Shown: positions 1-43,688 of the stretch, one piece after another
How positions within the stretch are numbered: the first letter of the stretch is position 1
Layout of the letters: every line of letters begins with the position of its first letter
Assembly (NCBI GenBank): GCA_000708835.1
Contig: DF237646.1
Location: forward strand, 1 to 43,688
Direction of reading: 5' to 3'
Origin: Klebsormidium nitens
Lineage: Eukaryota; Plantae; Klebsormidiophyceae
Length of the DNA stretch: 43,688 nt
The notes under the pieces: generated by a model
What the model saw: the letters and a program-made list of their open reading frames with translations, nothing else
What the model was told of the DNA's origin: nothing
The model's database searches: none
Position numbers and translations under genes: made by a program

Positions 1-305
1 TCGCGCACTAAAGCCGGGTGCGCGACGGCGGGTACAGTACCGATTCCATAATGCACGCAACTCGCGACATTTTCGGACTTATTTTGGTACTTTCAACCGG
101 TCGGAATTTACCCGGGCAGTAGGTACCTATTTAGATTCTAGGCACTACCTACGGTACCTACTCATTCCCTACGCCGTACGGTATGATGCTACCAAGGTCC
201 AAGATTCGCCGCGGCCCAAGGTACACTTGCTGTACGGACGGCGAATGTCTTCCATTTCTTTGCATTTTAGATTTTATCCATCGATATATAACAAATGACG
301 TTGCG

Positions 306-454
306 AAAAGCAAATCACGGCAGCTCGAAACCATGCTAAACATCAAAACCGAGTAGCAATCAGGGCTAGATTGATCTTATGTTGTTGAAAATGGGATAAT
401 AAAAGCAAATGACGGCAGCTCGGAACCATGCTAAACACCAAAACCAAGTAGCAA
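306..454. repeat. Two-copy ~54-bp direct repeat (306-359, 401-454)
   Basis: aaaagcaaat(c/g)acggcagctcg(a/g)aaccatgctaaaca(t/c)caaaacc(g/a)agtagcaa occurs twice, 95 bp apart. Confidence 0.85.
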
Positions 455-473
455 CCTCACGGCGAACTTGTAC

Positions 474-1492
474 CGGGCGTCATTTCAGGTCCATTCGGGT
501 TCCTTCTGAACCCTGAATTTCTGAACAAGTCGACCGGGACCCTAGGCTNNNNNNNNNNNNNNNNNNNNNNNNNNNNNNNNNNNNNNNNNNNNNNNNNNNN
601 NNNNNNNNNNNNNNNNNNNNNNNNNNNNNNNNNNNNNNNNNNNNNNNNNNNNNNNNNNNNNNNNNNNNNNNNNNNNNNNNNNNNNNNNNNNNNNNNNNNN
701 NNNNNNNNNNNNNNNNNNNNNNNNNNNNNNNNNNNNNNNNNNNNNNNNNNNNNNNNNNNNNNNNNNNNNNNNNNNNNNNNNNNNNNNNNNNNNNNNNNNN
801 NNNNNNNNNNNNNNNNNNNNNNNNNNNNNNNNNNNNNNNNNNNNNNNNNNNNNNNNNNNNNNNNNNNNNNNNNNNNNNNNNNNNNNNNNNNNNNNNNNNN
901 NNNNNNNNNNNNNNNNNNNNNNNNNNNNNNNNNNNNNNNNNNNNNNNNNNNNNNNNNNNNNNNNNNNNNNNNNNNNNNNNNNNNNNNNNNNNNNNNNNNN
1001 NNNNNNNNNNNNNNNNNNNNNNNNNNNNNNNNNNNNNNNNNNNNNNNNNNNNNNNNNNNNNNNNNNNNNNNNNNNNNNNNNNNNNNNNNNNNNNNNNNNN
1101 NNNNNNNNNNNNNNNNNNNNNNNNNNNNNNNNNNNNNNNNNNNNNNNNNNNNNNNNNNNNNNNNNNNNNNNNNNNNNNNNNNNNNNNNNNNNNNNNNNNN
1201 NNNNNNNNNNNNNNNNNNNNNNNNNNNNNNNNNNNNNNNNNNNNNNNNNNNNNNNNNNNCCTGAATTTCTGAACAAGTCGACCGGGACCCCTAAGGCTCC
1301 GGGCCCCGGTTCGCCCGCTTAACCGGGCGTCATTTCAGGTTCATTCGGGTTCCTTCTGAACCCTGAATTTCTGAACACCCTGACCGGGACCCCTAGGGCC
1401 CTCGGCGCCGGGGGAAAGCGGTACCGGGGCTTCATTTCAGGTACATTCGGGTTCCTTCTGAACCCTGAATTTCTGAACAAACGGGACCGGGT
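474..1492. repeat. ~105-bp tandem repeat array interrupted by an assembly gap
   Basis: Core catttcaggt(c/t/a)cattcgggttccttctgaaccctgaatttctgaaca..gaccggg seen at ~480-545, 1260-1290 (partial), ~1331-1392 and ~1433-1490. Copies lie on both sides of the N run. Confidence 0.85.
549..1259. other. Assembly gap (N run)
   Basis: 711 consecutive N. Confidence 1.
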
Positions 1493-1679
1493 CGGGCTAT
1501 ATAAGACCACGTATATACCGTATAGCTTATAGCCATGTAAATGAACTTTGAAAGTGCCTTATAGGTGCTGAAATTGATGTCTATTAGATGTCCTGAATCT
1601 GGAATTCTTGGCCGCCATTGACGTTATATCAGGTGATCGGCTGGGACCGCTAGAACAGACAGTGTGGGTCCCTACATGG

Positions 1680-1925
1680 TTATAAACATGGTTAAAACAC
1701 GGAAAAACACGAAAAAAATGGTTAAAACATGTTTTTTGGTTTAAACATGTTTTAACCATGTTTTAAACAATAAACATCTTTGTTTATAATGTTTATTGCA
1801 CTCAAAAAATCGTGGCTTCGCCCGATCACATGTACAAACATCATTTGATGTTTTAAACATGTTTGTCAATGTTTTTAAAACCCTAGGGGGGGCAGATTTT
1901 AAAACCAAGTATGTTTTTGGAATGC
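1680..1925. repeat. AT-rich array of short, near-palindromic AAACATG(G)TTT / TTTAAAAC motifs, possibly a DNA-transposon subterminal region
   Basis: Repeated aaacatgg/aaacatgt/ttaaaacatg units. ccctag motifs at ~1881 and ~2030 read TAGGG on the minus strand. The transposon interpretation is inference. Confidence 0.55.
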
Positions 1926-4525
1926 TCTCAACGAGCTCGTTTCGAAAACAATAATGAATATGTTAGTATATGCAGCAATAGCGAAATAAACATTGTTTCA
2001 TCTCAAAAACATTGCTCGGGTTTAAGACCCTAGTTGCCTACCCGGGATATGAAGTTGTATTGCTACGAATGAACACTAACCGCGTCAACGGGAGGGGAGG
2101 AAGGCCCGGGGCCTCCTACCCATGGTCTCAGACAGGGTTGCTTCAGAAGAAGTCACAGCCGGGCTGACTAAGTCATAAGCAAAACTCCCCCTCCACTCGT
2201 GATCAGTGGGGTTCGCTAGGGAAGCTGACTACGGGCTAAGCCAGGGGACCGGCTGCTTGCTGAAGACTTGGTTGTGCTTGTTTGTGTCCCGTTTGTGTGC
2301 CAGGAGTCCGACGACCAGAAAGAGTCACGCGGGGCCGCCTGCAGAAGAAAACGGAGAAACCCGGGGCATGCAATCTGTCCGCACTTACTTGCCAACCCAA
2401 ATTTAGTCCCAAGCATGACTCAGTCCGGACGACCATGCCTTTGATCCATGGCACGAACCATTAAAAACTCTTCGAGGGTCCTTATTGGCTATTGTCATGG
2501 CCCGCCTTTTTCCAAAGAGAAAAGGTATACGCGTAATGGAAGACATATTGTGGACCGCCTGCTGATTGGTATTCAATGGGTCAGCCAGAGTTAGTAAACT
2601 TGAATATGTGGAAGGGGCCATCATTTTCGTCTTATGAGCATATTTGTAACTTCGTGCACAAACACTTCCACTTAAAAGGCCTGCAGCTTTAATGCATGCA
2701 TTAACGATCGCCATGTGTGCACAGTGAGCACATTTGAGAGGCCCGGACTCCGGGATTCTGTATTTTTTGTCGTTTTTGGGCAGCTTTTGCTCAAAGAGTC
2801 CGATATACTTTTGAAATGAGAATCCGTTGTCCACAGTGGGATCGAGATGCAAGGATTATGCTTTTTGTGCAAGTTCAAGGCTCTTTGCATTTAATCGTCA
2901 GAAAACGGCTGACACTGTAATGTTGATATTCTGTGCAGTATATCGGATGCTCATGTGAGTATGCATGTCGATCTGACGTTGAAATTATGGAAATCCGTCG
3001 AGCTGGCCTCAGTGCCCGGCCATGCCATGCTATAGCGCTAACTAGCCTTACTGAGTACCGATTCCGTGCTGCCATCCGGCCTGGGTCGAGTTGTCTTGTG
3101 AGACCAAGCATTCCGTTCAAGAAGCTTGTTTCGCGGAGCTTATCGAAGCTTATGTACGCCTTATTTGGCTAAGGTACGCGCGCAACGCACAAACGAGTCC
3201 ACACCGCCATATTGACTTCATATCGATCAGGCAGCTCGTTGGATATCAACTTGCCATCAGCCGGCGGCAGGATTCCGCAGCTTGCGGAATATGTTGTTCC
3301 ACTTAATCCACCTAGCTTTAATCCCGGGCCCTAGATCTGGCTGAGGTAGCTTCGATTTGATATGTACATAACATTGATACGCCATATACGAGCGGCGGCC
3401 CATATTGCATGTGAATATTGACAGAGATCCGTTGCGACCGGGAAGGCCGAACTTTGACGTAGTCTGAAAAGAATCTACAAGTGTGTATGACTTAAGCTTG
3501 CAGGCTCGACTGATCGGCAAACGGCCTGTGGCTTCTATGTTGATTGCTAGACGCCTCTGCGAAGAGCTCAATGTTCAAGCTCCTTGGCCCACGAGCTTAA
3601 GCTGTAACTCCTCTGCTCGGGTTGTGGGCTCTCTTTCTGGCCCTTTTTACACCGCTGCTTGTTTGACCACCTGGAAACTCGCTACTTTCACCTTAAACCG
3701 TTTCCTTTACTGTTCCGGCTGCATGCCCTCCGTTCTGCCAGTGATCTCTAACTTTCCGACGAAGTACACAATGTCTTTATACGCCCTATCCTAGCCCCCG
3801 CATGTCTTCCTAAGTCACGCTCGTCTTTTCAATTACGTCTCTGTACATTTCCTCTTTTTGCTCTTTTGTCGTTCCTTCCAAGTTACGTTCCCGAACCCAT
3901 AGCTATCTGCACTTTATACAAGATACCATCGTATTGGTCCTGGCGCCGCTTATTGTCCCGCCAGACGGCCACGCTAGCTCACGACGTTTCCTCAATTCGA
4001 CCCGACCATCTATTCCACCAGTCCTTTCCTTCCTTCTACCGCCATCGAGCGCCCTCACATTCAAACACCCGAGACTGGAGCCCGAACCTACTATTCTAAA
4101 CAGAATAGCCAAAGTGACCAAAGCCCAGACAAAAATTGCTCCACTCTGGCAGAATTCCCCTTTACTCTTTGCCGGACGCCCGCGGGCGCCGCTTCCGAGC
4201 CGCACGACCGACTGTCCGCACTTACCTTTCCGTCTCCCCCTCGTTTTCTCCGCCGATACCACCCCCCCGGTAGGCACACATTCACCGTTAGAACCATTTC
4301 GGCGCCCGCAACAAGCATCCAAATCATACAGCCAAACGTCCGCATCCACTTTATCCCCCTCCATTAACCCGATCGCCGATTTTCACCCCCACCAGCCATC
4401 TCCATAATTCAGAGCTCTTCCGAGCACCCACGCCGCACCACTTCGCACCATCGGACGTCCCCACCCACACCTGCTCCGCCCCCCCCTCATCTTCCCGCCC
4501 TTCCCTCCGCCATTTCCCCCTTTCC

Positions 4526-4762
4526 TCATGCGTCTTTCTTTCGGACGCCCGTAGGCGCCGTTTCGTACAGCCGGACGTCCGCGCTCGTGCCGTACTTAAT
4601 GCGCAGCGCCTCTTTGCACCAGCCGTGGCCCACGTCAACCGATGGCAGCTTTACCACCAGCGGCTCCGGGAGAGGGCCCGGGGGATCCTCGTAGTCCCCG
4701 GGGGGCATCTCCACGCGCGCGTGCGCGCGCAGCGCGTCGCCCGCGTCGACGTCGAGGCACAC
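4526..4762 (-). CDS. HSP70T-2: HSP70T-2-like exon 7 (VCLDVDA...GHGWCKEALRIKYG...stop)
   Basis: tcctctcgcag|gtg; TGA at 4528-4526. Confidence 0.9.
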   Translation of the reverse strand: MCLDVDAGDALRAHARVEMPPGDYEDPPGPLPEPLVVKLPSVDVGHGWCKEALRIKYGTSADVRLYETAPTGVRKKDA

Positions 4763-7700
4763 CTGCGAGAGGAAAAGGTTTGATTGAGTGAGAAGAAGGA
4801 GCGGTTGCGTAAAATCTGCCTCTGGGTTGCTTTTGAAGGGGCTAGAATAGCTCAAATGGTTCTCAGAGACGCGATTTGAGTTGGTGTGAAACCGAGCCGA
4901 TCAAAAGCTCTGCCGACGCTGCACAGTCACGGACGGACGTTGATCCAGAACATGTTCAGGAGGTCAGAAGCTTGCATTCAGCACTAGTAGAGTATCTATG
5001 TGCTTGCTGAAGGAGTAACGCCCATGCCAAGATTAATGGCACGCTGAGGATCTTTGCACGCACAGTAGCTAGAATGACTGCCACCAGAACAAAGGCTTGA
5101 CAGAGCACAATTTCACGCGCTTCTCGATTTACGCCGCCGCTTCGATGTGGCTCGTGTCAGCGGCCAAGAGAGCGCCCGGGCGCGCGAGAACGGTGCACGA
5201 AACGCTTCTGCGCTAGTAAGTGAGCGCGCGCAGAAAGTGGCTGGGCACGCTAGCCCTGAGACGCGCGCGCGCCGAGATGCGCTCGATCTGACCCGGAAAG
5301 GTGAAAGAGCGCCGTTCAATGCTCACAATGATCTTGAAGAAGCGCGCCACGGGCGCGGAAAACCGCGGCGGACCGTTTGAACGCCCGGGGAAAGCGCGCG
5401 CTGACCTTAAACGTGCGCGCTAAGATGCGCTTGTTTGTTAGGCGAATGAGAAATGTGGCTCACGATGATTTTGGGGAAGCCCGCACGCGCGCGCGGGAGG
5501 GGCGCGACCTGGAGGCAGCCCAGGAAGACGTTTTGCTCCACCACGGGCTGCTCGCCCTCGTAGAACTGCGCGAGCGAACGTGACGTCAGCAAACGTCTCC
5601 GTAAAATCTGAATTGGCATCTCGACGAATCGCCGAGGGAGACCTTCTACACATGCATGATCGGCTGTTAATTCTTGTACGCGTCTGTAACGGAACGTGGC
5701 AAAACGTGACGTCTACAGTTTTGAACCATGTTGTCAAAGGCGGTTCTGCGGGACCACAGTTTGCTCGCGGCTTTTACACAAGAGCGGAATCTCTTTGTCA
5801 GGTTAGCATTCGTGGAAAAGGAAAGGTCAAGCCAAACTGTTGGTTCAGGACAATCAAGAAAACAAACGCCGGATGCGAAAGTCGAGCCAGCGTCTCTGTA
5901 GATCTAGCTGCATGGACCAGATGAAGTACTCATCATCCATCAACAAAAGGACTAATCATGGAAAGCCGCTGCCTGTTCGTTCAAAGAAAGCATAGTCTTG
6001 AGCAGAATTATCATATGAAAGGGAACGAGAGCACGGGAAAAGGCATGGACGACGGAGGGAGCAGAAAGTGCTGACCTGGATGATGGCCTGTTCCTGGTTG
6101 TCTTTGATTGTGGTGAAGATGAGCTCACGGGACGTTGGGATGAGCGCGTTCCTGTGCAAAAGACCGTGAGAACACTGTGCACTTCGCAAGCTTTTGAGAA
6201 TTGAAAACTACGATACTCGCAAAATACTCGGATGAAGCCCTCGTTGTCTTAATGGGACAGAGACCACAAAACGACTATGCTTTCCAAGGGGCTGGTTTCG
6301 TAGCGGATCTAATTTTCGAGACATCATTCTCCTCGAAGCGACAAGAGATCTGCGCAAGTGAAGGATTCTTACCGGGAGAGAATGGGCTGGAACACGTCGC
6401 CTTCCACTTTGATGCCCAGCGGGTGGTTGATCCCCTGCAAGGGTTAGAAAGTGTCAGACACGATCTCACAAACCAGTGCTGCCTTTGCGCTTCTTCAGGT
6501 CGCAAGTCTATGGGTGTCCTTAGAGCGCACTCGGATGCTTTCGAGAAGCAGGTGTTCTCAGATCTACAATGAACCAGGCGATAGTCCTAACAAAACGGTG
6601 TTCTAAGCTTTCCAGAGGCTTCCACTTGGACGTACGATCGACTTAGCGGGATACTCAAAACACAACGTGTAGGACTCTGTCCTTCCAGAAGCTTCGAAAA
6701 AGAAAAGGGGCGTAATCAATCACACAACCGCCAAGTTTCAATCAGCTTGCAGTGAGGGAATTCAGCTCTGCCATTGATTACTACCAGTAACGGCATACTT
6801 TATGATGACATTTTTCGGCTTTTAAGACTATTCTTGCCAGAGAGACCTGAATGACCAAAATGGCAACGGATCCGGCATTCAAGATCTGTATCCGAGTTTA
6901 GCGGCTTGCAAAGGGCGTCCTATCTCTTATGCACTTCATACCATTTGGCTTCAGACAGCTAGAGGACGTGAGTGAGCCTACCACTCAATACGCGCTTTGT
7001 CTTCACTGCTCATCACCACTGGCAGGAACCAAGCCATGTTTATTGGATACGTCACGTGGGAAGGGCAAACAGGTTGATACATAGACCCTGTTGCTCTGCA
7101 AGCCATAATGTAGACTCGTTCATACACCGCGATCCAGGCTGAAGACAGGAGCCTTCGGTAAGATCCGTTTGAGTTGCTTCGCGGCTTTGACTAGCCTGAG
7201 GAAAACGTGCAAAGCGGCTGGTGACCTTCAGATTACATTTTTAAATCTTCAGAGCGAGGTATAGTTGCTGCAGATCTTGATTCTCACCATTGGCAATGAT
7301 CGATTCGGAACAAGCTTCCAAAAGAAAGAAACCCTGGAAAAACAGTGGCGTTTCGCAAAAGCAGGAAAACCAGCAATTGGAATTTCACCACAAGCAAACC
7401 TGTGCGGACAGCCGGATAGGATTGTACTTTAATAGTGCTGATCACTTTGGCAAGGTGACGGCGTTCACTGTGCTCCAGTGGACTTCACCCGAAAGAAAAC
7501 GTGCGGACAGCCTGATTAGACGCAAGCCAAGAGTGCTCATCATATCCAAAGTGACGGCGTCGACTGTGCTCCAATGGTACGGCCAGAGACATTCCCGGCC
7601 ACGATGAGTAGAGTCTCGCGTGGATGCACTCAAAAGCAGAACGGCAGTGCCTGTCAGAGCATTCATATCATTAACACGACACCAGAACAATTCGACCCAA

Positions 7701-10700
7701 GATCTAACGTCACCACATACTGGCAAATCCCTGGTTTTGAAGAGCGTACAAGGTGTCCTGAATTGCGGCAATCCTGCTCCTAATCCACACTGAACTCAAG
7801 AGGTGTGGTTTCAATCCTGATCCAGTGGTCTCGTCATCGCCTTACCAGTAATCCTGACTCTGGACTGTAGATAAAGCTCATTCACCCCAAAGACGGGATG
7901 GAAGCACGAGGGCCAAGGCTTTGCAACCAAAGACGTGCTTAGTCAGAATATGCTGGAAAGCTTAATTCGTATCTCGTGCTGAAGAGACCCTTTGTGAAAG
8001 TGCTAAGCAGAAGCCGCCTTCCACCAACACCCACGTCACAACTTTCAGCTTCTCTGAATATACATCAACACGACTTCAGTCGCGTCATAGCACGACCCCT
8101 GGGCTGTCTTGAGTCTTGCGACAGTCAGTAACGGTCAATCCTTCGCTGAATTCTTTCGCTGCGAGTTTCGCAGCCGTAGGCGATTTTGATTCCGCTGTAA
8201 GTACGTGCTTGAGATGTGACGTGCCGAGAGGCCAAAAGTGAATGGTGGGCAGCCGTGAAGGTCTTGAAGCGCTGCCCTCAAAGCCTTCTATGATTTGGTT
8301 GCCGATTTGCCAGGTGGAAGCAAGGCTCTTCCAAACATAATCAGAGGGCGCTCCAAAGGCAAGCACTCTTCGAAGGTGAAGGATACGTTCTGTTGAGAGT
8401 CTGTACTCAAGGCTCAAGACGAGAGCGGCATCCATCGGAGAACACATGGGAGTTGGATAGGCATATCCAACCCAACCTGCTTCCTGTCATAGCCACCTCC
8501 GATGAGCATACAACACGCACGGCAGTCTTCGAGAAGTAAATCCGTTGAACCGTTTTAAGATTTTGCACGTTTTGAGACGGGGGCCAGAGAAACGCAATTT
8601 GCCCGTGTAGTACATTCGATAGAGGGACTTGAATAAACGGTTTGAAAGCTTCATCCACGGGTCTAATGAAGAGCGGACTTTAAGGTTCATGGGGCTCTTT
8701 TAAACATGTTGGCGGAAAGCAGAAAGAAACGTCAATACATGAGTGGTGAACGCTGGTTGTCCAATGCCTACGAAAGAGAATCAGATACACATCAAGACGG
8801 CGTCGGGTCATCTTCCAGCTGAAACGACCAAGCATGGGTTTAGCTCAAGACGGTGTCTCTCCCCATTGCCACCACAAGATTGAAAAAGTGAGGAAAGCTC
8901 AACATTGGTGCAGAATCGTGCGTACGTTAATTACTCGGATGCTAGGGACCGGTTTCTTGGAACGACTATGTATAACCCTGCGTCCTCGGTCCTACGCGCT
9001 CGTGCAGATGAATGATCAAGAAGGCCTCAAACGACATGGGCAGCCTTCAAAAACGCTACCGTTTCCGCTATAAGAGCAGCCACTTCGTCAAACGTGGTCT
9101 TGACGTGGATTGCGGCCCATCATCGACTCAAGACCGGTGACGCTCTGAGAACGTCACGTGCATCTAGATCTTCGAAGTTGGTCCATCAGCCAGCGCCGCT
9201 ACGACCAACAGCGGGCCAGCAAATAGCGGTCTTATAAGCAATGCCGCCTACATACAGACAGTGCAGGATCAGGTCGACGCCAAATACCCAACGCTTTAAA
9301 AACGCACTCTTTTTCCAAGAATGATTCCAGGGCGGTCAGAAGTCGGAAGACCTTGCGAAAATATGGAAGGCGTTCTGCCCAGAACCGATCAAGTTTGCGG
9401 TGAAGGCTGACGAAGATGACGATACGCCCAGAATCACATCCCGACCCAATGCAGAGAAAGCTCGCATGGGCTGACAAACCCAAGCGTGCTTCTTTTGTCA
9501 TAGTCACCGTCGGTGAGCACACAGGATCCCAGCGGTCGCTGTTCCGGCCTTCACAGTGAACCCACGAAACTTTGAGGTTGGGCCGATTGAGTTTTTGCGA
9601 AAAAATTGGTAGAATAGTTGAATTCGTAAGCTTCGTTCACGGATCAGAACATCAGAGTGAGACAGCCAGCGACAAAGTCGAACGGAATCCATTCTACCAA
9701 AAGAGCGTCGCAGAGAAGCCAGCCTACGGTTTTAAACCTGACATACGGGCCGCTTTTAACTGATTCCTAAGAACGTACAAGCAAGGGTCAGGTTTTAGAT
9801 TGAAGTGGCCTTCGTACCTGTTTGTGCCCAGACAGCGCCGATGAGCATGTAGTGTTACTGGTGTCCATTCTCACCACCAGTCATCCAGGCTCATAAAAAG
9901 AGATAATCTAACACTCTTTTTAAGCCGTCAGCAAGTCTCTTCGAACTGCACGAAGCAACCTCTCGGAGCCTCAACGCCAGCAACGCTTGTGCAAACCCAA
10001 AAATAAAATAGTTCCCATCCGCGAAGGGCGGTCTTGAAGCGCGATTCACATCTTACCACGTAGAGCAGTTGTGCAGTCGCCTTCCTGAAAGTTGGTTGTG
10101 AAAAGTTGCACTCAACTTCGGCTCTCATCACCACAAAGATGCGTGCGGACAGCGTTGAATGGCTTTTTCTTTGAACTGCATCATCGTTGTCAAGGCGACA
10201 GTGATGGCTGTGCTGCAAACGAACGGTCAAAAACAGTACCGGCCGCGCCTCGGCTAAGTTTCAGAGATGAACGGGGGAAACGCATTTGCAAGTAGAACCA
10301 CCATACGGTAAGAACTGGCACCAGCTGAAGTACTCACAGACCAAGGACATGAATTTCAAGGAGAGTTTGATACACTCTGCAAGGAGCTTCTCATCGATCA
10401 TCGCGAGACCTCACGAGACCATCCCCAAGCGGACGGCCTTGCTGAACGAACGGTTCAAACAACAAAGCCAACGCAAGACGTTCCTCCTATTTCCGAGGTC
10501 TTTTTTGCAGGCACAAATTGCTGTTCGAGCAGAGCTGTTCCTGTCTCGACCGTGGCAGGCGCTGGAGACCGAAATTATCATTTGGATTTCTGGTAGCCCC
10601 AGCGTTTTCGTCTCGTCATGGCCAATGTACTCCCGACGATGGACGGCTAAATTGAATGCGTGGACAACCTAGTAGTTTCCAGAGCGCCCCAAATATCTGA

Positions 10701-13700
10701 CACAACCGTTGGGTCCTCCTTTCTTCATTTCCAGACCGCCCCAAAAAACACAGCCGGACGCCCAAGCCGTGGCCCCAAAACCGCCGTTCTCAACGCCCTG
10801 GCTATAGCCAGAGCAAGTGAACTGAAGCCCAAATGTTGTCTGGGGAAAGCACCTAGTGCAAGCGTTAGGTGCAAAGCTCCACTCAGGCATCCACTGGCAG
10901 CTGCATTAAGACTGAAAGCGAAACGTCCGCGCGAAGCGTGACTTATTAACAACTTTAGATTGTCAGCATGGTCAGCCGTGATGCATTGATTGCAATCTAA
11001 GGGCCCCTTTCTAAACTGGATCCGTGCGGAGAAAGTGTGCATGCCGTGCTGGCGGGGAAAACGGTGTGCAGCACTGTCCGTCGGCACTCTGAAGGCAATC
11101 TATTTTGTAAGTCATGGAAGGCACTTTGTTGAGGAAGTCGTAGTCCATAATTGCGGAAACGAAAGACAAACAAAAACTGACATCCAGATTCCCGAAGTGC
11201 CTTTGGATTGGAAATCCAAGCGCGCTGCTTGTCATGGCCACCGTCGGTCGGAAAACAGGGTGCACGGCAGATATAGACATTCATATCATTAAACCCCTCG
11301 AGCGAGACCTTGCAAAATGTGAGACGGCGCTTGCAGACGACTGTACGCAACCGACCATCATCATGCATGAGTATGACGAGGGATGAGTACTGGACGGTTT
11401 GACTTGAAAGCTCCAATTACAAAGTAGCACACTAGAGTGCATTTCGGCGTGGGTCTAGGATGTCAGGAGAAAAAAGCAAGTAACGAATGAAATCTTCAAA
11501 AAGAATGTGGCCAAACGTCTCCACAAACCCAACAAAGAGCACATAAAGGAAGTACTCCCTCACTGTCGCATTGCGCGTTTTCGAAAACTGCAATGATGGA
11601 AAGTAATAACCGCAATTTTGGAACGTCTTTCCAGTCGCCAAATTAGTCGTATATTCCTCCCTTCCTTCGAACAGCAATTGGAAGTTCCTGCGCATAACCA
11701 CGGAAAGTTGGCGTCCGAACTTCTCCTGGTTGACCATTGTTGCTTTTGAGGGAACGCTGGAAATGCGTCACTGCCGTGCACTCAAAGAGCCACTTGCATC
11801 TTTCAGGGGGGTATCAATCGGCAAAAGCTTTTTTTTACCGGAAAAAAGACTAAAGATAAAACCACTGAATCCAGAATACCGTTTTTGCGGGTCAAGGGTT
11901 CGACAACCGCCTCCCTGGACAACTTGATGAGATAGACCCACACTCGAAAGAGAATGGAGACAAGAATGATGCGCACTGGACGTTGCGCGCCGCGCTAATT
12001 CCGCTTGGGACGAGGGGGATATTGTGATACATTTACACTGGCATACTCTGACCCCTGGTTACTGCAGCCCCATCCTATTAGAAAATTCACTTTTTGGGTT
12101 TGTCCTAAACCCACTCGATTATTAATGTTGGGTCACTGCCACCGGATACTTCTGAAGATGCACGATAATGGATGCCACGTTCCAACAAGGGTTGTTTTGG
12201 ACTCATTTTGATCTAAAACGTGCAGCAGGGACGAAATCTTCGCACCGTAATAGAAGTTTTTTCATCGAATTTAAACAGGAGCAGTGGTCAGCCTTCAATG
12301 TATATCGAAAACTCCAGGAATAAGAGGACCCCATCGACGGTCATTCAAATGCTTTCTCTGAGCGGTGCCATCGACGGCCTACTATTGCTGCCTGTTGGCG
12401 TGTGTTCAATCCAAGGGCCGAACATCCACTGAGCAAAGATGAGCTGAAATGGAAGGCGCTCTGAGTGATCAACAATGAATTTGTCATAAAATCGAAGAAT
12501 GAAGGCGGAACTGATTTGGGTGGCACGCCAGATCAAGAAAATATAGAACCGAAGGTGAAAAGAAGTGGCGGGGAAAAAGAAGAGCGGCAAAGAGGCCGAT
12601 CAACGTCCGCAGAGGATTCTGGACACTTTTCTAGGATGGTAACAAAGCAGGTCCAAGTCATATAGTGGCATCTGAGACGAAAATTCTCAACATTGAGCCC
12701 CACTCTCGCTCATACTGCCGTGCTTTTCTCATTGCCATTCGCGTTGGAGAACCAAGGGAGACATGCCTTCCCGTCAGCATCTTGTTACGGATGCTCGAAA
12801 GACGAACTTGATTGCACGGCAATCGCTTGAAAAAGAGCGACAGCCTCGAAGATCGTGCAAAGCGAACCCACAAAACGTTCCTCAACGGACAGAGGAATGC
12901 GCCATGCGCGCGCGTAAGTATGCTACTAGATCACACGGACAGCCGCATGGGCGCATATTGTGTTGCGCAACTCCGAGGTGTCAGAAATAAAAGCCAGAGA
13001 GGCATCCCAAACAGAGGAGCCCTGAAGCAGAAGGGTAGGAAATCTGATCATACGCGTCCTCATTAAATTTCGCGACGCATTTGCGAGAGAAAGTTGCAAG
13101 CTGGTGGCTTCAGAGGTGTCAGTTCCCAATGGCGCTCCCTCTTAAGTGAGCGCTGACAATGGATCATCGCCTCGCACTCTTTTGACAAACTGAGCCGTTC
13201 CGAGACGTTTGCAACCTTGAATGCAGAAAGAAAGGGACGAGGGAGTAACCGAGTTTTCATTCTTCAGAAAAAAGGATTTTCGAAATAAGAAACCTCGAAA
13301 ACGGAAAACACTCGTTCGCGCCGCACGATTCAGGATTTGCTCAACTGCCTGTCAGAGATCAGAACACGTGCGACGCCGAAAGCAAAATGCAGAGCGCGTA
13401 GAAACGCGACTCTGCGTTTGGAACAATCACAGCCGTTCGAAACAAGGAAGCCAGTTTGCCCCGAAGCAAAGAATCGTTCTGGGAAGAGAAAAAGGAAATC
13501 AAGTTCTCAGCGTGTACCTGCAGCAGCAGCAGCCCCGTATCGACGCCCGGCACCCCCCCCGCGATCGCCGCCTCGAGCGCCGCGCCTTTCACCAGCTCGT
13601 CATCGTACTCCCTCCCCTTTCTCACTCTACATTTCACCCCGCCGCCGTTGCTTTTGCTCTTCCCCCTTCGCCGCCGCCTTCTTTCTTCCCCTCCTCGCCG

Positions 13701-16646
13701 CCGCCTTCTTTCTCCCCCCCCTCGCCGCCGCCCTCTTTCCTGCCGCCCTCGCCGCCTGCTTCTTTCTCTCCCCCCTCGCTGACGCCTTCTTTCCCCCCTC
13801 CCTCGTCCCCGCCCTCTTTGTCCCCCCCGGAGCCGTCGAAGATCTCGCGCAGCATGAACTCCAGCTTGTTGATCCGCACGCCCCCCCCCAGCAGGTGCAC
13901 CTCCTGAACCTCGCGGGGTTTAAGTCGCGCGTCGGCCAGGCAGCGCGTGACCATGTCCACGCACGCGCGAAATAACCCCTCGTTCGACTCCTCGAATTCC
14001 GCCCGGGAGAGCGTCTTACCGAGCGCCGGATCCTCCGGTAAATCGACGAACTCGCTCTCGGAGAGTTGCACCATCGCCTCCCGGTACGTCTGCCACAGCC
14101 AGAAGAGGGTTTTGCGGTCGGTGGGCGCGTCCGGCGCGGGTGCGCGCGTGCGCGGGTCGGTGAGCGCGCGCGCAACCAGGTTGTTGACGAAGTCGTCCGT
14201 GCCGAAGGCCGCGCCCGCGATCGCGCGGCTCTGGGAGACGCCATCGTCGATGCTGGGGAACGGAGAGGATAGCGTATGCATTTGTGCAGCAACTTACGAA
14301 GAAGAATTAATAAAAGTCAACTATGAGTGCATCGATTTTCGAGGGCACCCGAGATCAGTAATGTGCTGAGGGCTCCGGAAGGCCGTTAGCGTTCAATAGG
14401 CTTTCAGAAGTAACTGTGCGGTGGGGGAGACAGACACTTTAGTCGGTTGCGACCAGCCAGCTTGTAGGGTGCAGTAGTTCTGCTCTGAGAATCGACGTGT
14501 ACGAACTGAATGGAATCGACGCTCATCTATTTTCACTGACCCCTATGCAAGTTCAAACGGCGCTGAAGCAGCGGTGTTGCAGTAAGTTTGCGTGAAATAG
14601 TCGCTGTCGAGAAAGGTTTGGGTCGCAGAAACCTCTTCTTCTCACTCACATACAAGGCTTTTGTGAACGCGTGGTAGATGCAAAACCACTAAGTTCCGGA
14701 TAAGGCTTACTTTCTGAATGCTTAACCAACTGTTCTCCCAGATAAGCTGTTTCGCTTCAGAATCGTTTGGGGTTGCAAACTTGAGAGATCGAGCGGAATA
14801 GACAATACGATGACCAACTTTTCATCAAAACGAGTGACCCGATCATTACCCTGCCGTTGACAACCGACGCGACGCGCTCTCCGCAAGGTCATGCCAACAC
14901 TCAAAAACGGCACAATCTGTTTGATCGAGTGTGTATCTTTTGTTTTCAGAAAACTAGGGCCCACTTACTCATCGCAGGAGTCAAAGCGCAGAAATTCGGC
15001 AAGCTTTGTCTTGGACAGTTGTTGGAACCTATTGATCAACCCTTCTAAAAATCATATCACTCACCAGACGATGCCGACGCTGCAATACCCCGACCCCAGA
15101 TGGAACACCAGCACGTTCTTCTCCTTATCCTCCGACTCCTTCTCGTCACTCTTCGGCCCCTCGGTTTCCTTCCCCCGGCCGCTCTCCTTCTGCTCTCCCG
15201 GTGCCCCGGTTCCTTTCCCCCGGTCACTCTTTCCCGCTCCTCCCGCCGCTTCCGAGCGACCGGTTCCTTTCCTCCGGGCGCTCTCCCGCTGCTTCTCCTG
15301 CGCCGCGTACAGCAGCCCGACCGCGTTCGGCTCCGCCACGATGCGCCGCACGCGCAGACCCGCGGCCGCGGCCGCGGCCGCGAGCCGCCCGCACTGGAAG
15401 CGCGTGAACGCCGCCGGCGACGTCAGCACCGCGTCGCTGACGTCGCGCCCCAGGAAGCGCTCGGCGGCGCGGCGCAGGTAGTGCAGTTGAAGGGCCAGGA
15501 CTTCTTCCGCGTTCACCGACTCCCACCGGTCGCCCTTTTTGAGCGCGATCACCGGGCGGATCCCGATGCCCGGGAGCTGCACCAGGAACGGCCAGAAGCG
15601 GGCCCCCAACTGGAGGCTCTCGTCGGTGTCCACCCTGCCGACGATGCGGCGCGCTCGGTGGATCGCCCGGCCCTGCGAACGATTTTGTAAGATTTAGTGA
15701 ACAGCTAACGCGTAAACGCTACGCCAAAAAGCATTTAATTAACAGGCTACGTGCATCGACAAACATGCGAACATGGCAAACAATGAAGCAGATCCTTGAT
15801 TGTACGCTTCTCAAACTTTGTTTCTCGATATAAACAGAACTGAGCAGCAGCCCGTCACGTCCACGGTCTTTACCAAACAAGGACTGTACAAAGCTTTTGT
15901 TGAGACGAGGACGGATGGAAATTATTACGTGGGTAGCGCGGGGTAAGGGTGTGGAGCACGTAAACTTTTGGGTCCGAATCAGTCGATTCAAGAAGCTCGT
16001 TCTTTAATAAACTTACACAACTAGCTTCAAACCATGCAACCTACCTTACATAAACCTTGGGCTGCCAGGGGATCAGGGTGCTGACCAGTTCTTTCATCCC
16101 GCAAAACGAGAGACAGAGATGGATCTCCGTTGACTTTCTTTGCTTGGTTGAGTACTCATCTTCGTCGATGTTGACGTGTCATACTCTTCACTACATCGAA
16201 ATCACCTGAGAGAGCGGTTGAAGTACTGCAGGCCAGCCGATCACGATGTTCTCCTTCAAAAGAAACCCCCACAGGCAGGTTCAAATCTTTGGGTTAGAAT
16301 TTCGAGTTGACTCCCAAGCGCTGATTAGTCGCGGGTCGAGAATTACCTGCGGGAGCAGCTGGAATGCAGGCCACCCGATCAGGATGTTCTCCCCCGGGGA
16401 GTCGTCGGGGGATCCCCCAAGCCCTACGCAGGAGGGAATCTCCGTGTTGTTGTTTTCGTCTAGGGGGACGAGTTTGATCTCGCCCTCATGCCAGACCGCC
16501 ACTCGACTGTAGCTCGTCCCGAGGTCGATCCCGATCGCTGGGGACAGCCTTGAGACGTCATCTTTTGCCCCGGAGGGATCCCCCGGGCGCCTCTCCTCGG
16601 TCACCGCTTGATGGAAGAAGTCCTCGGACTCCATAAGGTCTGCCAT
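4526..16646 (-). CDS. HSP70T-2: Heat shock 70 kDa protein, HSP70T-2/HSP70-8-like, 7 exons, ~706 aa if a 1-nt frameshift in exon 3 is corrected
   Basis: Exons 16646-16347, 15672-15065, 14252-13518, 6434-6373, 6151-6076, 5565-5464, 4762-4526. All introns are GT-AG with consistent phases. Hsp70 motifs: GIDLGTS, RIVGRVDTD, EPNAVGLLYA, SRAEFEE, KGAALEAA, RNALIPT, DNQEQAIIQFYEGE. The C-terminus PSVDVGHGWCKEALRIKYG resembles, as recalled, the end of the Arabidopsis HSP70T-2 (At2g32120) clade. No EEVD or lid. Confidence 0.92.
5464..5565 (-). CDS. HSP70T-2: HSP70T-2-like exon 6 (FYEGEQ...FPKII)
   Basis: cgcgcag|ttc ... atc|gtgagc; YEGE motif and a PAPRGVPQI-like segment. Confidence 0.9.
6076..6151 (-). 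CDS. HSP70T-2: HSP70T-2-like exon 5 (NALIPTSRELIFTTIKDNQEQAIIQ)
   Basis: ttttgcacag|g ... cag|gtcagc; matches the Hsp70 substrate-binding domain RNTTIP...DNQ segment. Confidence 0.9.
6373..6434 (-). CDS. HSP70T-2: HSP70T-2-like exon 4 (GINHPLGIKVEGDVFQPILS-R)
   Basis: ccttgcag|ggg ... cg|gtaaga. Phase 0 to 2; fills exactly the missing segment between LLLLQ and RN. Confidence 0.85.
7402..7580 (+). repeat. Two-copy 99-bp diverged tandem duplication
   Basis: gtgcggacagcc...gtgacggcgt..actgtgctcca(g/a)tgg starts at 7402 and at 7501. Confidence 0.75.
10320..10465 (+). pseudogene. Ty3/gypsy integrase core fragment
   Basis: The + frame reads APAEVLTDQGHEFQGEFDTLCKELLIDHRETSRDHPQADGLAERTVQTTK, carrying the D(35)E second Asp (TDQG.EF) and Glu (PQADGLAER). 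Confidence 0.9.
13518..14252 (-). CDS. HSP70T-2: HSP70T-2-like exon 3 (contains apparent 1-nt frameshift near 13637)
   Basis: Acceptor ccccag|c, donor cag|gtacac. IDDGVSQSRAIAG...LLGGGVRINK...IFDG is in one frame; EYDDELVKGAALEAAIAGG...LLLLQ is in another. Confidence 0.85.
15065..15672 (-). CDS. HSP70T-2: HSP70T-2-like exon 2
   Basis: Acceptor tcgcag|ggc, donor tg|gtgagt. Encodes GRAIHRARRIVGRVDTD...EPNAVGLLYAA...VLVFHLGSGYCSVGIV. Confidence 0.92.
16347..16646 (-). CDS. HSP70T-2: HSP70T-2-like exon 1 (MADL...GIDLGTSYSRVAVW...QLLPQ)
   Basis: Phosphate-1 motif GIDLGTS; donor cag|gtaatt. The ATG directly follows ttgacag, so an upstream UTR exon is possible. Confidence 0.88.
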
Positions 16647-18980
16647 CTGTCAAGATGAAGGAGACTGTTTCAGGAAGGATTGAAGAACCTTCCTGAAAGA
16701 ATCCGAAATGGATAGAATTTGGAAAAGACAAACAATGGTCAAGAGCTTTCAGTTGCTTCGGCATAGAAGTGCTGGAAAAATTTGGATCTGGACTACGTCG
16801 TGCTTTAAAAGGCTGAGGAGATAAACGTCCAATCTCTACCAGTCTTAGGCAGACCAAAGTTACTTCTACGTTGAGAAGTCTACTTTCAAAGCCATCTCGT
16901 CCTGACCAGAAAAGACTGCTGAACTCACAGAGCTTAGGGAAGGAGCACAACGGGTCAAACGAAGCTCTCGTCCATTTTCGGGCGCAGCTAAAGTTCTCAC
17001 ATTTTGATTAGGCGTAGGAATTGCTGAGCAAATCAGTATAGAACGAAAAAGCGGGAATCTACCAATCCTCCTCGCAGTCCTCGCAGTTTTGGTGAGCTCA
17101 ATCAACACGGCAGTTCCAAATCCTTGAATCGATCATGCTCAGTCATGTTCAAATGTGGAGTTCAGCCCAGGTTGAAGCAAAGAGAAGCGGGACTGTCAAT
17201 GTCAGCTCTGGGTATCGATCTAGTTATTTTGGCAGCTCCAGTGCATCGGACTGATGATGCTCAAGAGTCCAGCCAACAAAAGCAGACAGGCATGCCCTCT
17301 TCAATGACAATTCTGGATTTGCAGTTTCTTGTGCAAGTCAAGGTAACGTTTTATGGATGAACCCATTCATCCAATCCCTCCAAGCAGACCATTCATTCCA
17401 AAGATATTTGTAGCAATTGCCCGCAGTAGCTGTTGTCTCAGTCTAAGACTGTGGATTGACCTGACAGGCTGAAAAGTGCTATTGTTTTTGATCTTCCAAT
17501 TGCAAATTAGGCTCTTGGGGCTGCTCATTGCCATGTTTTGGAAAGAGAGTGTTTACCTTTTGATTGGACGGTAGCCCCTCTAGGAGTCTACGGGGTTGCC
17601 TTTCAGCAGACCTCGGAATAGTTGTGCCTTAGAACAAAGTGCCTACATAACAATCTTATTGGACCCCTCATCTGCCGGAGCACTGAATTTCTGTTCTCGG
17701 GAAAAAGCACAATAGCAAGGTTGGAGGCTCCAGCACTTTTTGGCTGACAGGAAACCCCTAGGTCCCCCAATGCATGAGCAAATCTGACTCACTCTCAAAC
17801 ATTGCAGGCGTCGTTGTGCGAATCCAAGAGGTGGACCCCTTCAATTCTTACCTGTGCTGGAAAGGATGCTCCAGGCGCAAACTGAGCTGAAATGTCCCTC
17901 TTCTTGCTTTTGACTCCCGGTTGCTTTGTCCCCCCCAGTGAAGACTCCTGAGGAAAGCCAAGCGGTTGGTACGACGCCCCAGTTCTAAAGCTGCTGCTGA
18001 AAGAGAGTTGCTGATCAGTTCTCACGAACTGGAGGGGGAAAGCTGCGCAACTAGGAGTGGGGAACTCGGAGGAAACAAAGGGGACATCGCGCAAAAGGGG
18101 GGAGAGGAGGGGCGGGAGAAAGAGTCGGCGGCAGAGGGAACTGTTGGGGCAGTCTGCGAGGCGGTACAGTATCGGGCGCACCATGCACGAACCAAACATC
18201 GGGTCAGCTGGAGAGAGTGGCTAAGACCTGGAATCAGGGGTGTGCTTGAGCGCCGGACTAAGCATGCTAGGTGAAAAGCCTTGGAGCTTTGCGCATGCTC
18301 CTTTTCTGCTGCTCAACCTTGCCAGCTCTGTTCTCCTTCCAGCTCTGCCTAACCAGGGCCAGAGAAGCTTTTTCTGAGTGAAAATTTTCTGAGAGACTCC
18401 TCTGCGGAAATGCTGCTTCTCTCTGGAAATGCTGCAGGATATGCCTGTATCGAAGCAGACCCCAGTCGATGTCTCCCCAATTGCAGCCACCTGAAATTAT
18501 GCCAGTGGCAAGCAGTTTATGCTCAAGGCCACCCCAGGGAACCCTCTCTTGAAAGACACTTTCAACTTCGATTCTTTGTCAAGCCTTGTGGAAAGCTTCC
18601 CTGTGTAGTGGAAAGCTAGCTCAGGGCACCAACCAGCTCACAACTGTACGCGCGCAGCTTCACTCTCCACGCCCTTCACGCGCGCGCAATGCGCCAGCAC
18701 CCCTGTTCAGCTGCTTCCTCCCTCATGGCAGGCCATGCAAGCCACCGCCCTTTCTGAGCTCTCCCCAGTTCTTTCTTTTGGAGCCTCTTGCTTCTTGGCT
18801 CTGGTTCGCGCATGATGATTTTCGCCGGCACAAGCTTGGTAGCATATGCAGTCTGACTGGGAGTCACGTGGTTGAAGCATGCAGTAAAGGCGGCAATGAT
18901 TTGCAAGCAGGGATCGGCGATCACCGGGCGAATGTACGACATCGGGACAAGCACTGCCTACTGAGTACTGATAGGCTCGG

Positions 18981-19041
18981 TCATGGTTGCAGGGCGCCCG
19001 CCGCTGCCCAATCCGCGTCCGCGACCGACGCAGGCAAAACT
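18981..19041 (-). CDS. PYG-repeat gene exon 12 (VLPASVADADWAAAGALQP-stop)
   Basis: ccacag|a; TGA at 18983-18981. Confidence 0.62.
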
Positions 19042-22000
19042 CTGTGGACTGTGCAAATCAGTCGGGAGCTGCCTAAGAATATAATAGAAAGCGCGAGTAG
19101 GTTGAATCTCTTTGAAGCAGCTAGTATAGATGTGCTGATTCTGGTAACGCAGGTGTGGATTAAGAGACGCCGTGTGACTTAAGAAAGGCACCCGGGGGAT
19201 GGGTGGGGTTGGTCTGTGGTCAGAGTGGGTTGGGGTGTGGAGCGTGTGATTATTAGGTTAGGTTTTTACTCTGTTTAGTCGGCCGGGTACACGAAAAGTC
19301 ACTCGCCGCATAAGTCACACTTGAATGACCACTGTTATGTGCTATCAGGTAATTGGATTCGTATTTATATATAATCTATGAAGGCAATTGGTTGCAATGC
19401 CAAGCTTACGGGGGGACGTACTTGATTTGGAAATCAACCTTGAACTTGTCTAAACAGTCCTTAATCGTTCTATAACGCTTTCCGACGGCAGGTTTCAGGT
19501 AATTATGTTTTTGTAAGCATTTGCCGCAATTGAGCAAGTCTCAGGTCCCAGTCATGTATATAAGGGAGTACTCTTTACTGATTGAGACCATACTCACGAC
19601 ATTCAGGCGAGTCATGCAAATGACAACTCTAGTGCGTCAACCTTCATACTCTTCATGTTCAATCCGAGCCGCTTGCTTTCCGCACATCTCAAGTTCCCTC
19701 GCCTTACTTGACATCGTTTCTGCGAATGACTAGCTACCTGCTTCTAGCCGTAGTCGTACCCCCGATTCGATCAACAGGGGGTGTCAACTTATGAGAAGAC
19801 TAGTGGTTCTTGATCTCATGCCCACCAAAAGTTTCAACCGATAAGCCCGGCGAGCTTCCGAAAACTCAAATCGATCTTAGATGCCCGCTCCAAATATTGC
19901 TTCTTCAAGCCCACTAAATGATGCCGCCGTCAGGAAGGATTTGCATTTTACTTTCTGGCGACCGCGGCCCCTTGCCGCTGTATGCTGAGGACGCCCCCCC
20001 GCTTCTCGATCAACATGCGGACGCTGTTGTTCGCGTACCCTTGAGTCGTCTGCGGACTGGGCTCCCCCGGTGGTCGGACGTTACATGCGGCCTGGAATTC
20101 GAAGACGTTCAGTACAAAATAGAAGAATTGATATCGTTGGGAGGCTGCTTCTAGCGGTGTTGTCGACGTAAGGTTGTTCATCTGCTAGTACAGACTGGAA
20201 CAGAATGAAGGCCGGCGACCAAAAGAATCTTCTAGGCGGTCGATTCTTGATGATCCAGATAAGCGAAAGCCTTCTGGGTGTAAGATACGTTTTCACGAAA
20301 GAACTTCCAAGCTAGCATGTGGTAAACTCAGAATGCCCAGGTGGCTTACACGAATTTGAGCAGCAGAAATCAGATACTTCTGATCACATGCGCCACACTG
20401 TGGAACTTGCTGCTGACTGCACGCTGACTGCACGACGATCCGAAGTCCCGTGAACAAAGCTGTTACAACTCACCTTCGGGCGGAATCCGCTGTAAAATGG
20501 CGTCCGCCCCTGGGAGAACTGGGTCAGGTCGTACAGGAGGGTGTCCTTGGTGGAGCTGTTCCGCGGCTGCACGGAACCAGCGGAACAAGACGGAAGCAGC
20601 TTTCAGTGACCGATTATATACGCTGAAGAGGATGTTCTGAAGTGGATCTTGAACATAGGGATCAACAAACCGGGGGAAGAAGCCGCACTGGTTCATCAAC
20701 AACGAAGATCGAAGGAGCTGACCTTGCATCTGCTTCCAGGGGCGGTCGTGTCCGGATCGGCTCACTTTTAGCGATCTCAAACAACGGTTTGAGTACGACG
20801 CAGGAGCAACAAGAAGTAGACTTGTGGCTATGTGACTTTTTTGGTAGAATCTGAGGGCTCTGCTTGAGACCAACTGGTCTTGAGAGCTACCTGGATGGAC
20901 TCTCCGCCTATCTTTGGAACGTGCCCACTGTAGCCGGGTATGTGGGCGGTTCCGCGAACCGTGCCCTGGACGCGAAAAACCAACGACAGAATTCTAACTC
21001 TGTTGTAGCGTAAGAAGGATCAATTTGGAGACATGTTCTTGGTAACATAGACAAGGGAGCTTTTGGATTAGATTGAATGCTTGAACCATCGCTCATCAAC
21101 AGACTCAAAAGCATCGGCCAACGAGAGATTGTCACAGCAAAAATCGCGTCCAAGATGACTTTGCAAGAGGCGAGATTCATTTTCACGGTGCTGCGGGGTT
21201 TGGCGTGCCAATATAGTACTCAGACGGGCTAACGAAGGTGTTCATTACAATCTGCCGTTCCTTCGAAGACATGAGATTTGAGGGTAAGGTTGGAAGAAGC
21301 GGGCCTCGAGCTTCCTTTACCTTGTCCAGGAAGGAAGTGCCGCTTTGCGTCACGTGCTTATTCGACAAACTGCACAACAGCGACACTTTCGTTCAGACAT
21401 AGAAGGAGCGATAAAGAACACAACCGACAAACGAGATTACTTTCTCGTCTCAATCGGCCTCCTCTCCGGCTCTTCAGCGCACATCCGGTGCCAGCAACTT
21501 AAATACGAGTCGAGCAAAGGCGATTCTGCAAATCACCGGGCTCGCTCAGACGCCTGCTTCTTACACGCCACGGAATCCGTAGCCTAGCTTCGCATTAGAT
21601 TCCTCGTACGACTAGCTTGCTGTATGTGGTAAGACGGCAATCTAAAATTTGCGACTCGCCTGAGGCTCTCTGTAAGAGGGTCGTGTCCGGGCGTTCCGAA
21701 AACTTCCATATAATGCGTTCCGGACCGTTCATGCCCCACGGATTGCACCTGCGCGGGAACAAGGAGCAAGCTACGAGATAAGTCTGCAGGGCTTTAAGAG
21801 CTCGCCGCCATCGTATGTTCAGAATAAGAACGTTTGGTTCTCTGAGCTGTCCAAGAGGAATTCGAAACCCAGGTCGATTCAGCAGCAGGCAGACCGCAAA
21901 TAATTAAAACATCTTGATCACCGAATTGCGAACCGCGTCGTTCCGTCTTATTTTTCAAGGTCAAAACGCCTCGAATCCATTAAAACGTTCTTTGTTAAAC

Positions 22001-24248
22001 GCGGCTTGGACCACTTTGGACCCACCCTTCCGAAACTGTGTCCTTCAACATGGTTGGACTGCCCGCAGACTTGCAACTGGAGAATTAATTTTCACAAGGA
22101 TCAGAAATTTGTGGGTCCGGTTCTGACCCCTGTGAGCTCTCCGTACGATGCGTGTTAGAGTACGCACCTCGTTGGGCAGCACCGTTCTTGAAGCGGCAGG
22201 TGCAGTTGCGCTCATCCGGCGGAACGAGGCGGTTCCGGTTCCGGTCCTGATGCGCTCTCCGTCCTGAGCGCATCAGTTCGGAGTTCTAGATGTTAGCGAA
22301 CGAAGCAGTGCTTTCCGGTCACGCAGTTCGCTTTCTGAGAGCACGATAAATGCTGGCTGATTACTCGAACGAAGACGTGCTCGCAGAGAAACATGAATGT
22401 TCACAACACCCATAGGTTCTGCACACGCCAACCGTTCAGCGGGATCACCGGGCCCTAATTTGACAGGCATACGTTTCTCAGCGTGCCGTTGTGCAGTGGC
22501 ATTCTGCTGTACGTGGTACTGTAGACGAGGGAGGTTTGCTCCTGGTTCTCGGGTCTCGATTGGGTACAGCTAGTGACGTCCGCACTGCACGTCGAGCCTC
22601 GACCGATCATAGTCCTGCAATCAACACACAACTATCGACACAGTTAGGAAAATTCAAAAGGACTCCAGTGTTACAATTGAACAGCAAGGTGAACGCACGT
22701 CCAACTTAAGCTGTCCTGAGAAATTGAAGTGAACGGGCACGCTTTTGCGACTCGCATATGTGAGATTTCCCGCGTCGGTGGCTTCTGCAACTCATAATCC
22801 TGCGAACGAAAGGATAGGGAATACTTCGAACTGATCCACATGGAGCAGATGCGCAAAAGGTCGATAGCGCCGCTTTCTTGGAGGGGGGAGGCTCACCTGT
22901 AGACTGACGCCTGGTTTGCGTACCCCCCCGGTTGGACATTGACAGCTGTCTCCCTCAGACGCGCCGTCTCCTGGAGCGTCTTACGCGCTTTTTCATACAA
23001 AGCGGGTCGGGGGGGCCGCATCTGCACCAACCAAGCTCAGTCAAAAACTAGGAGGTTCCTTTATACCCTCGTCATGAACGTGACGCACTCGAAGTGTTGA
23101 CCTTGGAAACTAATTCAAACATTCCGACGTAATATCCACCGCCCACTTAGAGCCCCTTCTGCTCTGTTTCTTTTAAGGGAAACTTTTAAACGACGTCATG
23201 AAACACGGCGAAGAAAGATCCGGCGGGAGTTCAGACAATCAATTCGTTTGGACTGGTTCTAGCATGCCGAACGCCTCAAGAGCTTTCATGAGCACATCTA
23301 AATCGATGGGAGCTCGCAGCCATGATCGAGGTCGCCACCTGAGATAGCCAGACGGATGTTGCATAAAGGCCTTTTTCTGTTGGCTCCGTTTAGTGACCTA
23401 AGAAACGTTCTCAAAAACTCGAAGAGACCAGCTCACCGTGTCTCTGTAGTGCGATGTCCGGTGATCCCCCACCGTCGCTGTGGCCAGCCTCTCAAAAGTG
23501 GCACAGTCCGGGCTCTTCTCGAGTCGCTCCGTGCTTCCCTTCGTTGGGGGGGGCAGCGCGGCAAAGGCGGGACAGAAGCCCGTATACCCGGGGATGCCGA
23601 TGTCTGACCGGAAGGACTTGGTGCTCTTGTTACCCCCCTGACCATAACATGTAATTTCACGACTTTAGTTGAGCCACTTTTTGATCAGATTTCTAGGCTT
23701 TTTACAGAACGGCAAAGGCTGGGCAGAATCCCGTATAGCCTGGGATGCTGATGTCTGACCGGCCCGGACTTTGTGCTCTTGTTGACCCCCTGAAAAGAGT
23801 TTGTGATTCCACGAGTTAAGGTTTGGACAAGAGCTCGGCCGCTTAAGCCTCTGAACACTTTGGCACTTAGCATTGTCAACCGGAAGCCACTGTTGCCGTT
23901 GGCAGCTTATCAATGACTTCGTGGTCCTTCTGCCAGCGTCACTCAGCTGTGAGGAGTATGCAACTGGGGGCAGCCTAGCGGTCCCATACGAGAGAACGTG
24001 CCGCGCAGAATCTAGAAGTGCTATAGGATCAGTATCAGAAGCTCTTTCCTCAACAGCGTCAAATCCTGGAAATGCTTGATGAGCCCCATACAGCTCCGGT
24101 AAACAGAAAATTCAAAGGTGTTCACTCAACTTGAAGCCAACAAAAGTGGTTGATTTCTGGTCAAGAAGCTAACCTGACGCACTCCCTTGTGCATGGTGTC
24201 GATTGGTGGGTTCACTCCTTTCCCAATAAGAGGAGGCCCGATAGCCAT
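18981..24248 (-). CDS. Putative axonemal microtubule inner protein with PYG repeats (FAM166/FAP95/FAP129-like motif class), 12 exons, ~411 aa
   Basis: Hand-assembled exons 24248-24174, 23637-23437, 23021-22897, 22830-22741 (or 22756), 22614-22473, 22263-22168, 21748-21660, 21369-21321, 20965-20891, 20566-20474, 20091-19952, 19041-18981. Phases chain without an internal stop (1236 nt). Motifs: IPGYTGFCP, IPGYSGHVP, TPFYSGFRP. The first exon and the 22473-22830 exons are less certain. Confidence 0.72.
19952..20091 (-). CDS. PYG-repeat gene exon 11 (AACNVRPP...AAVAR)
   Basis: ttccag|gcc ... aa|gtaaaa. Confidence 0.72.
20474..20566 (-). CDS. PYG-repeat gene exon 10 (PRNSSTKDTLLY...TPFYSGFRPK)
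   Basis: ccgtgcag|ccg ... aag|gtgagt; high GC3. Confidence 0.8.
20891..20965 (-). CDS. PYG-repeat gene exon 9 (GTVRGTAHIPGYSGHVPKIGGESIQ)
   Basis: ttcgcgtccag|ggc ... cag|gtagct. Confidence 0.8.
21321..21369 (-). CDS. PYG-repeat gene exon 8 (LSNKHVTQSGTSFLDK)
   Basis: tgtgcag|t ... aag|gtaaag. Confidence 0.68.
21660..21748 (-). CDS. PYG-repeat gene exon 7 (VQSVGHERSGTHYMEVFG...)
   Basis: cccgcgcag|gtg; GC donor ag|gcgagt. Confidence 0.7.
22168..22263 (-). CDS. PYG-repeat gene exon 6 (DGERIRTG...VLPNE)
   Basis: gctcag|gac ... gag|gtgcgt. Confidence 0.68.
22473..22614 (-). CDS. PYG-repeat gene exon 5 (TMIGRG...STTYSRM...LRN)
   Basis: gattgcag|g ... aac|gtatgc; phase 2-0. Confidence 0.6.
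22741..22830 (-). CDS. PYG-repeat gene exon 4 (SKYSLSFRSQDYELQKPP...)
   Basis: gatcag|t; donor gc|gtgccc or at|gcgagt; phase 2-2. Confidence 0.55.
22897..23021 (-). CDS. PYG-repeat gene exon 3 (MRPPRPALYEK...ASVY)
   Basis: ggtgcag|atg ... ag|gtgagc. Confidence 0.72.
23437..23637 (-). CDS. PYG-repeat gene exon 2 (GGNKSTK...IPGYTGFCP...TSHYRDT)
   Basis: ggtcag|ggg ... acg|gtgagc; 201 nt, phase 0-0. Confidence 0.8.
23711..23815 (-). repeat. Frameshifted tandem duplicate of the acceptor and 5' half of PYG-gene exon 2
   Basis: 23711-23815 aligns with 23560-23665 (offset 151-152). It keeps ttttcag|gggg and ISIPGYTGFCPAFA but has a +1 insertion. Confidence 0.85.
24174..24248 (-). CDS. PYG-repeat gene exon 1 (MAIGPPLIGK...KGVRQ), tentative
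   Basis: aaaATGg start; donor cag|gttagc (alternative gga|gtgcgt); phase 0. Confidence 0.5.
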
Positions 24249-25658
24249 TTTGAACACTTGTCTAAGCGCCCGCCGCTTTCTTTATTCCAGTACTGCAAGT
24301 AGCCCACCTACGAGTACTGGAAATTTGTTGTTCTCAATGCTGGCTTGCTTACACTCTTGCTCGGAACAGAAACCCCTTACTCTTGCCCCGCTTAGTACGT
24401 TCGGAACCAAGGAGCTTTCAGCCACCGGCCCGAGGCCCCGATGCGGTTGCAAGAAGTGGACTACAAAGTTGAGTTTAATCTGACTCGTTAACAGAGAATC
24501 GGCAGCCTAATTCCTTTGCAGTAGTGTAGCGCGCATCAGGCGCAGGACTATGTCTGTTGGAATTGAAAACTAATCAAGAGTTGCTGCCAAGGCAACATCC
24601 CACACTGGTTATTAAAATGGTCACTACTGTCTGACTGGTATCAGTTCACCATTGACAGAGTCTCCTGCAAGTTTCTTTCTTCTTTCAGAGCGGGTACCCT
24701 GTGCACGCAGTGTGTTCCCTCCGAGGTTCATGACGTGGCTTATGCCCTTCTGTTGCAGAATAGCAGAACAAACTAGATAACGCAGAGGCTACTAATAGCT
24801 GCAGCATTGTACAATGCCAAGCAATGCTTCCCTGTACCCTGATTTCCAAATCAATATGCGTTATTAATGTCAATTTTATGTTTACAGCGATCTTTTTCGT
24901 GGGCAGGCTCTAATGCAGCAGGGCAAACTGTTGCAGTCGTCTCAACCTAACATAGTCTGGACGGTTCATCGTAGGGTACTTTCATAACGTGGCGCTTTTC
25001 CAAGCAACGTACCAAGATCCACCAGCTGAGTGAGTCACCTCATGAGCCCCCTCATTTATCTAAGCAGAATTTCACCAGGCGAATGAGTGGTGAAGACGCT
25101 AGACGCTACCCTGCACATCACATGCCGGCCGGCATCATTGTTGATGACCGACTCGGGGCTTCCCACTGCACAGTGTTACATAGCTAACGTACGATCGAGG
25201 GGCATTGCACCGATCCAACCGTTTCTTGATAGGTTGCTCGTTTGTAACTGCAATCTGAACCGTGCATCTTGAGCTTTGCCGAGCATTGGACGGGTGAAAT
25301 TCGTCAAACAAGTGCATTGCATACAGTGTGGAGGCTTGCACTGCATGCACGATGCATCATGCATTGATGCAAAGTTGACAAGGAATATGCATCTCTAAAC
25401 TCTTTTCAACAGCTCCACGAGCAGCAATTCGCGCGCCCCTTCGTCAAAGCATACGGAATGAGGACTGATGCTTTGCTGCATATTCTGTTTGGGTTGGATG
25501 ATCCCTCTTGGGGCTCTTTTGCGCGCAGCATTGTGCAGGGCTGTGAAGGTCAGAGCACCTGCATTCGAATGACAAGGTTGCACATTAAGAGCGGTGCCAT
25601 GAATGAAACAGAAGGACTTGGCTTCAGTTGGATGAGAGGCTGTTAGGCAGATTCCAAC

Positions 25659-26170
25659 ATGGCGGTCGGCCGAAGCAATGGCAGCCGCTGTTATTCGACT
25701 GCATTGCTGCAAAGGGTGGCGCTCCTGATCCTCCTTACAAACTCCCTGCTGGACACTTGCAACTGGCTCTTTCACCCTGAACCTGCACTGGGATCTCAGG
25801 GTGATCTGCAAGCACGGTTTAGGCCTCTGCAGGGGTTTAGGGTTACGGGAGTCGCCGCCGCGCCAGTCTCCGCCCCCAATGTCTTCTCCTGCACTGGGAG
25901 CTGCTGTCCTCCCAAGCAGTCACCAAAGCTCTGGTCCCCGCAACTACAGAGTGGCCCTGTCAGAACACGCCTCTCGTTTCAGACAGCATTTAGTGACCCC
26001 GCATATGTCAGCAAGTACAAGCTAGCTTACCAGAAGTTGAGAGAGCTGCAAGCGAGCAATGCGAGCGATCCCCGGGGGTGGCTCCAACAGGCCAATGTGC
26101 ACTGCGCTTATTGCTCGAACACGTACGGGATGGACATACATCGCACATGGTTGTTCTTCCCTTGGCATCG
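25659..26170 (+). CDS. PPO: PPO exon 1 (hydrophobic leader, C..CCPP, CuA)
   Basis: HCAYC and FFPWHR; donor cg|gtgagt. Confidence 0.92.
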
Positions 26171-29100
26171 GTGAGTTGTCTCAGTCCTGTTTCCTCCGGA
26201 AGAAATGATTAATCTTCTTTTCTTGTCTATGCTTCCTTGCTCCAATGCCCCCTTCCACAATCGGGAGTTGCCTTTCTTGGCGTTGATCAGCTGTACAACG
26301 ATGTGCCTGCTCCCTTCTCTAGAGTCTGCCTGTACCAAGGTAGTGACCAATCGATGCAGTCTTTCTTTATGTCCTAGCTACCTGCATTTCGTCTTGCCTT
26401 TACTGAAGTTGAAGCTCCAGATCCGAATGCTGCTTTGGCGCACCTTCTTCAGGCATTCATCGTGCAAGTGCATCTTTTACCTGATTTCGATTGTTCCAAA
26501 CCGAGTTTATTTCCTGAGGCGCGCATATACCTGCGTGTGTGGACAAGTGCTGATTTGCTGTGCAAATGCTTGAGGGCTATGCCAGTCCTGGCCTTCCGAG
26601 AGGCTTGTTCAAATAGCAAGCGCATACTGCAAGTGCAGCGCACACTCTGCAAATACCACACCTGCCTTTAGGCGACAAGCAGGCTCCTTGGAAGCTTCAA
26701 GTGGAGACCCCAAGTTTGCACTGCAGTATGGATGCAAGTTATCAGACAGTCAAGAGCATTGCAACTAGTCTGGTTGCAGATTGGATTTCTGCATCACTGA
26801 CATGAGAGACCGACCGCAGCGGCGAGAAAACTCTCCATCTGATTGATTATTTACTCAGTAATCCTTGGGCAGCTCAGCGGGGAACCACAGTAATTTTACT
26901 GATTCTCTGAAAGGAACATATTCTTCGATAATGGCGAGGTGAAGCCGCTTCGAGCAGTGCAGTATGAAGAATCTTCGGACGGTCCTTTATTTCCAAAAGC
27001 GGATCCTTCGGCAGCTGAAGGATACTCCAGGTTATTCACACTGGCGTTGTGGTATTGGGACAATGTGGTGGATTGAAACGGTGTGCAAAGATCTCAGTCG
27101 GATGAATGTGTGAAGTCTCTCCAGGTGGTGCCTGTACTGAATGAGCAGATCCTGGGGCAGCTGATTGGAGACCCCACATTCACGCTGCCGCTTTAGGCGG
27201 GGATGTATGTTCGATTGGCTCAGTGTGATAATCCTCTGATCAACTGGTGTGAATATTCTCCAGGTGGTACCTGTACTTTCACGAGCGCATCCTGGGGCAG
27301 CTGATTGGAGACCCCGCATTCACACTGTCACTTCAGATAGGGATGTCATATCGATTGGATGAGTGTGAAAAAGCTCTGATTGACCAGTGTGAATATTCTC
27401 CAGGTGGTATCTGTACTTCCACGAGCGCATCCTGGAGCAGCGGTTCGGGCACCCCACACTGCCGTTTTTAGACAGGGACGTAATGTTTAAAAACCTTTTG
27501 ACCAGACAAGTTCGAATACTTTTCAGGTGGTACCTTTACTTCCACGAGCGCATCCTGGGGCAACTGATTGGGGACCCCACATTCACACTGCCGTTCTGGA
27601 ACTGGGACAGCGCTGCAGGGCGGGCCATCCCGGCGGCGTTTCTGGACAAGAGCAGTCCGATCTACAATGCAAATCGGAACAATCTCAACAGCCTCATGAG
27701 TCAGGTACGAATTGCTGTTGAGAAACTTCTGATCTTGTTTGAGTACAGGTTGACAGCAGTTGAGAGGACATCGGAGGCCTCTTCTTGAGGCAGCCGGAAT
27801 GTGCACCTATTCGTATCAAGTGGAGCAGTCAGCTTCTTGTCGCAGATTTCTCGCAACGTTTTCCTGAAATTGTGGTTGGCGTTTCATGATCCCGCTGTTT
27901 TCTCAATCAGTCCTGCGAGCTCTCAGCACTGAACTGTGCCTCGAACCAGGTCGCCTAATATCAAGGCAGGCTTTGCAGCTTTCGTGCTTCAGCTCTCCGT
28001 GGTGGATTCTCTTCTTCAGAACGATAACACTACCTCCTTTGACATGCCCTTCTGTCTGGACCTTAGGCCTATTCTTGATTCGTCCTCATTGCGCAATAGG
28101 GTCGTCTGGTGGCAATTATTCCGCCAATCAAACGGCTTGAGTTTTTGGTACGTGCAGATCACCAGCTCATGCAGCATCCCCCAGATGCAGTCCGCGATGC
28201 TAGACGCGCAGACGACATCGCTCTTCCTTGGCAAACCCCCTGGGACCGGAAGTGCAGGTTAGTTGGTAAATCTTCTGTGCCTTCTTTCTTCTTGTGGACT
28301 CCGCGGCCGCAGTCGTTAGAGACTCCGTTTCGGCTATCTATCCTTCTTCAAGACCGCAGCGGCAGGTCAGTCGGTATGTTGAAAAGTCCTGCGTGTGAAG
28401 ATCTCTCTCTTTTTCGTTGTTTCGTTGTTATTCGAAAGGACCATTGGCTTCATTGACCTTTTTCAAATGTTCGTCGTGCAAGGAAAAAAGCACACTGCAT
28501 TCGCAACCTTTATAAAAGCTGGGAACTGGCAGGGTCAGGCTTGTTGCTCGAAACCGACGTCTTTCGTGTATGGTCCTATGTTCAATCTCCCTCAAACAGT
28601 TTTGTCCTCTTTGTCCGTCTCAAAACTCCATGTTAGCGACTCTCATTCACATATACATTGGTCGCACAATATTGATGAATCAACGCCGACAACATGGTAT
28701 CGAGAATGCAGTGCTGAACATTCGGGTCCTTCTTACAGTATCAATCTGTAAGCTCTCCAAGCAGGTCCAGGCTCAACGTTCTGACCTTTCGTCTTGATCT
28801 GGTTTACCAACCGAACTGACTTGATTCCACAATCGCTCCTTGCATTCTTGATCAGGCCTGCTCGCGAGCGTCGGCAAAATGAGAACAGGATCTTTCCTCG
28901 AACTACCCTACGCCCAACTTTGAGGGAGCTCGTGAGGTCGGGAAGCCAACGTCGCTTTCTGTGTGCCACGTCCGGCGTCCTAACGAGGTCCTATCGGACG
29001 CCCTATCCAATACTCTCTCAGCACGCATCAATTACAGGTTCCCTTTTGCGGAGGGACGTGCCGCGGTTTTTCAGATCCAGCCGCTGATCAGACTTTCCGG

Positions 29101-32100
29101 ACTCACTTTTGTCAGAGGGTCCTGTCGAGTTGAGAGTATGCGGCGACCGGCCTTGACTTAATTCGTCATAGATATGGAACCCCTGGAAAAGTTAGCTTAT
29201 ATATCTTGATTTTCAGCTCTAGCGAAGCCTTTGAAATTCTTACTTTCAGGGGGTTCCGTGGAGTTGGGAGTACACGGAGCAGTCCACGTGGCAACCGGCC
29301 TGCAGTCGAGCCCTTACATCGACATGGGGTCTCTGTCCTCTGCCGGGAAAGACGCCCTCTTCTACGCGCACCACCTGAACATCGATAGGCTATGGTGGCT
29401 CTGGCCCCAGCTGCCCCCCGCCGCGAACGGCAACCCGCGCGCGAATCCGACGAGCGCCGACTGGCTTAACTCGCAGTTTGCGTTCTACGACGAGAACGCA
29501 CAGCTGACCATGTAAGTCTGTCTCAGGTTAGAGTCCAAAAAGTTTGTTTCGCAAACGCGAAGTTGTTTTTCCTTTCGTGTGGTAATCAAAAACAGCCCGC
29601 GGTTGATTATGATCTCTGCGTGAACGCGACGAGCATCGAGTAGACCAACTCGCGCACTGCGATCCTGACCGAGGACGCCCAATCCAGTTTGAAGGCTCGT
29701 CTCCTGTTGAGCACCAGGTTCCGGATGTAGACAATTGGATGCGTGTTGTGCTAGTGGTTTTCAGTACTTCGACCTATTTCCATTTCTGGGCTTTTGACAA
29801 GTGGTTGAAGATGATGGATAAAATTTGCGCTTTATTTCTCGAGGGCGGATGAGGATTGGAGGAGATCCAGTACCATGTTTTGGTACCCTCCATTTGTTGG
29901 AGAATCGATACTTTCGAAGAGCTCTGAGCTGCACTTCCTTCTCGAGTCTTCTCAGTTTAGTTCCAGACGATCAGTTGATAGAACATCGTTCCGAGCGTTC
30001 GATCCATACAGTCCAGAATTCGAGCAGATAGTTTCTCAGAACGGCGATTCCATCGATCAGGGGGAAGCCTTCCCGGCTTTTTAATTGACGGGCCAGGTCA
30101 AAAGCTGGCTGCGATTCTAGTTCCCCGCAGATTGAGCTTGTTCCAGACAGCGGTTTGTCTTTCTTGTGTTGAAAAGCTCCTTCTACGCTCTTGAGCTGAA
30201 ACGCCAACGCCTAAGCACGATAATTCTGCGCGCACGAGCACCCAAAGCACTTACACACACCGGCACTCACTTTTCGCCGGCACCAGTCTGAGCGTCCTGC
30301 GCCAAAGCCGTGCAGAGTGTCGGTGAAAGACGCGGCGAACCTGGAGCAGTCCATGGGGGTCACGTACGAAGCCGTCCCAAACGACTGGTACTACGCAGCC
30401 ACTCCGTCACCCTCACCGTCACCGTCCGCCGCACCGTCACTCTCGCCGTCACCATTACCGTCCCCCTCGGCATCACCGTTACCGTCCCCGTCTCCCTCCT
30501 CGTCACCCACACCGTCGCCCTCCAAGTCACCGGTGCCGTCGCAATCTGCCGCCCCGTCACCGTCCGGCTCGCCGGCGCCGTCCGCTTCACAGTCACCTCT
30601 TCCGTCACCTTCCCCGTCACGGCTCGTGTCTCCGTCACCGTCACTCGCACCGTCAGCCTCTACTTCTCCCGCCCCCTCGAACTCGCCGGCCGCTTCGGCA
30701 TCTCCGATACCATCTCCTTCCAAGTCATCCAACCCCTCCCCTTCTCCGATTCCCTCCCCATCTCTCGTTCCCTCCCCCTCACCAGCAGCCTCGAGCTCCG
30801 CAAACCCCAGCCCTAGCGCCTCTGCTTCGCCTTCACCAACTCCGTCATCGTCCGCAACTCCCTCCCCTTCACATTCTGCCAATCCTTCACTTTCCAAATC
30901 ACCTTCAATCTTCGCTTCCCTCGAGCCGTCCTCCTCTCCTCTTCCCTCTGCCCCGAATTCGCCCCTGCCCTCCACATCTAGTTCTCCAGCGCCCTCGGCC
31001 TCCCCATCCCCTTCAAACTCCGCTACTCCGTCCATCTCACCAGCTGTCTCCGCTTCACCCGAACCGTCCTTCTCTCCTCTTCCCTCACCCCTTCCATCCG
31101 CATCTAGTTCTCCAACGACCTCGGTCTCTCCATCTCCTTCGTCGTCTTCTGAACCATCTCCCTCAAGCTCTCCCGCTTCTTCGAACTCCCCCTCACCAAT
31201 TGCCTCAGCTTCGCCTGCGGCTTCCAACTCCCCTCTTCCATCTCCTTCAAATTCACCTTTCCCTTCCACATTCACGTCTCCGGCGCCCTCGATCTCCCCT
31301 ACTCCGTCGTCGTCTTCAGCCCCGTCTCCCTCCAACTCTGTGCCTCCCTCAAACTCCCCCTCGCCAATTGCCTCTCCTTCGCCTGCGGCTTCCAACTCCC
31401 CCCTTCCATCGCCCTCGACTTCACCTTTTCCTTCCACATCTAGTTCTCCCGCGCCCTCGGTTTCCCCAGCTCCTTCGAACTCTCTGCCTCCGTCAAACTC
31501 CCCCTCACCAATCGCCTCTGCTTCGCCTGCAACTTCCAACTCCCCTCTTCCCTCCACATCTAGTTCTCCCGCCCCCTCGCTTTCCCTAGCTCCTTCGTCT
31601 TCACCCGTTCCCTCGCCTTCTAACTCGCCCAATCCTTCCACTTCTCCTTCCCCAGTTCCCTCAACCTCTCCGTCACAGTTGCCGGTTCCATCTCCCTCAG
31701 GCTCACCTCTTCCAAGCCCCTCGGTATCTACTTCCCCGGCAATCTCCCTTTCTCCATACCCTTCAATCTCCGCCACCCCGTCCCCCTTCAACTCTCCCTT
31801 CCCATCTAATTCGCCCTCGCCAGTTGCTTCGTCCTCACCCGCGCAGTCAAGCTCTCCCCTTCCGTCACACTCTGCGTCACCAAAATTCAGCCCCCCGGTC
31901 TCCCCGTCTCCAAACCCCTCCCCCTCGCTCCCTCCTTCTTCTTCTTCGACACCATCCCCTTCAAGTTCTCCTGTTCCATCCCCGTCTAACATTCCCTCTC
32001 CATCAGCTGCGCCTTTCATTTCCCCTTCCCCTAGCGCTTCATCAGCACCTCCCCCTTCCGTATCTCCGCACCCCTCGGTTTCGGCTAACTCCTCCCCTAA

Positions 32101-35100
32101 CCCTAGCCGCTCCCCTAACCCCAGCGCTTCTCCCAGTCCACGCCCCTCAAACTCGCAAACTCCGGCGCCCAGTGCTAGCGCAGTTGCCTCTCGAAGCCCC
32201 GCCCCCTCCATAAGTCCCCGAGCTTCGGTTAGCCCTAAACCCTCGGTTAGCGCCAAACCCTCGGTTAGCGCCAGACCCTCCTCAAGCCCGCGGCAGTATC
32301 CAACCCCTAAACCCTCCCCCTCGTCCACCCCAAAACCTTCCCCCTTGCCGGCAAACGCTTACCGAGACTGGCTGGTCTCGCTTTTGAGCGCCCATTACTC
32401 GCAGCAGTACGGTGTTCCTTATAAACCAGCGGAACAGGGTTACGGAAGTTACGGAAACACAGGGTACGGGAATTCTGGTTACGGGGCGGCTTACACAAAT
32501 CCGTACCAAGGTTTCGGCAACCAAGGGCAAAACCAGGCATACTATCCTTTTGGGAGTTACCCAGCGGTTAGCACGGCTGGGGCGTCAAATCAGGGTTATT
32601 GGCAGAGTGCTTATGATGGGTCCCAGCAGTTAGGAGAGGCAAACGACGAGGGCAATGAAAGAGGAAACGGTGACTTTTGGGGGCGACGTGGCAGGCGACT
32701 GCTCGCCCAGGTGAGCTACGAATTCGTGGACACCTGTCCGAAACATCAATATCAAAATCTTTATCGTCAAGTCCTTATTTCCTCCTTAATGAAGGCTCAA
32801 AGTAGCTGGTTGGGAAGTGGTTTGTACCGCTCAGCATTTTCTTGTATGAAAGTCTCCTTGTAGTGGTTTGCATGTACCAGTTCAGGCCGAGTTCGGCTTG
32901 TGGACATGCTTACTGTTTTCGAGAGTGTCCATCCAAAGCGGGTGTGGGCCCTTCAGTCTTTTCTGATCCCGATCTCTTTCTTCCTCCAAAGGCTGTTTGG
33001 CTTGGCGTATAACCCTTTCAAAGAGTCTGTTTGGCATCTTTTTGCATAATGCACGCGTATTGGTTGACGGGATCAACTCCTGAAGCTCCTGCAGTGAGCC
33101 CCCGGGAACCTAGCATAGAGGTTATCAGATTGCCAGATGAAACCTCCGTTCCTCCTCCGTTCCGTTCCTCCGTTCATCTCTAATCAGAGCCACTCCGCGC
33201 ATTTGCCCCGTCCTCTAAAGGCTCCTTTCCCACACAGGGAAACTCCAACCGGGACGACTCTCCAGGGCAGCCCACCAGCCGTCGCCGGCGCAACCGGGAA
33301 GACAACTACGACCCCATCCAAGTTCTCGCAAACACCCCCCCGGCACCGGTCACCCCTCTCCCGGGGCAATCCCCTGGGCGTAATTACGTCCCTTTCACCA
33401 CTGGTCCGTGTGTCACGAACATCAACCGGCCGCGACGGCCTCCCAAAAAGGAGGGGAGGAAACCTGCGGCGTCCCCCAAACCGGGCGCGGTCAACCCGGT
33501 GGTTAACGACACGTCCGGGGTGGTGGAGGTGCTGGTTATCCAGGGGTTATGCGTCCCGGTCAACACGAACGTGACGTTCCAGGTGTATCTGGAACTTCCG
33601 CAAGTAAGAGAAAACGTCTGAGGCGAATCATCGCAAGGTCCCAGCAACCTTGGAGCTCTTTTCAGAATCACATGGTCTGGCCACGTGGGAGAAGTGCAAA
33701 TGAATCAAACCAGACAAGTGATGAGCACGTTCCGTTTCGCACGCCTTTCAAGGTTTTTGATGGCTGAAGCGAGCAGCGTAGATGACAGTCGTTGCTGGAA
33801 ACAGCGTGCAGAACTGTGAAAGAGTTGGAGGAGAGTACACATGAAGATCAGTGTATGACTTGCTTCGCCTATTCTAAAGTGCCACGTTCTGAATTGTCAA
33901 ACATTCTAAGACCGCATCTTCACCGGCAATCCGCAGTTCAACGATCTTTTTCATTCAATCCGCTGATATTCAATCAATGTCCTGCTTTTACTCTGCTCTT
34001 CGTCGTGAATCTGATCCCCCGAGCGATATTTATCAATGCCAAAGCTCTTTCTTAATCGCGAAGCTAACCCCAACACTTTCCACGCAGGCCACTGCCCGCG
34101 TTTACCCTGACGACAGCCGCGTTTCCCGCTGGTACGTCGGCCAGTACGTCCACGTTCCGATGATGCCTATGGGCGGCACCGGAACGGACGGAATCGACGG
34201 AAGCGGAATGTTGGACGGTGGGATGGGCGGCATGCGGCGAAGACGGCTGCTTGGGGTGCAGGTAAGGAGGCGGTTAAAATATCAAATTGTTTTTAAGAAA
34301 AAGCTGAGTATTTTGAGAACCATTCGAGTTGTCCCCTCTTCGTGATTGCTTGTATGTCATCAGGCTATTGATCGCAAGTCTTCTCTAACGGTTATAGTTG
34401 TTGAGTGGCCTTGATTTGTGCTGTCTCCAAAATCTCGAAAGTAGCAATAGGCTTCCGTCTTGATCCATGTTACACCTCTTCCGTAGTATATTCTGTGTCG
34501 TAAAATGGCCCGCAATTGTGATGGATTATTGCCACCGGTTCGACGTGCGAACGGTGCGCTGATTTTACTGAAGGCTCTTAGAGATGCAGAAAGCTGGGGC
34601 CCATTCTACTGAGTAAGACGTCGTCGAATTGATGAAAGAGACCGCGACCTAAACAAGAAACCTGTTTGGATGATGGCTTAATTGCTTGTCGCTCGCTGCG
34701 TTGTAAATGGAAATCTCGTGAGTCCAGACACCCAGAAAGTACCCTGCATCGATGATGGGCGTTTGACGTGAGCCTATTTTCTCTTTTCTTCTGCAGGCTG
34801 CGTATTCCCAGGCAGGGGGTTCACAGCAACCATACCAGACCACCCTCAGTCAAGCCGGGGTTTCTTGGTCAGGATATCTGGAGCAAGCAGCCGGTTTGCC
34901 CCAGGGTTATGCAGCTGGTTATGCTCAAGCGAACTACGGTTCTCAGGCCGGCGGTTATCTGGCGCAGGTTGGTGGTTATCGACCGCAGACAGTGGGTTAC
35001 CAGCCGCAAACCGTCGGTTACCAGCAGACTGCGAATCCTGCCTATCCGCAGACCTATGGTCAGTCCGTCCCCGGTTATCAGACTGGTTACGGAAACTTGC

Positions 35101-35777
35101 CCAGCGGTTACCAAGCGGGTTATCAGCCGGGTTACGGGCAGGGTTACCAGTCTGCTTATGGGCAGGTTAACCAGCAGATCTACCAGCCGGGTTATCAGCC
35201 GGGTTTCCAGCTGGGTAATCAGGCACTCGGTCAATTAAGTTATCAGTCCGGTTACCAAGCGGGTTACCAGCCTGGCTTTGAAACCGTTGTTCAGCCCGGC
35301 GTCCAGTCAGGCAACCGGTTAAGCTATCAGCCGGGTTATCAAGGCAGCGGTGCCAATTCGGGTAAACAGGGTTTCGGCCAAGCCTACTCGTCAAACTCTG
35401 CCCCGTCTAATTTCGCCCCTAAAGGCGGAAGCGCCCCCTTCGACGAAGTTCCTTCGTATCAGTCATACGTGGGGAGTCAGAAAGACGGGAGCAGTGTTGG
35501 GAACACCTACGACCGCCCGGGGTCGGCCGCTCATGAGCAGCAAACGTCGACGCCGTCAACACCGGCGGGGGTAATGAGCAGCATGGACTCGGCCGCGTGT
35601 ATGCTTGAGAACGTTAGATTCTGTATCAACAGGAACGTGATGAATCTGGGTATAGTGGATGCGAGTACGTTGACCGTCGTGCTGGTGCCAGTGGCAGTTG
35701 ACGAGAATGGGGAGCAAGTGCAGCCCTCAAGTCCACCTCCTGTGACGTTTGAAAACATTCTGATTGAATTCGAGTAG
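25659..35777 (+). CDS. PPO: Plant-type polyphenol oxidase/tyrosinase fused to a Ser-Pro stalk and Tyr/Gly/Gln-rich modules, 8 exons, ~1700 aa, probably secreted
   Basis: Exons 25659-26170, 27527-27704, 28020 (or 28158)-28257, 29250-29511, 30316-32710, 33238-33603, 34088-34261, 34797-35777; phases consistent, 5106 nt. CuA: [22 protein letters not shown], followed by [11 protein letters not shown]. CuB: [12 protein letters not shown]...DMG...[21 protein letters not shown]-like: [27 protein letters not shown]-like: [15 protein letters not shown] / YVGQYVHVP / [18 protein letters not shown]. Confidence 0.92.
27085..27480 (+). repeat. Three degenerate tandem copies of the PPO exon-2 acceptor and 5' half
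   Basis: ctccag|gtggt(a/g)..tgtact..gagc..atcctgg..cag..ggagacccc starts at 27125, 27264 and 27404; the functional copy starts at 27527. Confidence 0.92.
27527..27704 (+). CDS. PPO: PPO exon 2 ([11 protein letters not shown]...LPFWNWD...)
   Basis: ctttcag|g ... cag|gtacga. Confidence 0.92.
28020..28257 (+). CDS. PPO: PPO exon 3 (5' end at 28020 or 28158)
   Basis: Two in-frame acceptors (cttcttcag|aac and cgtgcag|atc); [19 protein letters not shown]; donor g|gttagt. Confidence 0.75.
29250..29511 (+). CDS. PPO: PPO exon 4 (CuB site)
   Basis: actttcag|gg ... at|gtaagt; HGAVH and [11 protein letters not shown]. Confidence 0.93.
30316..32710 (+). CDS. PPO: PPO exon 5 (end of DWL domain, Ser-Pro stalk, Tyr-rich module 1, RRLL)
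   Basis: gtgcag|a ... cag|gtgagc; 2395-nt open exon. Confidence 0.88.
30400..32345 (+). repeat. ~650-aa Ser-Pro (SPSP/SPAP) low-complexity coding repeat with internal duplications
   Basis: Translation dominated by SP/PS/AP dipeptides. Unit SPIAS(A/P)[11 protein letters not shown] recurs at ~31190, ~31365 and ~31500. Confidence 0.95.
33238..33603 (+). CDS. PPO: PPO exon 6 (start of KFDV-type domain)
   Basis: cccacacag|gga ... caa|gtaaga; [28 protein letters not shown]. Confidence 0.85.
34088..34261 (+). CDS. PPO: PPO exon 7 (YVGQYVHVP...RRRRLLGVQ)
   Basis: ccacgcag|gcc ... cag|gtaagg. Confidence 0.85.
34797..35777 (+). CDS. PPO: PPO exon 8 (GYQ-rich module 2 and end of KFDV-type domain)
   Basis: ttcttctgcag|gct, in frame with ORF 34896-35777; ends LTVVLVP...[11 protein letters not shown]-stop. 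Confidence 0.88.
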   Translation, partial: AAYSQAGGSQQPYQTTLSQAGVSWSGYLEQAAGLPQGYAAGYAQANYGSQAGGYLAQVGGYRPQTVGYQPQTVGYQQTANPAYPQTYGQSVPGYQTGYGNLPSGYQAGYQPGYGQGYQSAYGQVNQQIYQPGYQPGFQLGNQALGQLSYQSGYQAGYQPGFETVVQPGVQSGNRLSYQPGYQGSGANSGKQGFGQAYSSNSAPSNFAPKGGSAPFDEVPSYQSYVGSQKDGSSVGNTYDRPGSAAHEQQTSTPSTPAGVMSSMDSAACMLENVRFCINRNVMNLGIVDASTLTVVLVPVAVDENGEQVQPSSPPPVTFENILIEFE

Positions 35778-37570
35778 AATTCCGGATTGAAGCTGGGCCC
35801 GCAGTGCCGCACGCTAGCTAGGACCAACTAGACTGTCAGCTTGAATAATTTGCTTGCACGAGTAGCTGAGAGGCAGCAGAACAAAGGCATACATCGAGCC
35901 TGCGCGCGTTTTGAACACGTATCGATCAATGTAAGCTGAAAAGCGGTGCGAATGTTATTTGAGAAATGGCCTCAATTCGAAGTGCATGACATTTTACAGG
36001 CCTAGCTGTTTTTGTTCACCCAATGATCATACAGATCCGAATTAAAGCCTGAAATTCAATGGACTATTGCATCAAACTTGAACTTGTTAGACATATTACT
36101 GGAGGTGACGGTAACTTAGAAATACATCGCGTGCGCGCAGTCACCCGTCACTCGATCAAGTTAAGAGGATGTCGCGTTGCGCAATTTGTTACTACCAAAA
36201 TCTGGAAGCTTATAGATGCCGCGGTCGATCACTGCCGACAATAAATCTCAAATGATATCCAGGCTAATGTCGCGGGGCTCATGCATGCCGGGTAATTTTG
36301 GAGTCAATGATCGACAGCTAGGCTCCGACGTCTCCAGCCGTTGAGAGTCACAAGCTCAGTACATGCAGTACTGCCGCACCAATACTCAGGCTGATCAACT
36401 CGAGTTGCCGAGCACGCATGATCGACGTTGTGTAGGTACGTGATATCGATTGCAATAGTGTGCGTCATGGCAATATCATCTATCAGTATTCTTAATAGAG
36501 CAATGGCCGTGATGGTCGGACGCAGCGCAGGCGCTAGCTGTATGGCTTCAATGTCCGGGTTGTCAACCGGCAAGCCTGCAGTATGGCGGCGCGCTTGCAG
36601 CCGCCTAGATGTTCGCCTTTTTCAAAACGGCAGACCGTACGTCAATATGATCACATGCCAGGATCACAATTGCACAAGTCTCCCCCTTTCTGGTTTTCGA
36701 CATGTTGAAGGCCGGGGTGTTCAAGTTTTAAGTTTTGAGTATAGATAGTAAGAGCTGAGCTAGAGGACTAGAGATCCGACCAGAATTGAGTGTGAACATG
36801 TCTGAATGGCCGGGAGGCTTTGAGCCCGCCCTAATGATCCACAGTCGGACCAATGACAGGGGCAAGATGTAGGAGTGATCTGGGGAAACCCAATCTTTAG
36901 GATCGGACGGCATCAGACGGCATCGATCACGCTCGCACTCTGGCATCATTGCAATCGACCCCATCTTCCTTGCTCTCTTCAACGAATAGGCGCTGGGTTC
37001 ATCATTTGAGAACATGAAGGCAGAACGGAAATCTCGTGCCGATAAGTCGATAAGTCGAGAAGTTTCATAGGGGTTTCAGATGCATGATTGAAGGTTAGCA
37101 TGCCTGCATATTATAATATTATGGTACTAGCTATTGCTGCTTCATACTCAGTGACTGATAGGGTACTCGCACCTACGATTTTTCGGCCGATCTGTTCTCT
37201 TCTCTTCTCTTGTCGCGGGTTTCTTGCGAATTCTCGCCGATTCTGTCCATTCTGGCCGCAAGAAGAACTTTTTCTTGTGGCGGCCCCGTGGCGGCTTCCC
37301 TTGCCGGTTCTAGCTTGTGCGATGCATAGCTTATGCAACTCACTGTCCGCGTATGGCCGACTGTGGATGTCATCGCACTCATCGCAGCCGTCCGAAGCCT
37401 AAATCAAAGCCATCGTTAGCCGCCGGATCAGGACTGTCAGGCCGGCCAGAAAAGACCAATGGGCAGCGTACAGCCCAGTGCGGATAATCGGTCTTTTCTT
37501 GCCTTTTCTGGCCGTTATCACAGGAAAAGCGGCATGAAAAGATCCACAAGAAAAGTTGGAATCCTTCAGC

Positions 37571-38410
37571 TAGGGTCGAATACCCTTTGAGCAGTGAGCG
37601 CCCGCGCGCCGCCGCGCACAAACGGCTCAGGGTCAACCTTGCATGTCGGAAGTTTAAGTTCGGCCGTTGACCGGCAATTCAGCTCTGGACTTCGGAAGTT
37701 CGGAGTCCNNNNNNNNNNNNNNNNNNNNNNNNNNNNNNNNNNNNNNNNNNNNNNNNNNNNNNNNNNNNNNNNNNNNNNNNNNNNNNNNNNNNNNNNNNNN
37801 NNNNNNNNNNNNNNNNNNNNNNNNNNNNNNNNNNNNNNNNNNNNNNNNNNNNNNNNNNNNNNNNNNNNNNNNNNNNNNNNNNNNNNNNNNNNNNNNNNNN
37901 NNNNNNNNNNNNNNNNNNNNNNNNNNNNNNNNNNNNNNNNNNNNNNNNNNNNNNNNNNNNNNNNNNACGCACAGAGGTTCGGGTTCCGGGTTCCCCAGCC
38001 AAATTGGGAACCTGGTGCTTCAATTTGCAACCCGGTGCCGAGGAACGGCTGTGCACACAGGAGTCGGGTTCCGGGTTCTCGATCGCAACCTGGTTCCTCG
38101 AATTTGCCAAAATTTGGAACCCGGCCGTAGGGCTGGGTTCCGAATTACAATCGGGTTCTTGTTCGTAGAAAACAGGTTGTCGAGTTGCCTGTGTGCATAG
38201 CGGGTTGCCGGGTTCCAGGTGGCCGGGTTCCGACTTCCGATACTGTAAAATTGGCTTTGGAGCCCCAAAATCGGCACCGAGACCCAACTTTGTGTGTGCA
38301 TAGGCCCTTGGAATCTGGATACCGGTATTCTAGGTTGAAGTCTGCCCGCCCAATTACGGTACCTATTATGATTGAGTCTTGACCATTGACGGCGTCAAAG
38401 ACCCTGTCAG
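37571..38410. repeat. Cluster of (C)GGGTTCC / GGAACCC motifs next to an assembly gap; possible non-autonomous DNA transposon
   Basis: gggttccgggttcc-type motifs recur from 37975 to 38232. The region starts tagggtc (37571) and ends gaccctg (~38400), a weak TIR-like match with no TSD found. Confidence 0.45.
37709..37966. other. Assembly gap (N run)
   Basis: 258 consecutive N. Confidence 1.
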
Positions 38411-40299
38411 AACGCTGCAGAAACTCCGGAGCCGGCAACGGCACACGGGGGTCTCGAGTCGCAGCAAATTTGGACAAGGTTTGAATAACTAGCCTGGATA
38501 ACTATATTTCGACTTCGATTTAACCGTCAGGTTTGATACGTATTCCACTTGCCCACCGAGTATTCTAAGTCGAGGTCGGAGGTGTTCTCGTTTTGTTTTT
38601 AAAACTCAGCCCAAAAACTGAAATCGAGGTTACTGCAACAAACAAGTTGTAGATGACAAGCACTTGCCCCGGCCTGCCGTTGACTCTGATCAGTTTGTAC
38701 GGACTCTTAAACTAACGTCCAAACGACACCGTTGCACAGAAGGTCCTCGCTGCATGAATATGAATCGGCTGAGACCTGAGTGCCAGCCTCCAGGCTGAGC
38801 TAAAGTACGGTACAGTACTTGCCGGCAGTCGGCCCAAGTTTTGGGTATGCAAGTTTTAGGTTAACGGTTAAACGTTGGCTCAAGCTACATTCTAGAGAAA
38901 TTTGTGTGGATGTTTGGGGGCGCTTTGGGGCGCCCTCCTAATTTTGCTGCCAGTCCCGCGCTGCGCCAAAATCTGTCGATCCGGAACATTGTTCTTCAAC
39001 TGGAATGTGCTTTGTTTTAGCTTGCATAGAATTTGTTAACCCTTCGCCAACGGTCAGCGACCAAAGCCGCTGCCATGCCGTTTTGCGTCAGAGATCGAGT
39101 CAATACGGTACTTTGTTGGCGACTGGGTGTCCAGGTGTATTCTATGACTTGGTCACGTCGTCCAAGTTTGTAGTAAACTAGGCGGTTACGGCCTGTACGG
39201 CAGCTCGGGTTACCGCAAAAAAATCGCAGCCATGCGGCAAACAGAACATCGGCCGGCGGCTCTGCTTCACGGCTGCAGACTCCAGAGTCGTGCAGACAGA
39301 ATGTCAGCGATTTGTTGGGTTAAGTGGCGACATCGGGCGGCCGCCGGCGCCTTTAAGTAGCTGCCAATTGGCGTGCGCAGCTTGGTTACCGAGCTTCTAG
39401 GGTTGCGAATCGCGATCCAGGATGCGGCTGAACCCTGCTCAGAAACGCAGCAGGCATACACCGCATGTCGTAATCTCGAGCTTGCTAACAATATGTAGGT
39501 GGAGCAGCAGGCGCGTCGCCGCCCTAGCTGCTGCTGCAGGAGCTGCAAATATGATGCCACTTTTTTGATGGTGCTCGCCAATAATAAGCTGTCAGAGAGC
39601 GAGTTGGTTGAGCGACCGGGGCGTCAGCTTGCGAGACCATACAAAGAGGGGAGTCAGCTCCTGAATGTCGCCCTGACAGGATGCGTTGCGCACCGACAAC
39701 GAGCTCCTTCTCCTGCGGCAAAACTGATCATCTCATCATGAGCCAAACAGTTCCTTGGGGCCGGTCAGCGCTGCAGGCTTACCCGCAAAAGCTTGCAAAG
39801 CATATCAATGTAGCATCTATCAATGCTGTTTGCAGCGCAGGGACAGATGCACGCGCGTGGAAGCCCTGTTTTCTGAAGGAGACCTGCACAGCTGAGAGAA
39901 TTCGTTGCGAAGAGGCGCAGCTTTCGAAGCAATTGCGCGGTCAATGCTGGGTCTGGCGGACAATAGGGCTTCTAGAATTCGGTGAATGAAGACAGATTAG
40001 TCAGTCCTCGTTTGAAGAGATTGTTTGTGATTCACAGCTAGAAAGAGGGCCATTCTATAAGGCTGTAAAGCCTAGCTGAGGAGGGGTCACTGTGGCAGCT
40101 TCAACGGCGCGGCAATAAGGACAACCAGCAGCTCCAACATTGAAGTGAGTGTTTCCTGGAAAGAGTCAGGCTAGATTTTTCTAGCGAGCAGGGTCAAGAA
40201 AAGGTGGTGCGATGCTGAGAAGTCTGCCCAGCCTCCTTGCATACGCAGCGAACAATGATCAGCAGTGGCGCTAAGAAATTGAAGGGGCACAGAACCTGT

Positions 40300-42500
40300 A
40301 TCCCTCGGATCTGGACTTTTTCATAGAACGGGAATCTGCTTTTCTTTCTGACAGTGCTCCTCACCGCATTCAGATTGTTTGATTATTTTCTCAGGTGATG
40401 TCGTGAGTGCCTGCATCAAATCACCGGTAGAAGGATCTTGAATGAAGCGCCTGACCTTGCAAGTGCTCCGCACAGGCCTATCTGAAGAGGTCATCATGCA
40501 ATCAGACAGTAGCCTGATAAAGGATGGCCCGGCACTGGATAACCATAATGCGCTTGTTATTCTGGAAGAACCTAGTTGTTTTCAAAGCAGGTGAAGTTTG
40601 AAAAGCGACCCTTCTTCTAGGTGCTTATTGCCAGACTTTGGCAGAGGGAGATTTTCATTCCATCCTTTTACCAACTCGTTCCTTTCCCCTGCTGGGAGCA
40701 TGGATTTGCGCGGGCCTACTCGATGACTTCGGCTTGTCTGCTTGAGTGTTGTGAAAGCATACATTTGCTTTGGAGGTCCCATTCAGACCAGACTGTAAAG
40801 GGTGTGTTTGGTAACAGTTTCCTTTGAAAGATTCTACACCCCAATCGACTGCTGATGTGAAGGGGGACCCATGGATCCTTTTTGAGAATACTTGTTGCTT
40901 GTCCGCATCTGACGTAAGGTCTATTCCTTATATGGAAGATGGCAGTATCTACAGACCACAAGCTGGCAACTTTAAACGTATGGCAAAGCCACATTCGGTA
41001 GAAATACAAGCACACAAGGACTAAGCAAAGAAGGGACACCTCTGAAGGAAGAGACACCTCTGCAGGCGCTAAACCTCAGGTTACATCTGGCTTTCCTGTT
41101 GGGCACTGAACATTTACTTTCCGCTTTGACTTTTCCTGCCTTCATCATGAAAAGCTCCTTTGCAAGTCCTTCCAGTTTCTGCGTGCCTGTTTGGCTGGTC
41201 CAAAGGATTGTGCGAAGCTGCAAAGATTGTCCAAGCCTTGCAGCTTGTTTGTGATATGGCCTCTAGGGCCTTCAACCGCACCATTGAAGACTTTCTTTGA
41301 CCAGGGGATCCCTTACCTCAAAAGTTGACTGTCAGACTGGTCAAATTTGTGCAGGAAAAACTTAAGGGAGTTCTTGCCCATCTTTCAGGAGTACCAAGGA
41401 GAGGGATCCCCCAGACTGTTCCATCAAAGCCAGTTCACTCAAGCGGGCTGGACTCGCTCATCGGTGGGCGGATACTTGAAGCTCCTCAGTCTGCGGCGCA
41501 GCGACAAGGTGGGCAAAACTGACAATATCCTGGGCATCCCTTCAAGTCAGCACTAGTACAGACTTCAGAACTCATTTGAGAGTGACCCTCTTTAACTTTC
41601 TCATGTCCTGTGGATGCTTTTTGGCTTCGTCAAGGATCCTTCTCAACCCTCAACTGTCATATCCTGCTTTTTGAATTTACCCACAAAAGGAGTTGAGCAA
41701 TGCAAGTAGCGCCAGTTTGGCAGATTAACGGCAAGACTCCGGAAAGATTGAGCACGTGGGCTCTATTCAAGCTGGCGTAAAGGTCGTCAGAGATAGTTCT
41801 ACTCGAAGCTCTTCCAAGTAGAGGTAAGCGAATCCTCACCTTTCGAATCCAGATTCTGTGCCGTTTTGGCTGCCAAGCAAAACAGAAGACCTTCAGCTTT
41901 CTGGAAAAAGGTCAAATGCAGAGCTCTCCCTCGTAGGGATGATTAGAATTTTGACGGCTTTTGAATCCAGGATTCTGCAGATAAAGTGCTGTCAATGACC
42001 ACCGAAGGAGTAACCTTGAGGACATCTGATCCCGAAGCTCTTATTTGTGAGAATAAACAAACTTTGACGACACTTTCGACTCCAGAACCCTGCTGGCGGC
42101 ATTAGGCAGGTGTAAACACCTTTCAGATCAAAATTCTTAGAACGGACGGCTTCGGGCTACCACGGAGAGATTTTGATTTCAGATCTCCTGTTGAGGGCCA
42201 TCTTAGAAGCCTTTCAATGGCCAACAGACAGGCTGAAAGGCTCAATTTCGGATCTTGTCGACTGGCGTCTGCCCACCGTATGTAGAGAAGGAGTAAACCT
42301 TTAAGGTTCCTGGCTCTAGGGTCATCTAAATGTGGCAGTGGTCCAAGTGGTTCTGTCTTGAATAATCTGCCTTGTTTTCAGAGCTTGCCAATGTATCTTG
42401 TTTCCCGTTCCTTTCTCCTCTTCTTTTGCTCATCTGAACCTGTGCCTTGCGCATCGCATTGCGCAATCGGACAGCGGCTCTAGTGGGCAGATGTGCGAGT
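40300..42500 (+). mobile_element. Highly degenerate non-LTR (LINE) retrotransposon relic; boundaries approximate
   Basis: ORF 40824-41024 has DVKGDPWILF followed ~16 aa later by PYMEDGSIY, the order and spacing of the LINE RT QGDPL..LF and YxDD motifs. Surrounding sequence is stop-rich. Confidence 0.5.
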
Positions 42501-43121
42501 GCTCTCTAGTTTGTTTTGACCCTAACCGCTGTTTAAGATTGGAATGACAACAACGTAGGCCCGCTTGCTTCAGGAAAACATAAGGGTGCAGGTGTCTCGT
42601 CGAACCAACCTTTTTGTCAGCTCTCACCTATAACAGGACCACTCTGGCCCTCTGATTTTGTCCCTAGAGCATCTTGTCTCCGATTCAAGTCTTCACGACG
42701 TTTCAGGTACTTCTATCTGTCTTACGTGATTCAAAGGTTCGAAAAATGCTTTCCTCCTATCTACCATTTGTACCAGAACCTTTTGGTGCCCAGATTTTTT
42801 TGCCCAATTTGGAGAGCCTTCTGCCTGGCTCGACCACCCAAATCTGTCACACATACAGGCTGAGTGACATCTTCTATATTGCAGAGATAGAATCACCGAT
42901 GTTCGACCTCGAAAAACAGGTGCACAGCCACTGCTTCCTTCGCCCATCCGAAAGAGATTCTGGTAGAAACGTCGGTGAAGAATCCAGTATCAAAGACACC
43001 TGTGAGGTTGTACTGGGCACAGAATCACCTGCAGTCGTTGGTTCTTGAAAACGGGTCCACTTCGCGTCACAGATGGACGATTTCTGAGGCCTGAAACAAA
43101 TCACTCTCGACTTCGCAGGTC

Positions 43122-43688
43122 ATGGCTGCATTTCTGGCTCGACACCTCATTGCGGTCTTCGTCATCGCTTGCCTCCTGAGCGTGGATGCTTCTCTTGGTT
43201 CAACGGAGGACGCCTTTTCAGGCGCGCAACCAGACGTCGGTCCAAGAAGGGCGACCCTGCAGCTTGGCGGCACAGACACTCCGTCGCCAACCCCTTCTGC
43301 AACCGGAGGAGCTTCCCCAGCTCCCGTAACCACCCCCCCCTCAACCCCTTCCGTAACTTCCCCCTCTCCAACTTCAACTCCCGATCCCCCAACACCAACT
43401 CCAACACTAACTCTTCCCCCCCCAACTTCCACTCCATCACCCCCTACAGATACCCCAATGCCGACACCAACAATAACTCTCCCCCCCCCAACTTCCACTC
43501 CATCAACCCCTACAGATACCCCAACGCCGACACCAACAGTAACTCTCCCCCCCCCAACCGCCACTCCATCAACCCCTACAGATACCCCCACGCCAACTCC
43601 AACAGTCATACTCCCTCCGCCAACTTCTACTCCATCAACCCCTGCAGATACCCCCACCCCGACACCTACAGTAATACTTCCCCCCCCT
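43122..43688 (+). CDS. Secreted Thr/Pro-rich mucin/HRGP-like protein, 5' part (runs off window)
   Basis: ATG at 43122; signal-like [23 protein letters not shown]; open frame to the window end. An acceptor-like cttcgcag lies just upstream. Confidence 0.85.
43390..43688 (+). repeat. 66-bp (22-aa) coding tandem repeat PTPT(V/I/L)(T/I)LPPPTSTPS(T/P)P(T/A)DTP(T/M)
   Basis: At least 4.5 consecutive units visible in translation. Confidence 0.9.

Follow-up and report, generated by a model that had tools for sequence, protein, structure and literature searches.

We found that the interval 25659-35777 (+) of Klebsormidium nitens holds a single PPO gene of 8 exons, whose conceptual product is 1655 aa long; it lies in a window (the whole stretch of DNA that was analyzed) of 43,688 nt. 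Our comparisons showed that the predicted product is a plant-type PPO enlarged at two disordered places, the linker and a loop of the shielding domain. The linker has gained a Ser-Pro rod of about 650 aa and a Tyr/Gly/Gln module, and the loop a GYQ module of about 260 aa. Within the searches made, a PPO with a Ser-Pro rod and two Tyr-rich stretches is a build undescribed for the enzyme family. Judged from their genomic sequences, the K. nitens alga and at least two relatives keep the fused gene, and the giant ORF is very probably one real gene under selection. Most of its mRNA in cultured cells retains intron 4 and hence carries an early stop.

Exon structure and domains of the predicted protein

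The exon model was homology-guided, and all introns are GT..AG. The modelled CDS (4968 nt) encodes 1655 aa with its sole stop at the end. The initial annotation had put the protein at ~1700 aa, of which the giant size holds and the exact length is replaced; the elements it listed (copper site, SP repeats, Tyr modules, two RRLL tetrads and a split KFDV domain) were all recovered where it had placed them.

All features below are on the + strand. Exon 1 (25659..26170) contains the start codon, a signal-like hydrophobic segment (aa 20-34) and the CuA residues H148, H161 and H170 with Cys149, as supported by Pfam PF00264, tblastn to Chara PPOs and the model. The rest of the CuA region lies in exon 2 (27527..27704; PF00264, 32.9 bits) and the CuA-CuB interval in exon 3 (28158..28257; tblastn to Chara P0005, RNA word share). 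Exon 4 (29250..29511) encodes the CuB residues H272, H276 and H305 and the first half of DWL (PF00264, 52.1 bits), so that PF00264 is matched in three separate exons. The type-3 copper site is complete, C149 adjoins its first His, and all six copper His and Cys149 are identical in both orthologs described below. Exon 4 matches plant PPOs in the PDB with E about 1e-17 to 1e-18 and shares 52-59% identity with Chara PPOs; the nearest sequences are Chara braunii GBG84233, GBG87042, GBG77680 and GBG81568. The residue after the first CuB His is Gly, the catechol-oxidase-type state, and not Asn, and the gate residue is Leu, not Phe. According to the published activity-controller idea, Gly at that position argues against strong monophenolase activity on tyrosine. 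The position has been described as G or N (PMC10541563).

A tandem array of 140 bp x 3.5 copies (27118..27592, TRF) extends from intron 1 into exon 2. The array units partly duplicate the 5' part of exon 2 and are pseudo-exons, and tblastn over the array returned recurring pieces resembling one string of 12 residues.

The PPO1_DWL domain is divided by intron 4 (29512..30315; 804 nt, GT..AG, phase 2), which was placed from the sequence, RNA contigs and orthologs. PF12142 model positions 3-21 fall in exon 4 with 28.3 bits (cut-off 20.8) and positions 25-48 at the start of exon 5 (30316..32710) with 15.4 bits, and the two parts become contiguous when intron 4 is removed. Exon 5 continues with the Ser-Pro repeat region, delimited by composition (30398..32350, aa 379-1029), and the Tyr/Gly/Gln module YGQ1 (32351..32710, aa 1030-1149), which ends in RRLLAQ, the first RRLL being at 32693-32704. 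Exon 6 (33238..33603) encodes a basic Pro-rich spacer and, from about 33493, the first KFDV-type strands. Exon 7 (34088..34261) adds the end of the KFDV N-terminal half, a Gly/Met-rich stretch and the second RRLL (34241-34252, aa 1323); both exons are supported by RNA splicing and HMM. The first part of exon 8 (34797..35582) is GYQ2 (aa 1330-1591), which lies within the KFDV loop and has homologues P0152-P0154, and the last part (35583..35777) encodes the KFDV C-terminal half (aa 1592-1655) and the stop codon, with a weak PF12143 match and the custom HMM as evidence.

Of the three Pfam families that the initial annotation had named, PF00264 and PF12142 were found. PF12143 (KFDV), for which the pieces were scanned one by one, gave 13.4-13.6 bits over model positions 75-117 of 130, below its cut-off of 26, and here the support comes from a custom shielding-domain HMM built from 25 PPO C-terminal domains, Chara left out. 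This HMM matched aa 1229-1296 and 1601-1654 collinearly. When the halves were joined with the insert removed, they scored 40.2 bits, and the best of 2000 shuffles reached 3.9 bits. Two collinear matches were obtained for all three proteins (window, L009 and L011). The C-terminus is thus, by profile comparison, homologous to the PPO shielding domain, split by the GYQ2 insert.

The Ser-Pro region (651 aa) consists of 38% S, 29% P, 10% A and 4% T (P+A+S+T 81%), with 109 SP dipeptides and only 6 PP. Both the biased composition and the repeated non-contiguous Ser-Pro expected of an HRGP (AGP-like or chimeric) are therefore present, and every Ser and Pro codon is used. Two 168-nt tandem copies within the region differ at 6/6/20 sites by codon position, a third-position excess (20/32, P = 0.0007). 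The GYQ modules contain 11-13% Tyr, with 30 Tyr among the 262 aa of GYQ2. The RRLL tetrads sit at module boundaries, each insertion ending or beginning at one, and L009 and L011 share RRLLAQ and RRLLG[VL]Q with the window. In type I pectin methylesterases, RRLL/RKLL is the motif at which subtilases process the protein (PMC13477033).

At the N-terminus, the most hydrophobic 15-mer is at about aa 18-34 in 3/3 proteins (window, L009, L011). By inspection, no Ser/Thr-rich stromal domain stands before this segment and no twin-arginine motif directly precedes it. In appearance the N-terminus is closer to a secretory signal than to a bipartite transit peptide for plastids.

Intron 4 is retained in most mRNA of the gene

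In four studies, RNA contigs measuring about 5.0-6.2 kb have introns 5, 6 and 7 spliced exactly as modelled, and their lengths fit spliced exons 1-4 plus a 5'UTR of about 120-230 nt. Intron 3 words were absent from 13 RNA runs, and the words of 28100-29245 had a share of 0.07 in RNA runs, which fits exon 3 alone. In 4/4 runs the contigs continue unbroken over 29300-32707, that is, with intron 4 kept while its neighbours are removed, the hallmark of a retained intron. Retention creates ATG TAA, with the stop codon at 29513-29515 directly after ...ENAQLTM. The RNA word share was 0.72 in 11 runs, where 0.726 is expected if intron 4 is retained and 0.586 if it is spliced. Run X18 had a share of 0.57, against the 0.586 expected for the spliced form. 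No spliced junction between exons 4 and 5 was seen in the assembled RNA contigs, which drop rare variants.

As the dominant contigs keep intron 4, the full ORF remains conceptual where the dominant transcript is concerned, and the giant protein would need a minor or conditional isoform. Transcripts ending early had been named by the initial annotation as evidence that would speak against the fusion. This is what we found in part: the dominant mRNA keeps intron 4 and has its stop directly after the catalytic exons.

Orthologs and selection on the fused gene

Two orthologous metagenome loci, L009 and L011, contain intact ORFs of 1598 and 1617 aa with the same exons, seven introns that all lie at homologous GT..AG sites, and the same RRLL sites, and the gene upstream of the PPO is syntenic in both. 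Between them, Ka/Ks was 0.07 for tyrosinase, 0 for the second half of DWL, 0.23 for SP, 0.37 for GYQ2, 0 for the KFDV N-terminal half (exon 6, Ks 0.32) and 0.02 for the C-terminal half. The repeat regions have the highest Ka/Ks of the gene (0.23-0.66), still well below 1. The modules keep their kind, order and approximate size across a Ks of about 1.5, and their lengths vary between orthologs. Conservation sets in precisely at the acceptor site of exon 5, which lies upstream of the sole in-frame Met; the changes seen there are synonymous. The position of intron 4 is common to the orthologs, and its sequence is not conserved.

Since the orthologs have intact giant ORFs, the same structure and low Ka/Ks, we consider the fusion real and under selection. 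The earlier proposal of a single gene is borne out by the DWL domain split across intron 4, by a frame running through eight exons and by two orthologous ORFs under purifying selection.

Competing readings and related systems

We propose that the N-terminal hydrophobic segment would direct the giant PPO into the secretory pathway, where the Ser-Pro rod would be hydroxylated and glycosylated as in other algal and plant hydroxyproline-rich glycoproteins; Hyp-Araf4 is present in Klebsormidium walls (PMC5371791), and the Chara PPOs P0007 and P0008 share the trait of long linkers rich in S/P and Y/P/Q. A subtilase may then cut the RRLL sites, releasing or loosening the shielding domain, and the outcome would be an active oxidase borne on a wall-embedded rod, with small phenolics or exposed tyrosines, its own included, as possible substrates. 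The full-length protein would come from a minor or condition-dependent spliced isoform (control of the detained-intron type), and the intron-4-retaining form would either be non-productive or give an enzyme of 351 aa limited to the catalytic part. We give even odds to the whole combination of a conserved giant PPO that is secreted, processed and made from a conditional isoform, and the secreted, processed and wall-bound reading by itself is about equally apt to be right or wrong.

The predominance of the retained form also suits a locus that mainly makes a short enzyme, a secreted, unshielded and constitutively active tyrosinase of 351 aa translated from the intron-4-retaining mRNA, with exons 5-8 as a spliced 3' region rarely or never translated. 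In four studies the dominant contigs include intron 4 without a break and have the stop right after ...ENAQLTM, word shares point to retention in most RNA runs, and K. nitens and Chara have been reported to possess tyrosinase-only or tyrosinase + DWL PPOs (PMC10541563). We nevertheless consider it unlikely, as purifying selection on exons 5-8 in the orthologs is as strong as on the catalytic domain, and in the window the ORF downstream of intron 4 stays open for 1305 codons, of which about 650 are non-repetitive. Moreover, the truncation loses half of the DWL hairpin, and the retained form, with three spliced introns past its stop, would be a classic target of nonsense-mediated decay. Two overlapping transcription units would account for the same contigs if a short PPO ended in intron 4, a second unit started there and encoded a Ser-Pro/GYQ/KFDV protein from Met 30353, and the assembler merged them. 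A contig over two genes is no proof of a single transcript, and the Met in ...EQSMGVTYE is conserved in orthologs. Contig depth, uniform by construction, favours neither side. However, the second product would lack a signal peptide, the DWL domain would be divided between the two units, and the twelve codons before Met 30353 are conserved as protein with synonymous changes while the intron just upstream is unalignable, which leaves this arrangement very improbable.

A rival that accepts the giant protein is that its Ser-Pro and GYQ parts are tolerated low-complexity expansions with no substrate or adhesive role, small phenolics being oxidized as in other PPOs. PPO linkers are disordered and variable (PMC8517187), and Chara PPOs have independent long linkers that are S-rich or YPQ/P-rich (S/P- and Y/P/Q-rich in P0007 and P0008). 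The variable module lengths among orthologs, the elevated Ka/Ks of the repeat regions and the Gly after the first CuB His agree with this. On the other side stand the persistence of module kind, order and rough size with Ka/Ks well below 1, the concentration of repeat-copy differences at third codon positions, and the conserved RRLL motifs flanking the modules. We regard such tolerated expansion as possible, though rather doubtful. Least credible, to the point of being nearly dismissed, is a plastid-lumen PPO of the ordinary land-plant kind, with the extra modules as annotation noise: plastid transit peptides occur in about 75% of plant PPOs (PMC8517187), but here the hydrophobic segment is at the extreme N-terminus with neither of the inspected plastid features before it, and the modules are conserved, lie in exons and are joined in frame by splicing.

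Compared with streptophyte PPOs (grape 2P3X, walnut 5CE9, latent apple 6ELS, aurone synthase 4Z11, sweet potato 1BT1), the predicted protein has the common copper site, the HCAYC thioether motif, the DWL motif, the same order of catalytic domain, linker and C-terminal shielding domain, and the C-terminal ...IEFE ending. It differs in its length of 1655 aa, a shielding domain interrupted by about 300 inserted aa, a signal-like N-terminus and a gate Leu instead of Phe. CuB and KFDV lie 931 aa apart, whereas 93 representatives have a median spacing of 111 and a maximum of 408, and shielded PPOs are said to be 40-70 kDa (PMC8517187). By these values the architecture lies well beyond what is usual for PPOs. 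The initial annotation knew of no described counterpart, and none was found in the protein searches or the papers searched.

Chimeric HRGPs of green algae and plants (Volvox pherophorins, matrix proteases, chimeric AGPs, extensins) have a Ser-Pro or Pro-rich rod fused to a globular or enzymatic domain. The predicted protein resembles them in its long alternating Ser-Pro rod, the folded domain joined to it and its secretory look, and none with a type-3 copper oxidase as its enzyme was described in the literature searched. Type I pectin methylesterase pro-proteins offer a possible analogy, as wall-directed pro-enzymes with a conserved basic RRLL at module boundaries. However, they belong to an unrelated protein family, cleavage in our case is predicted from the motif alone, and the second RRLL lies inside a loop of a folded domain.

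In quinone tanning, tyrosinase acts on Tyr/Gly-rich structural proteins, as in mussel byssus and trematode eggshell. These systems likewise pair a tyrosinase-family enzyme with disordered Tyr/Gly-rich sequence, but there the enzyme and substrate are separate proteins, whereas the K. nitens case would be one polypeptide, with the catechol-oxidase-type Gly. An oxidase tethered to the wall, equipped with its own cross-linking substrate, gated by intron 4 and able to harden or glue the wall or mucilage is a speculative extension that we think quite unlikely. After secretion, RRLL cleavage would open the shielding domain, and the GYQ loop within it and the YGQ tail that ends the glycosylated Ser-Pro rod would be oxidized to DOPA or quinones, in cis or between neighbouring molecules; removal of intron 4 would be regulated, e.g. 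by drying, attachment or wounding. If true, such self-cross-linking would give the plant lineage its own counterpart to the quinone tanning of animals and a peroxidase-independent route to the cross-linking of wall proteins.

Exon structure and catalytic part

Stop-to-stop translation combined with Pfam places pieces of a tyrosinase domain (PF00264) in three separate forward-strand ORFs (25659–26171, 27483–27785, and 29231–29512), the last of which also carries positions 3–21 of the 52 in the PPO1_DWL model (PF12142). Using tblastn with the nearest relatives and a search for frame-keeping GT..AG pairs, we built a homology-guided model of the polyphenol oxidase (PPO) gene with eight exons, all on the + strand: E1 (25659–26170), E2 (27527–27704), E3 (28158–28257), E4 (29250–29511), E5 (30316–32710), E6 (33238–33603), E7 (34088–34261), and E8 (34797–35777). 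The resulting coding sequence of 4968 nt contains one stop, which is terminal, and encodes 1655 aa. DWL positions 25–48 are found by Pfam within the first 26 codons of E5. Since the two halves of DWL lie in E4 and at the start of E5, the domain is cut cleanly by intron 4 (29512–30315, 804 nt, phase 2), and the exon encoding the Ser-Pro repeats is part of the oxidase gene.

The copper site is complete, with H148, H161, and H170 on one side and H272, H276, and H305 on the other, and an HCAYC motif includes Cys149. A search of PDB sequences with the exon 4 piece retrieved solved plant PPOs at E values of about 1e-17 to 1e-18, namely those of grape (2P3X), walnut (5CE9), and latent apple (6ELS), aurone synthase, and sweet potato catechol oxidase.

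In a stretch running from intron 1 into the beginning of exon 2 (26976–27592), the 5′ part of exon 2 is present in 3–4 incomplete copies that form a 140-bp tandem array and encode peptides resembling one 18-residue sequence. An exon-2-like copy is likewise present in intron 1 of an orthologous locus (contig L005, 816–985), and these copies are the sole parts of intron 1 that can be aligned between the window and the orthologous metagenome locus L009. Such copies may represent decayed duplicates, or else serve as alternative or poison exons.

Ser-Pro rod, tyrosine-rich modules, and split KFDV domain

After DWL, the protein continues with 651 aa of Ser-Pro repeats (aa 379–1029; 38% S, 29% P, 10% A), in which we counted 109 SP and just 6 PP dipeptides. 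A first Tyr/Gly/Gln module (YGQ1, aa 1030–1149) follows, ending in RGRRLLAQ, then a basic Pro-rich spacer and the C-terminal domain. In Pfam, the KFDV model (PF12143) reaches 13.4–13.6 bits on the last exon, below its cut-off of 26, while exons 6 and 7 alone give no match; the two halves of the domain alone match nothing meaningful among PDB sequences. We trained a custom HMM on the last 165 aa of the PPO representatives retrieved by exhaustive search. It matches the protein twice, at aa 1235–1295 (profile 48–104, strands EVLVIQG, FQVY, and YVGQYVHVP) and at aa 1600–1654 (profile 117–160, VRFCI, LGIVD, VVLVP, and ILIEFE). With a second build of 25 sequences, from which the Chara sequences were left out, the joined halves score 40.2 bits compared to 3.9 bits for the best of 2000 shuffles, and both orthologs give the same two collinear matches. 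The halves are separated by a Gly/Met-rich stretch, RRRRLLGVQ, and a second module of 262 aa (GYQ2) with 30 Tyr. Judging from these profile matches, the C-terminal domain is a KFDV-type shielding domain, split by a 300-aa insert because of which standard scans miss it. The anatomy proposed in the initial annotation (a tyrosinase head, Ser-Pro repeats, and two Tyr-rich modules, each preceded or followed by RRLL and interleaved with KFDV pieces) is correct in every item according to exon model, composition, Pfam, and custom HMM. Of the three Pfam families it had named, PF00264 and, in two halves, PF12142 were recovered, and PF12143 was not at the Pfam cut-off.

The CuB motif DRLW is separated from the KFDV core by 931 aa, whereas the median spacing is 111 aa and the maximum 408 aa (Chara braunii GBG77680) among 93 PPO representatives with a recognizable C-terminal domain. 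When proteins of 907–2887 aa were searched with the tyrosinase region of GBG77680, only this protein itself and a 1190-aa Papaver protein were retrieved as giant PPOs. A word-index search with the YGQ1 region among proteins of 483–1538 aa found nothing. In an exhaustive phmmer search, the exon 4 piece has no self match and its nearest relatives are Chara PPOs (52–59%); its long matches are mollusc hemocyanins or a transposon chimera. Shielded PPOs are described as proteins of 40–70 kDa (PMC8517187), and our literature search brought up no report of a hydroxyproline-rich module joined to a PPO. In line with the initial annotation, whose author knew of no described PPO of this architecture, nothing comparable came up in our protein or literature searches. 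Chara PPOs also have S/P-rich and YPQ-rich linkers, but smaller ones. Enlarged linkers are a family trait, of which this gene is an extreme, conserved form, and the architecture is a variant build within a known kind of PPO enzyme.

The public model of GBG77680 (1650 aa) looks chimeric: about 960 aa unlike PPOs, possibly of mobile-element origin, are joined to an N-terminally truncated PPO with a ~370-aa S-rich linker and a KFDV-type end. A further relative of 449 aa (JGI/Logan, possibly bacterial) is 57% identical to exon 4, and its tail of ~130 aa after DWL resembles, by eye, a short shielding domain. If it is one, it is relevant to the proposal that KFDV originated only once transfer into streptophytes had taken place.

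Retention of intron 4 in RNA

The gene stretch is contained in 20 RNA runs carrying two organism labels. For four of these runs, each from a different study, contigs were aligned on 29300–35299. Contigs of ~5.0–6.2 kb leave out 32708–33234, 33604–34087, and 34257–34791, which, after allowing for the stated cut offsets, correspond to introns 5–7 with GT..AG ends. The same contigs match the genome unbroken and with zero differences over 29300–32707, so that intron 4 is retained; with retention, the transcript reads ENAQLTM and then TAA. Upstream of 29300 the contigs extend by 961–1074 nt, of which spliced E1–E4 account for 840 nt, and the remainder is a 5′UTR of 120–230 nt. The alternative that this ~1 kb is unspliced DNA reaching back to ~28230 was ruled out, as the words of 28100–29245 have a share of 0.07 in 13 RNA runs (three of the four aligned ones included), where exon 3 alone would give 0.063. 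This exon 3 share also indicates that retention is specific to intron 4 and does not reflect genomic DNA or bulk pre-mRNA; a general intron signal is seen in the 2024 study only.

In 11 runs the word share is 0.72, compared to expected values of 0.726 with intron 4 retained and 0.586 with intron 4 spliced. Retention of intron 4 is the dominant form in RNA. During contig simplification, a junction path above roughly one quarter of the flanking depth would break a contig. From the unbroken contigs, which show presence rather than absence, we infer that the spliced form is a minority or absent in the sampled RNA. One run (X18, study P2) has a share of 0.57 on 29300–35299, close to the spliced expectation, while its sister runs reach 0.72–0.76; the productive isoform may prevail under the condition of this sample, and we treat the run as a lead only. 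No conserved element that might explain retention was found in intron 4, either between the window and L009 or between L009 and L011, a second orthologous metagenome locus. The window and L009 sequences of intron 4 cannot be aligned, and in the L009–L011 comparison it shows the lowest conservation of any intron.

Orthologs, selection, and proposed function

Searching with exon 8 yielded three proteins in which a GYQ module precedes a nearly identical KFDV C-terminal half. All derive from genomic contigs, namely two pairs from JGI metagenomes and three from Logan. L009 and L011 each hold a complete gene with all eight exons in order, all seven introns at homologous positions with GT..AG ends, and intact ORFs of 1598 and 1617 aa, respectively. 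The opposite-strand neighbor upstream is the same as in the window (22479–24239), which makes both genes orthologs of ours. In the window this neighbor is a multi-exon gene (− strand) immediately upstream of PPO, and one of its exons shows up to 92–96% protein identity to L009 and L011, a case of conserved synteny. Downstream, both orthologous loci (contigs L004–L007) carry squalene epoxidase exons (PF08491, − strand) ~4–10 kb from exon 8. With tblastx, the 8 kb following the window gene showed no counterpart, so downstream synteny is either broken or lies further off. Elsewhere in the window, Rfam (whole window) and Pfam (ten neighboring ORFs) gave no matches, and positions 1–2000 are strongly AT-rich (GC 0.26–0.32, against about 0.50 in the remainder of the window).

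Two less probable rival explanations are a short catalytic-only product and two overlapping transcripts at the locus, and the truncating stop in retained intron 4 fits the former. In the orthologs, intron 4 interrupts the same codon in the same phase (GTC AT|GTGAGT ... GTGCAG|A GTC TCG), and its retention would also give an immediate stop. The 12 codons of E5 preceding its sole in-frame Met are conserved with synonymous changes, while the adjoining intron sequence upstream cannot be aligned. Together with the selection pattern, this argues that exons 5–8 are translated in nature as a continuation of exon 4. A third rival is neutral low-complexity growth of the modules. Nei-Gojobori Ka/Ks between L009 and L011 (Ks about 0.2) is 0.37 for GYQ2 and 0.23 for the Ser-Pro region, 0.07 for tyrosinase, 0.02 for KFDV-C, and 0 for both the second half of DWL and KFDV-N (Ks 0.32). 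The window–L009 comparison gives Ks values of mostly about 1.1–1.8 and Ka/Ks of 0.06–0.31, YGQ1 being without a Ks estimate. Two 168-nt Ser-Pro tandem copies in the window differ at 6, 6, and 20 sites of codon positions 1, 2, and 3 (P = 0.0007), every Ser and Pro codon is in use, and the RRLL motifs are conserved. The locus is one gene with a conserved giant ORF. The single modular gene, secretory look, and unusual architecture put forward in the initial annotation hold; its cross-linking role is a candidate function, and the dominant mRNA is interrupted by intron 4.

In all three proteins hydrophobicity over 15 residues peaks at aa 18–34, and no transit-peptide-like lead is seen; this N-terminal segment would direct secretion. 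The Ser-Pro rod would be Hyp-glycosylated, and Hyp-Araf4 is present in Klebsormidium walls (PMC5371791). By analogy with type I pectin methylesterases, in which subtilases cleave at RRLL (PMC13477033), a subtilase may cut the RRLL motifs, which would activate the enzyme by freeing or loosening its shielding domain; the end product would be a wall-bound oxidase. Retained intron 4 would restrain production, and the productive isoform would be a minor or conditional one. The oxidase's own tyrosines are among its candidate substrates: both modules are disordered and rich in Tyr, and the shielding domain contains one of them. However, the first CuB histidine is followed by Gly, the catechol-oxidase-type state, and Leu takes the place of Phe as gate residue.

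According to one survey, K. nitens PPOs consist of tyrosinase, alone or with DWL, and lack KFDV, whose first appearance was placed in Chara (PMC10541563); the supplementary files of that paper list no K. nitens accessions. A Klebsormidium-lineage PPO with a KFDV-type domain puts the origin of KFDV deeper in the tree. Streptophyte-alga PPOs have so far been catalogued by domain counts alone, and the split KFDV domain shows that such surveys undercount. RNA-guided annotation will probably split this gene in two, and the constant, specific retention of one truncating intron offers a clean case for intron-based control in a streptophyte alga. The conserved fusion of a phenol oxidase with Tyr-rich modules and a Ser-Pro rod of the wall type offers a testable candidate for oxidative chemistry in the wall or adhesive of an early land-adapted alga. 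The locus is of solid interest for wall evolution, PPO evolution, and intron-based control.
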